Part shown: piece after piece, positions 1 through 64,000 of the stretch | Numbering within the stretch: position 1 is the first letter of the stretch | Layout: every line of letters starts with the position of its first letter | Origin: an uncultured virus (IMG/VR IMGVR_UViG_3300027760_000001) | Taxonomy: Duplodnaviria; Heunggongvirae; Uroviricota; Caudoviricetes | DNA length: 64,000 nucleotides | Direction: 5' to 3' (one strand) | IMG/VR virus record: IMGVR_UViG_3300027760_000001 | Notes under the pieces: model-generated | What the model saw: the letters and a program-made list of their open reading frames with translations, nothing else | What the model was told of the DNA's origin: nothing | The model's database searches: none | Translations under genes and position numbers: made by a program

Positions 1-1158
1 GCAAGTAATGCCTTAATTGATCAAGGAACGATTGAGCTTCGCGCACAAGAAATCGCGGCTAAAAAAACAGAAATTGCATTCCTAAATTATGTTGCGGCCA
101 TTGCCCCAACGGCAGACCAAGAGCTGCAAAACCGACTTTTGGAAAAACGCAATGAGTTGATGAGCAGCGGCTTATCGGAAGATTTTGTCGAAACAGAAAT
201 GAAGATATTTGAGGCGACAGAGAAAGCGAGGCTTGCTGGACTGGCACTAGATAAAAGCAACGAAAAGCAAGTGGCGGGATATAAAAAATTAAATGAAGAA
301 CTACCGCTTTACATTGAATCGCTAAAAGAAGGCGCCATAATTCAGCAATCATCAGGGTTTATTACAGCACAGAGTAATCTTATAAAGCAAATAGCCATGG
401 CCAGGGCAATAACTCCAGAAGCCGAAATGAGAACGCAACTAGCCCAGTCTGGAGTAACTGATCCAGCGCAGCAAGGCATCTTGATTGGCCTTGAGAATCA
501 AAAACAAAAAGCAGAAAAATTAAAGCAAGATTTACAGGGTATTGCTTCTTCCATCAGCGAGTCTTTTGGAAATGCTTTCAAGGGAATGATCACTGGCAGC
601 ATGACAGCGCAGCAAGCCTTGTCCGGTTTCTTCCAAGGCATTGCAGATAGTTTTGCTGATATGGCAGTTCAGGTAATCTCGCAATACTTAAAAATGCAGC
701 TCATTCAAGGACTAACATCGCTACTAAATCTTGGAGGCGGCGCGACGACGATGGGAGGATCTGGATTTTTCAATCCAAAGACTGGACTCGGGGTTGCCGG
801 CCCCAATTTTGGACTAGCAAATGGTGGCATCATCCAAGGCAAGTTTATGCCAATCACTCCTTTTGCAAGCGGAGGCATCGTCAGAGGCCCCACAATGGGC
901 CTAGTAGGCGAGGGTCGCTACAATGAGGCAGTGGTGCCCCTTCCCGATGGGAAGAGCATCCCAGTGGATCTCTCGGGCATGGGAGGAGGTGCTGGCGCTA
1001 TCTCCACTAATATTGTGATCAACGTGAACAACGGTCAAGCGCAAAGCAACAGTTCTGGAGGATCGTCTGACCTTGGTCGCAAAATGGAAGGAGCAGTGAA
1101 GCAAGTGATTGTTAATGAACTAAGGCCTGGTGGTCTGCTTAGCGGAGGTCGGCGATGA
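1..1158 (+). CDS. Tail tape measure protein, C-terminal part (5' truncated)
   Basis: Frame open from base 1; helical Ala/Gln-rich sequence; FASGGIV..GEGRYNEAVVPLPDG and terminal RPGGLL motifs; directly upstream of a gpM-like gene. Confidence 0.9.
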   Translation, partial: ASNALIDQGTIELRAQEIAAKKTEIAFLNYVAAIAPTADQELQNRLLEKRNELMSSGLSEDFVETEMKIFEATEKARLAGLALDKSNEKQVAGYKKLNEELPLYIESLKEGAIIQQSSGFITAQSNLIKQIAMARAITPEAEMRTQLAQSGVTDPAQQGILIGLENQKQKAEKLKQDLQGIASSISESFGNAFKGMITGSMTAQQALSGFFQGIADSFADMAVQVISQYLKMQLIQGLTSLLNLGGGATTMGGSGFFNPKTGLGVAGPNFGLANGGIIQGKFMPITPFASGGIVRGPTMGLVGEGRYNEAVVPLPDGKSIPVDLSGMGGGAGAISTNIVINVNNGQAQSNSSGGSSDLGRKMEGAVKQVIVNELRPGGLLSGGRR

Positions 1159-1508
1159 CTCAGCCCACTTTTGCTTTGCCATGCCAGTACAATCTCACTG
1201 CTGATCGAGGAGTTCGCACAAAGCGTGTTCAGTTCGGCGATGGGTATGAACAAGTTGCGCCTGAAATGCTCAATGACGACATGCGCTCTTATGCCATTGA
1301 AACGGTCCCCATTCCGAATGAAACTGCTATTGCTCTTGATATGCAACTTGCAGCTTTGAAGGGAGATTTTTTCTACTCACAGTTTTTCATGGATTCGCAG
1401 CAATACAAATATCGCTTGGAGCCGAATCAATGGCAATGGAAAGTTATTGGCCCCGATAGCAATACATTCTCTTTTTCAGTGAGGAGGATTTATGACCCTA
1501 GAAGCTGA
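1155..1508 (+). CDS. Minor tail protein, lambda gpM-like (distal tail)
   Basis: RVQFGDGYEQ motif, 117 aa, synteny. Confidence 0.88.
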   Translation: MTQPTFALPCQYNLTADRGVRTKRVQFGDGYEQVAPEMLNDDMRSYAIETVPIPNETAIALDMQLAALKGDFFYSQFFMDSQQYKYRLEPNQWQWKVIGPDSNTFSFSVRRIYDPRS

Positions 1509-2685
1509 CGTTCAAAAAGGATGGCATGATGCCATCGTTGAAATGTTTGACATTGACCTAGAGCCCATCACTGGGGATGTGAATGATAAGTTTTATTTCA
1601 CAAATCAGCTAAAGCCTGATAGCACGAAAATTCAATGGAAGGGAAATATTTATGAACCATTGCCAATTTTGTCTACTGGCTACGAAAAGAACACCACTGG
1701 TCAAATTGCGCAGCCATCATTGACAGTGGCAAACATCATGGGCACTTTCACGCAAGTGATTGATAGTCTCGATGACTTGGTGGGAGGTAAGGTAACACGA
1801 CGCCGTACTCTTGGCAAGTATCTAGACGGAGAAGCGCTAGCGGATACCACCCAGGAATTCCCCATTGACATTTATTATATTGAAAGGAAAGCTTCGGAGA
1901 ATGCACTAAGCATCACCTGGCAATTGGCTAGCGTTCTTGACCTAGAAGGATTGCAACTTCCACGAAGAGTTATCACTCAAAACTATTGCCAATGGCGGTA
2001 TCGCAGCAGTGAATGTGGCTTTACGGGCGCACCAGTATTGGGCTCCGATGATAATGTTGTTTCTTCTTCTGGGCAATCTGCAGCCGCCATTACAGTGTTA
2101 AATGCCTATGCTCTTGAGAGACAGCGCACTGCTGAACTGAAGGCTGCTATTAATGCACGTAATGTTGCAGCAGCCACAAAAGAAGCAAAGTGCGTTCCTA
2201 ACACATTAATAGAAACCAAATACGTTCCTCCTTTCACGGGAGGATTTGATTACTACGTCTTTGCGGATCGCGGGGGCACATATGCATTTGGTGGAACAAA
2301 ATCAACAGTAGCAACATGGAGCAGTAATACTGTTTCACTGGGTTCTGTATACAAACAAGGATCAAATCAAGGTGGCAATTATTACAGCATCGAACGATGG
2401 GGGGCAGATTCCCCGGCGTGTACTGCCGCCACGTCTGGCTTGACCGTAGCAGATGCAGCAGTCATTGCAGTAGGAAGCGGCTTGGTGGCAGCTCAAACGG
2501 CATTGAGCGCAGCAGTGCTGGCACTGCCCGCTAATGATCCATTGCGCCAACAAGACGTTTGTGGAAAGAGAGTATCAAGCTGTCAGGCACGTTTCCAAGC
2601 CGTCTGGAACAACTCCACTAAGGTGTTCAAGGATCAAAGTCTTCCATTCGGGGGATTCCCTGGTGCCATTCAAGGAAGGCAGTGA
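1492..2685 (+). CDS. Minor tail protein, lambda gpL-like, with large internal insertion
   Basis: VTRRRTLGKYLD, QLPRRVITQNYCQWRYRSSEC, CGKRVSSC, PFGGFPG. Confidence 0.9.
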   Translation: MTLEADVQKGWHDAIVEMFDIDLEPITGDVNDKFYFTNQLKPDSTKIQWKGNIYEPLPILSTGYEKNTTGQIAQPSLTVANIMGTFTQVIDSLDDLVGGKVTRRRTLGKYLDGEALADTTQEFPIDIYYIERKASENALSITWQLASVLDLEGLQLPRRVITQNYCQWRYRSSECGFTGAPVLGSDDNVVSSSGQSAAAITVLNAYALERQRTAELKAAINARNVAAATKEAKCVPNTLIETKYVPPFTGGFDYYVFADRGGTYAFGGTKSTVATWSSNTVSLGSVYKQGSNQGGNYYSIERWGADSPACTAATSGLTVADAAVIAVGSGLVAAQTALSAAVLALPANDPLRQQDVCGKRVSSCQARFQAVWNNSTKVFKDQSLPFGGFPGAIQGRQ

Positions 2686-3389
2686 TGGACTTACTTAAGC
2701 CAGAAATGATGGCCCATGCCAAAAGTATTGAAAAAGAGGAAACTTGCGGGCTAATTGCTGGCGGGCAATTCTGGCCTTGTAACAACATTCATTCTTCCCC
2801 ATCGGAAAACTTTGCCATTGATGCAAGGGACTACGCAAGAATTGAGCCGCTTGGAATTGAAGCGGTTTTTCATTCTCATCCTGGCTTTAATGACCAATTT
2901 AGCAGACATGATATTGCCTCCTGCAAGCAAACTAACTTACCGTGGATTTTATATTGCAATGGGGCGAACAGTTGGCAAGAAATGGATCCAACTGGCATGT
3001 CTCCATACATAGGAAGGCCATGGATTTATGGAGTCTACGATTGTTATGGCTTATGTCGTGACTATTACAGGCGAGAGTTTAACATTGCGTTAGATGACTT
3101 TGATCGCGGAGAAGAGTTTGAATGGCAAAGCAGTGAATGGTGCATGTTTGAAAGAAATTTTGCCAATCAAGGATTCATTGAAATGGACGATAAAAAGACC
3201 ATTGCGAAGGGAGATGTTTTACTTATGCAGCTACAGGCAAATTTTCCAAACCATGTGGGCTTTATTCATTCTCCAAGCGAAAACATTTTCTACCAGCATT
3301 TACTAGGTAGACTGTCAGAAGCCAATGTCTATGGCGGATACTGGCAGAAAAACACTGTTAAATTATTGCGACATCGGGAGCTGCTTTGA
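2682..3389 (+). CDS. Tail assembly protein gpK-like (JAB + NlpC/P60)
   Basis: ETCG, FHSHP..S..D JAB motif; GVYDCYGL and NHVG NlpC/P60 motifs. Confidence 0.92.
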   Translation: MMDLLKPEMMAHAKSIEKEETCGLIAGGQFWPCNNIHSSPSENFAIDARDYARIEPLGIEAVFHSHPGFNDQFSRHDIASCKQTNLPWILYCNGANSWQEMDPTGMSPYIGRPWIYGVYDCYGLCRDYYRREFNIALDDFDRGEEFEWQSSEWCMFERNFANQGFIEMDDKKTIAKGDVLLMQLQANFPNHVGFIHSPSENIFYQHLLGRLSEANVYGGYWQKNTVKLLRHRELL

Positions 3390-4009
3390 TGGCACTAATT
3401 GAAGTGAAACTGCTGGGAGAACTTGGACGCCGCTTTGGACGCAAGTATCGTTTTGTTGCAGATTCTCCTCGTGCAGTGATGTCGGCTCTCTGTAATCAAC
3501 TGGAAGGGTTTAAGCAATACTTATGCACTGCCCATGAAAATGGCATTGGATTCCGTCTAGTTAATGAAAACCCGGAAGGAATGGATTACGAAAATGTGCT
3601 GATGGGATGTGAACGACTGATCATTGCTCCCATTGTCAGTGGTAGTGGCACTGTCGGCAGGATCCTGGTGGGAGTGGCTCTTGTGGCACTGGCCTTTGTG
3701 CCGTTTGGTGGCACTGTCGCTGCTGGCTCTTTGTTTGCTGGTTACGCTGCTGGGGCTGGTTTTGCTGCAGGTAGCTCAGTCTTGTTCAGTATTGGTGCCA
3801 GCTTAATCTTGACTGGCGTGGCGTCGCTTTTGACGCCAGCAGTGAAAACCCCCGCAACTGATACGGAAAGAAAAGAAAGCTTTCTTTTTGATCGCGCAGC
3901 AGAGCTTACCACGCAAGGCACTCCAGTGCCAATTCTTTACGGAAGGTTTCTGGCTGCCTCGCCATTGATTGTTTCTTCGGCCATCACCACGCAACAGGTG
4001 CCAGCGTAA
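3386..4009 (+). CDS. Tail assembly protein gpI-like
   Basis: VKLLGELGRRFG, hydrophobic middle, QGTPVPILYG. Confidence 0.9.
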   Translation: MMALIEVKLLGELGRRFGRKYRFVADSPRAVMSALCNQLEGFKQYLCTAHENGIGFRLVNENPEGMDYENVLMGCERLIIAPIVSGSGTVGRILVGVALVALAFVPFGGTVAAGSLFAGYAAGAGFAAGSSVLFSIGASLILTGVASLLTPAVKTPATDTERKESFLFDRAAELTTQGTPVPILYGRFLAASPLIVSSAITTQQVPA

Positions 4010-6120
4010 TGCCTGAACTCACGGAGCTTGAAGGGGGCTGGAAAGCTGTTATCACTGGCGCTGGTGGCGGCGGTGGCGGCAAAGGAGGTGGAGGTGCAAA
4101 GAACCCTAAGGAAGACCCAGAATCCCTACGCAGCAGATCAGAGGTCACTCTTGTCGGAGTGTTTTCTGAAGGTGAAGTGCAAGGCTTTGAAGATGGTGTT
4201 GATCCGTTAACAAGAATCTACCTTGACAACACTCCCATCAAAAATGTAGATGGAAGCCTCAATTTTAGCGTCAATGGTTTTTATACTGGCAGCCCTGCAA
4301 GTGCAGCAGGTAAAGGAAATTTGATTTCCAACATTTCGGCTTCGATCCCTGGACTGAATAGAAATAGTTCAAACGGGGCCGTTGATTCTATTACCATTGA
4401 TTACCGTGTTGGCACACAAAATCAAGACCCAATGCCCGGTTTTGATGATGTAAAAACAGAGCAAACAGTTGGCCTTAAATTGGCCAATGTCACTGGAGCC
4501 ATTTCACGAACAACATTTTCTGACTTGCTTACAAAAATAAGAATCAGAGTTGGCATTGGCTCTTTGTTTCAAATTGATAAAGACAGTGGAGACGTTAAGG
4601 GAGATTCAGTTAAATTCAATGTCAAAATCCGTCCAGTTGGCGGTTCCGATTTCATTGATGAAGTTAAGACCATTCAGGGCAAATCTAGGGGACCAGTTGA
4701 TTTTGAGTATGAATATCAGTTGCAAGGCAGTGGCCCTTGGGTGATCACTCTTGATCGGATTACCAAAGACCCCACGGCTACAACAGTGTCCAATGATCTC
4801 TATTGGAAGGCCATTGTAGGCATTTATAGCAGATCATTTCGCTACCCAAACACTGCGCTAATTGGCATTAAAGTTGGAGCGGAAAACTTTAATGCAGTGC
4901 CGCAGATTGGAGCGGATATGCTTGGCATAAAAATTAAAGTGCCAAGCAATTACAATCCCACTTCCCGTGACTACTCAGGAATTTGGGATGGAACATTCCA
5001 GACTGTTTATAGCAATAATCCTGCGTGGGTATTTTATGACTTGTTGACCAACACTAGATACGGGGCAGGGGAGTTTATTGATGAAAGTCAAGTTGATAGA
5101 TACTCGATGTATCCCATTGCCCAATACTGCGACGAGCTGGTTTCCGATGGTAAAGGGGGTCTAGAGCCACGCCTAACCTTTAATGCTTACATTACTGACA
5201 GGGGAGAAGCCTATGAAGTGCTGAATGCACTAGCAGCTTCTTTTCGTGGGATGCTGTATTTCAGCGAAGGAACCATTTTCTCCATTCAAGACAAGCCCAA
5301 GCCTATTACGAAGATTTTCTCCCCATCGAACACAATCGAGGAAGTAGATGAAACTGGCAATGTTACAGCCCCTTGCTTTAGCTATGAAGGAACTGCTCGC
5401 AAATCCAGAAAAACAGTTGCATTAGTTTCTTGGAACGACCCAAATGATCAATATAAATCAAAGATTGAATATGTAGAAGACAGGGCAGGTATTGATCGCT
5501 ATGGCTATAGAGAGTTAGAAATCCGTGCTTTTGGCACCACTTCACAAGGCCAAGCTCAGCGAGTGGGGCGCTGGGCGCTGCTCACGGACCAATTAGAAAC
5601 GGAAGTCGTCACTTTCAGAACATTCACTGAAGGCTTCTTTGTTCTGCCTGGAGAAATTATTGGCATTGCTGATCCAGCAAAAGGAGGAAAGCGCTATGGG
5701 GGAAGAGTTGTTGATGCTTCAGCTTCTGGAATCACCATTGACTCTTCTTTCACCATTGCGTCTGGCCTAACTTATCAGGCTTCAGTGATGACACCAAGCG
5801 GCACTATTGAAGGCAGGACAGTTACCAATGCGCCAGGGGAAACTACAGCCCTTTCGTTTTCTTCCCCATTGTCCTCAGCTCCTTTAACTGGTGCTCCATG
5901 GGTGCTGCAAGAGAATGGCGATGGGGTGAGAACATTCAGGGTGATTTCATTGACAGAAGACAATGGCATTGTGACCATCATGGCTTCTTTGTACGACGAA
6001 AGCAAATTTACCACCACTGACAATTCAACAACACTAGGACTCACTCGTACTTCGATTGCTGGCCCTCAAGTGGTTCCTGGCGTCAGGGGCGGCAGCATCA
6101 TCTTGGAGGTGTCTAAGTAA
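4009..6120 (+). CDS. Tail tip / host specificity protein gpJ-like (short form)
   Basis: SEGEVQG, YPNTALIG, YSNNPAWVFYDLLTNTRYG, QYCDELV, GTTSQGQAQRVGRW. Confidence 0.92.
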   Translation: MPELTELEGGWKAVITGAGGGGGGKGGGGAKNPKEDPESLRSRSEVTLVGVFSEGEVQGFEDGVDPLTRIYLDNTPIKNVDGSLNFSVNGFYTGSPASAAGKGNLISNISASIPGLNRNSSNGAVDSITIDYRVGTQNQDPMPGFDDVKTEQTVGLKLANVTGAISRTTFSDLLTKIRIRVGIGSLFQIDKDSGDVKGDSVKFNVKIRPVGGSDFIDEVKTIQGKSRGPVDFEYEYQLQGSGPWVITLDRITKDPTATTVSNDLYWKAIVGIYSRSFRYPNTALIGIKVGAENFNAVPQIGADMLGIKIKVPSNYNPTSRDYSGIWDGTFQTVYSNNPAWVFYDLLTNTRYGAGEFIDESQVDRYSMYPIAQYCDELVSDGKGGLEPRLTFNAYITDRGEAYEVLNALAASFRGMLYFSEGTIFSIQDKPKPITKIFSPSNTIEEVDETGNVTAPCFSYEGTARKSRKTVALVSWNDPNDQYKSKIEYVEDRAGIDRYGYRELEIRAFGTTSQGQAQRVGRWALLTDQLETEVVTFRTFTEGFFVLPGEIIGIADPAKGGKRYGGRVVDASASGITIDSSFTIASGLTYQASVMTPSGTIEGRTVTNAPGETTALSFSSPLSSAPLTGAPWVLQENGDGVRTFRVISLTEDNGIVTIMASLYDESKFTTTDNSTTLGLTRTSIAGPQVVPGVRGGSIILEVSK

Positions 6121-6515
6121 TGGCTTACAACGAAGCGACTTGGGACTTCCCTCAATATTCCGCCTATTCAGTGCTCAATGTGATCAGTCCAGTGGTTTGC
6201 TGGAATCCTCCGCAAAACAATCCTTTTATAGCTTCCTTTGAAGTGGACTATTTGGATACTGTGGACAATCAATGGGTGACACTCGGTTCGACCATCTCAA
6301 ACTATATTAGGTTTCCTTCGGACGTTTATTCGACCAATGGATCGTATAGAATCAGGATTGCCGCTATAGGCACAAACGGCAGGAAGTCTCCCTATTCCTA
6401 CAGCGTAATATCGCTAGCAAGTCCGTTGGTGTTTGACTTTACTGCCAGCTCTGTTGTTCGATACTCTGATGGCACTACTGTTCCAAACCAACGCTTCCTT
6501 TTCTTGATTTTCTAA
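6120..6515 (+). CDS. Fibronectin type III-like tail tip protein
   Basis: W.PP..FEVDY..W..YRIRIAAIGTNGRKS FN3 pattern; TAATG coupling to J. Confidence 0.65.
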   Translation: MAYNEATWDFPQYSAYSVLNVISPVVCWNPPQNNPFIASFEVDYLDTVDNQWVTLGSTISNYIRFPSDVYSTNGSYRIRIAAIGTNGRKSPYSYSVISLASPLVFDFTASSVVRYSDGTTVPNQRFLFLIF

Positions 6516-6516
6516 T

Positions 6517-6927
6517 ATGGCAAATCTTTACGGACTTGATGCAATTGGCAATGCTGCCTATGTGAAGGCCACTGGCGCTGGCACCAATGCCGATCCTTAC
6601 ATTGTCAATAATGACATTATTGCTTCTACGCTCAAGAGCGCCATTGTCACTGGAAGTGGTAGTGCAGATGTGATTGCAGCGGTAAGTGGATCAAAGCTTC
6701 GCGTGATGTCTTTTGCCATTACAAGCCTTTCTGGTTGCACTGTCAAGCTGCAAAGCGGTGGTACGACTGACAAAACTCCTCCTTTTCATTTGGGAGCGAA
6801 TGGAAACATCACGCTTTCCAATCCATTGGGAATTTTTGAAGGCAACTCTGGCGAGAAAATCAATGCAGTGATCAGTGGAACCACTACTTATTCGGTGTTG
6901 CTTGCTTATCGAGAAGTGCTGGTATGA
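6517..6927 (+). CDS. Putative virion protein
   Basis: Tightly packed in tail operon; Gly/Ser/Thr beta-rich. Confidence 0.6.
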   Translation: MANLYGLDAIGNAAYVKATGAGTNADPYIVNNDIIASTLKSAIVTGSGSADVIAAVSGSKLRVMSFAITSLSGCTVKLQSGGTTDKTPPFHLGANGNITLSNPLGIFEGNSGEKINAVISGTTTYSVLLAYREVLV

Positions 6928-7628
6928 GCAGTTTTCTTTATACATCTCTCAGTCCAGTTATTGATCTCTATATTTTGCGTAGAGATTTCTTCGATGGAGT
7001 TGGTTTGCTTCTGCAAGATGAAGATGGACTGCCCATTGATTTAAGCACTGCCCAAGTGAATGCCAGCATCTGGAAGCGTACTGCTGCTGGAGGAGTCGAG
7101 CAGATCACTGCCTTTAATGTGCAGGAGCTGGAAGCATTGCGAAATGGGCGAGTGAGACTTTGGCTTTCTGCGGCTCAAACTGCAGCAGTATGGGATGCTG
7201 CCTTGGCAATTGGGGCATCAAACATCAGCCAAGTTTTCTTCCCCAGTGCTTATTCTTCTGAAAATAAAGAAGACACTCTTGCATCGTCTCCCATCATCTG
7301 GGATGTTCGCATTAAAACCTTGGAAGCTACTGCTTCCGTGGTGAGCGTGAATGCTGGCTCTTTTGTCACACAAACTAGCCATGGTCTTGGTGCCACCGAA
7401 GAAATTGCCTTTGCCAACACTGGACAATCGTCAATTAACTATGCTGGCACTGGTCCAACTTATTCTGGCTTAACCAATATTTCTTACGTTGCTCCTTATT
7501 CCTTTACCCTGCCAACGCTTTCTGGTCTTACGAACGCAGCCCTTGGTGGAACTGTTTATAGACTAAAGCAAGATACGGTGGCCGCTGGTACTGTTTTCGT
7601 CGGATCTACGTTTACAACTTTCAATTGA
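6924..7628 (+). CDS. Putative baseplate/adaptor protein (BppU-N-like N-terminus)
   Basis: DLYILR..LQDEDGLPIDLST..NGRVRLWLSAAQT..WDVRI pattern; resembles 17405-17740. Confidence 0.55.
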   Translation: MSSFLYTSLSPVIDLYILRRDFFDGVGLLLQDEDGLPIDLSTAQVNASIWKRTAAGGVEQITAFNVQELEALRNGRVRLWLSAAQTAAVWDAALAIGASNISQVFFPSAYSSENKEDTLASSPIIWDVRIKTLEATASVVSVNAGSFVTQTSHGLGATEEIAFANTGQSSINYAGTGPTYSGLTNISYVAPYSFTLPTLSGLTNAALGGTVYRLKQDTVAAGTVFVGSTFTTFN

Positions 7629-7634
7629 GGAACT

Positions 7635-9377
7635 ATGGCTGACCTGAAAGAAGGCGTTGCAATTGTCACGGTAGGACGCACTGCTCCAATTCCTCCTGGC
7701 CCGCAAACGGCAGCAAGTAGCCTTCCTGTGGTGATTGCTTCAGACCAATCAGCCGTTCCCGTGTTTGTTGCGAACCAGCAAATTAGTGAAGTTAGCCTTA
7801 GCTTGCTTGGCATTCCGAGGGCAGAAGTTGCCTTGGGTATCTTCGCCGACGTCACCACCTACGACATCAATCCATCGGAATGGCAGTCAGAAGGCACTGG
7901 TACAACCACGCACGTGGCTTCGGAAAGCGCTGCGAAGGTGAGCCTTGGAACGAGCACTACCAATGCTTGGCAGATCTTGGGAAGTAAGCGTTTCTTCCGC
8001 TATCAGCCAGGCCGGGTTAGTGCTGCCACGTTTGGCATCAGGGTTAATACAACTACAGATCGCACTGACATCAAGAAGTTTGGGGCCTTTGATAAGCGTG
8101 ATGGTTACTACGTTGAAGTGCAAGGTGGAGGACAAACGTCCACCACTGATAAGGAATCCAATTTCCTTTGCGTACGTAGAACAAGTGCTTTAGAGAGCAA
8201 TGAAAGTGGTATTCGGCTTCCAAATTCCGTCGATGGTGATATTGGCACTGCAGGTACTGACTTGGTGATTGTGCGAGCAGGACTCACTTATATTCATGCA
8301 GGATTGTACGATTTAAGCCTCCGTGGTGTTGGCAATAGCATTGGTGGCATTGCGTCTTCTGACGGCTTAACGACTGTTGCAGCGGCATTCTTCACTGTTC
8401 CCAATGACTATCGTTACACCTATGAATATCGAGTGCCTCGTAAATATTTTAGTCATGATCGTTTAGATGGCTTAACTGCCACTCAATATTATTCCGACAG
8501 GACTCCTGGGCGTTCAAGCTTTACGGTGACCATTGGAGGCACTGCGTCTTCTCCTACTGTTACGTTTGGAAACAGCACTGCTCTTCAAACTGACGAAGGT
8601 GATATTATTACCAAGGAAAGTGTATGGAATATTGACTTTTCTAAAGTCACAATGTTCAAAATGGAATATAGCTGGTATGGCGCCGTTGGCGGCCATTTCC
8701 TTGCTTATGTTCCTGATTCCAGCACTTCTGGAGAGGCTCGATGGGTGAGAGTGCATCATATTCGTGCTTCTAACCAGCTTACAAGCCCAAGCTTAGGCAA
8801 TCCAACGCTGCCCATCAGCTATCTTGTTCAGAAGGCGACAAGTGGCAATGAAAATTCGCTGTACAAATATGGGGCTTCTTATTACATTGATGGCGGCGAT
8901 AAAGGAACTATTGTCGCCCGCTCTCAAAGCAACACTGCCGACAGGTCCGTAAGTACCACTGGAACTATGTTGCTTGGCCTTAGAACAAGAAATACAATCA
9001 ATTCCATCCGTAATAGGATGCAAGTTTATCCAACGAGGCTTGGCATTGGTTCTAGTGATCGAGCAATTGTCAAACTAATTAAAAATCCAACTTCAGTTTC
9101 CACCACTCCTACTTTCGCTACAGTCGCCACTTTAAGCCCAGTTGAATTCACCACAACTAGTGGAGTGACTACAGTCAGTGGCGGCACTACTGTGGCAACT
9201 TTCTTTGTGTCTGCCGGTGGCGTTGACCTTGATCTTGCTCCTTACTTTGGTTACAACAAAGACTACCTCTCCTACCCATTGACTGCCACTTCCGGGGACA
9301 CACTATACTTATTTGCACAAGCAGCATCTGGTACTACCAACATGAGTGGATCGCTTACTTGGGAAGAACAGGTGTAA
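7635..9377 (+). CDS. Virion structural protein, paralog 1 of YQPG family
   Basis: FRYQPGR and FKMEYSWYGAVG shared with 9389 and 16169. Confidence 0.7.
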   Translation: MADLKEGVAIVTVGRTAPIPPGPQTAASSLPVVIASDQSAVPVFVANQQISEVSLSLLGIPRAEVALGIFADVTTYDINPSEWQSEGTGTTTHVASESAAKVSLGTSTTNAWQILGSKRFFRYQPGRVSAATFGIRVNTTTDRTDIKKFGAFDKRDGYYVEVQGGGQTSTTDKESNFLCVRRTSALESNESGIRLPNSVDGDIGTAGTDLVIVRAGLTYIHAGLYDLSLRGVGNSIGGIASSDGLTTVAAAFFTVPNDYRYTYEYRVPRKYFSHDRLDGLTATQYYSDRTPGRSSFTVTIGGTASSPTVTFGNSTALQTDEGDIITKESVWNIDFSKVTMFKMEYSWYGAVGGHFLAYVPDSSTSGEARWVRVHHIRASNQLTSPSLGNPTLPISYLVQKATSGNENSLYKYGASYYIDGGDKGTIVARSQSNTADRSVSTTGTMLLGLRTRNTINSIRNRMQVYPTRLGIGSSDRAIVKLIKNPTSVSTTPTFATVATLSPVEFTTTSGVTTVSGGTTVATFFVSAGGVDLDLAPYFGYNKDYLSYPLTATSGDTLYLFAQAASGTTNMSGSLTWEEQV

Positions 9378-9388
9378 AGGAATAAATC

Positions 9389-11758
9389 ATGGCAAGCTCC
9401 TATAAGGACAGCATTCCAAACTATTATCAAATTGACGAAACTGCAACTGGTGCTGGCACACAATCTGCCAATAGTGAACTGCTTGACTATCAAACAGGCA
9501 CGTCTCTTTATGACAACATCACTGGAGAATCGCTCACGGGAGATAGCGTAGAAACCATTATTCTTTCAAGCAGTGGATCTTGCACTCCAATCGTTATGTC
9601 GGACGACTTGGACTATCCCACTCCCATCGTAATTACAAACACAACTCAAAGCGAAGTTGAACTAAGTCTATTGGGCATTCAAAGGCAGGAAGTGGCCCTT
9701 GTCCTATTTGATACTGTTAATGTCTATGGAGTGAATACGAAGGAATGGTATGGCGCTGTTGGTTATACGTATGGCTATGACCCATCAGATTATAATTTTG
9801 ATGGGGCTTATGGTTACTATGCTGACCATTTGCCTAGTGAAAGCGCTCTTCGGCTTTACGTTTTTCCTAAGCCCAAAAGCTTCACTTATCTTTTTGATAA
9901 CAATCGTGGCTGGTATCCAGGTGGTTATACCAATGGAGTGCAATCTGGCTATTGGGAAAGCTTACGTGCATTCCGCTATCAACCAGGCAGAGTAACTGGC
10001 TTCACGATGGGCGTGAGAATGTCCACGGACAGCCAGCATAGTGGAGAAGTAATTCAATGGGGCTGTAGGAATAGTTATGGTGACGGATATTATTTTCAAT
10101 TAGAGCGCGGCACTGATTTGTACATTGTTCGCACATCTCCTGGCCTTGGTACTCTCAAGGTGCCTCGTGATTATTGGAATGGTGATAAGGTGCTGGTGAA
10201 TGAAGGGCGCACTGGCTGGAACCTTGACTTGTCTCGCGTGACAATGTTCAAGATTGAATTTAGCTGGTACGGGGCTGTTGGTGCAAAGTTCTTGGCTTAT
10301 GTTCCTGATGGCAATGGTGATGCAAGATGGGTGAGCCTGCATTATGTTCTCGCTGAGAACCAATTCACGCAACCAAGCCTGAAGAGTCCCTATTTGAAGA
10401 TGTTCACTAGTGTTAGCACTTCTGCAGGGACCAAGCAGGCAGCATTTATCAATCTTTACGGAAGTAGTGTTTACATTGATGGTGGAGATAAAGGAACAGT
10501 TTTACTTGGTAGTGCTGCATTAGAAGGTGCCAAGCCTGTCGATGAAAATAGTAGGAGCTTGATAGGCTTCAATGTGAAGGCAAATATCAATGGGGTGCCA
10601 AATCAAAAGGCCGTCTATCCCGTTGGACTGTCAGCATATTCTTCAGTGCCAACTCGTTTTGACCTTATCTTTGCCAATCCATCGCTGCCAAATTCAATTC
10701 AATATGGCTATGGCCCTGGTACGGTTCTATCAAGAGGATTCAGCACCACTTATCCAGTGTCCATTGTCAATAGCACCACTTTTGCCATTGCTTCTGGCAC
10801 GTTTCCCGACATTAGTCAAGAACTCACTGGCTCTCTTGATTACTTGACTGGACGACGAGTGAAAGTGGATGGCACTGCAGTTTATGACACCCACGTGGTT
10901 GCAATTAACTCTGGACTCACTCAAATTACAGTGGATCAGCCATTGCCTAGTGGCTTGTCTTCGGTTCGTTTGTCAAGGATGGATGCTTATGCAACGGCAA
11001 GTGGCGTTATTGCCAGCGGAGTCACTCAAGGATCGTTCTACGTGGTAAATGGAGGTTATTTAAGGATTGGCATCTGGCCACAAGCTGTTGGATCCTATGA
11101 TTCAACAAAAAGAACGCTTTGGATGAATAGCAACTATCCCATCTTGACCACTAGCTATTTGACAGGGCTTCCCGATGGTGAAAGAAGCATTTATGGAGGA
11201 TACTTGCAAACCACTCCATTTTCCATTGCCATCAATAGTGGCACAACCACTACTACCATCACGGCAGGAGGCAACAGTTTGGTCTTGAGCGGCACCACCA
11301 ATCCATGGCCAATCACAGTGGTAGCTGAGCTGATGGATGGTGCGTCCCTGAGCGACGTGACAGTCATTGAAGGGGCTAACATTGAAACTGCTGGTGCTGG
11401 CGCTACAAAGGCCATCACAAGCTTCGCCACTAGTGGCTTGTCTCAAAGTGCAACGGCTGCTGGTGGCACTGGTTACATTGCCCATAAGTTTGAAAATGCC
11501 ATTTGTGACCCATTATCAGCAGTGATGGTTGATAGGCAAGGCTCAAAAGTGCTGCCAACAACGAACAAAGTTTGCAGTTATTTTATTGGCGCAAATGAAA
11601 CGAAACAATTTGACTTAACAAACATCTTTGGTCCAGATAAAATGTACATTACGGGAGCCCCTGGCACATTCCTTAATACTGGTACATTGTTTGTAATGGC
11701 AACTTCTCGTGCTGGAAGCGGCATTGCAAGTGCTATGCTTAATTGGGAGGAACAGTAA
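9389..11758 (+). CDS. Virion structural protein, paralog 2 of YQPG family
   Basis: SEVELSLLGI, FRYQPGRV, FKIEFSWYGAVG, YIDGGDKGT, terminal WEEQ shared with 7635. Confidence 0.7.
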   Translation: MASSYKDSIPNYYQIDETATGAGTQSANSELLDYQTGTSLYDNITGESLTGDSVETIILSSSGSCTPIVMSDDLDYPTPIVITNTTQSEVELSLLGIQRQEVALVLFDTVNVYGVNTKEWYGAVGYTYGYDPSDYNFDGAYGYYADHLPSESALRLYVFPKPKSFTYLFDNNRGWYPGGYTNGVQSGYWESLRAFRYQPGRVTGFTMGVRMSTDSQHSGEVIQWGCRNSYGDGYYFQLERGTDLYIVRTSPGLGTLKVPRDYWNGDKVLVNEGRTGWNLDLSRVTMFKIEFSWYGAVGAKFLAYVPDGNGDARWVSLHYVLAENQFTQPSLKSPYLKMFTSVSTSAGTKQAAFINLYGSSVYIDGGDKGTVLLGSAALEGAKPVDENSRSLIGFNVKANINGVPNQKAVYPVGLSAYSSVPTRFDLIFANPSLPNSIQYGYGPGTVLSRGFSTTYPVSIVNSTTFAIASGTFPDISQELTGSLDYLTGRRVKVDGTAVYDTHVVAINSGLTQITVDQPLPSGLSSVRLSRMDAYATASGVIASGVTQGSFYVVNGGYLRIGIWPQAVGSYDSTKRTLWMNSNYPILTTSYLTGLPDGERSIYGGYLQTTPFSIAINSGTTTTTITAGGNSLVLSGTTNPWPITVVAELMDGASLSDVTVIEGANIETAGAGATKAITSFATSGLSQSATAAGGTGYIAHKFENAICDPLSAVMVDRQGSKVLPTTNKVCSYFIGANETKQFDLTNIFGPDKMYITGAPGTFLNTGTLFVMATSRAGSGIASAMLNWEEQ

Positions 11759-13539
11759 TGGCGCTGCCTGGACTTGTTAGAGCAAATAATCTTTCCGATG
11801 TTGCCGATAAGGAACTTGCATGGAATAATCTTGGTAAGAATTTTTCCGCCACTTTTAACGCCCCGTCGCCGGCCTTCGATGCTAATTTTGCGTCAAATAA
11901 AAGTTTAATTGATAATATCAGTGGCAGTAATCTTGTAACTTTTGCCAGGGCATCTACTGGCACCTTTGTGGGAAGCAACGGTCTTATTCAGACTGCCGCT
12001 AGCGGTGTGGCAAGGTTTAATCACAATCCACTTACCGGAGAAAGTTTAGGACTATTAGTGGAAGAAGCAAGAACAAATACAATGTATCCAAGCCTCGTGA
12101 ATGGTACTTGGCTTGCGTCTAATGTAACAGTAACTCAAAATGCAGCAACAGCGCCAGATGGAACTAATACAGCAACTCTTATAACTCCTAACGCTTACTA
12201 TGCCAGATTTAGCGTTCAAAGAAATATATATCACACAGCAGGTACTGGGAGGATTTCATTTTACGCTAAGTCAAACGGAGTGCCGTGGATTGGTATTGGA
12301 TGTGGACTAGGTATTCCTTGGTCTTATAGCAATGCTGCTTATAATCTTCTTACGGGAGCATCAAGAACTTATAGGCTTGATACTTATGGTTATACTTTTA
12401 ATTCCGCAACGTTAGTTGGGCAGGGATGGTATAAAATTGTTTTTGATTATTTTGCAAACAGTAATATTGGTGGTGATTGGAGCTTTTTGGGTTTAGCCCT
12501 GAATGCGAATGGAGACCTTGTAAACGGAAGCACCGGTAACGGAGTGGATGGAATGTATGTATGGGGAATTCAATATGAAGCTGGATCTTCTCCTACATCT
12601 TATATTCCTACATCAGGCTCCACGGTAACAAGAGGCGCCGATATTTGTAGTATTATTTCATCTATTTCCCCCGCTACAACTTTTGCTCAATTTATAGCTA
12701 CCAATCAAGCAAGCCAAGGCATTGCAAGTGCCAACAATAATACATCAAATGAAGTCTGGGAAACATTTGCATCAACTGGAAATGTGCAAACACAAATTGT
12801 TAGTAGTGGGGTTATCTCAAAAAATATCAACATAGGGACAACAACGGCCCAGACAAGTGCAAGAGTGGTATCTTCGCTTGCTGTCAATATATTAACTGGT
12901 TCGGTTAATGGGGGAGATGCTGTCAATAATGTTTTTTCTGGGTATCCATTAACAACTCAATTTAACATTGGACGCACCCAAGCCGGCTCATACCTCAACT
13001 CAACATTATCTCGACTTGCGCTATGGACTGTTCCCCTTTCTCCAATCTTAATTAAAACTCTGTCGGCATCTGGAGTGGGTAATGCATCAATAAAATACCA
13101 AAGCATTACTGGCAAGGATATAGTGGCGCTTAATGAAGTTTACAAAACATCTGCCAGAGATTTTGTATTTCTTCGCGGTCTTTCCTCTGCTATACAGCCT
13201 CGCATAACAACAGCATCACAAAATACAACTTCTGGAGTGTTATTTGCCAGCACAAAATTACTGGACGTTTCTCCTTCTTCTATCGGCAATTTTTATATTT
13301 CTAGCGGATCGTTAAACGCTCAAAGCTTAAGAACCAATGGCATAGCAGTGGCATCTTTGTCGTCTGTTCCATTTTCTGGAAGCACTGCCCTATTCCCATT
13401 GACCATTTCAACAGTAGAAATGTCTAGCAACTTCCGCTTCGTCCCATTGTTTACTTCTGGAGTTATAAGCTCTCCTACGATTGGAGTGCAAATGGAGACA
13501 AATGATTTCATCTTGTACGCAAAAGCGGGGCAAAATTAA
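11758..13539 (+). CDS. Fibre/spike protein with carbohydrate-binding-like central domain
   Basis: TFARASTGT..GESLGLLVEEARTN..WGIQYEAGSSPTSYIPT..TRGAD module; N-terminal NNLSD motif. Confidence 0.7.
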   Translation: MALPGLVRANNLSDVADKELAWNNLGKNFSATFNAPSPAFDANFASNKSLIDNISGSNLVTFARASTGTFVGSNGLIQTAASGVARFNHNPLTGESLGLLVEEARTNTMYPSLVNGTWLASNVTVTQNAATAPDGTNTATLITPNAYYARFSVQRNIYHTAGTGRISFYAKSNGVPWIGIGCGLGIPWSYSNAAYNLLTGASRTYRLDTYGYTFNSATLVGQGWYKIVFDYFANSNIGGDWSFLGLALNANGDLVNGSTGNGVDGMYVWGIQYEAGSSPTSYIPTSGSTVTRGADICSIISSISPATTFAQFIATNQASQGIASANNNTSNEVWETFASTGNVQTQIVSSGVISKNINIGTTTAQTSARVVSSLAVNILTGSVNGGDAVNNVFSGYPLTTQFNIGRTQAGSYLNSTLSRLALWTVPLSPILIKTLSASGVGNASIKYQSITGKDIVALNEVYKTSARDFVFLRGLSSAIQPRITTASQNTTSGVLFASTKLLDVSPSSIGNFYISSGSLNAQSLRTNGIAVASLSSVPFSGSTALFPLTISTVEMSSNFRFVPLFTSGVISSPTIGVQMETNDFILYAKAGQN

Positions 13540-14808
13540 ATGCTGCAACAATACGGGTTTCGTGCCAGCCTCAATCTTACGGAGATAGTAAGCAAGGATG
13601 CTTGCTTAGACAGTCTTGGCATAGATCGCAGTGATTTGCCTCTTTTGGAAGGCACGTCAAGCGCTGGGGTCGCAGCAAAAGACTACCAAGCAATTATTGG
13701 CTTAAAAAGCAATTTAGAGCTGCAAATGGTTCCGCTGATTAGCGGTTCAACTTCATTCACTGCTTCACTTTCTGGAAAGGCCTCACGCTTCGGGGACACT
13801 TTCACAGGCCCCATCGCTGCAGGAATTGTTAATAATGATCGTCCATATTACAACTCTAGTCTGGCCATTCTTGGCCCATCAACTGCTTCTTACTTTTCTC
13901 CTGCAACTACTAGCGGATTTTCTTCCGGAGGTCAGTACAAGCTCGGACCAGTATATGCCACAAATACTACCATCAGCGGGTTTAACTTTACTGGCTCCAC
14001 AAGATCGTGGAATAATTATTTCGTACGTTACAAGCAATATGCACAAATCACGCAAGACTCCACTAGCGCTGTAGCAACGGTTCCACTGTATCTCGCCCCT
14101 CCGGTTACTCTTTCAAGTAATAAAGTTTGGCTGGATGCTGAATATAGCTCTTTTGTCACTGACGCAAATGGCGTGGTAGAACAATGGCAAGATGTCTATG
14201 GGAGAGCAAATGCTGTGCAATCAACGTTTGCCAATCGCCCTATTCTCACAAGTAACTTACGCTATGACAAGCCTGGAGTTGTCTTCGATGGCGTGACTGA
14301 TTTCCTTAGCCTAGGGAATCTTGGTGGACTATTCCCAACTGCTGCTACTGCCATTATTGTGGCAACTGTTGGTTCTGGAGTTACCACTGACACTGATTAC
14401 AATATTTTTGGCACCTTAAGCAATACAGCAAATCGTTGGCGAACTGCCACGACAAGCGGTGCCTTTGGCATATTCACCAGCACTGTCCAGACGGGCTTTC
14501 CGGCTCCCATGCCCGCAAGTGGCACGTTTGTATTCACGGTGTCGGCAAGTAATGCGCTGGGCCTGGAACTGCGTACTGATAGCGTTGTAACAGCAAGCAA
14601 ATACAATTCTCCAACGGTGCAGGTCACTTATGCTGGTGGCACTGCTTATACCATTGGAGCTAATGCTGACGGAAGCGCTGGTTTCTTCAATGGAACCATC
14701 TATGCCATTGCACTTTTTGATCAAGTTTTAACTGGCAAAGAACTGCGTAGCATGGAAGAATACTTTGCCTGGCGCTATGGCTTTGTTGCCGATCCAGATC
14801 GCCCATAG
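13540..14808 (+). CDS. Virion protein with LamG/concanavalin-like domain
   Basis: VWLDA..V.QWQD..PGVVFDGVTDFL..FFNGTIY..MEEYFAWRYG. Confidence 0.7.
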   Translation: MLQQYGFRASLNLTEIVSKDACLDSLGIDRSDLPLLEGTSSAGVAAKDYQAIIGLKSNLELQMVPLISGSTSFTASLSGKASRFGDTFTGPIAAGIVNNDRPYYNSSLAILGPSTASYFSPATTSGFSSGGQYKLGPVYATNTTISGFNFTGSTRSWNNYFVRYKQYAQITQDSTSAVATVPLYLAPPVTLSSNKVWLDAEYSSFVTDANGVVEQWQDVYGRANAVQSTFANRPILTSNLRYDKPGVVFDGVTDFLSLGNLGGLFPTAATAIIVATVGSGVTTDTDYNIFGTLSNTANRWRTATTSGAFGIFTSTVQTGFPAPMPASGTFVFTVSASNALGLELRTDSVVTASKYNSPTVQVTYAGGTAYTIGANADGSAGFFNGTIYAIALFDQVLTGKELRSMEEYFAWRYGFVADPDRP

Positions 14809-14836
14809 ACCACTTAGTAATCACTGCTGCTGAACA

Positions 14837-15361
14837 ATGATTAAAGGACTCGTTCGCAAAAACAATCTTTCTGACTTGGAATCACCAGAGCAGGCCAGGA
14901 TTAATCTTGGCTTGCTCACTGATGATTACAACAGAATTAAAGGCTTGTATGCAAGTGCGGGAGTTTCTAACCTTGAAATTCAACGCATTGCAAACTCGCA
15001 AGGAAATTATCAAACGCAAATTGATTCAATTAATACAACAATTAATAGCATTGTTCCTGCAGCGTATGCAAATGTAAGTGGTGACACCATTTCTGGTACA
15101 TGGACCAATGTTGGTCAACTGGGAGCATTTAGTGTACTCGTCAGCGGATCGCCTCCTACTGCTTCTTCTGATTCTTTATTTACCCATGAAACTGCAGGCG
15201 GTCAGTTCAGGCTTACTACTACCACGCTGATTGCCAATAAAGGTTTAACTGTGGAAAGACTAATTGCAAGTGGCAATACAGTGGTGGCAAGTGGAGTGGT
15301 AGTTGGCAAAAGAATTCCCATTACAATCAATAACATACCATTTTTCATTGAGGCAAGCTAA
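14837..15361 (+). CDS. Putative short fibre protein
   Basis: GLVRKNNLSDL..ARINLGL N-terminal motif. Confidence 0.6.
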   Translation: MIKGLVRKNNLSDLESPEQARINLGLLTDDYNRIKGLYASAGVSNLEIQRIANSQGNYQTQIDSINTTINSIVPAAYANVSGDTISGTWTNVGQLGAFSVLVSGSPPTASSDSLFTHETAGGQFRLTTTTLIANKGLTVERLIASGNTVVASGVVVGKRIPITINNIPFFIEAS

Positions 15362-15666
15362 TGGCCACGCAATATCTTCGATTTCCTGACGAGGCAAGTT
15401 TTTGTTCTGCTGCCACTATTGCCGAACTTTACATTCCTCCCCATGGTGACAAACCTGGTTGGTATAATCAATACGACCATGGTCATGCCATGGACATTGT
15501 TGGCATTATTTACAATGATGATGCCATAATTGATCCAGAAACGTTTGAAATTGTTGCTCCTGCCACGCCCAAAGAAGGTTGGCACGTTAATTTTATTGGC
15601 ACACTTCCAGAAGGCTGGAAGCAGTATTTAGTCTTTCCCATCGCTCCTCATCGAGTGTTTGCTTGA
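15361..15666 (+). CDS. Fibre-associated small protein (assembly/chaperone-like)
   Basis: YLRFPDE..DIVGII..GWHVN..P.RVFA pattern usually found after fibre genes. Confidence 0.6.
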   Translation: MATQYLRFPDEASFCSAATIAELYIPPHGDKPGWYNQYDHGHAMDIVGIIYNDDAIIDPETFEIVAPATPKEGWHVNFIGTLPEGWKQYLVFPIAPHRVFA

Positions 15667-15726
15667 TGGCATCGAGCGGACGGCGTCCTTAGCTGTTAAG
15701 ATTTGCAACGTTCGCGCTCAAAGCAA

Positions 15727-15873
15727 ATGGCAGTTAAAAGCAAAGGGGGAAGTGCAGCACTTAAGCGTTCGCATGAGCCAGGGCCTCCCAAGACCACTTC
15801 TATTGGGCAAGGGGCGCATTCACGCCCTCGCCGCCGAGGGAAGAAGCCTTCACGAGGCCAAGGGAAAGGCTAG
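15727..15873 (+). CDS. Small basic protein, 48 aa (below ORF-track cutoff)
   Basis: Hand translation MAVKSKGGSAALKRSHEPGPPKTTSIGQGAHSRPRRRGKKPSRGQGKG. Confidence 0.65.
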   Translation: MAVKSKGGSAALKRSHEPGPPKTTSIGQGAHSRPRRRGKKPSRGQGKG

Positions 15874-15876
15874 GCG

Positions 15877-15924
15877 TTGACAGTGAGTTGGACAAGGGCT
15901 AGCCTATAGGCTGGCCTTTTTTTT
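15877..15924 (+). terminator. Intrinsic terminator overlapping a sigma70-like promoter
   Basis: GGCTAGCC-TATA-GGCTGGCC then T-run; TTGACA-N17-TAGCCT. Confidence 0.6.
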
Positions 15925-15927
15925 GCC

Positions 15928-16203
15928 ATGACTGCCTTTGTTGATTCTTATTCCTTTTCCCATCGCTTCTCTTCCACGGAAAGCCTTCCTGGGTTTTGTA
16001 ACTACGAAGAAGTGACGCATCAATGTCAAAATGCAAATGCAACTGCCTTGGTGCGTTCTTTCGCTCATTTTCTAACTGGATGTGGGTTTCCACCGTCTTC
16101 TGTATATGACGCAATGGAAAGCATTGGATCAGAGTATAATGAAGCATACATGGGCAGGATAATTTGCGATGGGGCAAATCAAGAGGCAGGGGGAACAGTT
16201 TGA
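15928..16203 (+). CDS. Hypothetical protein
   Basis: ORF downstream of the promoter at 15877. Confidence 0.6.
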   Translation: MTAFVDSYSFSHRFSSTESLPGFCNYEEVTHQCQNANATALVRSFAHFLTGCGFPPSSVYDAMESIGSEYNEAYMGRIICDGANQEAGGTV

Positions 16204-17395
16204 AACCCATGTGATTGCCGATAAGTATGGCAATCTTCTTGATTATGGCCCCGATAGTGGAGTGGTAGATGCATTCGGTCGGCAGCGTGTCAGCAATGCT
16301 TTCACGCTGTTCGACAGCACGATGCGTTATGACAAGCGTTCAGATCAATGGTATGAAATCACCACTGGCAGTGGTTCTATCAACTTTCTCACCAATGCCA
16401 GTACGTTAGAGCTGAAAACTACCACTGCAGCGGGTGACACTGTTCTTCGTCGCACTAAGCAAAGATTTCCATACCAGCCTGGAAAAAGCCTTGTTTCTTT
16501 GCAGAGTTTTGTTGGCGCCCCATTGGCCTCTGGGCTCATTCAAGAAATTGGTTATTTTGATGATAACAATGGCGTGATGCTACGAGCTAGCGGCACAACT
16601 CTTCAATTTGTCGTTAGAAGCTTTACGACCGGCAGCATTATAGAAAATGTGGTGAATCAATCAGATTGGAACATTGATACTTTTTCAGCCTTAGATTTCA
16701 GCAAAGCACAGATATTTTGTGCTGACTTTGAATGGCTTGGTGTTGGCCGAGTGCGATGTGGTTTTGTTATTGATGGAAGTGTTGTTTATTGCCATGAATT
16801 TAATCATGCGAACAAGATTAATAGAACATACATGCAAACAGCTATTCTCCCATTGTCTTACCGTATTTCCAATAATACTTTACAAGCAAGTGGAGCCACC
16901 TTTCAGCAAATTTGTTGCAGCTTATTAAGCGAAGGAGGCTATGAGCCAGATGGTGCCACTTATTCTGTGAGTCATTCTCTCGCCAGTATTCCGAACGTTA
17001 GTGGAGAACGAGTGACGGCTGGCATTCGCATGGCAAGTGGTCGCACTGGTAATGTTGTTCTGCCAACTAAAATTGATGTGGCATCTGAAAGCACCAATAC
17101 TGTTGCTTGGAAGTTGCGTCTTAATCCCACGCTTTCTGGAGTCACTTGGGTGGCAGCGCTTAATGGCAGGGGAAATGTTGAGACTATCACCACTGCAAGT
17201 GCAGTTAGTGGAGGCACTATTGTCAATACTGGCATTATTTCACAAGGGCAATCGGTCAATTTGAATGTTGACACTGCCATCCGTTTAGCTCTTGGAGTGA
17301 ATGCATCAGGGGAAAGTGACACTCTCATTTTGACTGTTGATAGTGGAGTCAATTCAAAAGCACTTGGACAATTGGGCTGGGTGGAAGTGGTGTAG
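16169..17395 (+). CDS. Virion structural protein, paralog 3 of YQPG family
   Basis: DAFGRQRVS, FPYQPGKS, DFEWLGVGRVRCGF. Confidence 0.7.
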   Translation: MGQIKRQGEQFETHVIADKYGNLLDYGPDSGVVDAFGRQRVSNAFTLFDSTMRYDKRSDQWYEITTGSGSINFLTNASTLELKTTTAAGDTVLRRTKQRFPYQPGKSLVSLQSFVGAPLASGLIQEIGYFDDNNGVMLRASGTTLQFVVRSFTTGSIIENVVNQSDWNIDTFSALDFSKAQIFCADFEWLGVGRVRCGFVIDGSVVYCHEFNHANKINRTYMQTAILPLSYRISNNTLQASGATFQQICCSLLSEGGYEPDGATYSVSHSLASIPNVSGERVTAGIRMASGRTGNVVLPTKIDVASESTNTVAWKLRLNPTLSGVTWVAALNGRGNVETITTASAVSGGTIVNTGIISQGQSVNLNVDTAIRLALGVNASGESDTLILTVDSGVNSKALGQLGWVEVV

Positions 17396-17404
17396 ACTAA
17401 CAAA

Positions 17405-17740
17405 ATGGAACCAGCACGTTACGACATTACGATTCATCAAGGGGCAACTTTTGCTCTTGGATTGCAATATAAAACTGGCTCTGGACTGCCAGTGAATATG
17501 AGTGGTTATACAGTTACTGCACAATTATGGAATAAAACTGGCACTGCTAAGTTTGCCAATTTTTCTACCCCATGGACTGATCAAGCCAGTGGCATTTTCA
17601 AGCTCTACCTTTCAAGCACTGTCACCTCGGGAATTACGCAGCAAGGGCAATATGACGTGTTGGTAACTGAACCAAGCGGAGATAAGTCGTATATTTTGCA
17701 AGGAACTGCTTTTATTGATCTTGGACTTTCTGGAAAGTAA
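17405..17740 (+). CDS. Adaptor protein (BppU-N-like)
   Basis: YDITIHQGATF..PVNMSGYT..YDVLVT..ILQG. Confidence 0.6.
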   Translation: MEPARYDITIHQGATFALGLQYKTGSGLPVNMSGYTVTAQLWNKTGTAKFANFSTPWTDQASGIFKLYLSSTVTSGITQQGQYDVLVTEPSGDKSYILQGTAFIDLGLSGK

Positions 17741-19014
17741 TGGAAACCTTAACCATTGTCAAGGAAGACGTTCAATTAGTTGTCATTGATCCAGCGAGTG
17801 GGCCGCAGGGGGCTGTGGGACCACAAGGAGCAGTCGGTCCTTCTGGAAGTACAGGCGCTGTGGGAGCATCTGGGCTATCAGCCACAATTGCAGTTGGGAC
17901 AGTAACCACTGGAGCCCCTGGATCATCTGCAACTGTCACAAACACTGGAAATAGTACCACTGCTGTTTTTGCATTTGCTATTCCCCGAGGAGACACTGGA
18001 GCAATTGGGCCTAGTGGTGTGGCAGGAGCTAGCGGAGTGGCGGGGGCAAGCGGAAGTCCTGGCGCTTCCGGCGCCCCTGGAGTGGTAGCAGCCACTGCGC
18101 CAATTATCTATAGTTCAGGCACTCAAACAGTCAGCATCAATACCGCCACTGCTAGTGGAGCTGGCTCAATGTCAGCCAGTGATAAGGCAAAGCTTGATGG
18201 CATTGCCAGTGGCGCCCAAGTTAATGTTGCCACTGATCTTAGTTACACTCCATCCACTCGTCTACTGGGGTCAACCACTGGCGCTGGTGTGACATTGCCG
18301 CTGGTCAGTAGTGGTAATGCTGGCTTAGCACCAGCCAGTAGTGGAGGCACTGCAACTTTCCTGCGGGCTGACGGCACATGGTCTACTGCTGGTAGTCCTC
18401 CTGGCGGCTCCACCACGCAAGTTCAGTTTAATGATGCTGGTGCATTTGCTGGAGATCCCGACCTCACTTGGAACAAAACTACTAATGTTTTAACTGTTTC
18501 GGGAGATGTCAGCTTAAATGATGGCGGCACCTATACGACAACGGTGCAAACCATAACAGCAACTGCTGCTCGCACGATTAGCTTCCCGGATGCCACCGGC
18601 ACTGTTGCGCTGGTTGCAGGCAGCAGCGGGCAGTTGATCTATAACAATGCCGGGGTGTACGCAGGTGGACCGCTTTTCAACTCGACCACGGGAACCCTTG
18701 GTTATAACACTGGCGGAGCAGTCACACAGGCCACCAACAAGAGCACAGGTGTTACCTTAAATGGTGCATCTGGACGTATCACTATGAATGGTGCTTTACT
18801 TGCCCTTGATACCACAGTTTCATTTACGCTTACCAATAGTTCAATCACAGCCAGCGATCTGCTAATTTTGAATCACGTCAGCGCTGGAACTGCTGGTTCT
18901 TATTTGCTAAATGCTCAGGCGGCAGCAGGTTCAGCCGTTATCAATGTGCGAAACATTTCATTGGCTGCCTTAAGTGAAGCCATTGTTATCGGCTTTGCTG
19001 TTATCAAGGCTTAA
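17740..19014 (+). CDS. Tail fibre with collagen-like repeats
   Basis: G-X-Y repeats; MSASDKAKLDGI, FLRADGTW, QVQFNDAG; C-terminal VTQATNKSTGVTLN domain. Confidence 0.8.
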   Translation: METLTIVKEDVQLVVIDPASGPQGAVGPQGAVGPSGSTGAVGASGLSATIAVGTVTTGAPGSSATVTNTGNSTTAVFAFAIPRGDTGAIGPSGVAGASGVAGASGSPGASGAPGVVAATAPIIYSSGTQTVSINTATASGAGSMSASDKAKLDGIASGAQVNVATDLSYTPSTRLLGSTTGAGVTLPLVSSGNAGLAPASSGGTATFLRADGTWSTAGSPPGGSTTQVQFNDAGAFAGDPDLTWNKTTNVLTVSGDVSLNDGGTYTTTVQTITATAARTISFPDATGTVALVAGSSGQLIYNNAGVYAGGPLFNSTTGTLGYNTGGAVTQATNKSTGVTLNGASGRITMNGALLALDTTVSFTLTNSSITASDLLILNHVSAGTAGSYLLNAQAAAGSAVINVRNISLAALSEAIVIGFAVIKA

Positions 19015-19037
19015 CTACTCATTGAAAGGTTATCACT

Positions 19038-19298
19038 ATGGCCCAGTTCATTATTAACATCCCCGACGAACTGCTCCCAGCTTTGCTGGTTGAATTCGGT
19101 CTCGTCCAAGGCAGCGTTTCCGCCACAACTCCAGAAGAGTATTTCGCTGCCAGCATCGTGGAAACTGTGCGCCAACGAGCCGAGATCTATAAGGTTGGCC
19201 CGTACTACGTTGGCCCCATCGCTCCGAAGTACAATGCTGATGGCACTCCGTACGAGGCACCTCTGGCAGATGCCGCCGAGCCCAAGGTGCCGCAATGA
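19038..19298 (+). CDS. Hypothetical protein (fibre-associated)
   Basis: Operon position; ATGA overlap with next gene. Confidence 0.6.
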   Translation: MAQFIINIPDELLPALLVEFGLVQGSVSATTPEEYFAASIVETVRQRAEIYKVGPYYVGPIAPKYNADGTPYEAPLADAAEPKVPQ

Positions 19299-20095
19299 CG
19301 CTTGTCGTCAAACCTGGTATCGTGCTGGCAAAAAGCTGGGACTTGGCAGCTTTTGACGCTGATGCTGCTGCTTACATACAACGTGTTGAATGGGCAGATA
19401 CAACGCCGCTTGAATCAACCACCCGCACTGCCATCAATAACTTTGTGGTCGGTTGTAAAGCCGATGGGATTTGGAACGCCATTAAAGCAAGTTGTATCTT
19501 AGCCGGAGCGCGGACCTTGGCCGGGGCATTGATGCCACTTGCTGGCACTGCCCCCACAAACTTTAACTTTGTTAGCGGGGATTACGACAGGAAAACGGGA
19601 CTGGTAGGGGATAGTAGCACAAAGTATTTGCATAGCAACCGTTTTGGCAATTCAGATTCTCAAGACTCGCAACATATGTCTGTGTATGTATCAACTCGAC
19701 CAACAGGATCCAATCAAAAAGCATACATCGGAGATGCAAGCGCAGTCGGAGCAACTTATGTGTTCTACAACGTATCAACTTCCACTTTATTTACATCTTC
19801 CCGTACTGCTAATCAAGAAGAAAGTATAAGTGCATCCACCCACACTGGGCTAGTTGGAATTAGCCGCTCTGGATCTGCTAATTACAACAGGAGATTATCA
19901 GTCAGTACCACCACCCTAACTAGAACTAGCGCAGCAGGGGGAAATAATCCTATTTACGTTTTTGCATTCGGCCCTTCTTTCTTCAACGGCAACGGTCGCC
20001 TCGCTTTCTACTCCATTGGCGAATCCTTGGACCTCGCCCTTCTTGACGCCCGCGTCACCACGCTGATCAACGCTTTCGCCGCCGCAATCCCATGA
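19295..20095 (+). CDS. Putative virion lectin-like protein
   Basis: DADAAAYI..AINNFVVGCKADGIW..ASCILAGARTL..DYDRKTGL family pattern. Confidence 0.65.
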   Translation: MTLVVKPGIVLAKSWDLAAFDADAAAYIQRVEWADTTPLESTTRTAINNFVVGCKADGIWNAIKASCILAGARTLAGALMPLAGTAPTNFNFVSGDYDRKTGLVGDSSTKYLHSNRFGNSDSQDSQHMSVYVSTRPTGSNQKAYIGDASAVGATYVFYNVSTSTLFTSSRTANQEESISASTHTGLVGISRSGSANYNRRLSVSTTTLTRTSAAGGNNPIYVFAFGPSFFNGNGRLAFYSIGESLDLALLDARVTTLINAFAAAIP

Positions 20096-20151
20096 CCTGG
20101 CTCATCACCTCCCGCTATCAACCATTGCCCCATCTGGAGGTGCTGCCATGA
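20092..20151 (+). CDS. 19-aa mini-ORF / gene remnant
   Basis: MTWLITSRYQPLPHLEVLP; ATGA overlaps at both ends. Confidence 0.45.
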   Translation: MTWLITSRYQPLPHLEVLP

Positions 20152-20942
20152 GCTGGTTAATTTCAGGGGGACTAAAGACAACTTGGGCCGAGGGTGGCAT
20201 GCCATCTCAAGCAATGGTAAGTGGCATAACCTATCGTATTCACACTTTTTCTAGTATTGGTACATCTACATTAAATGTCCTAAATACTGGAAATTACGAA
20301 TATTTAATTATTGCTGGTGGTGGCGGCGGAGGTGTCGGATTTGGCGGAGGCGGTGGTGGTGGTGGCTATAGAACTGGTAGTATGATTATGTCGATAGGAG
20401 CATATTCAGTACAAGTGGGGGCTGGGGGTCTGGCTGGTCCTGCTAGCAATACACAAGGTTCAAATGGTGAAAACTCTAGTTTCAATGGAATTATTTCTGC
20501 TGGTGGAGGCGGTGGCGGCGGTGGTACAGGTGCAATAATAGTTGGCCTTGCAGGTGGCTCTGGAGGTGGAGGCGGTGCTGGAAGTGGCGCTGGCGGTGCA
20601 GGCAATACGCCCAGCGTTAGCCCATCACAAGGCAATAGTGGAGCAGCGGGGCTTGGTGGGGTGCGAGGTGGAGGCGGTGGTGGCGCAGGAGCTACAGGTT
20701 CTGGCAGGGATGGAGGAGCAGGTATTATTACGTCTTTCAATGGATCACTAGTGGGCTATGCAGGAGGTGGAGCAGCAAACTCTACAACGGTGCTTGGCAA
20801 TGCTTCATCGGGCGGAGGAGGATTATATGGCGGTATTTATCAAAGTGCTTTTGCTAATACAGGGGGAGGCGGAAATGGCGATAGTTTGCGGCCAAGTGGC
20901 AACGGTGGTTCTGGTATTGTAATTATTCGCTATCAAATTTAA
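20148..20942 (+). CDS. Glycine-rich domain virion protein
   Basis: YRIHTF, YLIIAGGGGGG, ANTGGGG, GGSGIVIIRY. Confidence 0.8.
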   Translation: MSWLISGGLKTTWAEGGMPSQAMVSGITYRIHTFSSIGTSTLNVLNTGNYEYLIIAGGGGGGVGFGGGGGGGGYRTGSMIMSIGAYSVQVGAGGLAGPASNTQGSNGENSSFNGIISAGGGGGGGGTGAIIVGLAGGSGGGGGAGSGAGGAGNTPSVSPSQGNSGAAGLGGVRGGGGGGAGATGSGRDGGAGIITSFNGSLVGYAGGGAANSTTVLGNASSGGGGLYGGIYQSAFANTGGGGNGDSLRPSGNGGSGIVIIRYQI

Positions 20943-20960
20943 ATGTAATCAATATGCCAT

Positions 20961-21371
20961 CTAGACATTAAAATTATCTAATCTATATGTAATTCTTATT
21001 TCACCGCCCAAAGTCTTGACCGCGTCACTTGCATTTTCAGAAACTTTTTTTTCAATTATCACCGAAGGAACAATTGCACCTGAAAAAGGAGTAACAATGG
21101 CGCTGGGAAACAATTCCTTGGCTTTAGTTGCCAACCCCTCAGCAGCTTCAACTTTCTCTTGATGCTCTTCTTTTTCCCATTGCTCCTTGACTTCTTCAAT
21201 TTGCTCATCAACCACTTCTAGGGTTTTCTGAGTTTTTTGCTCCACCCAATCAGGCTTACACCAAGCCAAAAGCGCAATAAACCATGGCTGAAATCTAATG
21301 GACGGCCACTGCTTGGCTGCTAGCAATGCAAGTTCATAACACAAGGCATTGAAAGCAGCTTGATCAAACAT
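20961..21371 (-). CDS. Hypothetical protein in lysis-like operon
   Basis: TGATG coupling to upstream gene; coiled-coil middle. Confidence 0.6.
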   Translation of the reverse strand: MFDQAAFNALCYELALLAAKQWPSIRFQPWFIALLAWCKPDWVEQKTQKTLEVVDEQIEEVKEQWEKEEHQEKVEAAEGLATKAKELFPSAIVTPFSGAIVPSVIIEKKVSENASDAVKTLGGEIRITYRLDNFNV

Positions 21372-21889
21372 CAGCCTTCTTGATAAACACTTACAAAAGT
21401 GGTTCCTTTTGATGCCAATGGAACAACCTTGTCACGAAGGTCGATATTGTGACAACGAACGCAACCATAAGTTGGGAAAAGGCGCTGTGAAGAAGCCCAT
21501 GCGCCAGGCCACCCACATTGGCTTCCACCACCATGGATCATAATTCCAGCCCTACCATTCCCGGCTTCTTGGTTCTCAAGCTCAACTAAATCAAGGCTAT
21601 ACCAGCCGTAAGCCATGAGGGTGCGATCATAGCCAGGATTGCTACCTACTTGCTCGTAGTCCTTGTAAATGGCACCAATTTTGTAAAGGCCAGGAGGAGT
21701 GTCAGTGCGAGCAAGTTTCCATTCGTAATCACTACCTTGGCCACGGGCAAGACAAGGAACTTCCCACAGTTGCTTCCCATCGTAATCAAATGCCTTCATC
21801 CTTTCAGAGAGGTCGTTGACGATGAGATGGTGATCTCCAGTTTTGAAGCCAAAGTCCTGCGGACGTTTTTTCGGACCAATCAATGCCAT
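21371..21889 (-). CDS. L,D-transpeptidase (YkuD)-fold protein, candidate endolysin
   Basis: DTPPGLY, GIMIHGG and PTYGCVRC His/Cys catalytic motif. Confidence 0.75.
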   Translation of the reverse strand: MALIGPKKRPQDFGFKTGDHHLIVNDLSERMKAFDYDGKQLWEVPCLARGQGSDYEWKLARTDTPPGLYKIGAIYKDYEQVGSNPGYDRTLMAYGWYSLDLVELENQEAGNGRAGIMIHGGGSQCGWPGAWASSQRLFPTYGCVRCHNIDLRDKVVPLASKGTTFVSVYQEG

Positions 21890-21898
21890 GATTATTTA

Positions 21899-22039
21899 CT
21901 ATTTGGAGCGAAAAATAGTCTTAAGCCCTTCCATGATGAGTTGGAGAACGTTGTTACTGCGCCAGGGCGAATGATCCAGAATTTGGTCTGCGGCAGCAAT
22001 GATGATGCCGCCAATGACAAACCACTGAATGGGTTCCAT
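21899..22039 (-). CDS. Small membrane protein, candidate holin (46 aa)
   Basis: Hand translation MEPIQWFVIGGIIIAAADQILDHSPWRSNNVLQLIMEGLKTIFRSK; next to the lysin candidate. Confidence 0.55.
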   Translation of the reverse strand: MEPIQWFVIGGIIIAAADQILDHSPWRSNNVLQLIMEGLKTIFRSK

Positions 22040-22063
22040 GGTATTGATGCGATTTGCTAAAGC

Positions 22064-22276
22064 CTAGCGTTGAATTTCTAAATTGCGCACCCTTCCCTCA
22101 AGCCCTTTCATGTTGTTTGTTAAGTCGTCAAGCTTTTGGGTGATGCTTTCAATTTGTGTGGTGATTTTTATTTGCTGATTACCAATGCCGATCATCATGC
22201 CACCAGTGGCAAGAAGCATCCCTGCAGTTGAAACCACTGCAAAGTCTGCAAGTTTAGCTTGCCAGGCGCTCATCAC
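22064..22276 (-). CDS. Membrane-anchored coiled-coil protein
   Basis: N-terminal hydrophobic segment, C-terminal heptads ending RVRNLE. Confidence 0.6.
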   Translation of the reverse strand: MMSAWQAKLADFAVVSTAGMLLATGGMMIGIGNQQIKITTQIESITQKLDDLTNNMKGLEGRVRNLEIQR

Positions 22277-22363
22277 ATTAAATGCTTGTTTTGTTCATTA
22301 TACAGTTTCCTCTAAAGCAAAGTTTTGCTACTAAGCTGGTGAAAGAATAATCAAAACAAGATT

Positions 22364-22843
22364 ATGGGGATGCGAAATGGACCCGAGGAACTTCTTCAGT
22401 CGTTGTCCGAGTTGCGCCCCAGTGAAGCCAAGCGTAGGTTTAGGAGGAGCATTTTTGAAGACTACACGCTAAAAGGACCATTTAACCATAGTGCTTGCGC
22501 GTATTGTGGAAAATGGAGTGAAAAGCTTACCATTGATCACATTGTTCCAAAAAGCAAGGGAGGACCACACTTTGCAAAGTGGAACAGTTGTCCGTCTTGT
22601 TTAGCTTGCAATGCTGACAAGAGCAATCTGCCTGTCTTTGAATGGTGGAGACCAAAGGAATTTTGGACTCAGCAGCGTGAAGAAATTCTGCTTGCTTGGG
22701 TGCATCATCATAGTTTTGTAAGCGCTCATACAGACTTGTCTGATTGGGAGGCTTGGTGTCAAGCCACGCAGAGAGTGTTGCCATTGCATGAAGAAGGGGC
22801 CTATCGAGGCCCCTTCCCTGCATTGCAGCTATATGCTGCTTAG
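22364..22843 (+). CDS. HNH endonuclease
   Basis: CAYCG..LTIDHIVPKSKGG..CLACNADK. Confidence 0.88.
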   Translation: MGMRNGPEELLQSLSELRPSEAKRRFRRSIFEDYTLKGPFNHSACAYCGKWSEKLTIDHIVPKSKGGPHFAKWNSCPSCLACNADKSNLPVFEWWRPKEFWTQQREEILLAWVHHHSFVSAHTDLSDWEAWCQATQRVLPLHEEGAYRGPFPALQLYAA

Positions 22844-23211
22844 GACGCTTCGTCCACGCGATGGAACATGCCTTCTGGTGGTCCTTGGCGAACGTTGGGC
22901 ATGGGACAAAAACCGTCAGGGCAACCACTGATCATATATGCATCTGGATCGTATCTAATTTCAATTTTTTCAAGCCATTCGTCACCTTGATCATTTTTTT
23001 TGTCTTCCAAAATACCAATCAGCCGCAATAAATACCACTGAGCTTTTTTCAAATCTTCAACGCCATTTTTGTCCTCGTAACGATAAAGATATTTAATGCA
23101 ATTGCCTTTCAAGAAACCCTTGAAGGCTTCTTCTGTCATTGAGGCTTCAATGGCTTCAATGCATTCAATGCCTCCTTTTTGGTAGTGCTTGGGGTTGATG
23201 GCGTCGGTCAT
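22840..23211 (-). CDS. DUF3310 family protein
   Basis: NPKHY..IECIEAI..GNCIKYLYRY..EDLKKAQWYL. Confidence 0.88.
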   Translation of the reverse strand: MTDAINPKHYQKGGIECIEAIEASMTEEAFKGFLKGNCIKYLYRYEDKNGVEDLKKAQWYLLRLIGILEDKKNDQGDEWLEKIEIRYDPDAYMISGCPDGFCPMPNVRQGPPEGMFHRVDEAS

Positions 23212-23213
23212 GA

Positions 23214-23930
23214 TCAGAATTGGTAGTTGTTTTCAGCAAAAGCATCGAAAGCTTCTGGGGCAACATCATGCCCAAGGATCAGAAGCGATTCAGCATAGGC
23301 AGTGATTTCGCTTTGGGCTCCATGCCCAATTCTTAAGGAAATGAAATGGAGCAGAGCTTGAAGCGAGCAAGTCCAAACGAAAGAAGTGTATAAGGCTGCT
23401 GGAAGAATTGCCCTGGCTTGTTCTTTGCTTACGCCAGTAAGCAGAAGGCCTTCGTAAGCTTGCTTGCAGGCTTCAATGGCTTGCACGTATTGCATCAATG
23501 CCAGTTGTTGCGACTGAGCAGGAAGGGCTCCATCAGAAGCTTGGCGATTGCTTTCGCTTTGTTTGGCAAATTCAATGGGAACGTAAAATTCTGCTTGATC
23601 TGCTGCACAATAACGAAAGCTCTTTTCGTTCCATCCAAGTTGATCATCAACGTAGGTGGAGGCAATAGTATGCTTCCACCATTGCCTTGCAATAAACAAA
23701 GGAGCCTTGACTGCCCATTTGAATACCACACCACGGAATGGGGAAGTGTGGTGGTTCTTGGCTAGGTAACGAAGAAGCTTTCCGTCCTTATCTGTCCATT
23801 CAATGCTTTCCGCATCAAAGGACTGGCGAGCATCATTCACCACAGAAAGGCTGTTTCCCATGGAATCAAGCAGGCAAAGAGAGCTTTTGCCGTCTGAAAG
23901 AGGGTCAACAATCGTCTTAGAGGGCATCAT
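23214..23930 (-). CDS. thyX: FAD-dependent thymidylate synthase
   Basis: VVNDARQSF, HHTSPF, APLFIARQWWKH, NEKSFRY, EQARAILP, AQSEI. Confidence 0.93.
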   Translation of the reverse strand: MMPSKTIVDPLSDGKSSLCLLDSMGNSLSVVNDARQSFDAESIEWTDKDGKLLRYLAKNHHTSPFRGVVFKWAVKAPLFIARQWWKHTIASTYVDDQLGWNEKSFRYCAADQAEFYVPIEFAKQSESNRQASDGALPAQSQQLALMQYVQAIEACKQAYEGLLLTGVSKEQARAILPAALYTSFVWTCSLQALLHFISLRIGHGAQSEITAYAESLLILGHDVAPEAFDAFAENNYQF

Positions 23931-24277
23931 CAGGAAAGAATGTCAATGGGGCGGATGCGTTGAATTGCGACTGTACCAGAGATGAGAGCATCTTTTTGCT
24001 CCCATTGGACCACTGCAGCCTTCCTTCCATTTGGCCCCTTTGTGAAGCCCTGGAAGGTGCCGTAGAAGCTCGTGGGCACCAGACCAGCCCCAGTGTAGGC
24101 GACCAGCACCACGCGCTCTCCTGGCGTCCAATCATGATCGTTTGGCGAACGCCTCAGCTTATACCTTCGGGAAGCCGGACGCAAGATTTCGGCTTTTTGC
24201 CCATCGTCCACCACTCTTCCAAACTGCCGATGACTGTCATCTTGATGTAACCTAGTTACAAATGATTGACGCGCCAC
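23930..24277 (-). CDS. Hypothetical protein
   Basis: Coupled to thyX. Confidence 0.55.
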   Translation of the reverse strand: MARQSFVTRLHQDDSHRQFGRVVDDGQKAEILRPASRRYKLRRSPNDHDWTPGERVVLVAYTGAGLVPTSFYGTFQGFTKGPNGRKAAVVQWEQKDALISGTVAIQRIRPIDILS

Positions 24278-24278
24278 T

Positions 24279-24647
24279 ATGGCTCAATACTGTTTGCCAG
24301 TAAGCTTTGATTACAATGGGCGAAAGCACATTGCAAGCATGGGGCCATTTCAACATTCAACTGAGCGCGAGTTTGCTTTAACAGTTAGCCGAAAGGCAAT
24401 TGATGATTGCAAAAGTATTGATCAGTTGAAGAAGGTGTCCTTAAATTTGCTTGAAGGATGGGCCTCCATGCAAACTGCAGTGCAAAGCTTGATGCTGGAA
24501 AACATTCAACTTCGCCAAGTAATAAATAAAAAGAATGTTGATTTAGAGGCCGCTGAAGAATTGCTTGGTCAAGCTGCTCAAGTTATCGAGCATTTTCAAT
24601 ATGAGCAGAAATCAACGAGAACCAAAAGGCGTCTTTGGCCATGGTAG
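24279..24647 (+). CDS. Hypothetical coiled-coil protein
   Basis: Plausible composition; fills gap. Confidence 0.55.
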   Translation: MAQYCLPVSFDYNGRKHIASMGPFQHSTEREFALTVSRKAIDDCKSIDQLKKVSLNLLEGWASMQTAVQSLMLENIQLRQVINKKNVDLEAAEELLGQAAQVIEHFQYEQKSTRTKRRLWPW

Positions 24648-24948
24648 AAGTGAGGAGAAAAATCGTCCAATCACTGGTGTAGGCAAGATTGTACTTACGA
24701 CAATCTCTTTCATAGCCCGAACCAGTGACATGGCGACCACGATTAAATACACCACCTTGAATTTCGATGCCAGTGCGAGAGTTGGGGTGAGCAAAATCTA
24801 AGCGATAGCGTTTGGAACGTTTACTTTTGGAATAGCGCTCTTGGTAATCTTTTTCCCAAGCTTCAATATCAGAGAACTCTCGTTCAAGAATTAACTTGGG
24901 AAACTTTGCTTGCCAAAGGCCAAGAAACTGATCTTCAAGAGCGCTCAA
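24583..24948 (-). CDS. PD-(D/E)XK / Vsr-like endonuclease
   Basis: RYRLDFA..GIEIQGG..GRH..GYERDCRKYN. Confidence 0.8.
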   Translation of the reverse strand: MSALEDQFLGLWQAKFPKLILEREFSDIEAWEKDYQERYSKSKRSKRYRLDFAHPNSRTGIEIQGGVFNRGRHVTGSGYERDCRKYNLAYTSDWTIFLLTSTMAKDAFWFSLISAHIENAR

Positions 24949-24950
24949 AA

Positions 24951-25535
24951 TCAGACTGCAGCTAGTTGCACCTTAGCGCCTTGCTGTTGATAGTTGCCTT
25001 CATAAGCTTGCCCAACTTCTTCAATGCTAAAAAGAATAAGCTGAGCGATGCCTTCATTGGCATAGAGCTTAATTGGAAATGGCGTTGGATTGATAAGGCA
25101 CATGGTCAAGTAGCCAGACCAGCCAGGTTCAATGGGAAGAATGTTGGCAATCAAGCCACAACGACCATACGTAGACTTGCCTTCGCATAAGGCAAATACA
25201 TTAGTTGGCATGGAAATCAGCTCAAGACTAGTACCAAGGCCATGGCTATAAGGAGGCAAGAGAAAAGCACAAGAGCCATCGTTGTACTCAATAAGTTCAG
25301 CAGATTTCGGCTGCGCTTGGAAGTCTTTTGCATCAAGAGCGCAAGGCGATGAATCCTCATTGCTTTCAAAAATCAAAAATTCAATGGAGGAAAGACGAAT
25401 GTCGTAGCCTGCCTGTGAAAGACCAAATGAAATGGCCTTGGTGCCATTGTCAAGCGTACGTTGCTTTGAACCAACGTAAGGAAGAAACAGGTCGTTTTCA
25501 GCCAACTTGCTGATTTGCTTGTCGTTGAGCAACAT
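24951..25535 (-). CDS. dcd: dCTP deaminase
   Basis: ISFGLSQAGYDIRL, GKSTYGRCG, IEPGWSG, YANEGIAQ. Confidence 0.93.
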   Translation of the reverse strand: MLLNDKQISKLAENDLFLPYVGSKQRTLDNGTKAISFGLSQAGYDIRLSSIEFLIFESNEDSSPCALDAKDFQAQPKSAELIEYNDGSCAFLLPPYSHGLGTSLELISMPTNVFALCEGKSTYGRCGLIANILPIEPGWSGYLTMCLINPTPFPIKLYANEGIAQLILFSIEEVGQAYEGNYQQQGAKVQLAAV

Positions 25536-25586
25536 GGTTAAAAAAGGAAAAAAGGGGCGGTTAGCGCCCCAAGAAGCTTTTGCTAA

Positions 25587-25850
25587 TCAGAAGAAATCGT
25601 TGGCGCCGCTTTCGCCGCCAATGGCTTCTTTCACCCAGACGCTGGCAAAGCCTTTAGCGCCATCTTTCTGGCCCTTGATCTCGACGCTTCCTGTATAGCC
25701 AGGAGCGCGATCAGAGCTTTTCTTGGTGTTCTCCCAGACGGCCATGCCGAGGCTGTAGTTGCCACGGTCGTTGGGGCCTGCTGCCTTGAGGGCGTTCAAA
25801 ACTTCAGGGGTGAGGTCAATAACAGCAGTGATAGGGGGCCTGTTGGCCAT
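25587..25850 (-). CDS. Putative single-stranded DNA-binding protein
   Basis: AVWEN..APGYTGSV, acidic/aromatic tail NDFF; in recombination module. Confidence 0.55.
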   Translation of the reverse strand: MANRPPITAVIDLTPEVLNALKAAGPNDRGNYSLGMAVWENTKKSSDRAPGYTGSVEIKGQKDGAKGFASVWVKEAIGGESGANDFF

Positions 25851-25899
25851 GGCGTTTCTCCAGGGAAGTGATGGTGGTGCCCTGTTGGGCTCGCTCATC

Positions 25900-26667
25900 T
25901 TACCCCCTATCCATCGTCAATGCAAACGCCTTACCACCTGGGTAGTGCTCCTTGAAATATCTCTTGATAGTGTCCTTCATGATCATCTGCTGTTGCACCA
26001 GCTCAAAGCCATCCATTTGCAGAATTTGCAGTTCAGCATTGCGCTCTGGCTCCTCTGGATCATAAACACTAATCACACAATATGCTTCGCTAATGTCAAT
26101 TCCATATTGCTGCTCTGCCGCCATTGAATATGCTCCAAGTTGCTTTTTGTAGTCCGCTAATTGATAATCAGGCTTGACTTTGTAAGAAGTTTTCCAATCC
26201 ATCAGGGCAACGGCGCCGTCAGTCATTAGCGCAAGTTGATCAAGCGTCCCTGAGTACCCTATGCCATCGTCTCCTCCCCACCATGCAACAGCACTTTCGG
26301 CAAGTATGGGCTTTTCAATAAGTTCAAGGAAAGGATCAATGGCGTCAAAATATGGCTTCCATTCTTGTTTGCGAGCAAGATGGTTCTCAATGTCTTCCCC
26401 ATTGAATAAATCTTCAATCACACCGTGCATCCAAGTGCCACGATCAGCAGCAAGGCGAGTGCGACGATTTGCTTCGTCATTACCCACTCGTTTACGCCAA
26501 TTGATCAGTGCCATGATTTTGGACACTGGTGCCATAGAAGACAGCACAGTGGTCACAGATGGCAACAACATGCCTTCTGGAACGTTTGGGAACTGGCTGC
26601 ATGTGTAATGGCGCTTGCCATTTAAGGAGATCCGGCTCGGTTCGTAACGGGGGAGAACAATGCTCAC
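25900..26667 (-). CDS. PD-(D/E)XK exonuclease (Cas4-like fold, recombination)
   Basis: PSVTTVL, RGTWMH, YSGTLD, DWKTS, QLGAY. Confidence 0.88.
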   Translation of the reverse strand: MSIVLPRYEPSRISLNGKRHYTCSQFPNVPEGMLLPSVTTVLSSMAPVSKIMALINWRKRVGNDEANRRTRLAADRGTWMHGVIEDLFNGEDIENHLARKQEWKPYFDAIDPFLELIEKPILAESAVAWWGGDDGIGYSGTLDQLALMTDGAVALMDWKTSYKVKPDYQLADYKKQLGAYSMAAEQQYGIDISEAYCVISVYDPEEPERNAELQILQMDGFELVQQQMIMKDTIKRYFKEHYPGGKAFALTMDRG

Positions 26668-26951
26668 GACAGTTTTTTGAGCTGCAATTTAAGACGGCGA
26701 ATGCCAGTGAAGAAATAAGCATAGTCTCTGGTCTCAGTGACAGGCTTTTCTTGGTTGCAAACACGACAAGTGCCCATCCAAGTGGATGAGCACCCAACGT
26801 TATAGACGCCCCATTCATCGCCACATTCATGGCAACAAACAGCAGCATTTTCAAGCTTTTTAATTAGCTTTTTGATTTCAGAGGGAGTCATTTGGCTTCG
26901 TGCAAGTTGCTCTTGCTTGCCATAGCAATGCCTGGCAAAGTATTTCATCAC
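26664..26951 (-). CDS. Zinc-finger hypothetical protein
   Basis: CHEC..CRVC. Confidence 0.55.
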   Translation of the reverse strand: MMKYFARHCYGKQEQLARSQMTPSEIKKLIKKLENAAVCCHECGDEWGVYNVGCSSTWMGTCRVCNQEKPVTETRDYAYFFTGIRRLKLQLKKLS

Positions 26952-27127
26952 TTGGATCTACTTCTTCTGCATAAACAGAATGAGCGGCCTCCCATGCGAG
27001 TAGCCAGTCTTGTTTTGTTGGGAATTTCCAGGAATTCATTCGGGAAGAAAAGTAATTGGACAATTGTCAGAATCAACGATTAAGATGCCAGCAAAGGCCC
27101 GCACAAGGCGAGCCGATGCCAGATCAA

Positions 27128-28072
27128 TCACTTTCCCTTAAGGAAAGCCTCCACCCCTTTCACTGACTGCTCAAGGGTTCCTTCAATGCAAATGGCACGA
27201 AGGGTGTCAAGGTCTTGAGTCATTGTCTCCTTGGAAACCTTAAGTCCTTGCTCCTTACACCATGAAGTGACCATGGTGGTAACGACATTGGCAAACATTT
27301 CTTTGTCCTTGATGTCGTCGCCTTTTGCCAGCCCAAGATTTTCCAAGGCTGCCTTTCCGGCCATCATGCTGGTGCGTTCGTCTGCATAGCTAAAGGCATT
27401 TGCCTTGCAGAATCCGAGAAGAGCTGCTTTGCCATCAAAAGTGCCAGTAGTCTCCGCCTTGCTGGCCGCAGGGGCAGGCTTTGGGACATCACTGGCTGGC
27501 GCTGCTTTGCTCTTCGCTGGGGGCTTTGTTGCTTCCTGCTGGAGCGGAAGCTTAGGCACTTCCTTTTCATCGCTCTTGGGGATATCCTCGCCAGAGTAAA
27601 GCTTGAGGCCAAGGCCAGTGAAAGTAGCAATACACTTTACGCTGGCACGTTGGATGTTATCGCTCACTGCACGAGCATTGAGTTCAACTAGCGCATTGTG
27701 CTTGTTGTCCATTAGCGGGAAAACAAGGGCAGGAGTGCGCTTGATGCCATCAGTGAGATAGGGGCGCAAAAGCCAGCAACTATTCTGACCAAACACGGGC
27801 CAGCCCAGTGTGCTCTCTTCAAACGCCACATAAAGCGTAGGAAACTGTTCCTTGAGGTAGCGGAAAGCAAAAGGCCAGGACAAATAGGAGAGCCCTTTGT
27901 AGTTCTTTTCTACATGCTCACCGATGGCAAGATCATAGGCAGCAGTAAATGCCTCTGCAGAAATTTCGAGAGGAGAAAAAAGTCCGTTCATACGGTCGGC
28001 CATTGCTAGAGAAGAAGGAGAATCCATGAAAAAGTCAGAAGGTTTATAAAGAAAAAGATTATGGTCGATCAT
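27128..28072 (-). CDS. Sak3/DUF1071 single-strand annealing protein
   Basis: LSYLSWPFA, PLMDNKHNA, IQRASVKCIA..GLGLKLYSGEDIP. Confidence 0.85.
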   Translation of the reverse strand: MIDHNLFLYKPSDFFMDSPSSLAMADRMNGLFSPLEISAEAFTAAYDLAIGEHVEKNYKGLSYLSWPFAFRYLKEQFPTLYVAFEESTLGWPVFGQNSCWLLRPYLTDGIKRTPALVFPLMDNKHNALVELNARAVSDNIQRASVKCIATFTGLGLKLYSGEDIPKSDEKEVPKLPLQQEATKPPAKSKAAPASDVPKPAPAASKAETTGTFDGKAALLGFCKANAFSYADERTSMMAGKAALENLGLAKGDDIKDKEMFANVVTTMVTSWCKEQGLKVSKETMTQDLDTLRAICIEGTLEQSVKGVEAFLKGK

Positions 28073-28314
28073 TCTTCACGATTGCGATAGAAAATAACCA
28101 CTCTGGTTGGTTTTTCATTTTCTTGCACAATGACACTCCGACCAGGGAGTGGCCAGTCTTCAACAACTCTTACGTCAGCGACTTCTTCTGTGTGACAGAA
28201 GCTAAAGCCTTCGTGAAGAGGGCTTAAATCTTCATAGCAAAGCAATACTTCTGGGTTCTCGGAAGCTGCCTCGTCGCACTTAACCAGTGCATCAATTAGT
28301 TCAGAAAGTTTCAT
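28069..28314 (-). CDS. Hypothetical protein
   Basis: ATGA-coupled; MKLSELI start. Confidence 0.6.
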   Translation of the reverse strand: MKLSELIDALVKCDEAASENPEVLLCYEDLSPLHEGFSFCHTEEVADVRVVEDWPLPGRSVIVQENEKPTRVVIFYRNREE

Positions 28315-28550
28315 GATTCAGAAGAGGATTCAGAGGAGGATTCAGAAGAGTAGTCCCAAGCAAAAGGCCAAGTGTGATCAGCAATTAAACTGCCGCCTTC
28401 AGTAATTGGAGTGCAGCGAATGAGGCGCTCTAGTGTTTCAGAGCGCGAAAGTTCAGCGTCTTTTGCTATTGAAGAAAGATGATTGAAAGCGGAGGTTGTC
28501 AAAGTGAAATGACGACGTTGCTTTCCGCCTTCGTAAAGGCTTTTGGGCAT
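28311..28550 (-). CDS. Ribbon-helix-helix DNA-binding protein
   Basis: HFTLT..LSSIA..LSRSETLERLIR; divergent from primase. Confidence 0.6.
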   Translation of the reverse strand: MPKSLYEGGKQRRHFTLTTSAFNHLSSIAKDAELSRSETLERLIRCTPITEGGSLIADHTWPFAWDYSSESSSESSSES

Positions 28551-28693
28551 GGTGAGCTGCAAGGTTCGTGGCCACAATAGCTCCATTCAGGCCTTCGGCA
28601 AGACCTCTTTCCATAAGCGTTCCTAATGGAGCTGAGCCGATGCGGGCATTGCTTGGAGCTGCCATGATGGGTAGTGCTGTTCTCCTCCTTTCA

Positions 28694-30670
28694 ATGACCT
28701 TCTCGATTTTGGACTTCCTCGACCAGTTGGAGCCCAGCAAAGAAAAAGGCAAGTTCATTTGCCCAGCATGTGGAGGCAATGATTTCACTGTCAATAAAAA
28801 CACTGGAGGCTACAACTGCTGGCACGATCCTAGTCCTGCTCATAGAGCGGAAGTGAGGGATGCCCTGGCTCCAATGGTTCGATGGGAGAAGCCGCCTCGT
28901 AGCGCCGGGTCTTACGAATTTCCTTATAGAAACAAGCAAGGACAAGACTTAGTGGTGGTGCATCGTGATGATACCAGCGGAAGTAAGCGCATCTGGCAAA
29001 ACTTTCCCACCATTGACCACTCCGCTCCAAGCCATAAAGCACAACTTCAAGAGATCAAGGCGCATGTTCTGCCTTTCATGTATCAGGAGGCAATCGAAGA
29101 AAGCGAGCGTAGTGGCTTGCCAATTGTCATTGTCGAAGGGGAACTCACTTGTCAAGCAGTGTGGAGCATTGGTCTTCCTGCTGTTACTTTTCTAGGAGGC
29201 AGTAAGCAGTATCGCACTAATGGCGATTACTCACACTTGTTCAAAAAGCACAAAATTGTCCTTGCTCCTGATAGAGATGAGCAAGGTGTTGCTTTCATGC
29301 GTGAGATCGAAACTGATAACCCTGGCGCTCAATGGCTTTATGCAGACCCCAGATCTTGGGAATGGCAGAATCTTCCTAGCGGCAATGGCTTGGACCTTGC
29401 TGATTACATTGAAGAAGGCGCTACCAAGGAAGACCTTCTTGCTTCTATTGTCTCCAAGAGCAAGCATGCTGGACAAGATGGAAAGCCTTCGTACGAAGAA
29501 ATCATTTCCACCATTGAAAATTTTGTTGGCCTTTATGCCAATGATGCTCGCATTGTCTACGAAGCTGGCAACTGGTTAGAGCAACGCAATGTGAAGATGA
29601 GCCAGCAGAACATTGACAAGATTATTGAGGAAGCCAAGAGTCGCATCTATGGCAAGGAAGAGATAGAAACCATTGATGCCCTTACCATTGCCAATTCTGA
29701 GCAATGTAGGGAATGGCTAGTTGCAGGCATTATTCCCTTGGGAAGCGTGATGCTTCTTGCTGCTTCAGGAGGCACGGGCAAAAGCACTTTGATTTACAAC
29801 TGGGCGTTGAACGTAGCTCTTGGACAATCATGGAGCGGAAGGCGTTGCATGAAAGGAAAAAGCCTCATCATTCAAAGTGACGAACCCCTTGTTGATACCA
29901 GCGAGAAACTGGGAGTGATCGGCTTTCAAGATGCTGGCCTGGAGCCTGGCACCATTGCTTTTTGGGAAAACTGGCGCTTTGGCCACATGAAGCAGCTAGA
30001 AGACTATGTGAGGAAGCATCGTCCTTTGCTTGTCGCCATTGATTCTCTCACTGCATGTCTTGCAGGCATGGACGTAGATTTGATCAAGAGCAATGCTGGT
30101 GATGTAATCTATGGACTGCGAGATATTGCCAATCAATACAAAACAAGCATTGTCATTCTTCACCACTTAAATAAGAGTGGAGGACTGCGAGACTCCACTA
30201 GCTTTGTGGACAATGTGAGTGAAGTGGTGAAGCTCACTCGTCCAGAAGGCAACTTTGACCCCAATCAGTTCCATCTTGAATGGCTGAAGAGCAGGAGTGG
30301 CCTCACTGGCAAGCATGTGCTACAGCGTGATACTTTGAACTATGGATGGAACTATGCTGGCCCACTTGGCGGCTCTTTAGAAGAGCTTGATCAATGCGTG
30401 AATACAGTGAACATGCGAAAGAACGAGCGGCTTTCTAGGCAGCAAGTGGCAGCTCTTTCTGGAAGCTGGGAGATTGCTTCTACTGGAAAGATGCTAGAAG
30501 TGGCGAGGCGTCAGGGGCTGATTACTAGCAGTTTCCAGAATGGTCCGAACAATGAAAAGATTCGACTGTACCATTCTTGGGAATATATAGCTCCCGTTTG
30601 GGAGAAGGAAGAAGGAGCTATAGCTCCTGAGACGGAAGAAAAGGAGGACAGTTATTCAGACCTTTTCTAA
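28694..30670 (+). CDS. Primase-helicase (Zn finger, TOPRIM, RecA-like AAA_25)
   Basis: CPAC..C, VEGE, PDRDEQG, ASGGTGKST, IDSL, ILHHLNK. Confidence 0.9.
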   Translation: MTFSILDFLDQLEPSKEKGKFICPACGGNDFTVNKNTGGYNCWHDPSPAHRAEVRDALAPMVRWEKPPRSAGSYEFPYRNKQGQDLVVVHRDDTSGSKRIWQNFPTIDHSAPSHKAQLQEIKAHVLPFMYQEAIEESERSGLPIVIVEGELTCQAVWSIGLPAVTFLGGSKQYRTNGDYSHLFKKHKIVLAPDRDEQGVAFMREIETDNPGAQWLYADPRSWEWQNLPSGNGLDLADYIEEGATKEDLLASIVSKSKHAGQDGKPSYEEIISTIENFVGLYANDARIVYEAGNWLEQRNVKMSQQNIDKIIEEAKSRIYGKEEIETIDALTIANSEQCREWLVAGIIPLGSVMLLAASGGTGKSTLIYNWALNVALGQSWSGRRCMKGKSLIIQSDEPLVDTSEKLGVIGFQDAGLEPGTIAFWENWRFGHMKQLEDYVRKHRPLLVAIDSLTACLAGMDVDLIKSNAGDVIYGLRDIANQYKTSIVILHHLNKSGGLRDSTSFVDNVSEVVKLTRPEGNFDPNQFHLEWLKSRSGLTGKHVLQRDTLNYGWNYAGPLGGSLEELDQCVNTVNMRKNERLSRQQVAALSGSWEIASTGKMLEVARRQGLITSSFQNGPNNEKIRLYHSWEYIAPVWEKEEGAIAPETEEKEDSYSDLF

Positions 30671-30678
30671 ATACTGCG

Positions 30679-30710
30679 GGACTAGCTTATGATTAAAGCT
30701 AGTCCTTTTT
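30679..30710 (+). terminator. Intrinsic terminator
   Basis: GGACTAGCTT/AAGCTAGTCC then T-run. Confidence 0.7.
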
Positions 30711-30719
30711 CTTATCTTC

Positions 30720-30872
30720 ATGGCAATCATTTGGGACAATGGCTTTAAGGCAAAGCCAGTGATTATTTCTGCCTCCATTGAAAATCCTCCTTCTCTTCCA
30801 TTGGAAGAAAAAGAGAAAATTGATGGAGCTGTAAATAAAGAAGAAAAAAGCTCTAAGGGCTTTGGTCGTTAG
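30720..30872 (+). CDS. Small protein (50 aa) ending KGFGR
   Basis: Hand translation MAIIWDNGFKAKP...SSKGFGR. Confidence 0.5.
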   Translation: MAIIWDNGFKAKPVIISASIENPPSLPLEEKEKIDGAVNKEEKSSKGFGR

Positions 30873-30875
30873 CGT

Positions 30876-31292
30876 TTACCGCCCCCAGCGGGCGAGGACG
30901 GTGCGAGCGATCTCTTCCACGTCTCCACTTGTGGGACCGTCGTGAAAGGAATACAGCTCTTGCCATAGCTGGTGCAGTTCGTCGGTAGTCGGCCCCACCG
31001 GCTCCGGCTCGGCCAGGCGCTCCAAAAGGTCGGCGGCGCGGGCAAGCTGCTTGAAACGCGGGGCATCAGACTCCCATAGCCGGGCAATTTCGCGCAGCCA
31101 GTAGGCCAGGAACGCCACCTCCCCATCGGCGGGGTGCTCCGGCTCGGCCAGGGCGGCGCGGGCGCGGTCCACTAAGGCACAACGAATTGAATCAAGAATA
31201 ACTGAGCAGCCTTGGTGATACATCAATGATTTTTGCGTGTTTTCAAGCTCGTGAACAAGCTCAGTGCACAGGGCGCGATAGTCAGTGATCAT
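30876..31292 (-). CDS. Hypothetical protein (DYRALCTEL family)
   Basis: GC-rich, coupled to upstream genes. Confidence 0.65.
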   Translation of the reverse strand: MITDYRALCTELVHELENTQKSLMYHQGCSVILDSIRCALVDRARAALAEPEHPADGEVAFLAYWLREIARLWESDAPRFKQLARAADLLERLAEPEPVGPTTDELHQLWQELYSFHDGPTSGDVEEIARTVLARWGR

Positions 31293-31564
31293 GGTTGGGC
31301 CTCCAGCTCAGCGGCGATGGCGAGGAGTCGATTGCGGATCATTTTTGCAAAGAGTCGATAGCGGATCAATCCCTGACGATCCTTATGCCTCTTGGTCCCG
31401 CTACTGACTGGGCCAAGAGTAAAAAACTCTGGCATTGCCTGATCCGCAGCGGCGCGAAGGGCGGCGGCGATGCATTGCCGATAAACGGGATCGTTGATCA
31501 CGTTGGGGTTGCCCATCGTGCCTGCGATCATCACCGCCTGCGCGGCGGGGGAAAGTTCAGTCAT
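31289..31564 (-). CDS. Hypothetical protein (LSPAAQAV family)
   Basis: Paralog of 31561-31767. Confidence 0.7.
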   Translation of the reverse strand: MTELSPAAQAVMIAGTMGNPNVINDPVYRQCIAAALRAAADQAMPEFFTLGPVSSGTKRHKDRQGLIRYRLFAKMIRNRLLAIAAELEAQP

Positions 31565-31767
31565 TGGTAAGCCTCCAGCTCGGCGGCGATAGTGAGTAGC
31601 TTTGTGGCGTCCGCGATGGAATACAGAAACATCTTGGATTGGTAGCAGCTCATTTGATCAGCAGCGGCACGGAGAACGGCGGCGATGCCTGATTGATGGC
31701 TTTTTGAGTCTCCCCACCAAGCATCCATCACCGCTTGCGCGGCAGGGGAAAGGCTTTGTTTGCTCAT
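31561..31767 (-). CDS. Hypothetical protein (LSPAAQAV family)
   Basis: LSPAAQAV..IAAVLRAAADQ..IAAELEA. Confidence 0.7.
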   Translation of the reverse strand: MSKQSLSPAAQAVMDAWWGDSKSHQSGIAAVLRAAADQMSCYQSKMFLYSIADATKLLTIAAELEAYQ

Positions 31768-31887
31768 GGTTTTAGTTAGGACCTTGCCCATCGTACCCGA
31801 CCATCAAGATGATGGCCACTGTGCCAATCAAGAAATTGTCCATTTTAATTTGTGGCATGTGCCTAGACTCGTCCCGATTCTTCTCCA

Positions 31888-32060
31888 CGCATCTACGCGC
31901 CTGGGGGCTCCGACCGGTTCCAACCCCTGCGGCGCTTCTGGCGAGATGGTTGCAATGGGGCGAAAGGGGGATGAACTCCCTTCGCGAGAGCACCGTTCGC
32001 GCAGGTAGACCCCCAAGGTCGTCATTCATACGGTGCTCTTTAATCTTCCTTTCGCCCTTT
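31888..32060 (+). ncRNA. Candidate structured ncRNA (two rod-like hairpins)
   Basis: 31958-31972 pairs with 32043-32057 (15 bp); 31986-31996 pairs with 32030-32040 (11 bp); G-U pairs favour + strand. Confidence 0.5.
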
Positions 32061-32104
32061 CTTCTTCAAGATATGGTAAACTGACTATGCTCTGAGCACC
32101 ATCC

Positions 32105-32344
32105 ATGCCTTCCGCTCCTCTTCCTCCTGACGTGCTTCCTTCTTTGGAACACAACGGCACGACCATTACTGTCATCAATCACCATGGTTTTTCAAGGCCA
32201 GATAAAGGAGCTGGTCCTAAAAGCAGAGTTCTTTATGGTGCCCGTGATGAAATGAATGAGCGTCACTGGCGCGGAAGCCTTGAAGAAATTTCTTCTCTCA
32301 TTGATCGCAATTTTGCATCAGCAGCCCTTGCTTCTGGAGTTTGA
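32105..32344 (+). CDS. Hypothetical protein
   Basis: First ORF of a + strand run. Confidence 0.6.
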   Translation: MPSAPLPPDVLPSLEHNGTTITVINHHGFSRPDKGAGPKSRVLYGARDEMNERHWRGSLEEISSLIDRNFASAALASGV

Positions 32345-32658
32345 CCATGGAAAAACTAGACGAACTGATTAGCTTTCTTTCCGCTGTCAAGATTCAACAG
32401 AAACTATTGCTTGAATCAGAAGCTGAAACCAAAGCAGAAATCTTAAAGATCATGCGATCAAACAAGATTGAAAAAGAGGATACAGAATATGGCACAGTGC
32501 GAATACAAAAACGCAATGAAAAGCAATATAGCGATGGCATTAAGCAAGCGGAAGAAAGGCTAAAAGAAGACAAAAAACTTGCTGATGATTTGGGCGATTA
32601 TGAAATAGTCTCAACCAAAGAAAGCCTTGTCTTCACTTTACAAAAGCCAGAAGACTAA
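32341..32658 (+). CDS. Hypothetical coiled-coil protein
   Basis: Charged helical protein with TEYGTVRI hairpin. Confidence 0.6.
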   Translation: MTMEKLDELISFLSAVKIQQKLLLESEAETKAEILKIMRSNKIEKEDTEYGTVRIQKRNEKQYSDGIKQAEERLKEDKKLADDLGDYEIVSTKESLVFTLQKPED

Positions 32659-32660
32659 CC

Positions 32661-32825
32661 ATGAATAGGCTTATCTCATTGTCGCCCTCTGAAAGGAAAG
32701 AGCTTGATGCTTTGCGCTTGGCTATTTCCCATTGCCCTGCAACTATTACAACAAAAGAACAAGAACGTTTTACGGCACTATTCACTCGCAGTATTGCCGG
32801 AAAAGGAGATAGGCCTATAGAATAG
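32661..32825 (+). CDS. Hypothetical protein (54 aa)
   Basis: Hand translation MNRLISLSPSERKELDALRLAIS... Confidence 0.5.
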   Translation: MNRLISLSPSERKELDALRLAISHCPATITTKEQERFTALFTRSIAGKGDRPIE

Positions 32826-32851
32826 GCTGTGAGAAAATAGTAGTATTCACA

Positions 32852-33550
32852 ATGCCTAGACCAGAAATCTCTTTCCCTGACCACCAAACAGAGTTGCGCC
32901 ATGGTCTGAAAATCTTGCTTGATGCTGGCTTAACGGCAAAACAAATTGAAGACATTCGTGAACGATTTGGCGCTGGTCCTGGCAAGATTCCATATAACAA
33001 AGAAACTGTTGGCGTTCGACGCTATATGGTCCAGGAGTTGCTGGCCAATAATCTTAGTAATGCTCAAATTGCCAGGGTGCTTCAACTAAGCAAGGAAACA
33101 GTCAATGCTGATCGCCACCAAAATCGTGGTCTATGGGCTGAAAGCATTCTCAAAAGTCAAGACTGCCATAGAGCAAGAATCATCAATGAAGCAATCAGCC
33201 TTAAGGAACAAGCTCTCATTCATTTTGAACAAAGCAAACGAAAAAGAATCACTGCTATTGGTGACAAAGGAGAAACTGTTACCGTTATAGAAGGCGCTGG
33301 TGAAAGTGGCTTCTTGACCGTGGCCAAGAACTGCCTTGAGCAGCAAGCAAAAGTTCTCGGGCTATATGACATTAAGCCACAAACTGAAGAGAAGAAAAGC
33401 TATAAAGGCTTCTTGGATGATCTTGCAAAGACAATTTCCGATGTGAAGGAAAAAGAAGAAAAGTCAAAATCAATTGACGTTAATTTCAAGGTGGAAGACG
33501 AGCCAAAGGAGGACGATGGGAGGAAAATGTTTGGCAGCACAAAAGTATGA
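32852..33550 (+). CDS. HTH protein, candidate terminase small subunit
   Basis: LSNAQIARVLQLSKETVNAD HTH, helical hairpin, EQQAKVLGLY. Confidence 0.5.
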   Translation: MPRPEISFPDHQTELRHGLKILLDAGLTAKQIEDIRERFGAGPGKIPYNKETVGVRRYMVQELLANNLSNAQIARVLQLSKETVNADRHQNRGLWAESILKSQDCHRARIINEAISLKEQALIHFEQSKRKRITAIGDKGETVTVIEGAGESGFLTVAKNCLEQQAKVLGLYDIKPQTEEKKSYKGFLDDLAKTISDVKEKEEKSKSIDVNFKVEDEPKEDDGRKMFGSTKV

Positions 33551-33565
33551 ATTTTGTTTAAGTGC

Positions 33566-33594
33566 TTGACAAGCGCACAAGGCCTCGGCATACT
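33566..33594 (+). promoter_or_regulatory. Sigma70-type promoter
   Basis: TTGACA-N17-CATACT. Confidence 0.6.
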
Positions 33595-33615
33595 TCTTTC
33601 ATCCAGCTCTTCCCC

Positions 33616-34077
33616 ATGGAATTTTCTTCTGTCAACGACTTTCTTCGCAAAGCTGCTTCTGTCAAAAACGACGAGCTTCAAGCAGTTGACAATGGCCTGA
33701 TTCCTTTTCTAGACGACCCTAGTGTTGTTGGGGTGACAAAGGAACTGTCGGAGTCCATTGAAGAACTCTTTCAGAACTATGGCGATGAAGCCTTTCGTCA
33801 GATTGCCCTTTTCTGTCTTGGCAAGTGGCTTGCCCTTCATTCGGAAACAGTCGATGACCGCACTATCACTGAAAGCTGGAGCGAAGCGTTGCATGTCATG
33901 AACGACATTGGAAAGCTCTCCACTGCAATGCAAATTATTGAGCAAATTGGCAGCTTTGGTGGAGATGATAAATGGCGTGAAATGCTGCGTAAAATCGTCA
34001 GCAAATCTATCGTTGAAGAAGTGGAAGAAGGAAACAAAAGAGCTAAAAAATTGAAAGACTATTTGACGGGGCAATGA
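33616..34077 (+). CDS. Hypothetical protein
   Basis: ATG after the promoter. Confidence 0.65.
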   Translation: MEFSSVNDFLRKAASVKNDELQAVDNGLIPFLDDPSVVGVTKELSESIEELFQNYGDEAFRQIALFCLGKWLALHSETVDDRTITESWSEALHVMNDIGKLSTAMQIIEQIGSFGGDDKWREMLRKIVSKSIVEEVEEGNKRAKKLKDYLTGQ

Positions 34078-34241
34078 TGCTAAAAGGCAATGCTTCTGAA
34101 ACTTATACAGTTTCCTTCGGAGATGGCAAGTCATTCTCATTAATGGCATCAAATGAGAAAATGGCCACATTATTAGCAGCACCGTTGCATTCATCGTCCA
34201 GCATTGTTAAGGTGAGCCGAAATGAAGACCCATCTTGGTAG
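34074..34241 (+). CDS. Hypothetical protein (55 aa)
   Basis: ATGA-coupled; hand translation MMLKGNASETYTVSFGDG... Confidence 0.45.
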   Translation: MMLKGNASETYTVSFGDGKSFSLMASNEKMATLLAAPLHSSSSIVKVSRNEDPSW

Positions 34242-34245
34242 TGTT

Positions 34246-34587
34246 ATGGACGTTCAACCAGTTCTCCCCCCATTGATAAGCATTTGCATTCCTCCTATTT
34301 TGAAGCAAGAGGCGCAAGCCATTGCAGCAGAAGAGCCCATGGTGCATCCAGTGTGGAGGAAGATGCAGCAGCGTGGCAGGCATTATGTTGTGCGTACAAG
34401 TGAACTGAACGACATTGAAGAGGTGGCGGACTGGGCCAGGAGCTGGCTGGTGGAGCCTGAGGGCCAGTTGGACAAGACTCGCAGGCAAGCGTTCCTGAAT
34501 GTGGTGGAAAGGGCCGGTAGGCATGTTCACCTTGCGCCAGTGGGGACGTGCCACTACCTGGCTGTTGGATGGAAAGTAAAGTCATAA
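34246..34587 (+). CDS. Hypothetical protein
   Basis: ORF in + strand run. Confidence 0.6.
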   Translation: MDVQPVLPPLISICIPPILKQEAQAIAAEEPMVHPVWRKMQQRGRHYVVRTSELNDIEEVADWARSWLVEPEGQLDKTRRQAFLNVVERAGRHVHLAPVGTCHYLAVGWKVKS

Positions 34588-34677
34588 GCAGCGCTGATGG
34601 CTTTTCCCATTGACTCCTCGCTCCCATTGTGGCCATAATGACAAGGCAGTCACGACGGTTCGATGCCGTCTCCCCTC

Positions 34678-35010
34678 ATGCCTTCTCAAATCATCGCTGA
34701 GCGCAACGGATCCACTTCTGCTTTCACTAACGACAATCGCCTCGTGATGAGCATGGGGCGTCCCCTCATTTCCACTTATTTGAGCGTCAAGGAAATACAA
34801 GAGTGGATGACCACCCTTGAAGAAATAATGGATGTGCCAAGCATGGCTTGCCATCGCTACCATTTACAGACAATCTACTTCACTTGCAAGGGGGCTCTCA
34901 AGCGCCACAATGAAGAGCATGCTGAAGTGGTATCAGAAGCTCCCACTGCAGAAGACTTGCAGGAATATCTTGCTTCCTACGCTGTTGCTATTTCCAACAA
35001 TGGTCACTGA
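34678..35010 (+). CDS. Hypothetical protein
   Basis: ORF after pyrimidine-rich leader. Confidence 0.6.
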   Translation: MPSQIIAERNGSTSAFTNDNRLVMSMGRPLISTYLSVKEIQEWMTTLEEIMDVPSMACHRYHLQTIYFTCKGALKRHNEEHAEVVSEAPTAEDLQEYLASYAVAISNNGH

Positions 35011-35164
35011 AAAGGGCATGTTTCATGAAAGCTGGCATAACGGAGCCATTAAGCTCCATCCAGCTTCATGCGATCCTAGGAATGCCGAAGATTACGACAC
35101 TTGGGACTTTGGCATGGAACCTATTCCCCATGACACAACATGGGCTAAAACAAAAGAGAACTAA
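35000..35164 (+). CDS. Hypothetical protein (54 aa)
   Basis: Ends just before a terminator. Confidence 0.5.
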   Translation: MVTEKGMFHESWHNGAIKLHPASCDPRNAEDYDTWDFGMEPIPHDTTWAKTKEN

Positions 35165-35167
35165 ACG

Positions 35168-35189
35168 AGGGCCGTAAGGCCCTTTTTTT
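35168..35189 (+). terminator. Intrinsic terminator
   Basis: AGGGCC-GTAA-GGCCCT then T-run. Confidence 0.8.
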
Positions 35190-35212
35190 GGGAACTAGCA
35201 GGAACAGTATTG

Positions 35213-35414
35213 CAAAAGAAAAAGGCCAGTAGCCGAAACCACCAGCCCTTTTCTTACAAGTCTCCGATAACGAAGCTCCTCCAATAGCGACAGAGGGAAA
35301 GGATGCCTTGCAGGAACCACGTATCCCGGACAGTCCTTGCGGAAAGTCCCATCCTTTCATCGTCGTCCACCCTCACGGCCAAAGGGAGGCGGTTAAGCCT
35401 CAGGACCGACTTGC
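35213..35414 (-). ncRNA. Candidate stand-alone rod-shaped ncRNA (about 160 nt plus terminator)
   Basis: Own extended -10 (TGcTATGCT); 5' GCAAGUC pairs with 3' GACUUGU; nested stems; UUCG-capped terminator with U-run. Confidence 0.6.
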
Positions 35415-35524
35415 TTGCAAAGCATAGCATGCCTTGGGCCAAGCCAAGAATTTCCGAAGTCTGCTACCATGCACATTGCCGCCCAGGCGACTGGCGGCCC
35501 TTGGTAATTTCTTTCTTTCAACAA

Positions 35525-35890
35525 ATGCTGAAACTTACTTTTCTTTCCGTTCTTGCTGCACTGTCTTTCTTGCCAGTATCAGCAGGGGCTGCTTCGTCGC
35601 GTCAATGTTCACAGGCTTCGTTCTATGGTCACAATGATGGCTTTGCTTGGCAGACAATGGCAAACGGCCAGTCAATGAATCCAGAATCAATGATTACTGC
35701 CCATCGTTACTTTCCTTTTGGTACTCGCTTGCGAGTGGTAAATCAAGACAATGGGAAAGAAGTGGTGGTGAAAGTCACAGACCGTGGGCCGTTTGTCGAC
35801 GGACGCTCGCTTGATTTGTCTGTTGGTGCCTTCAAGCGCATTGCATCGCCTTCGCAGGGTGTAGCGCGAGTGTGCTTCTTTGAAGTGTAG
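35525..35890 (+). CDS. rlpA: RlpA-like lytic transglycosylase (DPBB) with signal peptide
   Basis: ASFYG, MANG, TAHRYFPFGTRLRV, VTDRGPF, LDLS. Confidence 0.88.
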   Translation: MLKLTFLSVLAALSFLPVSAGAASSRQCSQASFYGHNDGFAWQTMANGQSMNPESMITAHRYFPFGTRLRVVNQDNGKEVVVKVTDRGPFVDGRSLDLSVGAFKRIASPSQGVARVCFFEV

Positions 35891-35901
35891 TCCTGGCGGA
35901 C

Positions 35902-35930
35902 TTGACGGAAGCGGCCAGCATGCGTATATT
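35902..35930 (+). promoter_or_regulatory. Sigma70-type promoter
   Basis: TTGACG-N17-TATATT. Confidence 0.7.
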
Positions 35931-35987
35931 GGCAGTGGAAGTTCGGGGGCTACGGAGCCCCCTTTTTCCTTTCCATGGAAATTGGCA

Positions 35988-36434
35988 ATGGCACAAAAGC
36001 TTTACAATCTGCAGCTCACTGAAAAGCAACTGCTCCTGCTTGCTGAAGCTGCCAATTTGATGCAAAGAGTGCAACTAGGACAATGGAGAGAAATCGAAGA
36101 CAATCTTCCTCTTCAAAGGCCAATTGATTATGAGCAACTTCACAAAGATTTTATCGTCATTGGCGAAATTCTGTCCAGTCATTTGATTGATGGAATTGAC
36201 GGTCGCTTTTCTTCCTTGGGAATTGGTAGTAATAATTTGCCAAAATCTAACAGCATTTTATATGATTTACGGACAACCATAGAGCATAAAGTAAGCTGGG
36301 AACGTGCAGTAGAGCAAGGTATTATCGAAAGCGAGAGTTCTCCTCGTAAATGGCCTGAAATGATGACTGTAAACTTTGACCCTCCTATGAAATGGAGCGA
36401 TGAGCCATTGCCGAAAATCACGAGGATAAAATAG
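35988..36434 (+). CDS. Hypothetical protein
   Basis: ORF after the promoter. Confidence 0.65.
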   Translation: MAQKLYNLQLTEKQLLLLAEAANLMQRVQLGQWREIEDNLPLQRPIDYEQLHKDFIVIGEILSSHLIDGIDGRFSSLGIGSNNLPKSNSILYDLRTTIEHKVSWERAVEQGIIESESSPRKWPEMMTVNFDPPMKWSDEPLPKITRIK

Positions 36435-36638
36435 TTGTTTTCCGATGGCGATATTGTTGACCTTAATGACCAGAATTTTGGCTGGCGTGGTCAATATATT
36501 GTCATGGCGAAGAAAGTGGACACGCCATTGATAAAGATTAAAAACCTGGGTACTGGCTCGCAACAGTTCGTGAGCGCAAGCAGCCTTCGCAGGAGCCAAC
36601 TGCCGCGATTCTCCTTGAAAAGCCTGCGAGCACCATAA
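36435..36638 (+). CDS. Small SH3/KOW-like hypothetical protein
   Basis: FSDGDIVDL start, beta-rich. Confidence 0.5.
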   Translation: MFSDGDIVDLNDQNFGWRGQYIVMAKKVDTPLIKIKNLGTGSQQFVSASSLRRSQLPRFSLKSLRAP

Positions 36639-36660
36639 GCAGCGCTAATGACCCATGGGC

Positions 36661-36689
36661 TTGACGAAAACACTTTAAGGCGAAACAAT
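36661..36689 (+). promoter_or_regulatory. Sigma70-type promoter followed by a GCGA hairpin
   Basis: TTGACG-N17-AACAAT; AGGGC-GCGA-GCCCT. Confidence 0.6.
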
Positions 36690-36733
36690 GGCATCAAGGG
36701 CGCGAGCCCTATGACCATCCTTTCTTTTCCACC

Positions 36734-37048
36734 ATGAAAATCATTGCTCAGCCTCAGTGGATGCTGGATCTTCGCACCAGCTTCATCAAGCGCATCATTG
36801 CCGAAGCTGGCTCCAACATCGTCAGCATTGAGTTTGTCAAGCTTGATGGCACCAAGCGGCAGATCTGCTTCAATCCCCGCGACACGCAGGAAGTGAAGGG
36901 CACTGGCACTCCCAGCTCCAAGCCCAACATCATCCGCTGCCGTGACTTCACCATTGCCCGTAAAGGCGAAGCAGCATGGCGCTCGTTCGATTGCGAGCGT
37001 GTCACCCGCATTGCCAGCAAAGGCATGGTTCGCACCTTCCAGGCTTGA
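36734..37048 (+). CDS. SH3/WYL-like (DUF2693-type) protein
   Basis: IEFVKLDGTKR..AWRSF. Confidence 0.7.
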   Translation: MKIIAQPQWMLDLRTSFIKRIIAEAGSNIVSIEFVKLDGTKRQICFNPRDTQEVKGTGTPSSKPNIIRCRDFTIARKGEAAWRSFDCERVTRIASKGMVRTFQA

Positions 37049-37074
37049 GAGCTGCTGAGAGTCAGGCAAAACGC

Positions 37075-37103
37075 TTGACTCCTGCGCCAAGACCAGTTAA
37101 TTT
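37075..37103 (+). promoter_or_regulatory. Sigma70-type promoter
   Basis: TTGACT-N17-TAATTT then TTTCAACGGGC as in the neighbouring cassettes. Confidence 0.6.
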
Positions 37104-37225
37104 TCTTTTCAACGGGCCAAACCAGTGCCCGACCGTTACTGCCGGCTGATTTATTTCCCCAGTTCGAGGAACTGACAGAAGCCAATTTCATTGCCCCTGC
37201 TCTTTCAACAAACTCTGAAACCATC

Positions 37226-37828
37226 GTGCTTAGCATTCCGTCCAACGTAGCCCTAGTGGCCGCACAGTTCTGCCACACAGACGTGTTCAAAGGCGAACTA
37301 ACCTTCGTCCATTTCGCCAAAAGACCTAGCTCCATTCGAGTGGGAAGCACCAATGGACACTACGCCTTTCGTTGCATAGTGCCAACATCAGAATCTTCCT
37401 TCATGGAAGAAGACGAACTATTGCTTCCTTCCACGGCTTTTAAAAAGAAAGCTGCCTATGGCAAGAAAATTATCCACAATGACAATGAAGCGAGATTCTA
37501 TGGGGGGAAGAAAGACCAAATGGAACTCATTGAAGCCCGGCCATGTTTAGTAAGTAGTGCTACTTTCCCTGGGCAGTTTGATAGTTTGTTCCCTACAGAA
37601 TGGGAGAACAATCCCCGGCGAGCAACTGTATTTAATAGCGAATACATGAGAACGGTTAGTGATGTAATTGCGAAGTATTCAGAGCATGGAAGAATGGAGA
37701 TGAACTTTGGTGATTCTTGCAATGCAGCAGTAACAATTACTTCGGAAATGGATGATGGCCTAAAGATGGAATTCTTGCTATTGCCTGTGATGGTCAGGCA
37801 AGACAGCGGAGCCGAAGTCGCTTTGTGA
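37226..37828 (+). CDS. Beta sliding clamp-like protein (two-domain size)
   Basis: VGSTNGHYAF, FP, FNSEYM, FLLLPV resemble DnaN ATDGHRL, FN..YL, VVMP motifs. Confidence 0.6.
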   Translation: MLSIPSNVALVAAQFCHTDVFKGELTFVHFAKRPSSIRVGSTNGHYAFRCIVPTSESSFMEEDELLLPSTAFKKKAAYGKKIIHNDNEARFYGGKKDQMELIEARPCLVSSATFPGQFDSLFPTEWENNPRRATVFNSEYMRTVSDVIAKYSEHGRMEMNFGDSCNAAVTITSEMDDGLKMEFLLLPVMVRQDSGAEVAL

Positions 37829-37900
37829 AGAAATGTTACAGAGGAGGCTCCTGCATCCTCTTTCAGGCTATTGTTCTTTCAACGAGGCGAGAGCCTCTCC
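37825..37900 (+). promoter_or_regulatory. Cassette promoter A (HLR1-like box, hairpin, TATTGT)
   Basis: GTGAAGAA-AT-GTTACAGA; TATTGT at 37869. Confidence 0.7.
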
Positions 37901-37913
37901 TTCGCTTTCAGCC

Positions 37914-38111
37914 ATGACCACTCTCTTCATCGCATTTTCCTGGAAGCTGCTGCTGCCCCTGCTGGTGGTAGTGGCGCTGCTCGACTGGCTCACGGCCAGT
38001 GACTGCCGTAAGGTGGGCCTGCTTCGCCAACGTGGCATGTCGCAACGTGCCATAGCTTCTCGCCTTGGCATCAGCCGCCATGCCGTCAGCAAGCTTTGTA
38101 AAGCTTTGTAA
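37914..38111 (+). CDS. Membrane-anchored HTH protein
   Basis: Hydrophobic N-terminus; GMSQRAIASRLGISRHAV. Confidence 0.7.
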   Translation: MTTLFIAFSWKLLLPLLVVVALLDWLTASDCRKVGLLRQRGMSQRAIASRLGISRHAVSKLCKAL

Positions 38112-38170
38112 CAAGCAGACTTCGTTGGACCTGCTTGGTTGTATTGTTGTTTCAACGGGCGCGAGCCCTT
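38095..38170 (+). promoter_or_regulatory. Cassette promoter B (perfect HLR1 on - strand)
   Basis: Reverse complement GTTACAAA-GC-TTTACAAA; TATTGT at 38142. Confidence 0.75.
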
Positions 38171-38186
38171 CCTTCACTTTTCGGCC

Positions 38187-38465
38187 ATGACCTTCAAATT
38201 CACTGCCATCGCTCCGAAACTGAATATCAACGGCACCAGCGGCATCGAGCTGCGTGATGAATATGCCAAGGCACATGCTGCCATTGAGGCTGCCATGGAC
38301 GCCCTGGCCAATGCCACGCTCAATGGTCGCGACTTTCAAACCATGGACGATGGGGCGAATGTGTTCCAGGCTGCCCGCGACCAGCGCTGCGCTGCCATGG
38401 ACCACCTCTGGGAAGCTCAGCTCTACGTGGGCGAAGTGCTGGAGCAGATCTGCGACCAACTGTGA
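38187..38465 (+). CDS. Hypothetical protein
   Basis: LNINGTS..NGRDFQ; single-gene cassette. Confidence 0.7.
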   Translation: MTFKFTAIAPKLNINGTSGIELRDEYAKAHAAIEAAMDALANATLNGRDFQTMDDGANVFQAARDQRCAAMDHLWEAQLYVGEVLEQICDQL

Positions 38466-38535
38466 ACAAATGTTACAGAGGGGCGGCAACGCCCCCTATT
38501 CAGACTATTGTTGTTTCAACGGGCCGCGAGGTCCA
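38462..38535 (+). promoter_or_regulatory. Cassette promoter C
   Basis: GTGAACAA-AT-GTTACAGA; TATTGT at 38506. Confidence 0.7.
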
Positions 38536-38555
38536 CCACCCCCCTTCCAAGCACC

Positions 38556-38882
38556 ATGACCATTTCTTTCGACATGCCTTCGATGACCTTCTGGGCCAAG
38601 GCTACCAGCCAGGAGCTGGCCATGCTTGACCTGCAGGAGCTGCATAGCCACATCTTTGGCGCCCATCCTGATACCACCATTGCTTTCCTTGAATGGCTGC
38701 CTGAGTCTGACGCTTCTACCGATGTCAAGGAGCAAGGAGCCCGCAAGCTCACCATGATGCAAGCCCCCAATCGCTATTGCAACGAAGATTGCGACAAGCG
38801 AGGCACCATGCTGTCCTGGGCTTTGCACAATGTGCCTGCTGGCCTGTGGCACCGCTTCCGCAACTCAGTTGCCTATGGCTAA
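38556..38882 (+). CDS. Hypothetical protein
   Basis: Single-gene cassette. Confidence 0.65.
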   Translation: MTISFDMPSMTFWAKATSQELAMLDLQELHSHIFGAHPDTTIAFLEWLPESDASTDVKEQGARKLTMMQAPNRYCNEDCDKRGTMLSWALHNVPAGLWHRFRNSVAYG

Positions 38883-38950
38883 GCATTGTTACAAAGGGCT
38901 GGTAACAGCCCTTTCTGGCTCTATTGTTTTTTTCACGAGGCGCGAGCCTT
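38878..38950 (+). promoter_or_regulatory. Cassette promoter D
   Basis: GCTAAGCA-TT-GTTACAAA; TATTGT at 38922. Confidence 0.7.
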
Positions 38951-38965
38951 TCCTTTTCTTTCACC

Positions 38966-39268
38966 ATGGAAACCCTTTCTTTCAACATTGATTCGCTATC
39001 TTCCACCGAGGGGCAGTGGTGGCACGACCGCTCCTTTCCTGGCATGGAGCGCCGCACTAGCCTCATGGCCGGCAGCCACAATCATTGGCTCTGGACCACC
39101 AGCATCCGCGATGCTGCCACTCGTCGCATCATTGCCCATAAGTTCTGGGCCAGCGCTCGCAACAGTCGCGAGCCCTTGGCAGTGTTCGATTCTGTTGAGC
39201 AACGCCACGAATGGCTAGAGCGCCAGTGGGAAGCTATGGAGGAGGCCGATAAACTCTGGGCTGCTTGA
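38966..39268 (+). CDS. Hypothetical protein (Trp-rich)
   Basis: Single-gene cassette. Confidence 0.65.
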   Translation: METLSFNIDSLSSTEGQWWHDRSFPGMERRTSLMAGSHNHWLWTTSIRDAATRRIIAHKFWASARNSREPLAVFDSVEQRHEWLERQWEAMEEADKLWAA

Positions 39269-39313
39269 TCGCTCCTGGGGCCTCCCAAGGCCCCTACAAT
39301 CTTCTCTTTCCCC

Positions 39314-39862
39314 ATGGAAACCTTCGACATCATCATCACCGATCCGCCATGGTCTTATTATGGTGCCCAAGACAAAATGGGAGCTTGCGGCAAAGAATAC
39401 GACACTCTCAATGATGATGACATTCGGCAATGGAAGTATCCTCTTTCAAAGAATGGCCTGCTATTTATGTGGGCAACTTGCCCTCGCCTTGATTTTGCCA
39501 TGGATTGTATCAAGCAGCATGGTTTGCATTATCGAGGCGTGGCCTTCGTATGGGTGAAAACTAAGAAAGATGGTTCTCCCATTGGAGCGCAAGGCGTGAG
39601 GCCTTCAACTGTGAAGCCCGTAGTGGAGATGGTGCTAGTTGCTTCTCCCCAAAGAATTGGACGCCCATTGAAGCTTCATGATGAATCCATTAGGCAGATT
39701 GTTTTCGCTCCAAAAGGCGAACATAGCCAAAAGCCTGAAGAAATTCAAAGCCGCATTGAGCTGATGTATCCAGATGCCACCAAAGCTGAATACTTCGCTC
39801 GTCGTCGCAGGCAGGGCTGGACATGCTTCGGCAATCAACTTGACAAGCTTCCTTCCTGCTAA
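39314..39862 (+). CDS. MT-A70 family N6-adenine methyltransferase
   Basis: DPPW, LFMWAT, FVWVK, HSQKP, EYFAR, GWTCFGNQ. Confidence 0.9.
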   Translation: METFDIIITDPPWSYYGAQDKMGACGKEYDTLNDDDIRQWKYPLSKNGLLFMWATCPRLDFAMDCIKQHGLHYRGVAFVWVKTKKDGSPIGAQGVRPSTVKPVVEMVLVASPQRIGRPLKLHDESIRQIVFAPKGEHSQKPEEIQSRIELMYPDATKAEYFARRRRQGWTCFGNQLDKLPSC

Positions 39863-39885
39863 TCTCTTTCCCCATCGAACCAACC

Positions 39886-40194
39886 ATGCACACCATCCGC
39901 ACCTACACGGACAACGGCCCCTATTTCGGAACCAGCAGAGGCAAGTATCAAGCAACTTCGCTCAAGGAAGTGATCTTCCATTGCAGGCTCGCCATGGAAG
40001 ACCAAGAGGAACTTATCGGCCTCTTCGATGCCAAGGGCACGTGCAAAGGCTTCTGGGAAGCTGAGAGCGAGGCTGAGAGCGATGGGGAAGGCGGCATGCA
40101 ATGCTCTCCCATCAGCTACGTGCTGCGGCGTCCTGACGCCACCAGGGCTCCATCCAAGGCTCGCTTTGATCGTCTCTCCGCTTTCATGCAATGA
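39886..40194 (+). CDS. Hypothetical protein
   Basis: ORF in + strand run. Confidence 0.6.
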   Translation: MHTIRTYTDNGPYFGTSRGKYQATSLKEVIFHCRLAMEDQEELIGLFDAKGTCKGFWEAESEAESDGEGGMQCSPISYVLRRPDATRAPSKARFDRLSAFMQ

Positions 40195-40439
40195 CAGTTC
40201 TTTCCATTGACTGGTGGATGTACGATGATGAGCTTGAAGCCATCAAGGTGCATGCCATGGTTGAAGATGCAGTGGTAGAAAGCGCCACTTACGACAGCCC
40301 TGAAATCTATCGTGCTGGCCTTTGTGAAGCCATCATCATGACTGACAAAGCTGACTGGCCTAAGCGTGAAGTGGATCAACTTCACTGGCTTGAACAAAAC
40401 AGTCCTGATTGGACCCTCATTTTCAAAGGACACTGGTAA
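40191..40439 (+). CDS. Hypothetical protein
   Basis: ATGA-coupled. Confidence 0.6.
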   Translation: MTVLSIDWWMYDDELEAIKVHAMVEDAVVESATYDSPEIYRAGLCEAIIMTDKADWPKREVDQLHWLEQNSPDWTLIFKGHW

Positions 40440-40441
40440 TC

Positions 40442-41020
40442 ATGAAAGTTCTCATTGCCTGTGAATACTCCGGCACTGTCAGAGACGCCTTCCTCGCACA
40501 AGGCCATGAAGCCATTAGCTGCGATTTGCTCCCCTCTGACACCCCTGGCCCGCACTATCAAGGCGATGTGCGCAACATCTTGGGAGATGGTTTTGATTTA
40601 ATGATTGCACATCCACCTTGCACTCATTTAGCTGTGAGTGGAGCACGATGGTTCAAAGACAAGCAAGTGGAACAAGCTGAGGCTCTTGATTTCGTGCGCT
40701 TGCTTCTTGGTGCTCCCATTGAAAAGATTGCCTTAGAAAATCCTATTAGCATAATTTCTTCTCGCATTCGTAAGCCTAATCAAATTATTCAACCTTGGCA
40801 ATTCGGCCACCCAGAATCCAAGAGCACTTGTCTTTGGCTGAAGAATCTTCCTTCTCTTATTCCCACAGATATTTTACCCTTGCCAAGTAGCGGTAGATGG
40901 AGCAATCAAACTCCAAGTGGGCAGAACAAACTTAGCCCTAGTGAAGATCGTTGGAAGCTTCGCAGTGCCACTTACAAAGGCATTGCACAAGCCATGGCAG
41001 ACCAATGGGGGAACGGCTGA
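40442..41020 (+). CDS. Compact DNA cytosine-C5 methyltransferase-like protein
   Basis: MKVLIACEYSG, AHPPC, LENP, GIAQAMADQWG. Confidence 0.82.
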   Translation: MKVLIACEYSGTVRDAFLAQGHEAISCDLLPSDTPGPHYQGDVRNILGDGFDLMIAHPPCTHLAVSGARWFKDKQVEQAEALDFVRLLLGAPIEKIALENPISIISSRIRKPNQIIQPWQFGHPESKSTCLWLKNLPSLIPTDILPLPSSGRWSNQTPSGQNKLSPSEDRWKLRSATYKGIAQAMADQWGNG

Positions 41021-41184
41021 TGCTATTAGTTGAGTTCTTTTGTGAAGAGAGCTGCAAGGGCACTGAGCTGCTAGAAGGCTGGTACTGGCACCAAGACGAT
41101 GGGGAAGGCATTGGAGGGCCTTTCAAGAGCCAGGATGCAGCTTGCGAAGCCGCTAGAAATGCAGAGGGTTGGCATTGTGTTTGA
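41020..41184 (+). CDS. Hypothetical protein (54 aa)
   Basis: TGATG-coupled; GWYW..GPFKSQDAA. Confidence 0.55.
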   Translation: MLLVEFFCEESCKGTELLEGWYWHQDDGEGIGGPFKSQDAACEAARNAEGWHCV

Positions 41185-41193
41185 AGCAAGAAT

Positions 41194-41277
41194 GGATCCG
41201 GCCAGGATTGTATTGAATCCGGCTGGAACTGTATTGGATCCGGCTGGAGGCGTATCGGGTCCGGCTGGAGGCGTATC
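41194..41277. repeat. Four tandem 21-bp repeats
   Basis: Consensus GGATCCGGCTGGANNYGTATY. Confidence 0.9.
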
Positions 41278-41290
41278 AAACGAAGGTCAA

Positions 41291-41466
41291 TTTAAGGATT
41301 TTCACCTTTCCTTAAGTTTTCTCACCAAATTTTAAGTTTCACCAAATTTCAAGGATTCTCGCCAAATTTCAAGGATTCTCACCTTGCCTTAAGTTTCGCC
41401 AAATTCCAAGGATTCTCATCTTGCCTTAAGGATTCTCACCTTGCCTTAAGGATTCTCACCGGAATT
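41291..41466. repeat. Mosaic array of about nine 17-21 bp repeats
   Basis: Units built from AAGGATTCTCAC or AAGTTTC heads and CAAATT or CTTGCC tails. Confidence 0.85.
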
Positions 41467-41532
41467 TAATTCTTAATTCTGATCGCCGAACCGTTGTATC
41501 CGCCGATACATCCTATTCCCCATTGGCGAACC

Positions 41533-41585
41533 GTTGTAAATAATTGTAACGATGGGGCGGATTGTCGCCTGTCTCATGGCATCAT
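41533..41585 (+). promoter_or_regulatory. HLR1-like box with -10-like element
   Basis: Reverse complement GTTACAAT-TA-TTTACAAC; TGG-CATCAT at the same 34-nt offset. Confidence 0.5.
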
Positions 41586-41780
41586 CCCGCGCACGTGCGC
41601 GGTTCAATTTTCGCTGCCATGGGCCAGCGGTTCCCTAGCACTGTGGCCGGTAGCACCAGGCAGCGCAACGTCGGCAGTCTGCGGACAGTTTAGAAATTGA
41701 CCCTAGTCTGTGGCGGTTGACGCCATGGCGGCCCATAGTGTGGGAACCGACGGCGGCGACGCCGACGGCCTACCCACCGC

Positions 41781-41981
41781 TTGAAATTTCCAATGCTAAT
41801 TGTCTGCGCTACGTCTGGGACAGTTCTCAGTGCTTCAAATTGCTACATCTTAGATGATTATCAGGTTACAGACGAATTCTTTGATACCGACCAATTGTCA
41901 GATTCTGAATTTGCGGAATTTGCTAAACAATTTGGAACTAGACTGACGCGCCAGAATCTTAAGCTGTCCGGTCAGTCCTAA
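41781..41981 (+). CDS. Hypothetical protein
   Basis: ORF in AATT-rich segment. Confidence 0.55.
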   Translation: MKFPMLIVCATSGTVLSASNCYILDDYQVTDEFFDTDQLSDSEFAEFAKQFGTRLTRQNLKLSGQS

Positions 41982-42006
41982 CATCTAATTCTTTAACTTT
42001 ACCACC

Positions 42007-42192
42007 TTGCAATTGATTATGAGTTTCCTGCCGTCAGCCCGTGGTGCCGCAGTGATCGCGGCAATCTGCCTTGGTCCAATTGTTGCGTTATTTGTTGTCA
42101 GTCTGGCAATTGAGGATCATAGAAATTTCACCTACTGTCGCTTGTATGGTTTCGGCGTCGATGCTTGCTTACTGAAAATTAACGGCCGTTAA
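42007..42192 (+). CDS. Small membrane protein
   Basis: Hydrophobic segment, Cys pair. Confidence 0.55.
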   Translation: MQLIMSFLPSARGAAVIAAICLGPIVALFVVSLAIEDHRNFTYCRLYGFGVDACLLKINGR

Positions 42193-42232
42193 TTCTCTCA
42201 ATTTTCAACCTTACCATCCTGCAATTCCGACC

Positions 42233-43111
42233 ATGCTTGCCATTAATTCCCGTGCCAAGTCTCCCGCCTCAATTGCCACACTGTGTGAGAAATTTGCCAT
42301 TAATTACCGGGAAATTCTTAGCGTCAATCCGAAGACTGAGAAATCGGCAATCCAGACTTATATCCTCCACCTAGCACCGGCTGATATCAGCGGACACAAC
42401 GTGTGTCCAGGTGCTGGAAATTGCAGGGCAATTTGCCTGCATTTCGCGGGAAATCTTGTGCACATGGGAGGAAAGCAAACGATGAGAATTCGCCGAACCT
42501 TAGCCTACTTCTACAGCCCGGAGTCCTTTGTAAAGTTGCTCATTATGGCAATTCTGCACAAGCAGAATTTGCACAAGGGAGAGAATATTGCCATCCGGTT
42601 GAATGGAACTAGCGACATCCCATGGGAAACAATCGACGTGACAATCGACGCGGAATTTGCTGCATTCTGCCGCGTTAAATTTGGTGCCATTCTGCCGATT
42701 GGCAAGCGTAACATAATGGAAATTTTTAACCACAAGCTAAAAGATTGTGGCGGTGATAGCGTGCAATTTTACGATTACACTAAGATCAGGCACAATTGGG
42801 CAGAATGCAAAAGAATAGGCTATCACCTGACGTTCAGTTATGACGGCCACGGTAATTCAGCCAACCATAAATTAGCCGCGTCAGCTATCACTGCCGGGGT
42901 CAATGTTGCCGCTTGTTTTAACGTCAAGAGAGGGCGTGACTTGCCATCGCTTGCTTATCTTGGCAATCGCAAATTCCGAGTGGTTGACGGTGACCTGACG
43001 GATTATCGGCCGGCCGATCCTGCGGGATACGTAATTGTCGGCCTGAGATTCAAATTGCCGCATGGCATTAATTACACTGACGCACAAAAAGAGGCGTTCT
43101 GTATGGGCTAA
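42233..43111 (+). CDS. GP88-family protein (radical-SAM-like Cys cluster)
   Basis: NVCPGAGNCRAICL, IRLNGTSDI, FYDYTK, YHLTFS, VDGDLTDYR. Confidence 0.8.
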   Translation: MLAINSRAKSPASIATLCEKFAINYREILSVNPKTEKSAIQTYILHLAPADISGHNVCPGAGNCRAICLHFAGNLVHMGGKQTMRIRRTLAYFYSPESFVKLLIMAILHKQNLHKGENIAIRLNGTSDIPWETIDVTIDAEFAAFCRVKFGAILPIGKRNIMEIFNHKLKDCGGDSVQFYDYTKIRHNWAECKRIGYHLTFSYDGHGNSANHKLAASAITAGVNVAACFNVKRGRDLPSLAYLGNRKFRVVDGDLTDYRPADPAGYVIVGLRFKLPHGINYTDAQKEAFCMG

Positions 43112-43183
43112 CCGTCGCATCATTGCCCGGCTTCAATTAGCCGGGCCTGTCTACTCTGCCGTTCCAATTTACTAATTGCCGCC

Positions 43184-43408
43184 ATGGCTTCGACTATTCA
43201 AAGGGAGCTTTATTTCGACCAGTTTCTAGTGTGGTGCTACGTGCCAAACTATAATTTAACAGGCTGGGAGTTGCCCTACGTTGTAGAGAATTCCTGCCCT
43301 AGTCTGGCGGACGCTCACTCTCACGCTCGGACGCTACGGCTACACTATCCCGGCCATCTTTTCTCCGTTACCACTGGCAAGTTTCCCAAGCCTGCAATTA
43401 ACCCATGA
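43184..43408 (+). CDS. Hypothetical protein
   Basis: ORF in + strand run. Confidence 0.55.
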   Translation: MASTIQRELYFDQFLVWCYVPNYNLTGWELPYVVENSCPSLADAHSHARTLRLHYPGHLFSVTTGKFPKPAINP

Positions 43409-43587
43409 CTCCCCTAATTCCCACTGCATTAACTGATCGCAACCCTCCCGCAGATGCTTACAATTTTGAGGGCAAGTGCTGGTATGGTGCTAACGATTGC
43501 GGGCAAATTTGCTGGCAACTGCTAGATTCTCCCACTTGCGCAGATACGCACTGGCTTCCGTGGTGGGCCATCCCTGCCGTCCCGTAG
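43405..43587 (+). CDS. DUF551-like small protein
   Basis: EGKCW..THWLP. Confidence 0.55.
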   Translation: MTPLIPTALTDRNPPADAYNFEGKCWYGANDCGQICWQLLDSPTCADTHWLPWWAIPAVP

Positions 43588-43596
43588 CACTGCAGG

Positions 43597-43630
43597 AGAG
43601 GCCCCTAGGATCGCTTCTAAGGGGCCTCTC
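43597..43630 (+). terminator. Strong hairpin after the last AATT-segment gene
   Basis: GAGAGGCCCCT/AGGGGCCTCTC; no U-run. Confidence 0.5.
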
Positions 43631-43749
43631 CCCTAGGTTAGGTTGAACCGTGGCCAGGATGGGCGATCGTAGGCTCTGGCAGGGTACAGAGCCGAGACAG
43701 GGAGAATCCCCCTAAATATAGCAAATTCTCACCAACTAAAAATATAATT

Positions 43750-43799
43750 ATTACAAATTGTTACAGTTTTCCAGGCTTGCGCGTTTGCCATGGTAGAGT
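43750..43799 (+). promoter_or_regulatory. HLR1-like box with -10 element
   Basis: ATTACAAA-TT-GTTACAGT; TGG-TAGAGT at the same 34-nt offset. Confidence 0.55.
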
Positions 43800-43848
43800 A
43801 AGCTGCAGAGCAGTAACCGGGAGGCTAGGCAAGTCGGGGCCGGGGTAT

Positions 43849-43935
43849 CCCAATTATACGGGCGGCATAATTTTCATCGACTTTTGATTTTCCCAATTAA
43901 AGCGGGGCGTAATTTTTCATCGACTTTTGATTTTT
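43849..43935. repeat. Imperfect direct repeat, 2 x about 43 bp
   Basis: CCCAATTA...TAATTTTCATCGACTTTTGATTTT twice. Confidence 0.85.
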
Positions 43936-44013
43936 CCTTCAACAATGGCGAGAAGCCAGTCGGCACTGTCCGAACGATCTAGCCTGAGCGAGAAGAGAGT
44001 GAGGACACTATGG

Positions 44014-44559
44014 CTAGAACACTATGTCCTTTAATTGCTGTTCCGCCATATATTTAACAATACGACAATGCTCTTCTATTGTTCCATTACTTTTAATTGC
44101 ATTTCCTCTATGACTAAGAAAAGCGCAGTTACCAGGAACGTAGCCAAGAGAAGGAATAACTCTATCCAAAGAAGGGCTATTTGGGGTCGGGTGATCATTA
44201 ACCACTTGACGCCTTTCCCAGTCCAACGGTTCTTTAGTAATAGGACAATGAGAAATAACTAATGATTCTAAATACTCAATAGTTAAATTACAGGGGATAC
44301 TTTGATCACGCGCTCGCCTCTTAGCATGTTCTATTGTCCTTCGTAATACACTGCGAAGATCATTTTTAATGCGCTGTCTATAGGCTTGTCTTCTCAATTT
44401 GCCTTGATCCGAGATTCCGTAACGAGAAGCAGCAGTACGCCTGCAGTCTTTGCATCCACTTTCGTGCCCACATTTTCTTGTGTTACTTTTATAGAAATCC
44501 TCTATCTTTTTTTCTTTTTTACATTTTGAGCAAACCACCAGAGCGGTAAGTGAGTTCAT
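44014..44559 (-). CDS. HNH-type (beta-beta-alpha) endonuclease with N-terminal Zn finger
   Basis: CSKCK..CKDC; PSLDRVIPSLGYVPGNC..NAIKS. Confidence 0.8.
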   Translation of the reverse strand: MNSLTALVVCSKCKKEKKIEDFYKSNTRKCGHESGCKDCRRTAASRYGISDQGKLRRQAYRQRIKNDLRSVLRRTIEHAKRRARDQSIPCNLTIEYLESLVISHCPITKEPLDWERRQVVNDHPTPNSPSLDRVIPSLGYVPGNCAFLSHRGNAIKSNGTIEEHCRIVKYMAEQQLKDIVF

Positions 44560-45023
44560 GGATGCAGTAAAAGTTGCTTGGCAATTTAGGGATCATACTC
44601 GGTTTCTCGATAAATGGCAGTTATCAGGAAAACAACTATTTCTTTGCCATTGTCTTAGGACGCATCGAGCTGGTAGCTCCCCAAGAGCGTCTGTCATTGC
44701 GTCCTTTCTTTTGTTTTTTATTGTATTGCCTTATTTTTTCTTCCTGGCTGTGTGCGATCACACCTTCAGCGGGTAAAGCTCTCGCTAAAGAAGTATTGAA
44801 AAGGTGGTTAGGAAGGAGCCCTAGGAACGTGGTCGCTTGGGGCTCTGCGCGTAGGGCTCCTTGGCGGAGGTGCTTGGTACTGTGTACGAGGCTCCTGAGC
44901 GAACTGGATTAAGCATAGTGCTTCTCCAATACCTAGTATAAATTGTGACGAAAGGAGCTTTTTACTCCCGAGAGCAAAAGCGCGCTAGTATTGAAGGGCA
45001 TTCTCAGTTTTCGGGAGTAAAAC

Positions 45024-45749
45024 ATGGGCACTATGCCAGTCAGGAAAGTGGCTAAAAAGCAAAATGAAGGCTGGGTGTACGTCGTCCAGTGGGAAAATGA
45101 TCCTTACGCAGTCAAAATTGGTTTTACTACAGACTTGAAAGGGCGATTCTCAACATTTCTCACTGCATGTCGTCATCGCCTAGTCGTCCTCAAAGCTTTT
45201 GGTGCCAACATGGAAGATGAGAAGCTTTTGCACGAGCGTTTCGATGGGTGTAGGGATAGCAGGGAATGGTTCCTCCTTACGCCAGGCTTGCAACGTTTCA
45301 TTCAGCAAGACATGCCTTGTCAGACAAAGGAGGCTCAGGCCAGTATTGGCAGATGGATGGATGATTGCGTGAAGTGGCATCCAATGGCGGCGACCAAAAG
45401 GGAACTCTTGGAGGCTGCACAAAAAACTCATCGAATTCCTCCTTTCATTGTCAATGCCCGCACCTATGTGATTTGGGCTCTTAATGATATTGATAGCAAT
45501 GGCTTCTTTTCTACGTCTAATGGTATTATTAACCACCCATCAAATAAAGGACTATATGAAGCAAAAACCATTTACAACTGCTTAGCCTCCATTGTCGAAG
45601 AAGGTTTGGCAATTAAAAACACAGCCAAGTGCTATCGTCTGACAGCATTGGGAGAAAAAATACTGTTAGATGCGGAAGATGATTATGAAAACAGTCGGCC
45701 CAAAAGAAAAAGCGCTTTTTCCACTCGTCTCGGTAGGGGTATGGCCTGA
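45024..45749 (+). CDS. T5orf172/GIY-YIG-like domain fused to a winged-helix-like C-terminus
   Basis: GWVYVV..VKIGFT..EKLLHERF..EWF; IYNCLASIVEEGL..YRLTALG. Confidence 0.75.
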   Translation: MGTMPVRKVAKKQNEGWVYVVQWENDPYAVKIGFTTDLKGRFSTFLTACRHRLVVLKAFGANMEDEKLLHERFDGCRDSREWFLLTPGLQRFIQQDMPCQTKEAQASIGRWMDDCVKWHPMAATKRELLEAAQKTHRIPPFIVNARTYVIWALNDIDSNGFFSTSNGIINHPSNKGLYEAKTIYNCLASIVEEGLAIKNTAKCYRLTALGEKILLDAEDDYENSRPKRKSAFSTRLGRGMA

Positions 45750-45991
45750 TGGGATACCACGAGCCACAAGAAGCCTTGATCACAGTGACGCAGCAATGGA
45801 AGCTGCACGTGCCATCCAGGCGTTATTTCACTACGGCCTTAAGAGAAATTGAGAAGGCGATGAAGCCCACTCGCACATGCCTCTGGAAGCTTGGAGGGGC
45901 GAAGTGCAATGGCTACCAGGCCGACCTTTTGTCTTTCTCCATTAACCACCAGCTTGACACTGCGTCTGAGCCCTCCTATCCTGATTGGTGA
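45749..45991 (+). CDS. Hypothetical protein
   Basis: TGATG-coupled. Confidence 0.45.
   Translation: MGYHEPQEALITVTQQWKLHVPSRRYFTTALREIEKAMKPTRTCLWKLGGAKCNGYQADLLSFSINHQLDTASEPSYPDW
45954..45982 (+). promoter_or_regulatory. Sigma70-type promoter
   Basis: TTGACA-N17-TATCCT. Confidence 0.65.
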
Positions 45992-46005
45992 CCTGCTTCT
46001 CTTTC

Positions 46006-46395
46006 ATGGCTTCTCGCATTCCTGCTGAGTTTTTCAATGAGTTCAGTAAAGTTGTCACCAAACACGTACTGGACAACCCTCAAGAGTTCAATAAGCTAAA
46101 GGATCGTCTTGAAATGTTGGAATGTGCCACTAGCAAGGCTGGTGCAGGAGCCCTTGGTTATTTGATGGCAAAAGCAGAAGCGGAGGCAAAAGAAGAAGAA
46201 ACAGATATTTACGATCAAGTGTTGCAAATCGTTAGAGATAACAGACAAAATGAATGGACCTGCACTGATGTCATTTTTACAGTCATTCATAAATGGCTCG
46301 ACAGAGTCTATGAGAAGGATGGCTTTGCGAAAGACTTTTCCGCGAGGGAGCTACTCTCTGAGTGTTTCAACCCTTACATTGCCACTGCTGTGTAA
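46006..46395 (+). CDS. Hypothetical protein
   Basis: ORF after the promoter, followed by a terminator. Confidence 0.65.
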   Translation: MASRIPAEFFNEFSKVVTKHVLDNPQEFNKLKDRLEMLECATSKAGAGALGYLMAKAEAEAKEEETDIYDQVLQIVRDNRQNEWTCTDVIFTVIHKWLDRVYEKDGFAKDFSARELLSECFNPYIATAV

Positions 46396-46429
46396 CAAGC
46401 ACCACACCACTTTCTCCCCCATTGCTCTT

Positions 46430-46457
46430 AGCCTTCTGCTTGCCGGAGGCTTTTTTT
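46430..46457 (+). terminator. Intrinsic terminator
   Basis: AGCCTTCTG/CGGAGGCT then T-run. Confidence 0.7.
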
Positions 46458-46658
46458 ATGAGCATGTTCAATGATCTTCCTTGTCCGTTCATGATGGATG
46501 ATATAAAAATATGGCCAGTACATAGTCGCCCTGAATATCAATGGTTTATTGCCCACCTAGGAGAACCATTTTATTTTCGTTCCAAGGCGGAGGCCGTTGC
46601 TTTTGCTAAGAAAATGCAAGCAGCCAGCCAAGACATCCCCAGTATTGAGCTAGGCTAG
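46458..46658 (+). CDS. Hypothetical protein
   Basis: WFIA..YFRSKAEAVAFA. Confidence 0.55.
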   Translation: MSMFNDLPCPFMMDDIKIWPVHSRPEYQWFIAHLGEPFYFRSKAEAVAFAKKMQAASQDIPSIELG

Positions 46659-46700
46659 AGCTGTTGTCACGGCCCGCCTGGAGCGGGCTTTTGTTGTCTC

Positions 46701-48131
46701 ATGAAGCTCAAAGAAAACGCACGTTGCGAAAAGATTGCTCGCACTGGTCGCATTGAAAGCTGGATGAATGATCCTGAAGGACGCCTGCCAGTGAGTTGTG
46801 CTGTGATGGTGGTAGAAGACTCAATGGAAGGGAGGAATGGCATTGAAGCGTCTTGGCGCTTTACTTCCCATGGTCTTCGCAATGGTGCTGGCGTAGCCAT
46901 TCATTTGTCCAAGCTTCGTGGTCGCAATCACCAGAATGGCAAGGGCCTCACGGCTTCCGGTCCTTGTTCATTCGGCAAGATCTATTCCACGTTGAATGAA
47001 ATTCTTCGTCGCGGGGGCAAGTTCAAGAACGGCGCTGTAGTGCTTCATCTTGATTACGATCACCCTGATGCCATGGAATTTATTTCCATGAAGCGAGAAG
47101 AGCTTCAATGGGCAAAACGCGCATTAAATGTAGACAGTGATTTCTTTGATAAAACCAGCCCAGAATTCAGGGCACAGTTGATCAAAGGCATTTCTAATGG
47201 TGATATTTGGCTTGTTAAAAAGAAATATGACAAAAATGGTGAGCGAGTGTATTTCCAAGTGTGCTTGGAAGTTGCCATGCCATCGCGAGGCACTTGTTTG
47301 CTGCAGCATGTAAATCTTGGCGCTTGCAAAGTGGACGATTTGCACGATGTTTTTCCAGAGGCAATGAAAGAATTGTGCGAGCTTCATGCTCGTACAGGCG
47401 TAGGAAACACTTCTGAATACCTTGGTCCTGATCAAGATAAGCAAGTGGGTCTTGGTATGCTTGGTCTCGCCAATTTCCTTTCCATCCATGGCGTCACTTA
47501 CAAAGAATTTGGAGAAGCCTTGGAAGCATGGAATGGCACGGATGTTACTGAATGGACAAAACTAAACAATACGAAAGTTGCTGACATCACTTTTGAGCTA
47601 GTGGTGGCAATTGAAAGGGCAGCGGAAGTAGCTCGTAAATACGGCATGCAACGTGCCTTTGCCATTGCTCCTACTGCCTCTTGCTCCTACCGCTACCTTG
47701 ATCTTGAAGGCTTCACTACCACGCCAGAAATTGCCCCTCCCATTGCTCAAGTTGTTGATCGCGATAGTGAGACGATGGGAGTGGAACGGTTTGATTATGG
47801 CCTCGTTGAAACGGCTGAGCAAGTGGGCTGGAAAGATTTCCGTAAAGTGGCAGATGGCATCATGAAGATCATGGAAGGCACTGGTCTTCTCCATGGTTAT
47901 TCAATGAACTGGTGGAGCGATATGGTTTCATGCGACGAAGATTTCCTTCGTGAATGGCTTAATAGTCCGCAAACTTCTCTTTATTACGCTCTTCAAGTGC
48001 AGGGAAATACGCAAGCAAAGGATGATGTTGGAGTAGACTTGGAAGAGAGCCTGAGTGAGTTCTTTAGTCTCGACGACGAGCCTGAAGTGTCTTCTTTTGA
48101 TGCTGGGTTCTGCAGCAGTTGCGCTGAATGA
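46701..48131 (+). CDS. nrdA: Ribonucleotide reductase alpha subunit, short cyanophage type
   Basis: RLPVSC, LRRGG, VCLEV, TCLL, IAPTASCS, SLYY, C-terminal CSSCAE. Confidence 0.9.
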   Translation: MKLKENARCEKIARTGRIESWMNDPEGRLPVSCAVMVVEDSMEGRNGIEASWRFTSHGLRNGAGVAIHLSKLRGRNHQNGKGLTASGPCSFGKIYSTLNEILRRGGKFKNGAVVLHLDYDHPDAMEFISMKREELQWAKRALNVDSDFFDKTSPEFRAQLIKGISNGDIWLVKKKYDKNGERVYFQVCLEVAMPSRGTCLLQHVNLGACKVDDLHDVFPEAMKELCELHARTGVGNTSEYLGPDQDKQVGLGMLGLANFLSIHGVTYKEFGEALEAWNGTDVTEWTKLNNTKVADITFELVVAIERAAEVARKYGMQRAFAIAPTASCSYRYLDLEGFTTTPEIAPPIAQVVDRDSETMGVERFDYGLVETAEQVGWKDFRKVADGIMKIMEGTGLLHGYSMNWWSDMVSCDEDFLREWLNSPQTSLYYALQVQGNTQAKDDVGVDLEESLSEFFSLDDEPEVSSFDAGFCSSCAE

Positions 48132-48201
48132 ACTATTAAAAAATGAGGCAGCATCTTTGCTGCCTTTTATTGTCTCTTTTTTCCCATCGCCCTTTTCCTC
48201 T

Positions 48202-48936
48202 ATGGCTACCAAGCTCGATTATTTTACTGCAGTGGCTAAAAAGCGTCCTTGGCAAGCAGTGCCAGTGACCAAAGGCGCCTTTGTCGAAGGTGCAGAAGAA
48301 ACCATCATGCGAGCACTGGCCATTCGCCACCTTGAGCTGCCTGTAAAGGACATGCTGCTAGAAGGCCTAGAGCGTGACCTTCCGGCATCTCCTGGGCTCA
48401 TCGAGAGCATCCATAGCAACATCCTTGATGAAGAGCGTCATGACCTTGCCTTGAACTATGTGGCGGCAGCTCATGGCACTGACGAAAAAGCAGAAAAGGA
48501 AGCTTTCCGCATTCGGCAAGCATGGGCAGACCACCCCGCCCACCCCATTGCCAAGGTGGCAGTGCTGGAAAGGAGCCTGTTCTTCACTATTCTTCCTTTC
48601 TTTCGTTTCAATGGTGACAAAGGACTGCGCACTGTTGCTAGTGACATTTCAAGGGACGAAATTTGTCATGCTTTTTGCCATACCAAGATTTGTGAAGAAG
48701 CTGGTGAAAAGTATGGCAATAGCTTGAACAAACTGCGTAAGATGACAGCGCTGTGGATTTATGACAATCTTGGCCAATCGTCTAATAAGTATCTAGATAA
48801 GGACTTCTGGCTGCGTCAAAGCGATAGCTTATTCATTAGCGGCAAAGCTCCTGAACTGAGCGACACCACTGCCAGCGTCATGCCAGCATTCTTTGAGGTG
48901 AATTCGCTGAACCTTCCTGCCTATGGCGCTGCGTAG
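48202..48936 (+). CDS. nrdB: Ribonucleotide reductase beta subunit (ferritin-like)
   Basis: HLELPV, DEERH, LERSLFF, DISRDEICH; adjacent to alpha. Confidence 0.82.
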   Translation: MATKLDYFTAVAKKRPWQAVPVTKGAFVEGAEETIMRALAIRHLELPVKDMLLEGLERDLPASPGLIESIHSNILDEERHDLALNYVAAAHGTDEKAEKEAFRIRQAWADHPAHPIAKVAVLERSLFFTILPFFRFNGDKGLRTVASDISRDEICHAFCHTKICEEAGEKYGNSLNKLRKMTALWIYDNLGQSSNKYLDKDFWLRQSDSLFISGKAPELSDTTASVMPAFFEVNSLNLPAYGAA

Positions 48937-48952
48937 TGCTATAGTTTGAAAC

Positions 48953-49380
48953 GATAGAGGCTTGGTCCCTGTTTGTCTACGCCTGGTTCACTCACAGCCC
49001 GATTGTCGGTAGGTCAGTCACACCAAGTTCTTCTGTCAATCCTCAGATGCCATTTCCTGGTTTCCGTAGTCTGGGGTGCTAAAAATGGAAATCAGCTTTC
49101 CCTCCATTGCTCTGTCGATGGAGAGCAGCACAAGGACTGGAAAATTCTGGTCCTTGCGTCTGCGTAGGGTTTGGTCCACCTTGGAGCCCTCGACCCATTT
49201 GGCAAGCTCGACGGACCTAGCGGTGGTTGCTGGCAATAGCCGGTGACCTACTTTGCAGAGACCGCTTAAACACCCCCTAAGCCTCTTAACAATGCTCAAA
49301 CAAGGGGGTCACTGGCCCTTGGTGTTGGATCACGCCAGGCACATAGCCTGGAACACTGGGTTCGATTCCCAGAAGCGCCC
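48953..49380 (+). ncRNA. Candidate large structured ncRNA (or ncRNA train) ending in a tRNA-like module
   Basis: Extended -10 TGcTATAGT at 48937-48945; continuous stems and pseudoknots; no credible ORF; T-arm CTGGG-TTCGATT-CCCAG. Confidence 0.6.
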
Positions 49381-49422
49381 TTCCCGCCCATGGTAAATTG
49401 GTGGCGTCATCCTTACGAAACC

Positions 49423-49962
49423 ATGAGCGCCTTTGTCACTTCAGACCTTCATTTGGGGCACAATAAAAGCCTCACTTTCCTCAAGCCAGATGGAAGCCTG
49501 CTACGTCCTTTCATGAACCTAGCAGACATGCACAATGTCTTGATTAGTCGCTGGAATAAAATAATTTCTCCCAAGGATAGAGTGTACATCCTTGGCGATG
49601 TAGCCATTGCACGAAATTCACTTTGCCTTTTGAATGAATTCAATGGGAGCAAAGTTCTCATCAAGGGAAATCATGACATATTTAAGCTTAAGGATTACTT
49701 GCCATATTTTGATGATATTCGCGGGGCCTTTGTTCGCGATGGCTTAATCTTCACCCATATTCCCATCCATAGCAAGTCTTTTGAGGGCCGTTACATCGGT
49801 AATGTACACGGTCATCTTCACTGTCATTCAGTCAGGCTTGATAATGGAGAAAAGGATAAGCGCTATTTCAATAGCTGCGTAGAACAGCATGATTTTACTC
49901 CAGTAGCATTGGAAGAAATCAAAGCCTACTTTGCGGGCAATGAACGAACGGCGCACGTTTGA
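49423..49962 (+). CDS. Calcineurin-like metallophosphoesterase
   Basis: SDLHLGH, LGD, GNHD, THIP, HGHLH. Confidence 0.9.
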   Translation: MSAFVTSDLHLGHNKSLTFLKPDGSLLRPFMNLADMHNVLISRWNKIISPKDRVYILGDVAIARNSLCLLNEFNGSKVLIKGNHDIFKLKDYLPYFDDIRGAFVRDGLIFTHIPIHSKSFEGRYIGNVHGHLHCHSVRLDNGEKDKRYFNSCVEQHDFTPVALEEIKAYFAGNERTAHV

Positions 49963-50176
49963 CACTCCAGTGAGGTCACGGTGGAATGCTCCCATTCATA
50001 ACATCCTGAAGGCAATTGACAGTCACACTGAACTATTTCTTTCCCATCGTGATCCTTGGCATTCAGAAAAGGCAAATGAACTCAGGCATTATTTGCATGA
50101 GTTAAAAGCTTATATTCACTCACAGGAAGAACTGCTGCAAGATAATCATTCGACTAATGCCCCTAGTCAGATTTGA
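49940..50176 (+). CDS. Hypothetical protein
   Basis: Overlaps the phosphoesterase end. Confidence 0.55.
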   Translation: MNERRTFDTPVRSRWNAPIHNILKAIDSHTELFLSHRDPWHSEKANELRHYLHELKAYIHSQEELLQDNHSTNAPSQI

Positions 50177-50233
50177 ACTGACACCTGTGCGAAGCTTAAA
50201 TTCGCTGCCTACTTCCAATTGGGCTACAGGGGC
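50158..50233 (-). tRNA. trnL: tRNA-Leu(UAA), short variable loop, CCA not encoded
   Basis: Acceptor GCCCCTG/TAGGGGC+A; anticodon arm GCGAA-TTTAAGC-TTCGC; T-arm GTCAG-TTCAAAT-CTGAC. Confidence 0.88.
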
Positions 50234-50236
50234 GTA

Positions 50237-50397
50237 AAAGCAGAGTTTCGTCGCAATAGACGATCAACAGGTGCGGCCTGTGCTCTGCTTTCGTTAAACA
50301 GTGGGCAAGTGCTTCAACTCACTTGGAATCCCCGTTAAAGCCAGCATGGACGAGAATGCTGGCAACCATCGGCCGATGGGCTTCTGCAGAAGCTCCA
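50237..50397 (-). ncRNA. Structured RNA 5' of the tRNA (three-way junction plus hairpins)
   Basis: AAAGCAGAG/CUCUGCUUU encloses two hairpins; further stems upstream. Confidence 0.45.
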
Positions 50398-50402
50398 AGA
50401 GT

Positions 50403-50630
50403 TTAGCAGTCATAGTCCTTGCATTGTTGACAGTCGGGAAAATCTTCGCACTCCCTCTCCCACCATTGCTCACTACTTAAACGAAGATATTCTCTTTTTT
50501 CTTGGTCATACTGCCTTGCAGCAGCCTCCCGCTCCTCACTGGAAGCAGCTTCATCATGAAGGGCATAAGCTGCCTCAATAGCAGCATGGAACGCAGCTTC
50601 AGTGGCTTCAGAAAGAACCATGCCAATCAT
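50403..50630 (-). CDS. Hypothetical protein
   Basis: C-terminal C..PDCQQCKDYDC. Confidence 0.6.
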   Translation of the reverse strand: MIGMVLSEATEAAFHAAIEAAYALHDEAASSEEREAAARQYDQEKREYLRLSSEQWWERECEDFPDCQQCKDYDC

Positions 50631-50651
50631 GCGGATGTAATGAAAGTTTAA

Positions 50652-50834
50652 TCAGGATAAGTCTTTTTCAGCCTTTCGTCGCCTCTCTATTTTTTGAAAA
50701 TTACGAAGCCTTGGCAAAAGCGATGGCTCGTAGAAATGATCTGCAGCCAACAGCCTTAATGCGGTTTGTCTATCGGCTTCCAGGATTGCAAGCAAATAAG
50801 ACGCTTCCTCAAACGAAAGTTCAAAAAGAGCCAT
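50652..50834 (-). CDS. Hypothetical protein
   Basis: Downstream of TerL. Confidence 0.55.
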   Translation of the reverse strand: MALFELSFEEASYLLAILEADRQTALRLLAADHFYEPSLLPRLRNFQKIERRRKAEKDLS

Positions 50835-50878
50835 TTATCTAAAGTGGAGCAACGTTATTTTTGAAGATTCTAATGGTG

Positions 50879-52258
50879 CTAGCGCACCAGGCTATTGATC
50901 CAATCAATGGTGTCATCTTTTGAGGCTTCAAGAATGGCTCCAGCAAGGGCAAAGGCATAGTCATCAATTCCGCTTTCTTTACCACCAGTTACCGCCCATT
51001 GTCCACTCTGTCGATAAATAATGCTTAAGTTTTTGAGCTGATTGATTGCTTTTTTATGCGGATACATTTCAACTAGGCCGGCATTAAAAAGCTCCTTCAT
51101 CTTGCTGAATGCTTTCATCTTTGTACTAACAGACCATGCCAGTTCGCAAATTGGATAGTCCTTGGCAAGGCTTTGAATGGTTGCAGAACTATTGAATTGG
51201 TCAAGCACAATGCTGGAGAATTCATAAATGGCATGGTGCTCCTTAATCCAATCCTCCACCTTGGCAATATTCACTTCTTTCTTGCCTGCAATTTCAAAAT
51301 CAGGATCGAAAGCGTGAAACTTATCTACGATTAGTCGCTGTCCTTCATAGTGGACAATACATGCAGTGTAATCATCACGGCCAACACCACCACGGGCTGG
51401 ATCCAATGCCAGTACATAAGTGCCCTTGAGCTCTCTATTGGGAACCAAAATATCGCGCTCTCTATTGACGGCAGCCTCAATGATCTCTGCCGCCAAAAGC
51501 GCGGAATTATTCTTTGCAAACTGGGCGCCAAATTCGATATGAAAGCTTTCTTCATCCTTCTTCCGTGCGTTCTCAAGGAAGTCACACCCCCATGGCAACG
51601 ATGGATTGATGTCCCAAGTGGGCACTTGTAATGCCTGCATGCCTGGAAACTCGCCACTTTCAGCTTGCCGAAAATGATCATAAAACAAGCCTGAAGTTAG
51701 CCAAGGCGAAGAAAGCTCAATGATCTTCCCATGGCTCCCAAACTGTGCGATGGAAGGAGCAAGTGCGTTGTACATGGCCTCGGCGCCACGGTTTGCATCG
51801 CCTTCCAAGCTGAATGCCAGCTCATCCTGAACAATGCCAACTACTGCCTTGCCACGAGATGCACGAGCTGATGCAGGAATGGCCTGAAACACGCAACCAT
51901 TGCTAATCTCTACTTCTAGGGCTGTCTCCCTGGTAATCTCTTGGTCAAAAGGACTATTGATAATTAATTGGCGAATGTTGTCTAGTGCAATCTTTGACTG
52001 CCCCAAATCATTGGCCACTGTAATGATGTACCACTTCTCGCCTTTTCGTACTCTTTTAATGAAATAATCACTTTGACAAAAACACATATAGGTGGCAGCT
52101 ACTGCCGCCATGAAAGTCTTGCCGCTGCGCCTTCCCATTGCCCAGATTGCATGGTTTATTTTCTTTTCAAACAAGCCATCTAAGATTTCACGCTGCTTGG
52201 GCCATAGTGGCACCTTGAGGGCATGTTCAGCAAACTGAGAGCAGGATAAATTTGCCAT
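50879..52258 (-). CDS. terL: Terminase large subunit
   Basis: GRRSGKT Walker A, VQDE Walker B, LSSP motif III, ALDPA and terminal DD nuclease residues. Confidence 0.92.
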   Translation of the reverse strand: MANLSCSQFAEHALKVPLWPKQREILDGLFEKKINHAIWAMGRRSGKTFMAAVAATYMCFCQSDYFIKRVRKGEKWYIITVANDLGQSKIALDNIRQLIINSPFDQEITRETALEVEISNGCVFQAIPASARASRGKAVVGIVQDELAFSLEGDANRGAEAMYNALAPSIAQFGSHGKIIELSSPWLTSGLFYDHFRQAESGEFPGMQALQVPTWDINPSLPWGCDFLENARKKDEESFHIEFGAQFAKNNSALLAAEIIEAAVNRERDILVPNRELKGTYVLALDPARGGVGRDDYTACIVHYEGQRLIVDKFHAFDPDFEIAGKKEVNIAKVEDWIKEHHAIYEFSSIVLDQFNSSATIQSLAKDYPICELAWSVSTKMKAFSKMKELFNAGLVEMYPHKKAINQLKNLSIIYRQSGQWAVTGGKESGIDDYAFALAGAILEASKDDTIDWINSLVR

Positions 52259-52266
52259 ATTGACGC

Positions 52267-52749
52267 CTAGATGGTTTCCATGGGGTGTAAATGTTCTTTG
52301 GGAACAAAGTAGGCGGGACGACCACGAGCTGGATCCGCCCAAAACTTCTCATTCATTGCTTCTTTGCCAAGGCACCATCCATGGACAAAAGTCTTGCCTT
52401 TTTCAATGGTCACAAGAACAAACTTCTTATTTGGGCTTTCGTTCTTTTGCACAATAAGATCGTAGGAATGTTTTGATCTTGTTTTCACATCAATGCCAGG
52501 GAGATCATCACTTCCTCGCTTGGCTTCAGCCTCTTTGTAGAGGTGGTGTTTCATTCCAAGCATGGATCCCACGGCCATCTCTCCAGCAGCACCCAAGAGA
52601 TGAATGTCGAGTGCCTGAGAGCCTTTCCATGCACCACCATTACGGCCACGCAGCCCCTTGGCGGCATTTACACTCTGCCGCCTGATGCCTTCCTCCATTG
52701 CCAGTGCTCTTTCCTCTTCGGTGAAAACAAACTCGATTGGAGTGGGCAT
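52267..52749 (-). CDS. Conserved phage protein, PD-(D/E)XK-like
   Basis: GAAGEMAV..DD..IDVKTR. Confidence 0.6.
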   Translation of the reverse strand: MPTPIEFVFTEEERALAMEEGIRRQSVNAAKGLRGRNGGAWKGSQALDIHLLGAAGEMAVGSMLGMKHHLYKEAEAKRGSDDLPGIDVKTRSKHSYDLIVQKNESPNKKFVLVTIEKGKTFVHGWCLGKEAMNEKFWADPARGRPAYFVPKEHLHPMETI

Positions 52750-52814
52750 AAAAAGGTGAGTGCTCGGGCCATTGTAGACCTTGTTAGGATAGTGTAAAGG
52801 CACATAATGAAACA

Positions 52815-54644
52815 ATGTCTGAAGAAATCGTAGACCTTGGACACGAAGGGATGCTGGGAGCACGTGCCGATGGCCTGGTGAATGTCCTGACTGGCATGGG
52901 CACTGGTCGCGACAAAAGCCAATACACCTCCTCCACCCCCATCGTCTTCTTGGGCCAAGAAGAACTGGAGAATTTATACAGCGAATGGATTCCCAAGCGC
53001 ATCATTGACATTGTTGCAGAGCAGTCCACGCGCAAAGGCTTCAAAGTATTGTTTGGTGGAGAAGGTGCCGCAGCAGAAGAAGTGGTGGGCATCGAGCAGG
53101 TGATTGAAGACTTGTATATCCTTGAAAACCTTGGTTTGGCTTCTAAAAATGCAAGACTCTTTGGTGGTGCCGTTATTCTTCTTTACATTGATGATGGAAG
53201 GTCAGCAGATCAGCCAGTTAATTATTCAAACATTCGTTCAGTTGAGGGAATGGAAGTATTAGATCGCTGGCAAATTGCGCCAGTAATCAATGAAGAAAGT
53301 CTTTATGACTATTCCAAGGCAACTTACTATCAAATTATTAGTGGAGATTTAATCAGGCAGCCACAGTTAGCAAAAATTCATAAAGATAGGATTCTGCGTT
53401 TTGATGGAGAATGGCTTCCTTATCGCATCAGGCAAAGGAACTATGGGTGGGGAATGAGTACGTTGCAAACTGTATATGACAGTTTCCGCTTTTATTCCAG
53501 CGGTATTAGCTCTGCCGCAACGCTTCTAACTGAATTTGATATTTTTGTCCACAAAATTAGGGGCCTTGCCTCCATGCTTGCTGCTGGCAAAGAAGGAGAT
53601 GTACGTAATCGCCTGATTGTCAACGATATGAGCAAAAGTGTTTATCGAGGCTATGCCATTGACGCCGAAAAAGAAGAACTAGCTTTCATTAGCCGCAACT
53701 TTGGCGGCATTGGAGAAATCTTGGAAAAGCTTCGCGTTGATATTATTGGTGCTTCCCAGATTCCCCATACGATTCTCTTCGGAGAAAGCCCTGGTGGACT
53801 TGGCTCGACTGGTCGCAGTGAAGAGCGTGATTTTGCCAAGCACCTAGGAGATTACCAAGCATCACATTACAAGCGTCCGTTGCAGCAGCTCATGAAAATG
53901 ATCATGCTCAGCAAAAAGGGTCCGACCAATGGCAGTGTCCCTGAATCTTGGCGCATTAAGTTCAATGATTTGTTTGAGCTTAATGAAAGGGAAAAAGCTG
54001 ACGTACGGGCGCGAGTGGCAGCCGTGGATGGGCGTTACGTGCAGCTCGGCATTCTCCACCCGAAGGAAGTAGCAGAAGCCCGCTATGGAGGCAGCGAGTG
54101 GTCAATGGAACTCACTCTTGATCCATCGCTTCCCCGTGAACTGCCTGCGCAGAAAGGCCAGCAGAATGTTCCTCCTGGCGGCAGAGACCCCCTGAACCAA
54201 GAGAATGGTACGTTGCCCATGGATGGCAGCAGGCAAGTGCAAGATGAGGCTGGGCTTTACTTGCCCCAAGATCTTGAAGCCATCAAAGAAGACGCCACTT
54301 TTGTCGATAAAAGCCTTCATGAGCAGGCTATTGCGTCAGCAAAGACGAAGTTCAAAGTGTGGCCCAGTGCAGTTGCCGGTGCTTACGTGTCGCGTAAGTA
54401 TCAAGAGCTATACAAGCGCAAGCATGGATCCCTAGAAGGAGCCTTTAAGGGGAAAAAAGAGCAAGCTGAGTATTTTAAGAAACAAGATGCGATTGATGCC
54501 GTAAAAATCGGAGGCCTACTGCTGGAAAAGGTGGACGAAACTGCCTTCATCTCAGACAATGACATTGAGCGGGCCATGAAGGAATGGAAGGAAGAAGCTC
54601 CTGCTCGTTTCAAGGACATCTTGGAAGCCGAAGATGCTGAATGA
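52815..54644 (+). CDS. Portal protein (DUF1073 type) with C-terminal extension
   Basis: DGLVNVLTGMG, ARLFGG, IHKDRILRF, IPHTILFGESPGGL; next to TerL and head genes. Confidence 0.88.
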   Translation: MSEEIVDLGHEGMLGARADGLVNVLTGMGTGRDKSQYTSSTPIVFLGQEELENLYSEWIPKRIIDIVAEQSTRKGFKVLFGGEGAAAEEVVGIEQVIEDLYILENLGLASKNARLFGGAVILLYIDDGRSADQPVNYSNIRSVEGMEVLDRWQIAPVINEESLYDYSKATYYQIISGDLIRQPQLAKIHKDRILRFDGEWLPYRIRQRNYGWGMSTLQTVYDSFRFYSSGISSAATLLTEFDIFVHKIRGLASMLAAGKEGDVRNRLIVNDMSKSVYRGYAIDAEKEELAFISRNFGGIGEILEKLRVDIIGASQIPHTILFGESPGGLGSTGRSEERDFAKHLGDYQASHYKRPLQQLMKMIMLSKKGPTNGSVPESWRIKFNDLFELNEREKADVRARVAAVDGRYVQLGILHPKEVAEARYGGSEWSMELTLDPSLPRELPAQKGQQNVPPGGRDPLNQENGTLPMDGSRQVQDEAGLYLPQDLEAIKEDATFVDKSLHEQAIASAKTKFKVWPSAVAGAYVSRKYQELYKRKHGSLEGAFKGKKEQAEYFKKQDAIDAVKIGGLLLEKVDETAFISDNDIERAMKEWKEEAPARFKDILEAEDAE

Positions 54645-55311
54645 CACTGCTCATTTCTCTGAGACTTTGCTCTCCGAAAGGTTTGATGCGGCATGGTCTT
54701 ACGACAGGAAGACTGGTCGTTACCGCGATGAACGTGGACGCTTTCTAAGCAAAGCTGCAGTAGGCAAGCTTGTTGATGGTCGCATTTACAAGTTAGAAGC
54801 GCAGTTGAAGCAGTTCACTCGTATGCTCATAGATAATTCCATCACCTTGGAACAATGGCAAGGAAGTGTTCGTGAAGCTATCAAAAACGCCCATATTCAG
54901 GCTGGCATTATTGGCCATGGCGGAAAAGCAAGCATGGGCAGTACGCAATATGGTCGAATCGGCCAGCGGCTTCGTGCAGAATACGCTTATCTACAAGGCT
55001 TTGTTCGTGACCTTCTTGATGGTCGCATGTCTGCTCCCATGGCTCTTGCTCGTATCGGCCTTTACGCTCAAAGTGTACGAGGATCTTACTGGGAAGGAAC
55101 TGAAGCACGAGAACAGCAGCGAGGCTTTTCGCTGATGCGAAGAATCTTGGACGCCCAGGCAGAACATTGCCAGGAATGCATTGACTATGCTGCCCGTGGG
55201 ATGGTTCCCATCGGCAGTCTCCCCATGCCAGGACAGCGATGTTCTTGCAGATCTAGGTGTAAATGCTCTGTCACTTACTATCGCCAGCAAGCTCCTGTGG
55301 TGCCAGTGTAG
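54634..55311 (+). CDS. Head morphogenesis (MuF/SPP1 gp7-like) protein
   Basis: Follows portal; HCQEC..PGQRCSC..CKC. Confidence 0.7.
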   Translation: MLNDTAHFSETLLSERFDAAWSYDRKTGRYRDERGRFLSKAAVGKLVDGRIYKLEAQLKQFTRMLIDNSITLEQWQGSVREAIKNAHIQAGIIGHGGKASMGSTQYGRIGQRLRAEYAYLQGFVRDLLDGRMSAPMALARIGLYAQSVRGSYWEGTEAREQQRGFSLMRRILDAQAEHCQECIDYAARGMVPIGSLPMPGQRCSCRSRCKCSVTYYRQQAPVVPV

Positions 55312-55349
55312 AAAGACCATCTATCATCTGACAAGTTCTTGAAACGCCT

Positions 55350-56570
55350 GTGGCTCGGATTCTTTACTGCGGAGACTGTGGAGTACAAACTGGGTTTGGA
55401 CGTGTTGCTGAGTATTTGATTCCAGCACTGGCCCAGGAGCATGAAGTGCATGCTTTGGCAGTCAACTACCATGGCGACCCTAATGAAATGCAGAAGCATT
55501 GCTTCATGTATCCAGCGATGGTACATGGCAATGACCCCTTTGGCTCGCACCGCATTGGTGAACTCATTCAAACCATTAAGCCAGATTTGGTGTGGGTGAC
55601 CAACGATCTATGGATTGCTGCAAACCTATGGGAAGCAGTTAAGCCACTGTGGGAGAAGATGGACTTCAAATTCTTTGTTTACACTCCCATTGATAGTTAT
55701 GGCATCTTCCCTGAAATGGCAACATCTGCCAATGAATGGGACGGCTTGGCCACCTATACAGAGTTTGGCAAAATCGAACTTGAGACAATGGGCTACAACA
55801 AGCCCATCCATGTGATTCCCCATGGTACGGACTTTTCAAAGTTCTTTTCCATGGACAAAAAGCAATGCAGGCAAGAGCTTGGCATTCCAGAAGATGCCTT
55901 CATTGTTTTCAATGGCAACAGGAATCAACCACGTAAACGAATTGATTTGACAATCAAAGGCTTCATTAAGTTTGCAAAAGGCAAGCCTGATGCAAGGCTT
56001 TGGCTTAACATGGGCGCCAGGGACATGGGATGGGAGTTGATCCCCTTGTTCAATCGAGTGGCGCGTGATGAAGGCTATGATCCTCAAGGCAAACTAATCT
56101 TGACCAGTCCACATTTCTCTACCAGCAACTGTCTTCCCATTGAAAAGCTCAATCAAGTGTATAACGCTGTAGATGTTGGCGTTAACACTTGTATTGGAGA
56201 AGGATGGGGCCTAGTAAATACAGAGCATGCCGCCACTGGAGTGGCTCAAGTTGTACCGAACCATACAAGCCTGAAGGAAATTTTCCATGGCATTCAACGT
56301 ATTCAGTGCAATGCATCAGAAACCGATAGGAACTATGGACTAGAGCGCATGCTGCCAGATCCAGATAGCCTTGCGGAAATCCTGAACAATTACTATTCCA
56401 ATCACATGGCACTTAACGTTGCCAATAGCTGGTGTTACAAGCGAGTGCATGAAGAGCAGTTTACTTGGCCTAAGATCACCAAGAAAATGCTTGATATTGT
56501 TGGTTCTGTTTTAGAGCAAAGAAAGCAAACAGAATTCAAAGGCTTTGGCACTCCTGCTCGTATTGGTTGA
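55350..56570 (+). CDS. GT-B fold glycosyltransferase (GT4-like)
   Basis: TGFGRV, IPHGTD, NRNQPRKR, GEGWGL..EHAATG. Confidence 0.9.
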   Translation: MARILYCGDCGVQTGFGRVAEYLIPALAQEHEVHALAVNYHGDPNEMQKHCFMYPAMVHGNDPFGSHRIGELIQTIKPDLVWVTNDLWIAANLWEAVKPLWEKMDFKFFVYTPIDSYGIFPEMATSANEWDGLATYTEFGKIELETMGYNKPIHVIPHGTDFSKFFSMDKKQCRQELGIPEDAFIVFNGNRNQPRKRIDLTIKGFIKFAKGKPDARLWLNMGARDMGWELIPLFNRVARDEGYDPQGKLILTSPHFSTSNCLPIEKLNQVYNAVDVGVNTCIGEGWGLVNTEHAATGVAQVVPNHTSLKEIFHGIQRIQCNASETDRNYGLERMLPDPDSLAEILNNYYSNHMALNVANSWCYKRVHEEQFTWPKITKKMLDIVGSVLEQRKQTEFKGFGTPARIG

Positions 56571-56575
56571 TCATC

Positions 56576-57286
56576 ATGAACATCTCGCAGATTTTTCTTT
56601 CTGACACCGACAAGGAGCTTTCTCCTTTCCTAAAGTTTGCCACTGGAACCATTGACCAATGCTTCCCTGGCTGTGACCATACTATTTATAACAAAGAAAC
56701 TCTTCGGCAGTTTATTGATGAAAACTTCCATCAGTCAGTTGTAGATGCCTATGACTGCCTAAAGCCATATTCCTATAAGGCAGACTTGGGACGCTTTTGC
56801 TTGCTCTACAAGCTTGGCGGATGGTACATGGACATTGCAGTTCGCGCAGTAAATGGAGTGGAGATTGGCAATCAAATTGAATTCCTTGCCTTTAGGGATA
56901 TTCAGCGATTCAGTTATACTTCTTGGGCTTGCGCTACAACTGTGCTCTATTCAAAGCCTGGCAATAATGCGCTGATGACTGCCATTGAAATGATTATTGA
57001 TAATTGCGCTGAGAAGTATTATGGCATTACGCCATTGTGCCCCACCGGCCCAACTCTTCTTGGTGCTGCTTTGGCAGCAAATGGTGGCAATACCAATTTC
57101 GTTTATGGCGACTACTTGGAGCTAACTCCTACACATGAAAACAAGAATCGTGCCTTTGTTCTGCCAGATGGCACAATCATGGCATGGAGCAAGCCCTCTG
57201 GAGGGGGTGATTTAACTGGTGTTGGCGCTAAGGGCGTGAACAACTACAACGAACTGTGGGCAGCGAGGAACGTATATGCAGGCTAA
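56576..57286 (+). CDS. GT32-like (DXD) glycosyltransferase
   Basis: YKADLGRFCLLYKLGGWYMD, TGP.LLG. Confidence 0.85.
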   Translation: MNISQIFLSDTDKELSPFLKFATGTIDQCFPGCDHTIYNKETLRQFIDENFHQSVVDAYDCLKPYSYKADLGRFCLLYKLGGWYMDIAVRAVNGVEIGNQIEFLAFRDIQRFSYTSWACATTVLYSKPGNNALMTAIEMIIDNCAEKYYGITPLCPTGPTLLGAALAANGGNTNFVYGDYLELTPTHENKNRAFVLPDGTIMAWSKPSGGGDLTGVGAKGVNNYNELWAARNVYAG

Positions 57287-57989
57287 GGATCTCAGCATCT
57301 ATGCAGTGGGAACGAAGGACCTTCCCATGCGCTATGAATCAGTGGCAACACTTAAGCAACTATGCGCCCATTCCTCGGCTTTGCTTTCAGAAGAAAGAGA
57401 AGCACTGAGAGCGCGGGGATGGTACTTTGATGACGAAGGAGACAACATCTCTGCTCTTAATCCATGGTGGGGCGAATTAACTGGAGTGTATTGGCTTTTA
57501 CGTAATACCAATGACCTTCTAGTGGGAAATGCTCAATATCGAAGATACTGGGTAAATGAAGGCATTGAGCATTCCAGCGAAAGTCAACTATATGTATCGG
57601 GCACTTGCCTGTTTAATTGCTCTTTGGCTGATCAGTTTAGAGGAGGTCATTCCTTCAGGGGAATTGAAATGACGATGGAGGCAGCAGAGCGCGGCAAGTT
57701 ACCATTCACCGTTAATGAGATGCGTTCTGTTTGGGAGCAAAATCACTTCTTTGGTGGTCCTATGGCGAGAGGACCTCGCAAGGATTATACGGCCTTGATG
57801 ACGGTGCTTTTTGATTGCTTGTGGCCCATCTGGGAGGACAATAAAGACGAAATTAAGGCACTTTCTGGCTATGATCAACGCGCTATGGCTTTCCTAAGCG
57901 AACGACTACTTGCAGGCGTTGTCTTGCTTCGTGAGAAGTTCTTTGGAAACATGTCTATCCTTTGCGCTCCGATGAGCTTCATTCCATGA
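57276..57989 (+). CDS. DUF4422 family putative glycosyltransferase
   Basis: DDEGDNISALNPWWGELTGVYWL, YRRY, RAMAFLSERL. Confidence 0.82.
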   Translation: MQAKDLSIYAVGTKDLPMRYESVATLKQLCAHSSALLSEEREALRARGWYFDDEGDNISALNPWWGELTGVYWLLRNTNDLLVGNAQYRRYWVNEGIEHSSESQLYVSGTCLFNCSLADQFRGGHSFRGIEMTMEAAERGKLPFTVNEMRSVWEQNHFFGGPMARGPRKDYTALMTVLFDCLWPIWEDNKDEIKALSGYDQRAMAFLSERLLAGVVLLREKFFGNMSILCAPMSFIP

Positions 57990-59128
57990 CTCGCACTATT
58001 CTCGATCTTGGCCAACAGCCCCTTGTCAATAATCTTTGCCAAGACGAAGCGTCCTCCCTTGCAGCCGAACAGTTTCCTCTCAAGGCGATTCTGGAAGATG
58101 ATCTAACCATCCATTTGGACTATGCAGTCGATCCGTCTGTCTTATATGGCAACTATTTGTATCATTCCTCGACAAGCAAGCCATATCTTGAGCATTGCAA
58201 GCAAATGTTTAGGAGCTTTTGTTTTCTAAGGCATGATGTGGTTATAGATATTGGCGGCAATGATGGATCTTTGCTGAAGCAAATTAAAGAGAATAGCAAG
58301 CAAAAGCCAGTCTTAATTAACGTAGATGCAAGTCCCACCTTCAAGGAGGAAAACGAGAAGGAAGGCATTATTTTTGTCAATGATTTCTGGGGAGACCATC
58401 TATCCCTGCCAAAGGCAAATATAATCACTTCAACTAATGTTTTTCAGCATACAAAAGACATTCATGCTTTCATGCGTGGCATCGAAAGATTCCTGGATGG
58501 AGTGTGGATCCTGGAATTTCCCTACGCAGCGGAAACCATTCGGACTGATCAATTTGACCAGTTTTACCATGAGCATTATTACTACTGGCTGCTAACTCCT
58601 CTTGAAGCACTGTTTAAGCAATATGGGCTAAGGATTATTCATCATGAAATGCAAGACATTCATGGTGGCACAATGCGGCTATGGATGACAAATAGAGAAG
58701 TTGGAGCGCCAACTTGTGACCTATCTTCTTATAAAGATAAAGAAAAAGAACTAATGTATGATGCCATTTTAGGCTTAAATATTAGAAGCCTTAAGCGGCA
58801 GTTTGCTTCAATGTCAGAAAACGTTGAATCATTCGGGAAGATCGCCTTCTTTGGAGCTGCCGCGAAGGGATGCGTCTTCCTGAACGCTCTAGGAATCAAC
58901 TCAGCCAACAATGGGCCTTCTTTCGTGATTGACGACACGAAGAGCAAGCAAGGGCTGTACGTACCTGGTACGGGCTTTCCAGTGGTAGATCGCAGCCATC
59001 TTTCGCAGTGCAATACCATCATCATCCTTGCCCATAACTTTGCAGATCACATTGCAAAATCATTGCGACAAGACGGCTTCAATGGTCGAATTGTCGCTAT
59101 GCTTCCTTGGTATCGGGAGTTTGATTGA
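57986..59128 (+). CDS. NDP-sugar C-methyltransferase-like protein
   Basis: DLGQQPL, YLYHSS, DIGGNDG, FDQFYHEHYYY, HGGTMR, FGAAAKG, KQGLYVPG. Confidence 0.88.
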   Translation: MTRTILDLGQQPLVNNLCQDEASSLAAEQFPLKAILEDDLTIHLDYAVDPSVLYGNYLYHSSTSKPYLEHCKQMFRSFCFLRHDVVIDIGGNDGSLLKQIKENSKQKPVLINVDASPTFKEENEKEGIIFVNDFWGDHLSLPKANIITSTNVFQHTKDIHAFMRGIERFLDGVWILEFPYAAETIRTDQFDQFYHEHYYYWLLTPLEALFKQYGLRIIHHEMQDIHGGTMRLWMTNREVGAPTCDLSSYKDKEKELMYDAILGLNIRSLKRQFASMSENVESFGKIAFFGAAAKGCVFLNALGINSANNGPSFVIDDTKSKQGLYVPGTGFPVVDRSHLSQCNTIIILAHNFADHIAKSLRQDGFNGRIVAMLPWYREFD

Positions 59129-59733
59129 TGCAACTATCTACAGAAGCGCCTGGCATTGATGCCATTCTTAACGCGCAAAGCATCAATGGGTTTGAATGGC
59201 CAGGTGGCACCGACAAGCAAACTCTCCATTCGTATGGGCCTGTCTACGAAAAACTGCTTTCCCCATTGAAGGACAAGAAAGCAACCATCCTTGAAGTGGG
59301 AGTGCAGCTAGGTGGATCGCTCCTGCTTTGGCACGACTTCCTGCCTCAAAGCGTCGTGATTGGCGTTGATAATAAGAATACCATTGACCCTAGCATCATG
59401 CCCCGCATGGATCCATTGCGCTGTGCAGTGCTGTTCATGGATGCCTATGCCAACGACACTGTTTCAAAAGTACAGCAGTTGGCAATCAATGGAATTGATT
59501 TTGCTATTGATGATGGCCCGCATTCGCTAGAAAGCCAAAAACGCTTCTTGGAGCTGTACTTGCCATTGCTCAATGAAGGCGGCATTGCCGTGATTGAAGA
59601 CATCCAAGACTACGGATGGTTTGAAGAGTTAATTCCATTGGTCAGTGATCAGTATGTCTATGAAATAGTTGATTTACGTGGCGTGAAGGGAAGGTATGAT
59701 GACTTGATGCTTGTTGTCAAAAAAATAAGATGA
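59125..59733 (+). CDS. Class I SAM O-methyltransferase
   Basis: TDK..HSY..YE, LEVGV..GGSLLLW, IDDGPH, GGIAVIEDI. Confidence 0.85.
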   Translation: MMQLSTEAPGIDAILNAQSINGFEWPGGTDKQTLHSYGPVYEKLLSPLKDKKATILEVGVQLGGSLLLWHDFLPQSVVIGVDNKNTIDPSIMPRMDPLRCAVLFMDAYANDTVSKVQQLAINGIDFAIDDGPHSLESQKRFLELYLPLLNEGGIAVIEDIQDYGWFEELIPLVSDQYVYEIVDLRGVKGRYDDLMLVVKKIR

Positions 59734-60446
59734 GCTTGCGCCCATTGTTTATTGTTTACCATTTGTTTCAAGCGGAACGATGGGAGCAAATATATTGCGA
59801 ACAGATGGGCGCGATGATGCTTAGCGGATTGCTTGATCACGCACATTTAACCATTGGAATCAATGGTGATCAAGGCATTGATGCTCCTAGCAATTGCAAG
59901 ATAATCCGCCATTGTGATGGTTTCTCTGAAAAGCCTTCATTGTTACTGGCTCGTCAAATTGCAGAAGAATATCCAACTGCCTCAATCCTGTATTTGCACA
60001 GTAAAGGCATTTCTCATGCCACTAGAAATCAAGATGATTGGAGAATGATGATGCAGCACTTCCTAATTGTCAATTGGGAAAAAGCTGTTGATCTTCTTGA
60101 TGATTATGATGTGGTATCAGTGAATTGGCGTACTTTCCCAGTTGCTCATCCATCGGGGAATTATTGGTGGACAAGGGCTTCTCATTTGCTGAATTTAGAT
60201 CCAGCTTATTTGGACTCGACAGATAGATGGAGGCAAGAATTCTGGATGGGCTCTGTTCCATGTAAAGTGGCAAATATGCACGAAACAGAATTGGATCATT
60301 ACAACGAAGAGTGTCCTTCTTCTAAATATTGTCAATCATATTTTTGTCGTTATCGAGGAGGCTCACTGCGTCTTAGCTTTTCCTCAAGAGCCAAAGCAAT
60401 AGAAGAAGGGCGACTGTCTCCAGTGGCTAAGATAGACTTTTTCTAG
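59730..60446 (+). CDS. Putative glycan-modifying protein
   Basis: ILYLHSKG, SGNYWW, EFWMG motifs typical of viral glycosylation clusters. Confidence 0.6.
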   Translation: MSLRPLFIVYHLFQAERWEQIYCEQMGAMMLSGLLDHAHLTIGINGDQGIDAPSNCKIIRHCDGFSEKPSLLLARQIAEEYPTASILYLHSKGISHATRNQDDWRMMMQHFLIVNWEKAVDLLDDYDVVSVNWRTFPVAHPSGNYWWTRASHLLNLDPAYLDSTDRWRQEFWMGSVPCKVANMHETELDHYNEECPSSKYCQSYFCRYRGGSLRLSFSSRAKAIEEGRLSPVAKIDFF

Positions 60447-60474
60447 GAAAAAACTGAAATTATGGTCAATAATC

Positions 60475-61023
60475 TCACTCATTGTCAGAGTAATTTTTAT
60501 CACTCCACAAAGAAAGCTCTTTTTTCTGATGCTCAGAATTGCTGAGAATTTCTAAATTGTCAATATGGTTGTTCAAGCAATTGCCGTCAATATGATGAAC
60601 GTGTTCCCATTTTTCAAGCTTGCGTTTTAAGTGTTGCTCCATTATCCATCGATGTTCCCTAACTTGCTCTCCGTCGACCATAATGGTGGCGTACTGACGA
60701 GCTGGCTGATTCTTTTGCCTTAAAGATTCTGATCTGCGCATTAGTGGCGAATTTCTTCTTGCTTTTTCTCCTATTTCAGGATGATTCAATGCCAAGCACC
60801 TGCGAGAGCAGTATTTCGCTGTATTGGATCTATATGCTGGAACATAGAAAATAACACCACAATGCAAACAGCTACAGGTAGCGCCTTTTTTCTTTCTGTC
60901 TGGAATTTTGCCCGATCTTTTTAAGTGACCAGTCTGGCAACTGCGACAGCAATAAACATTTGTCTTCCTCCTGGGGGCAAAAAGCTTGCTACAGTTAAGA
61001 CATGGCCGGGTATCCATGGTCAA
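60475..61023 (-). CDS. HNH homing endonuclease
   Basis: Repeated CxxC..YCSxxC fingers; EHRWIME, HVHHIDGN..NN..NL. Confidence 0.88.
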   Translation of the reverse strand: MTMDTRPCLNCSKLFAPRRKTNVYCCRSCQTGHLKRSGKIPDRKKKGATCSCLHCGVIFYVPAYRSNTAKYCSRRCLALNHPEIGEKARRNSPLMRRSESLRQKNQPARQYATIMVDGEQVREHRWIMEQHLKRKLEKWEHVHHIDGNCLNNHIDNLEILSNSEHQKKELSLWSDKNYSDNE

Positions 61024-61060
61024 AAGATCAACTTCCCATTACTATAGCACTTTCCGAGTC

Positions 61061-61330
61061 ATGGCCACTGAGATCCTAAAAAAAAAGCAAGCAAAAATAG
61101 CTCGCGTAATGAGAGAGTTCAAGGCTGGCACCTTAAAGGGCAGCGGTGGAGATAAAATTACCGATCGTCGCCGTGCAATTGCAATTGCTCTGTCGGAAGC
61201 TGGCATGACCATGAAGGGTAAGAGCGATGCTTATATTGATGCCTATGTAGACACTATGATGTGCATGGAAATGGAAGAACCAGAAGAAGAAACCATGCAA
61301 CAAGGCATGGATGGCCAGGGAAAGTCCTGA
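61061..61330 (+). CDS. Small basic head-region protein (DUF6496-like); 0-frame product of a frameshift
   Basis: KIARVMREFKAGTL..AIAIALSEA. Confidence 0.75.
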   Translation: MATEILKKKQAKIARVMREFKAGTLKGSGGDKITDRRRAIAIALSEAGMTMKGKSDAYIDAYVDTMMCMEMEEPEEETMQQGMDGQGKS

Positions 61331-61355
61331 GGGGAGATGCCGAGTCATTCTCCCC
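61318..61355 (+). other. Programmed -1 ribosomal frameshift signal
   Basis: In-phase G_GGA_AAG heptamer, 6-nt spacer, GGGGAGAUG/CAUUCUCCCC hairpin. Confidence 0.75.
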
Positions 61356-61677
61356 ACCATCGTCTGTAAGGGCCGCAGCGCGTCGCGGGCTAGAACTACG
61401 CGAGAAGTATGGCAAAGGCGGCTTGACGACGCAGGAAGCGGGCAAACAGGGCATTGGAAGCGGAGTGGCGAGGGCCGCAAGTCTTGCCAATGGTGAAAAA
61501 CTGAGCTACGAAACCATCAAGCGCATGGCAGCTTTCTTTTCTCGTCATGAGAAAAATAAGACTGGTGGTGAGAATGACGCTGGCTACATCGCCTGGAAAT
61601 TATGGGGAGGAGATTCTGGCAGGGCTTGGGCGAATCGGATCATTAAGATGGTTGAAACTCGCAACCAAAACCAGTGA
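61320..61677 (+). CDS. -1 frame extension: conserved phage head-region domain
   Basis: PP.SVRAAARRGL..TIKRMAAFFSRH..GYIAWKLWGG; conserved-looking part starts after the slippery site. Confidence 0.72.
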
Positions 61678-61979
61678 GCGAATACGTGCAGGTGGTCGAA
61701 GAGGAAGAGGACGGCATTGGCATCATGAAGGCCCTGGCTGTTCTTTCTTCAAATGAGCACAGGGATACTTGTCATTGGCGGCTGATAGAAGAGCAGCATT
61801 TCAAAAATGGAAGGCTTGATGAAACTCATATTTTTGTAACAAACCACTACGAAAAGCCGCATGAAATTTTTGCTCCCATTAAGCTCCTAGTCTTTGAAGC
61901 AGAAGCGCTTGCCAATGCTTACATCATGGAAAACATTGAGAACCAGTTGGCAGAGATTCGCGGAGAAAATGATGACTAA
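61674..61979 (+). CDS. Hypothetical acidic protein
   Basis: GTGA-coupled. Confidence 0.6.
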   Translation: MSEYVQVVEEEEDGIGIMKALAVLSSNEHRDTCHWRLIEEQHFKNGRLDETHIFVTNHYEKPHEIFAPIKLLVFEAEALANAYIMENIENQLAEIRGENDD

Positions 61980-62272
61980 TCTTCTACTGCGGATGCCACA
62001 AATGTTGGATAACCCAGCAAGTACAAGATAGAAAGCTGAAAAAGAGAACTAAGTACACGAATTTGTCCACAGTCAGGCGATATTTGCCCACGCTCCATTC
62101 TCGATATTGTTGTTTGATCGCAGTGGATGGTTTTTGCGATATCCGACTGCGACAATCCACAGTTTAAGCGAGCTTGCCTGAGTCTGTCGCCAATAATTTT
62201 CCTGCTTTCTTGAATGGTGACAATGGGGGCGTTAAGCTTCTTGGTGATCCGTCGTTGTTGAGTGTGCTGCAT
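61976..62272 (-). CDS. XRE-family HTH regulator
   Basis: IGDRLRQAR..GLSQSDIA..TISRMERG..P. Confidence 0.85.
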   Translation of the reverse strand: MQHTQQRRITKKLNAPIVTIQESRKIIGDRLRQARLNCGLSQSDIAKTIHCDQTTISRMERGQISPDCGQIRVLSSLFQLSILYLLGYPTFVASAVED

Positions 62273-62333
62273 TTTTAGGCAGTATATCCTAAATACCATT
62301 ATTCTACACAATAATTTCAGATAAAGTAGAGGC

Positions 62334-63521
62334 ATGAGCGACACATGCTTTCGCTACGACGTAGCTCCCATTGACAAGTACGAAGTAACCCCAGAAGGTT
62401 ACCTTCGCGCTTGGGCGACCATTGCCCGCACTGGCGTACAACAGTACACCGATGCTGATGGTTCCATTCGCCGGGAGTATCGTCCTGAAAGTGAAGTGGC
62501 GTCTCCTTCAAGCTTGGCCTCGTTTGCGGGCAAAGCAATCACCCTTGAGCATCCTCCAGTCCTTCTAGATAGCGCCAATACAAAGGACTATCAAGTTGGA
62601 TTTAGTGGCACTGAAGTGGTTTATGACGACGGCTTTGTTCGTGCAGTCATGACTATCACTGATGAAGAAGCCATTAAGCGCATCATGCGTGGAGATGCAA
62701 AAGAAGTCAGCGCTGGTTATCGCGTTAACTATGAGGCAACTCCTGGTGTAACTGATAGCGGTGAGAATTACGATGGCATCCAAAAGGAAATCAGCGGAAA
62801 TCACATTGCTGTTGTTCGTAGAGGCCGTGCTGGCCCGCAGGTCAAGCTTCATCTAGATCGTCTGGATGCCGCTGATCCTTCTCTAATTTCTCCTATTGAG
62901 GAACCATCTATGACTGCAAAAGTCAATTTTGATGGCGCCGAGTTTGAGGTGACCGAGAGCGTAGCTCTGGCGATCACCAAAGAACGGGAAGACGCCAAGA
63001 TGTCCTTTGAGGACATGAAGAAGAAATATGACGAGCTTAAGGCTGCGTCTGATTCTATGAAGTCCGAAATGGATGCCATGGAAAAGAAAATGAAAGGCCA
63101 ATGCGATTCTGCTGAAGGTCGTGCCGATGCTCTTTCTGAAGAACTGAACAGCCTCAAGGCCGACCTTGAAGTTGCTCAGCAAGTGAATGTTGACAGCCTT
63201 GTTGAAGAGCGCGTTGCGTTGATCGACAAAGCTCGCACTTCTCTTGATTCTGCCTTTGATTTCTCTGGCAAAACTGCCCGTGAGATCATGGAAGCTTCTG
63301 TGAAGGCTGTTCGTGGTGATGTTGATCTTTCGGAGCGTTCCGACGATTACATCACTGCCATGTTCGACACTCTGGCTGATGTTTCCCGTAGCGATTCAAC
63401 CACTGATGAGCTGCGTAAGGCTGTTGCCTCCATCAATTCCCCATCGTCTGCTCCTTCGTCCTACATGGACAAGTTGCAAAACGCTTGGAAATCCCCCCTC
63501 TCCGTTTCTAAGGAGCGCTGA
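62334..63521 (+). CDS. DUF2213 prohead protease/scaffold protein
   Basis: TPEGYL..IARTG, ITLEHP, EVSAGY, NHIAVV..GRAG; coiled-coil C-terminal half. Confidence 0.88.
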   Translation: MSDTCFRYDVAPIDKYEVTPEGYLRAWATIARTGVQQYTDADGSIRREYRPESEVASPSSLASFAGKAITLEHPPVLLDSANTKDYQVGFSGTEVVYDDGFVRAVMTITDEEAIKRIMRGDAKEVSAGYRVNYEATPGVTDSGENYDGIQKEISGNHIAVVRRGRAGPQVKLHLDRLDAADPSLISPIEEPSMTAKVNFDGAEFEVTESVALAITKEREDAKMSFEDMKKKYDELKAASDSMKSEMDAMEKKMKGQCDSAEGRADALSEELNSLKADLEVAQQVNVDSLVEERVALIDKARTSLDSAFDFSGKTAREIMEASVKAVRGDVDLSERSDDYITAMFDTLADVSRSDSTTDELRKAVASINSPSSAPSSYMDKLQNAWKSPLSVSKER

Positions 63522-63524
63522 CCC

Positions 63525-64000
63525 ATGGCTGTAACTTTTACTACGTCGGGGACTGCTTCCGTTGGTGGTGTGCAACAGAGCTACGCTCTGACTCATACCG
63601 CTATTCAGGAAGGTCAACTTTCCGATATTCGCGACAATACGGTTAATACTTGCATCAATGAGACTGCCGTTGTGCAGCCCTTCGGCGATTTGCAAGTGTA
63701 TAACCTGGCTGGCACCGTTGCAAACTCTGCTACCACCATTTCTGGCGCCACTGGCACGGTCCTTGGCGTTAATATTCTCACCTATGTTGACGAAACTGCT
63801 CGCAATAGCGACGGTCGTCCTGGTGTGAAAGTTGCCCAAGCAATGAACGTTGCTAGCGAAGGCGCAGTTGCCGTCTATGTGACTGGCGCTGTCAACCCTG
63901 CCTCGACTGTCCGTGTGCTGTATTCGGCTAGTGGCACTGGCAAGGCTGGTCAATTCAGCCACGCTTTTGCTTCGGGCAAGACCGTTCGCCTTTCCAATGC
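63525..64000 (+). CDS. Capsid decoration/cement-like protein (3' truncated)
   Basis: MAVTFTTSG..VQQSY..EGQLSD..NET..PFG; open to the window end; follows DUF2213. Confidence 0.65.
   Translation, partial: MAVTFTTSGTASVGGVQQSYALTHTAIQEGQLSDIRDNTVNTCINETAVVQPFGDLQVYNLAGTVANSATTISGATGTVLGVNILTYVDETARNSDGRPGVKVAQAMNVASEGAVAVYVTGAVNPASTVRVLYSASGTGKAGQFSHAFASGKTVRLSN

Follow-up and report, generated by a model that had tools for sequence, protein, structure and literature searches.

HLR1-like direct repeats in the activating register at predicted early promoters of an S-CBS4-like cyanophage clade: a probable use of host RpaB

Six predicted promoters in the window, the whole stretch of 64,000 nucleotides that was analysed, have a -10-like hexamer and no TTGAC -35 element, and the question is what takes the place of the missing element. 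The window belongs to a complete S-CBS4-like siphovirus genome of 73 kb from a freshwater metagenome, with identities to the Synechococcus phage S-CBS4 of 62.5% in RNR and 58.7% in terminase; its host group is likely the freshwater picocyanobacteria. A search of prokaryote genomes with the terminase returned three phage-like contigs in unrelated bins and is uninformative for host assignment. Among the phage-encoded proteins we find neither an OmpR-type regulator nor a sigma-70 region 2, and no psbA/psbD or hli family match in the phage; a 92-aa protein has no Pfam or PHROG match. In two runs of DNA reads, possibly from the source samples, the region shows no differences or joints, and the depth shows no doubling of the kind that marks a terminal repeat.

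The first-pass annotation described GTWAC half-sites at 37835, 38108, 38472, 38888, 41546 and 43760, and all are present. Each begins 34 nt before the start of a -10-like hexamer, which gives the same 29-nt gap at all six sites, and the hexamers are as described (TATTGT four times, CATCAT and TAGAGT). No TTGAC is found 16-18 nt before the hexamer at any of the six, while the promoters at 35902, 36661 and 37075 do have it. Each half-site is part of an 18-bp HLR1-like direct repeat, oriented opposite to transcription and predicted at -59 to -42, with 0-4 mismatches to the published HLR1 consensus KTTACAWW-N2-KTTACAWW. With the start taken as the -10 hexamer start + 12, the box centre lies at -50.5, and the predicted start at 37881 is an A preceded by C. 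The features are as follows.

35902 to 35930, plus strand: comparison promoter with a TTGACG -35, without box
36661 to 36689, plus strand: comparison promoter with a TTGACG -35, for gene 36734-37048, which is box-driven in several relatives
37075 to 37103, plus strand: comparison promoter with a TTGACT -35; look-alikes in three relatives have box and TTGAC
37822 to 37839, minus strand: HLR1-like 18-bp direct repeat, 2 mismatches, predicted -59 to -42, overlapping the stop codon of ORF 37226-37828
37840 to 37861, plus strand: terminator-like spacer hairpin over the -35 position, dG -10.6
37869 to 37874, plus strand: -10 TATTGT, predicted start 37881 and then a leader hairpin, predicted to drive the HTH-bearing small ORF 37914-38111
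38095 to 38112, minus strand: perfect HLR1 repeat, the same 18-mer as listed for Synechocystis psbA2
38113 to 38147, plus strand: weak spacer hairpin, dG -7.0, and -10 TATTGT (38142-38147), predicted to drive ORF 38187-38465
38459 to 38476, minus strand: HLR1-like repeat, 3 mismatches, overlapping the stop codon 38463-38465
38477 to 38511, plus strand: GCAA-loop spacer hairpin, dG -14.4, and -10 TATTGT (38506-38511), predicted to drive ORF 38556-38882
38875 to 38892, minus strand: the weakest of the boxes (9.8 bits, 4 mismatches), with a single good half-site; shares bases with the stop codon 38880-38882
38893 to 38927, plus strand: GTAA-loop spacer hairpin, dG -14.6, and -10 TATTGT (38922-38927), heading the unit 38966-41020
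41533 to 41550, minus strand: HLR1-like repeat, 1 mismatch
41551 to 41585, plus strand: spacer hairpin, dG -11.0, and weak -10 CATCAT (41580-41585), with no ORF of 40 aa directly downstream
43747 to 43767, either strand: two-way box, read rightward at 43747-43764 (3 mismatches) and leftward at 43750-43767 (2)
43794 to 43799, plus strand: -10 TAGAGT of the first-pass annotation, gap 29, without ORF downstream
43715 to 43720, minus strand: alternative -10 TATATT with TGC before and a small hairpin after, gap 29 from the box; its transcript would be antisense to 43184-43587

As for the quality of the boxes, the repeat described as perfect at 38095 on the minus strand indeed has 0 mismatches, and "near-perfect" suits 41533; at 43750 there are 2 mismatches on the plus strand, beside a minus-strand reading at 43747 with 3, and since both readings fit, this box is two-way and the sixth site may give a leftward transcript. 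Among the three sites called degenerate, 37822 is better than that. The 41533 promoter likely serves the 41793-43587 block from upstream. The unit 38966-41020 contains two DNA methyltransferase genes among others, and the family of ORF 38187-38465 is box-type in all 11 of the promoters found for it.

Such an arrangement is far above chance expectation. Over 35500-44000, the composite of a box with at most 3 mismatches, a gap of 29 and YANNNT is found 5 times, while 200 dinucleotide shuffles yield 0.03 on average and never more than 1, and the simple pattern of the first-pass annotation occurs 7 times, against 0.18 and a maximum of 2 in 500 shuffles, its seventh match (41865) lying within an ORF. 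When a matrix built from the relatives only is run over the 73-kb genome, 8 sites reach at least 14 bits against 0.44 in 50 block shuffles, and these include five of the six window sites, 38875 having only 9.8 bits.

Box and spacing are also conserved in related phages, as the earlier annotation had suggested checking: we find 65 promoters, related by ancestry, in 26 loci, with gaps of 28-30 or 38-41 nt, and 56 of the 65 boxes have at most 3 mismatches. The element is a direct repeat, its half-site identity reaching 0.61 at period 10 and 0.33-0.38 when the period is set to 9, 11 or 12, while the positions diagnostic of a dyad fail (9/13: GT 46, GC 1). It is also directional, in that, of the 293 distinct sites in related loci that have 3 mismatches or fewer, 44 reverse boxes and 2 forward ones are followed by a -10 at a gap of 28-29 nt. 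De novo EM on 39 promoters picked by their -10 and leader recovers the repeat in 33, the leader patterns used as anchors being derived from sites first found via the box. S-CBS4, which grows on Synechococcus CB0101, has at least one strong in-register box. Beyond the clade, a scan of viral contigs gives about 220 stretches with the right spacing and about 160 with a wrong one, so isolated matches there are mostly chance; 43 of the 120 distinct sites are in clade-like loci, and 39 of those 43 have the hairpin. No enrichment of in-register boxes is seen in the whole genomes of Syn9 and S-CBS2 or in the scanned parts of S-PM2, S-CRM01 and P-SS2.

The likeness to HLR1 claimed at the outset is borne out: the 18-bp repeat with its 10-bp period has the orientation and, by prediction, the position of the activating site of Synechocystis psaA. 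RpaB sites are regarded as activating when centred 45-66 nt upstream of the start site, and the published ones peak at -51 (PMC6525291, PMC13421787). Reverse-strand sites are reported at -59 to -42 for psaA P2, -58 to -41 for psaD and -60 to -43 for psaM and cpcG1, and further upstream at -68 to -51 for lexA and -70 to -53 for psaC (PMC6525291, PMC13421787); the phage gaps of 29, 28, 30 and 38-41 correspond to these registers. The phage boxes resemble those of photosystem I (PSI) and phycobilisome promoters in orientation, in predicted centre and in a second register one turn upstream. They differ in that they precede small genes of unknown function and methyltransferases, recur several times, have a terminator-like hairpin in the spacer, and are predicted sites.

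In the hosts, the best reverse box upstream of psaD has a -10-like hexamer in register at 24 of the 28 loci parsed, and the same is found for psaA (5/5) and psaE (5/5), the data for these two coming from one genus; for psaF the forward orientation fits better. In picocyanobacteria the PSI boxes match poorly, with 5-7 mismatches and scores of -4 to +6 bits. Of 30 host matches to the phage pattern that were examined, 10 adjoin hli-like and 3 ftsH-like genes, both published RpaB target classes. Counts of the pattern over host genomes are uninformative: five genomes show no enrichment (36, with 38 for a reversed control to which HLR1 sites may themselves conform), box plus spacing counts only 33 against 16 in 251 cyanobacterial genomes, and one Synechocystis genome has no match to the phage pattern. 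A host-derived matrix, which is not independent because its sites were found via the phage pattern, ranks the six sites 1, 5, 7, 10, 11 and 46 of 145,994 and correlates with the phage matrix at 0.83. RpaB itself is above the NCBIfam cut-off in one Cyanobiaceae-like genome, with near-identical proteins in three more.

Binding by a factor of the NtcA/CRP family, which the first-pass annotation named among the outcomes that would refute its proposal, finds no support in the motifs, the NtcA, CRP, Pho and 11-bp patterns each being found in none of the 65 clade sites. An NtcA site lies about 22 nt before the -10, the CRP consensus is TGTGA-N6-TCACA, and the Pho box has a period of 11 bp. The patterns searched were the NtcA palindrome GTA-N8-TAC (PMC3037559), with the gap here being 28-30, the CRP consensus at up to 2 mismatches, Pho half-sites PyTTAAPyPyT/A (PMC10976474) and an 11-bp TGT repeat.

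Because the box equals the PSI-gene box in sequence, direction and spacing, RpaB likely switches the phage promoters on, and we think it probable, from these sequence comparisons, that the box recruits host RpaB and so activates the host RNA polymerase instead of a -35 element. Reading by a different OmpR-type regulator of the host (SrrA, RpaA or an uncharacterised one), in which case the signal would not be the light/redox state of RpaB, is unlikely. Each host-clade genome has 9-14 OmpR-type genes, possible HLR1-like binders included; SrrA is an RpaB homologue and the preferred NblS substrate, RpaA competes with RpaB where the two share promoters (PMC13421787), and the third HLR1 position is looser in the phage boxes, tolerating T, A or C more than the strict consensus does. 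Against this, the 38095 box and the HLR1 listed for psbA2 are the same 18-mer, hli and ftsH are the neighbours of the best host matches, and the registers are those of RpaB-activated PSI promoters.

How widely the box replaces the -35 is shown by the early promoters of the clade, among which 45 have the box, 13 a -35 and 2 both (n = 60); TTGAC or TTGCC is present in 6 of the 65 box sites. The canonical TGn extended -10, considered as a stand-in, is found in just 1 of 65 and does not explain the missing -35. The first-pass annotation spoke of a special early subset in which an RpaB box replaces the -35: the replacement agrees with the sequence match, while the subset does not stand, since this is the commonest early type of the clade. 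Going by the predicted promoters, the box class is the majority of the early ones and not a gene-specific regulon. The early block of one relative (G275, 95% complete) has 7 box promoters and no TTGAC promoter, the early region of another (G284) has no -35-only promoter, gene order varies between relatives, and homologous genes, for example the 36734 family, have the box in one phage and the -35 in another.

The presence of two promoter classes within one region recalls middle promoters served by a phage activator, which the -35 promoters would supply or the virion would bring along. T4 MotA, Mu Mor and lambda CII are precedents, and the phage has small HTH genes (37914-38111, 32852-33550 and 61976-62344). 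We regard this as improbable, because no gene family is consistently -35-driven, G275 and G284 lack the promoters that it calls for, the HTH gene at 37914 is itself box-driven, and the likeness to host promoter geometry would be left unexplained. A virion-borne activator may still be at work.

The gap between box and -10 is occupied by a GC-rich hairpin, with a small leader hairpin after the predicted start. In the clade, 47 of 65 sites have a hairpin with dG of -8 or lower, only 24 of 47 have at least four T within 8 nt after it, and 47 of 63 have a stop codon within or beside the box. The spacer sequence varies freely, its length being held at 28-30 or one turn more, and the hairpin stems slide among seven window sequences in fixed-column covariation. 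The window repeats D2, D5 and D8 are this repeated intergenic promoter and stem-loop before small ORFans. The boxes thus sit in what is, in sequence, a promoter-terminator cassette like the PeSLs of T4-like phages (PMC2839356, PMC4122927), which are likewise repeated between an upstream stop codon and a downstream ATG, with a polyG/polyC hairpin overlapping the promoter core, and precede small ORFans in a variable region. The PeSLs differ in having consensus sigma-70 -35 and -10 elements, while most copies here have a putative activator box where the -35 would be, and the carrier is a siphovirus. That the box merely results from duplication of a recombination cassette, from stop codons and from the flanks of terminators, the -10 region alone being functional, is very improbable: PeSLs do spread by recombination (PMC2839356), the stop codons may constrain part of the box, and one window site has 4 mismatches, but a free spacer sequence of fixed length, the same constraints in both half-sites, and the near exclusion of box and TTGAC speak against it.

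Other cyanophages have comparable elements. An early-promoter dyad is found in the T4-like S-CRM01, S-PM2 and Syn9. It is presumably that of Doron et al. 2016 and also lies about 30 nt before the -10, often with no clear -35; however, its repeat is inverted and spaced otherwise, unlike the direct 10-bp repeat here. The introduction of PMC6525291 mentions earlier reports of HLR1 in cyanophage genomes, and we find HLR1-type boxes in S-PM2 psbA and psbD and in Syn9 hli, psbA and psbD. These are likewise host RpaB-type boxes on phage DNA, but in these photosynthesis genes of host origin they coincide with the -10 or directly follow it, a repressing position, and mostly with a TTGAC -35, whereas the present boxes are in the predicted activating position on the phage's own genes. 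Host environmental regulators on phage genes are also known from the S-PM2d and P-SSM2 promoters controlled by PhoB, which is OmpR-type too (PMC10976474), and from predicted NtcA sites (PMC3037559); those systems have other motifs and concern selected genes under nutrient stress, whereas the box here marks the promoter type that predominates among early genes of a whole clade. Motif prediction of Pho boxes in a cyanophage turned out to be unreliable unless backed by binding assays (PMC10976474).

If RpaB is the factor, phosphorylated dimers would, following published RpaB biology, bind both half-sites and recruit the polymerase as at PSI promoters, the second register (gaps 38-41) being one helical turn further upstream. 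The phage would then draw on a strong activator that the host cell already contains when infection begins. The spacer hairpin may end or trim the upstream transcript, which would make each small gene its own unit that can be shuffled between cassettes. High light would dephosphorylate and release RpaB, and whether a dip in early transcription then follows seems about evenly balanced.

It is possible, though we hold it rather doubtful, that the early programme of the clade starts almost wholly from copies of PSI promoters, with phospho-RpaB essential and the onset redox-gated. If true, the onset of infection would be favoured in low light or shade and stalled after a shift to high light. Cyanophage infection is light-dependent, with adsorption or energy supply as the usual explanation; the present reading would give a molecular cause for light-dependent timing without phage photosynthesis genes. 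In addition, the clade would provide dozens of naturally occurring versions of an HLR1 promoter of the activating kind, which delimit the permitted spacing (28-30 and 38-41 nt) more closely than host data. On the whole, if RpaB activates the first phage genes, the master regulator of host light and redox responses would feed directly into the onset of infection, here in phages without psbA or hli genes.

The virus record, of which the window covers bases 1-64000, has 73,014 bases and is listed as a complete genome with direct terminal repeats. Synechococcus phage S-CBS4, whose host is Synechococcus sp. CB0101, gives the nearest matches to its ribonucleotide reductase (62.5%) and its terminase (58.7%); gene order around the box region is S-CBS4-like, and the virus DNA is contained in two freshwater metagenome runs, which may be its source. 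Taken together, these point to a picocyanobacterium as the likely host. The region 35900-43600 is a series of small genes, most of unknown function, including two DNA methyltransferases, a small HTH protein and a GP88-like gene, and we call it putatively early because of its gene layout and host-type -10 elements. Family searches of the virus genome, whose controls worked, give no match to an OmpR-type regulator, to sigma-70 region 2, or to psbA/psbD and hli. In addition, loose contig ends lie at 49097-49316, after nrdB and adjoining a tRNA-Met gene (49314-49380).

The first-pass annotation had described six half-sites, each 34 nt before a -10 hexamer. All six half-sites and hexamers are confirmed, the 34 nt being counted from start to start, i.e. 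a 29-nt gap between box and -10. Mismatches to KTTACAWW-N2-KTTACAWW are as follows.

37822, minus strand, HLR1-like box, 2 mismatches
38095, minus strand, HLR1-like box, 0 mismatches
38459, minus strand, HLR1-like box, 3 mismatches
38875, minus strand, HLR1-like box, 4 mismatches
41533, minus strand, HLR1-like box, 1 mismatch
43747, minus strand, HLR1-like box, 3 mismatches

Overall, the composite of box and -10 occurs five times in 8.5 kb, against 0.03 expected from 200 dinucleotide shuffles. Counted from a predicted start 12 nt downstream of the hexamer's first base (37881 at the first site), the box lies at -59 to -42; a GC-rich hairpin inside the gap covers the -35 position, and the start is followed by a small leader hairpin. 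Exact copies of the 38095 18-mer lie in 44 prokaryote genome stretches; the titles of 16 name photosynthetic cyanobacteria, and four of those copies stand before an ORF which we take to be psbA. It is also, letter for letter, the psbA2 site in the site table of PMC6525291. That paper puts the centre of activating HLR1 sites near -51. In its table, with the strand column taken as relative to the promoter per the paper's methods, reverse-strand sites lie at -59 to -42 (psaA P2), -58 to -41 (psaD) and -60 to -43 (psaM and cpcG1), and further upstream for lexA (-68 to -51) and psaC (-70 to -53), while isiA, psaF and apcE have activating sites on the forward strand.

Conservation of box and spacing is borne out in related phages. 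Relatives' loci were retrieved with three proteins as queries, excluding three loci identical to the window, nine ribonucleotide reductase loci of other phage types and, in later counts, two duplicates. Of the 293 distinct sites that have three mismatches or fewer, 44 in reverse orientation have their -10 at gap 28 or 29 and 14 at 38-40, with 0-5 sites at any other gap; in forward orientation two have one at gap 28-29. A matrix built from the relatives finds 131 non-redundant matches in 64 loci (921,594 bases), of which 65, from 26 loci, are in register (gap 28-30 or 38-41) and 66 lack an in-register -10. In S-CBS4 there are one strong site (gap 41) and two weak ones. An EM search without HLR1 prior, on promoters picked by -10 and leader in 18 loci, finds WTTGTDAMGNWTTGTDAC in 33 of 39, and is only partly independent because the leader patterns derive from box-found sites; the gaps are 28 (16), 29 (11), 30 (2) and 39-41 (4).

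As to the motif, NtcA, CRP, Pho and 11-bp repeat patterns are rejected, each matching 0 of the 65 in-register sites. The direct repeat in the exact form TGT-N7-TGT is present in 39 of the 65, and a pseudo-dyad, TGT-N11-AC, in 49. However, positions 9/13 read GT in 46 sites and GC in one, positions 8/14 read AG in 38 and AT in none, and identity reaches 0.61 with period 10 but 0.33-0.38 with 9, 11 and 12, all of which point to a direct repeat instead of a dyad.

The boxes had also been proposed to mark a subset of genes, and this does not hold. Across 13 early regions (the window, S-CBS4 and 11 relatives, some incomplete), 45 leader-hairpin promoters are box-only, 13 TTGAC-only and two both, in a census that overlooks other -35 forms because exact TTGAC was required; a first census agrees (71, 17 and 4). 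By the same exact census, no TTGAC promoter is found in the early region of one relative's genome (G275), and for the 36734 gene family three genomes use a -35 and four a box. These results argue against a gene-specific regulon, and likewise against an activator expressed from the -35 promoters. In 47 of the 65 sites the spacer hairpin is at or below -8 kcal/mol (z ≤ -2 against mononucleotide shuffles in 43), only 24 of these 47 hairpins have a T-rich tail, and an upstream stop codon lies inside or adjoining the box in 47 of 63. This layout of promoter, hairpin and upstream stop matches that of the PeSL promoter-terminator cassettes of T4-like phages (PMC2839356, PMC4122927), and differs from them in that the -35 is replaced. 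In S-CBS4 (L001:25440-25500), the TTGACA of a -35-type promoter forms the loop of a terminator-like hairpin, which means that both promoter classes share the hairpin-in-promoter design.

On the host side, we examined published RpaB-activated targets, selected beforehand. Upstream of psaD, 24 of the 28 loci that could be parsed (from 30 fetched) have their best reverse box in register with a -10-like hexamer; in the eight picocyanobacteria-like loci it stands at gap 39-41, yet with 5 mismatches. In one Cyanobiaceae-like genus (a family label inferred partly from PsaD sequences), psaA (5/5) and psaE (5/5) have a low-scoring box at gap 30. A conserved psaF element at gap 40-41 (18/30) scores poorly and fits better in forward orientation. 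The phage pattern is not above control in five Cyanobiaceae-like genomes (36 matches against 38); of the 30 of these 36 that were fetched, 10 adjoin hli-like and three ftsH-like genes, close to where those genes start. Such genomes have 9-14 OmpR-type genes each, and RpaB in one scores 397.5 against the NCBIfam cut-off of 330. Several cyanobacterial genomes (L133-L137, L146, L147) share a conserved HLR1-like box in reverse orientation, with a -10 in register, that lies opposite an RNA-binding-like gene and has no clear ORF downstream; it is possibly the promoter of an RpaB-activated small RNA.

The sixth site (43747-43767) can be read in both directions, with fewer mismatches leftward, where TGC-TATATT stands at gap 29 with a small hairpin; rightward no ORF follows. 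At the equivalent place, an in-register promoter points leftward in six relatives and rightward in one. A second promoter in the 41533 block (41681-41745) has an element 30 nt before CATAGT that resembles the dyad upstream of T4-like cyanophage promoters; the scanned clade loci hold just one in-register copy of it. AATT is frequent in 41000-44000 (19-26 per kb against 0-7 elsewhere), and the left edge of this block (41193-41481) carries two short tandem repeat families, with units of 21 nt and about 20 nt; relatives' matching blocks are just as odd in composition, but different, and the segment may be first-entering or recently acquired. In three relatives (L068:4172-4250, L015:13470-13530, L043:4214-4260), the place where the window carries different repeats is taken by four to seven HLR1-like half-sites repeated in tandem every 10 bp, and the + strand has no -10 in register with them; such an array may be an origin, a terminus or a site for RpaB loading. 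At 43836-43940, just 5' of an HNH endonuclease gene, a GGGGTATCCC-like element and, after it, a TTTTCATC tract are kept across relatives, an arrangement resembling a packaging site, and a 43-nt tandem duplication follows. TAGTAC/GTAC clusters adjoin the terminal box in L042, L049, L063, L065 and L068, and are degenerate in the window; we take them to resemble cyanobacterial LexA sites. Beyond the window, two strong minus-strand matches inside the tape-measure ORF (70726-70743 and 71774-71791 of the virus record), both with a -10-like hexamer at gap 29-30, are either antisense promoters or chance.

The HLR1 sites found in S-PM2 and Syn9, at psbA, psbD and hli, are placed for repression. The T4-like phages scanned by name (Syn9 in full, S-PM2 and S-CRM01 in part) do not carry the cassette. 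Cyanophage HLR1 sites are known from an earlier report (introduction of PMC6525291), PMC10976474 describes PhoB binding to S-PM2d promoters, and PMC3037559 gives NtcA sites as predictions. The literature searched, so far as its text was available, contains no report of activating HLR1 boxes at phage early promoters, and the available portions of PMC9964418, PMC6359870, PMC10452541, PMC4503421, PMC6331805 and an MED4 preprint have nothing on them. RpaB release can be transient, e.g. at lexA. According to passages of PMC13421787, activation requires binding and phosphorylation, which falls in high light, and in S. elongatus occupancy tracks light changes (available text of PMC5785211). On the whole, the promoter architecture is real and clade-wide. 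Judged from sequence, activation of the box promoters by RpaB is fairly probable; an effect of light on phage transcription is about half as probable, and light gating is plausible. The cassettes would be best read as RpaB-activated promoter-terminator units, a variant way for phage to use host regulators.

What the first reader, a model, noticed from the sequence alone, without database searches (positions are those of the whole stretch)
48953..49380. About 430-nt, almost fully paired non-coding region with pseudoknots between nrdB and a metallophosphoesterase
Seen by hand folding: an extended -10 directly upstream. Rod 48953-49037 (GAUAGA..GGCUUGGU with ACCAAGUU..UCUGUC). H-type pseudoknot 49041-49095 (CCUCAGAU/GUCUGGGG; loop CUGGUUUCC pairs with GGAAAUCAG). 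Hairpin CUCCAUUG/CGAUGGAG. 11-bp hairpin 49131-49156. Multibranch domain 49160-49258 (GUAGG/CCUAC, GGUCC/GGACC, GAGC/GCUC) with a crossing AGCGGU/ACCGCU pairing. ACCCCCU/AGGGGGU stem, then a tRNA-like end. G-U pairs favour the + strand. I cannot match it to a named family. Inference: a large phage ncRNA or a processed train of small RNAs; the adjacent phosphoesterase could heal RNA ends.
Basis: partly seen in the sequence, partly recalled or inferred. Interest (0 to 1): 0.8.

Follow-up and report, generated by a model that had tools for sequence, protein, structure and literature searches.

The report
Cyanophage RNA with AbiF-antitoxin mimic
A freshwater cyanobacterial virus carries a roughly 360-base folded RNA gene whose last hairpin copies the small RNA that keeps a host suicide enzyme (AbiF) switched off, so it probably disarms that defence, and a tRNA look-alike behind it likely marks where the RNA is cut free.

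Summary
The 453-nt gap between nrdB and a phosphoesterase gene is a promoter-driven row of conserved RNA modules. Covariation in related phage contigs supports the 5' rod, the H-type pseudoknot, hairpin C, the inner two helices of the multibranch domain and the tRNA-like end.

The ACCCCCU/AGGGGGU stem is the Rfam abiF RNA (RF03085, 53.2 bits, cut-off 37). This RNA is the antitoxin of the AbiF HEPN RNase, a type III toxin-antitoxin defence.

- **Orphan in phages:** no Abi_2 gene was found in the 58 window ORFs tested or in two complete related phage genomes. In viral contigs 2 of 65 downstream ORFs are Abi_2, against 42 of 65 in bacteria.
- **Host copy:** Abi_2 occurs in 15 of 301 genomes of a picocyanobacterial family. 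The RNA upstream of it shares flanks, outer stem and bulge with the phage copy.
- **Processing:** the motif sits 4 nt before a tRNA or tRNA-like element, so RNase P probably makes its 3' end.

Best reading (about 0.6): a phage antitoxin-RNA mimic against host AbiF. The other modules match no Rfam family and their function is unknown. RNA-library contigs cover 48984-49283. No link to the phosphoesterase is supported. Earlier notes of this scan describe related cyanophage tRNA-like modules on other DNA, not this element.

The parts
48937..48945 (+). Extended -10 promoter element (TGnTATAGT), starting one base after the nrdB stop codon
   Evidence: Read from the sequence. I read the same TGnTAnnnT 6-8 nt before the rod in 13 of 17 rod homologues from the flanks printed. 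The strict two-hexamer scan does not report it.
48953..49037 (+). 5' rod: a long stem that begins about where transcription should start. It has a lower 8-9 bp helix, a 2-nt bulge, a 5-6 bp upper helix and a variable insert.
   Evidence: Fold. Model R1 gives 18 hits in 98 sources. 87.1% of cells are paired, the upper helix has 5 of 5 pairs with double changes, and 0 of 500 shuffles reach the score.
49041..49095 (+). H-type pseudoknot with invariant loops (GCCAUUU, GUA, A-rich loop 3). No Rfam family matches.
   Evidence: 10 distinct sequences from the window, S-SZBM1, viral and metagenome contigs. Model R2 recovers the positives. Rfam finds nothing at E<=10.
49102..49123 (+). Hairpin C: an 8-bp stem with the invariant loop CUCUGU. 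A 32-nt stretch around it (49098-49129) is 100% identical in otherwise different contigs.
   Evidence: Five distinct stems are all 8 of 8 paired. The 32-nt identity appears in 13 loci.
49131..49156 (+). Hairpin D, with a palindromic GGAAA(A/U)UUCC-type top
   Evidence: Fold. Variants with changed stem letters were seen by eye in printed flanks. No formal count was made.
49164..49251 (+). Multibranch domain. Its core at 49173-49217 has an outer GGUCC/GGACC helix, an inner GAGC/GCUC helix and a conserved 18-nt loop.
   Evidence: For the core, 13 sequences give 117 of 117 cells paired and 3 pairs with double changes. The outer GUAGG/CCUAC helix and the 49219-49224/49261-49266 crossing pairing are shared only with L391 and are untested.
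49269..49313 (+). abiF RNA motif (Rfam hit 49273-49309) with its conserved flanks: AACA on the 5' side and CACU (49310-49313) after the motif's last U on the 3' side
   Evidence: RF03085 scores 53.2 bits against a cut-off of 37, E 5e-09, over the full model 1-37. The alignment with picocyanobacterial AbiF leaders shows shared flanks, outer stem and CAAACA bulge.
49314..49380 (+). tRNA-like element (67 nt). It has a cloverleaf with a 3-bp D stem, A at position 33, a mismatch in the acceptor stem and no encoded CCA. The predicted RNase P site lies between 49313 and 49314.
   Evidence: ARAGORN calls it tRNA-Met(cat). No Rfam tRNA hit appears even at E<=10, and mascRNA-menRNA scores 26.9 bits against a cut-off of 42.5. 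Cloverleaf covariation in 15 sequences.
49390..49962 (+). Downstream phosphoesterase gene. It is a neighbour, probably co-transcribed, and is not shown to be part of the RNA's function.
   Evidence: phrog_547 phosphoesterase, 4e-43. There is no terminator between the RNA and the gene. An RNA-library contig spans 49337-49489.
48055..48936 (+). Upstream nrdB (ribonucleotide reductase beta subunit), a neighbour only
   Evidence: phrog_6799, 2.5e-101.

Best explanation
The gap holds a phage gene for a composite non-coding RNA.

Transcription starts at an extended -10 promoter, so the 5' end is buried in the rod. The transcript then runs through a pseudoknot, two hairpins and a branched domain, and ends with an abiF hairpin directly followed by a tRNA-like element. 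Host RNase P is inferred to cut at the 5' edge of the tRNA-like element (49313/49314). That would release an RNA of about 360 nt whose 3' end lies 4 nt after the abiF hairpin. In bacterial abiF RNAs the 3' end lies at about the same place, because a U-run follows the hairpin there.

The abiF hairpin is a copy of the antitoxin RNA that holds the host's AbiF HEPN ribonuclease inactive. The phage has no AbiF of its own. Made early and in quantity, the RNA would keep host AbiF inhibited when host transcription falls and the host's own antitoxin RNA decays. That would block abortive infection, as in the antitoxin mimicry known from pseudo-ToxI.

Shown here:
- family membership of the hairpin
- its orphan status in phages
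- its likeness to picocyanobacterial AbiF leaders
- its fixed spacing to tRNAs
- covariation of the other modules
- its presence in RNA libraries

Inferred: binding to AbiF, the timing of expression, RNase P cleavage, and any role of the rod, pseudoknot, hairpins and branched core (unknown, perhaps stability or further targets).
For: 1. The hairpin is a full-length RF03085 hit at 53.2 bits against a cut-off of 37.

2. The abiF RNA is the antitoxin of AbiF. RCd22 neutralises AbiF in cis and in trans by direct binding (abstract and passages of 10.1101/2025.04.15.648962). In the PbAbiF-RNA complex the RNA bulge blocks the RNase (passages of review PMC12737573).

3. The phage copy is an orphan.
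- No Abi_2 appears in 58 window ORFs.
- None appears in the complete genomes of S-SZBM1 and S-CREM1 or in three partial viral records (0 of 5).
- With one method, the ORF downstream of the motif is Abi_2 in 2 of 65 viral loci and in 42 of 65 bacterial loci (my hand count).

4. The toxin exists in the likely host group.
- Abi_2 scores over the cut-off in 15 of 301 genomes of the family of G227. G227 carries the alpha-carboxysome gene CsoS2.
- 8 of the 10 best loci have an abiF-like motif (29-34 bits) just upstream on the same strand.
- In 6 of these 8 (5 of them in alignment A8) the motif shares with the phage copy the 5' AACA, a C-rich/G-rich outer stem, the CAAACA bulge and the 3' UCACU.
- Gut-bacterial copies have other stems and flanks.

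5. Coupling to tRNA.
- The motif ends 4 nt before a true tRNA in S-SZBM1 (Ala) and S-CREM1 (Gly) and before the tRNA-like element here.
- A tRNA or tRNA-like element follows within a few nt in 25 of 80 viral loci. This is my hand union of three detectors: 15 by ARAGORN, 17 credible by the acceptor/T-arm test and 16 by model R3.
- A U-run follows the motif in 76 of 80 bacterial loci but in only 24 of 78 viral ones.

6. Loops and bulge stay at the family consensus while the stem letters covary among phages.

7. Contigs of two lake metatranscriptome runs match 49062-49283 and 48984-49265 with no differences. Their word depths are 143 and 134. A contig over 49337-49489 has depth 3.2.

8. [quoted passage not shown]
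Against: - No binding, rescue or infection experiment exists for this RNA.
- The host of this phage is unknown, so nobody has shown that it carries AbiF. Only 15 of 301 genomes of the candidate host family do.
- The host-family motifs differ from the phage copy in the apical loop: a mini-hairpin replaces the 5-nt consensus. They score below Rfam's cut-off, so cognate recognition is not assured.
- In C. difficile both of two abiF motifs were needed for neutralisation. The phage RNA has one.
- Contig data cannot show strand, ends or true level, and DNA may be present in RNA libraries. The two studies may be one campaign.
- RNase P cleavage is inferred from the tRNA-like shape alone.
- Most of the RNA (48953-49268) has no explained role.
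- A divergent phage toxin outside Pfam Abi_2 cannot be excluded.
Confidence: 0.6

Rival explanations
1. It is one large structured RNA of unknown, non-defence function, in the manner of GOLLD, ROOL or other phage RNAs found near tRNAs. On this view the abiF-like hairpin is only a reused structural brick or a stabilising 3' cap.
For: - The module order rod, pseudoknot, further modules, abiF, tRNA-like element recurs in many contigs.
- The loci found through the pseudoknot alone (L369, L374, L376, L390, L391) all carry abiF downstream.
- RNA-library contigs run unbroken across several modules.
- The loops of the pseudoknot and of hairpin C are invariant, which suggests functions of their own.
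Against: - Modules occur independently and in other combinations. The minimal units are rod + abiF + tRNA-like element (L013, L014).
- The hairpin keeps the sequence-specific loop and bulge of the AbiF antitoxin family. It also shares flanks with host-family AbiF leaders, which a mere structural cap would not need.
- GOLLD, ROOL, manA and wcaG do not match.
Confidence: 0.17
2. It is a cis-acting leader, riboswitch-like or a processing signal, that controls the downstream phosphoesterase gene.
For: - No terminator lies between the RNA and the gene.
- One RNA-library contig spans the tRNA-like element and the gene start (49337-49489).
- Phosphoesterase genes follow the abiF/tRNA-like unit in 5 of 65 viral loci found through abiF.
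Against: - The same modules lie inside tRNA arrays in S-SZBM1 and S-CREM1, with no such gene nearby.
- In L011, L013, L014, L023 and L034 other coding sequence lies between the RNA and the phosphoesterase gene.
- Most homologues of the gene that were scanned have no abiF nearby (15 of 20).
Confidence: 0.06
3. It is the decayed remains of a phage tRNA gene cluster, with no function of its own.
For: - In related myoviruses the modules sit among tRNA genes.
- The 3' element is tRNA-like but falls below Rfam's tRNA cut-off.
- S-SZBM1 has a T-arm-like remnant in the matching region.
Against: - Rod, pseudoknot, hairpin C and the branched core are not cloverleaf fragments. They show compensatory changes together with invariant loops.
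- A conserved promoter precedes them.
- They are present in RNA libraries.
Confidence: 0.04
4. The abiF RNA is the antitoxin of the phage's own toxin, encoded elsewhere in the phage and unrecognised. It would serve superinfection exclusion or addiction rather than counter-defence.
For: - Phage- and prophage-borne AbiF systems exist (C. difficile prophage).
- 2 of 65 viral loci do carry Abi_2 next to the motif.
Against: - No Abi_2 is found in two complete genomes that carry the motif or in three partial records.
- None is found in 58 window ORFs.
- These are lytic-type phages with the motif placed among tRNAs.
Confidence: 0.05

Closest known systems
abiF RNA motif (Rfam RF03085), also called AbiFr or RCd22: the antitoxin RNA of AbiF (Abi_2) HEPN RNases
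   Same: A full-length match over the curated cut-off. It has the same outer stem, 3-bp inner stem, apical loop and 3' bulge. Its flanks match those in picocyanobacterial AbiF leaders.
   Different: - No AbiF gene lies next to it or elsewhere in the phage.
- No U-run terminator follows it. A tRNA-like element does instead.
- It is the last domain of a much longer RNA.
- There is one copy, not the two of RCd22.
pseudo-ToxI of phage PhiTE: an RNA antitoxin mimic that defeats ToxIN (Blower et al. 2012, as cited in passages of PMC13064643; details recalled)
   Same: A phage-encoded RNA that looks like the host's type III antitoxin, with no toxin gene of its own, and is proposed to keep the host toxin inhibited during infection.
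   Different: - The toxin family differs (AbiF HEPN, not ToxN).
- It is a single hairpin, not tandem repeats.
- It is a natural, widespread and conserved feature, not an escape mutant.
- It is coupled to tRNA-type processing.
- Its activity is untested.
abiF sRNA annotated in Synechococcus phage S-CREM1 (PMC9964418)
   Same: The same motif in a cyanophage, directly 5' of a tRNA.
   Different: That paper, and the 2025 review PMC12197685, give no function and do not link it to toxin-antitoxin systems. Here it lies in a siphovirus-type phage as part of a promoter-rod-pseudoknot RNA.
tRNA-like 3'-end processing elements such as mascRNA behind MALAT1
   Same: A cloverleaf-like element directly behind a non-coding RNA. 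RNase P cutting there would make the upstream RNA's 3' end. The mascRNA-menRNA model gives the only Rfam hit on the element (26.9 bits).
   Different: The hit is below that family's cut-off of 42.5, so the element is not a member. This element is bacterial-tRNA-like, with a full anticodon arm. Cleavage has not been measured.
Hairpin at the cos site of lactococcal phage sk1, which inhibits AbiF (Zilberzwige-Tal et al. 2025, as reported in PMC13064643)
   Same: A phage nucleic-acid hairpin that counteracts AbiF.
   Different: That hairpin is reported not to resemble the AbiF ncRNA. The element here is a bona fide member of the ncRNA family.

Membership tests
abiF RNA (Rfam RF03085) | Covariance-model score at or above the curated gathering score (37 bits) over the full model | tested here: met
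   53.2 bits, model positions 1-37 of 37, E 5e-09.
abiF RNA (Rfam RF03085) | Lies just upstream of an abiF/Abi_2 gene on the same strand | tested here: not met
   The neighbours are nrdB and a phosphoesterase. No Abi_2 is found in 58 window ORFs or in related complete phage genomes.
abiF RNA (Rfam RF03085) | Binds and neutralises an AbiF toxin | not testable with these tools
   This needs co-expression, rescue and gel-shift tests. Only sequence likeness to host-family leaders is shown.
Phage RNA antitoxin mimic (pseudo-ToxI kind) | A phage RNA resembles the antitoxin RNA of a host toxin-antitoxin system, and the phage lacks the toxin | tested here: met
   Alignment A8 with picocyanobacterial AbiF leaders. 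Orphan status.
Phage RNA antitoxin mimic (pseudo-ToxI kind) | The phage's actual host carries the cognate toxin | tested here: inconclusive
   The host is unknown. Abi_2 is found in 15 of 301 genomes of a picocyanobacterial family and on plasmids of other unicellular cyanobacteria.
Phage RNA antitoxin mimic (pseudo-ToxI kind) | The RNA protects the phage from the abortive-infection system | not testable with these tools
   This needs plaque assays with and without the RNA on hosts that carry or lack AbiF.
tRNA (Rfam RF00005) | Score at or above the gathering score (29 bits) | tested here: not met
   No tRNA hit on 49314-49380 even at E<=10. ARAGORN does call it. Homologues in other contigs score 29.8-39.2 bits.
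tRNA (Rfam RF00005) | Cloverleaf kept by compensatory changes | tested here: met
   94.3% of cells paired, 10 of 20 pairs with double changes, 0 of 500 shuffles reach it.
tRNA (Rfam RF00005) | Canonical anticodon loop (U33) and a stable anticodon identity | tested here: not met
   The window has A at position 33. Across 15 homologues the 'anticodon' reads CAU, AAU, GAU or CAC, and position 33 is A, U or C.
   No such hit at gathering score in the window or at E<=10 in 48800-49500. There is no tmRNA. manA and wcaG are found in S-CREM1 by the same tool, which serves as a positive control.
mascRNA-menRNA (RF01684) | Score at or above the gathering score (42.5 bits) | tested here: not met
   26.9 bits.

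The most novel reading that the evidence does not exclude
The whole RNA is an anti-defence RNA array. On this reading each conserved module (rod, pseudoknot, hairpin C, branched core and the further modules seen in sister contigs) sequesters a different host RNA-binding defence or decay nuclease. abiF is simply the only module whose target can be named today. These modules would be swapped between freshwater cyanophages like cassettes, with tRNA-type processing as the common release mechanism.

My evidence does not exclude this but gives it no direct support. The non-abiF part finds no counterpart by BLAST in 301 host-family genomes. The pseudoknot model finds none in 151.
Probability: 0.12. 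Interest if true: 0.9.

Novelty: new variant of a known kind. Interest (0 to 1): 0.72.

Why it matters
AbiF is the toxin-antitoxin ancestor of Cas13, and its RNA antitoxin was characterised only in 2025.

- **A possible natural counter-defence to AbiF.** A conserved phage copy of that antitoxin, without the toxin, would be a natural RNA counter-defence against this family. I found none in print. The two searches were made; none of the 4 listed papers (of 5 holding the terms) proposes it, and I did not see the Cell 2025 paper.
- **It may be general.** In 63 of 65 viral loci tested, the abiF motif is not followed by an AbiF gene, so the strategy may reach well beyond cyanophages.
- **A defence in picocyanobacteria.** It points to AbiF as an active defence in freshwater picocyanobacteria.
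- **A processing solution.** RNase P at a tRNA-like element could replace a terminator, giving the decoy its proper 3' end without stopping transcription.
- **New RNA motifs.** It yields four covariation-supported RNA motifs that are absent from Rfam.
- **It is directly testable.** Simple co-expression rescue assays would decide it.

Tried and rejected
- **Bacterial scan for host copies.** It says nothing about cyanobacteria.
- **Sorting cyanobacterial genomes by psbA.** DNA identity to a cyanophage psbA piece did not discriminate: 77-81% across 171 of 401 genomes. I used the alpha-carboxysome gene CsoS2 as the marker instead. That this gene marks the picocyanobacterial lineage is recalled, not tested.
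- **Promoter and terminator scan.** It finds no + strand two-hexamer promoter and no terminator. The extended -10 rests on reading and on conservation.
- **Looser pseudoknot pattern.** In viral contigs it gave only chance hits beyond the known copies.
- **Host counterparts of the non-abiF modules.**
  - BLAST of 48953-49268 gave 1 marginal 22-nt hit in 301 genomes.
  - Pseudoknot model R2 gave 0 of 151 genomes (stricter filters). It recovers its positives.
  - None of the modules is found in 22 host AbiF loci.
- **RNA-library cover.**
  - The contigs do not cover nrdB, 48937-48983 or most of 49284-49336.
  - Missing cover in contig data is no evidence. Module borders are graph branch points in the DNA run too (loose ends at 49097, 49129, 49274 and 49316).
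- **Earlier notes of this scan.** Look-ups by sequence and by place returned nothing.
- **Papers I could not read.** The supplement of Weinberg et al. 2017, where the abiF motif is described, is not readable here, and the main text does not mention abiF. The Cell 2025 AbiF paper is not held. Either may bear on novelty.
- **Small ORFs in the gap.** None has a PHROG hit.
- The rods were then located by coordinates and by a covariance model.
Full report
**Where it lies**

The window is a phage. It encodes lambda-type tail proteins, a portal, Sak, ThyX, dCTP deaminase and ribonucleotide reductase. So it is a siphovirus-type phage, not T4-like. It shares RNA modules with Synechococcus phages S-SZBM1 and S-CREM1, and it occurs in freshwater metagenomes.

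The finding sits in the 453-nt gap between nrdB (48055-48936, phrog_6799) and a phosphoesterase gene (49390-49962, phrog_547). The four small ORFs in the gap have no PHROG hit.

As RNA, the + strand folds better than its shuffles (z = -2.67). The - strand does not (z = -1.21).

The stronger evidence is comparative. I collected relatives in four ways:
- through the phosphoesterase gene (55 loci)
- through pseudoknot patterns
- from GenBank phages

Each module of the window recurs in a different set of contigs. The results per module:

| Module | Coordinates | Evidence |
|---|---|---|
| Rod | 48953-49037 | Model R1: 18 hits in 98 sources. 87% of cells paired, upper helix 5 of 5 pairs with double changes, 0 of 500 shuffles as high. 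The alignment was fitted to the model. |
| Pseudoknot | 49041-49095 | 10 distinct sequences. 7 of 8 stem-1 pairs are paired in all 10, and 4 show double changes. For the crossing helix, one search gives 7-11 consecutive pairs in 9 sequences; for L369 I read a shifted register that gives 9. Several pairs are G-U and work only on the + strand. Three loop segments are invariant. |
| Hairpin C | 49102-49123 | Five different stems, all 8 of 8 paired, under an invariant loop. |
| Branched core | 49173-49217 | 117 of 117 cells paired, three pairs with double changes. |
| tRNA-like end | 49314-49380 | Cloverleaf 94.3% paired, 10 of 20 pairs with double changes. |

An extended -10 element precedes the rod by 6-8 nt in 13 of 17 homologues. 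I read this from the flanks printed; the script's own tally there is lower because it picked an overlapping hexamer.

Not assessable:
- the outermost helix of the branched domain and its proposed second crossing pairing, because only L391 shares them
- hairpin D, which I checked by eye only

The ACCCCCU/AGGGGGU stem is a full-length hit to the Rfam abiF RNA (RF03085): 53.2 bits against a cut-off of 37, at 49273-49309.

The same motif is annotated, without a function, in S-CREM1 (PMC9964418; passages). It is also present in S-SZBM1.

No other Rfam family matches any other module. This holds in the window at E<=10. It also holds in 20 sister RNA loci at E<=0.5, where only abiF (18 over the cut-off, 1 below), tRNA and mascRNA-like hits appear.

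**What the abiF RNA is**

It is the RNA antitoxin of the AbiF (Pfam Abi_2) HEPN ribonuclease, an abortive-infection toxin related to the ancestor of Cas13.
- RCd22 carries two abiF motifs and neutralises AbiF in cis and in trans by direct binding (10.1101/2025.04.15.648962; abstract and passages).
- A review reports the PbAbiF-RNA structure, in which nucleotides of the RNA bulge block the RNase (PMC12737573; passages).

**The phage copy is an orphan**
- No Abi_2 is found in 58 window ORFs.
- None is found in the complete S-SZBM1 and S-CREM1 genomes or in three partial viral records (0 of 5).
- I applied one method to both collections: the longest ORF starting within about 400 nt downstream of the motif, scanned with Pfam. 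It is Abi_2 in 2 of 65 viral loci (15 of the 80 had no ORF long enough). It is Abi_2 in 42 of 65 bacterial loci (my hand count).
- A U-run follows the hairpin in 76 of 80 bacterial loci but in only 24 of 78 viral ones.

**What follows it in phages**

The motif ends 4 nt before tRNA-Ala in S-SZBM1, before tRNA-Gly in S-CREM1, and before the tRNA-like element here.

Among the 80 viral loci, a tRNA or tRNA-like element follows within a few nucleotides in 25. This is my hand union of three detectors:
- 15 by ARAGORN
- 17 credible by an acceptor/T-arm test, after I set aside 3 of its 20 as dubious
- 16 by model R3

The element in the window is not a normal tRNA:
- It has no Rfam tRNA hit.
- It has A at position 33.
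- Its acceptor stem carries a mismatch.
- Its 'anticodon' differs among homologues.

Some homologues do just pass Rfam's tRNA cut-off.

I infer that RNase P cuts at 49313/49314. That would give the upstream RNA a 3' end at about the place where termination puts it in bacteria, while letting transcription run on. No terminator lies before the phosphoesterase gene.

**Does a likely host have the target?**

Host names are withheld, so I worked indirectly.
- In a sample of the phylum that holds two abiF-bearing MAGs, 32 of 401 genomes have Abi_2 over the cut-off.
- G227 and G285 carry CsoS2. I recall this alpha-carboxysome gene as a marker of the Prochlorococcus/Synechococcus/Cyanobium lineage.
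- In the family of G227, 15 of 301 genomes have Abi_2 over the cut-off, all in genomes of 1.5-4.0 Mb.
- In 8 of the 10 best loci, an abiF-like motif of 29-34 bits lies just upstream on the same strand.

In 6 of these 8 loci (L412-L417; five of them are in alignment A8), the host motif shares these features with the phage copy:
- the 5' AACA flank
- the C-rich/G-rich outer stem
- the inner-stem region
- the CAAACA bulge
- the 3' UCACU

They differ in the apical loop. There the host has a small inserted hairpin. Two phage variants (L011, L391) also carry an insertion at that place. Copies from gut bacteria have other stems and flanks.

The 'linker' before the tRNA-like element is therefore part of the AbiF RNA unit, not a tRNA leader.

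AbiF also occurs on plasmids of other unicellular cyanobacteria.

**Expression**

Contigs from two lake-water metatranscriptome runs match 49062-49283 and 48984-49265 without a difference (word depths 143 and 134). The two studies date from the same year and may be one campaign. A third contig covers 49337-49489 at depth 3.2.

This shows the sequence is present in RNA libraries and is continuous across modules. It does not show strand, ends or level.

**Reading**

The locus is a promoter-driven composite RNA whose 3' domain is an antitoxin mimic aimed at host AbiF. It would be released by tRNA-type processing.

This is the logic known from pseudo-ToxI. An AbiF-inhibiting phage hairpin of a different shape has also been reported (PMC13064643; passages).

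I put this reading at about 0.6. The main gaps:
- no binding or rescue test
- unknown host
- a different apical loop in the host copies
- a single motif, where RCd22 needs two

**The rest of the RNA**

The rod, pseudoknot, hairpins and branched core are real, conserved and unexplained. I found no host counterpart for them, so the idea that every module is a decoy has no support yet.

**The phosphoesterase**

Its link to the RNA is only local gene order. Of 20 loci found through that gene and scanned, 5 carry abiF. A sixth, L011, carries a variant copy.

**Prior knowledge and limits**
- Four of the five papers in the held library that name the motif were listed and looked at, and none proposes a decoy role.
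- I could not see the Cell 2025 AbiF paper or the Weinberg 2017 supplement.
- Earlier notes of this scan describe tRNA-like processing modules and tRNA-fused small RNAs in other freshwater cyanophages. I used these as leads only.

Noticed in passing
L369, L374, L199, L202, L212, L222, L262, L269 (directly 5' of their abiF motifs): Many sister RNAs carry another conserved module just before abiF. It is absent from the window and has a stem-loop beginning AAGUCCUG, a CAGGCCAGG segment and a UUGAUC segment. It has no Rfam match at E<=0.5.
   Followed up: no
L011 885-958 and L391 727-800: An abiF variant carries a hairpin of about 37 nt inserted in the apical loop (33.6 bits, below the cut-off, in L391). 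The picocyanobacterial AbiF leaders carry their small insertion at the same place.
   Followed up: partly
window 49098-49129, and L391, L376, L316, L243, L229, L202, L011: A 32-nt stretch around hairpin C is 100% identical in contigs whose flanks differ. This suggests a strong sequence constraint or recent exchange.
   Followed up: partly
L013 1143-1230, L010 67-155, L222 (after its abiF motif): These tRNA-like elements are larger, with two T-arm-like hairpins instead of one.
   Followed up: no
window 50158-50233 (- strand), and L015-L033: A tRNA-Leu(UAA) lies downstream of the phosphoesterase gene on the opposite strand, in the window and in relatives. In 9 of 20 relatives a Glutamine-II riboswitch sits beside it, but none is detected in the window.
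   Followed up: no
window 46701-48131 and 48055-48936: The ORF before nrdB matches only the first 135 of 523 positions of the ribonucleotide reductase barrel domain. It also overlaps the longest nrdB reading frame by 77 nt. It may be an unusual or split large subunit, or nrdB may start later.
   Followed up: no
L196 2177-2213 and 2348-2387 (- strand): Two tandem abiF-like motifs below the cut-off lie upstream of an Abi_2 gene. That gene's protein is identical to an Abi family protein on plasmid NC_010477.1. The two-motif layout is like that of RCd22.
   Followed up: partly
L200, L206, L227 (viral contigs): A third context for an orphan abiF motif. It has the same UCACU 3' flank but is followed neither by a tRNA-like element nor by a U-run, and it lies after a gene end.
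   Followed up: no
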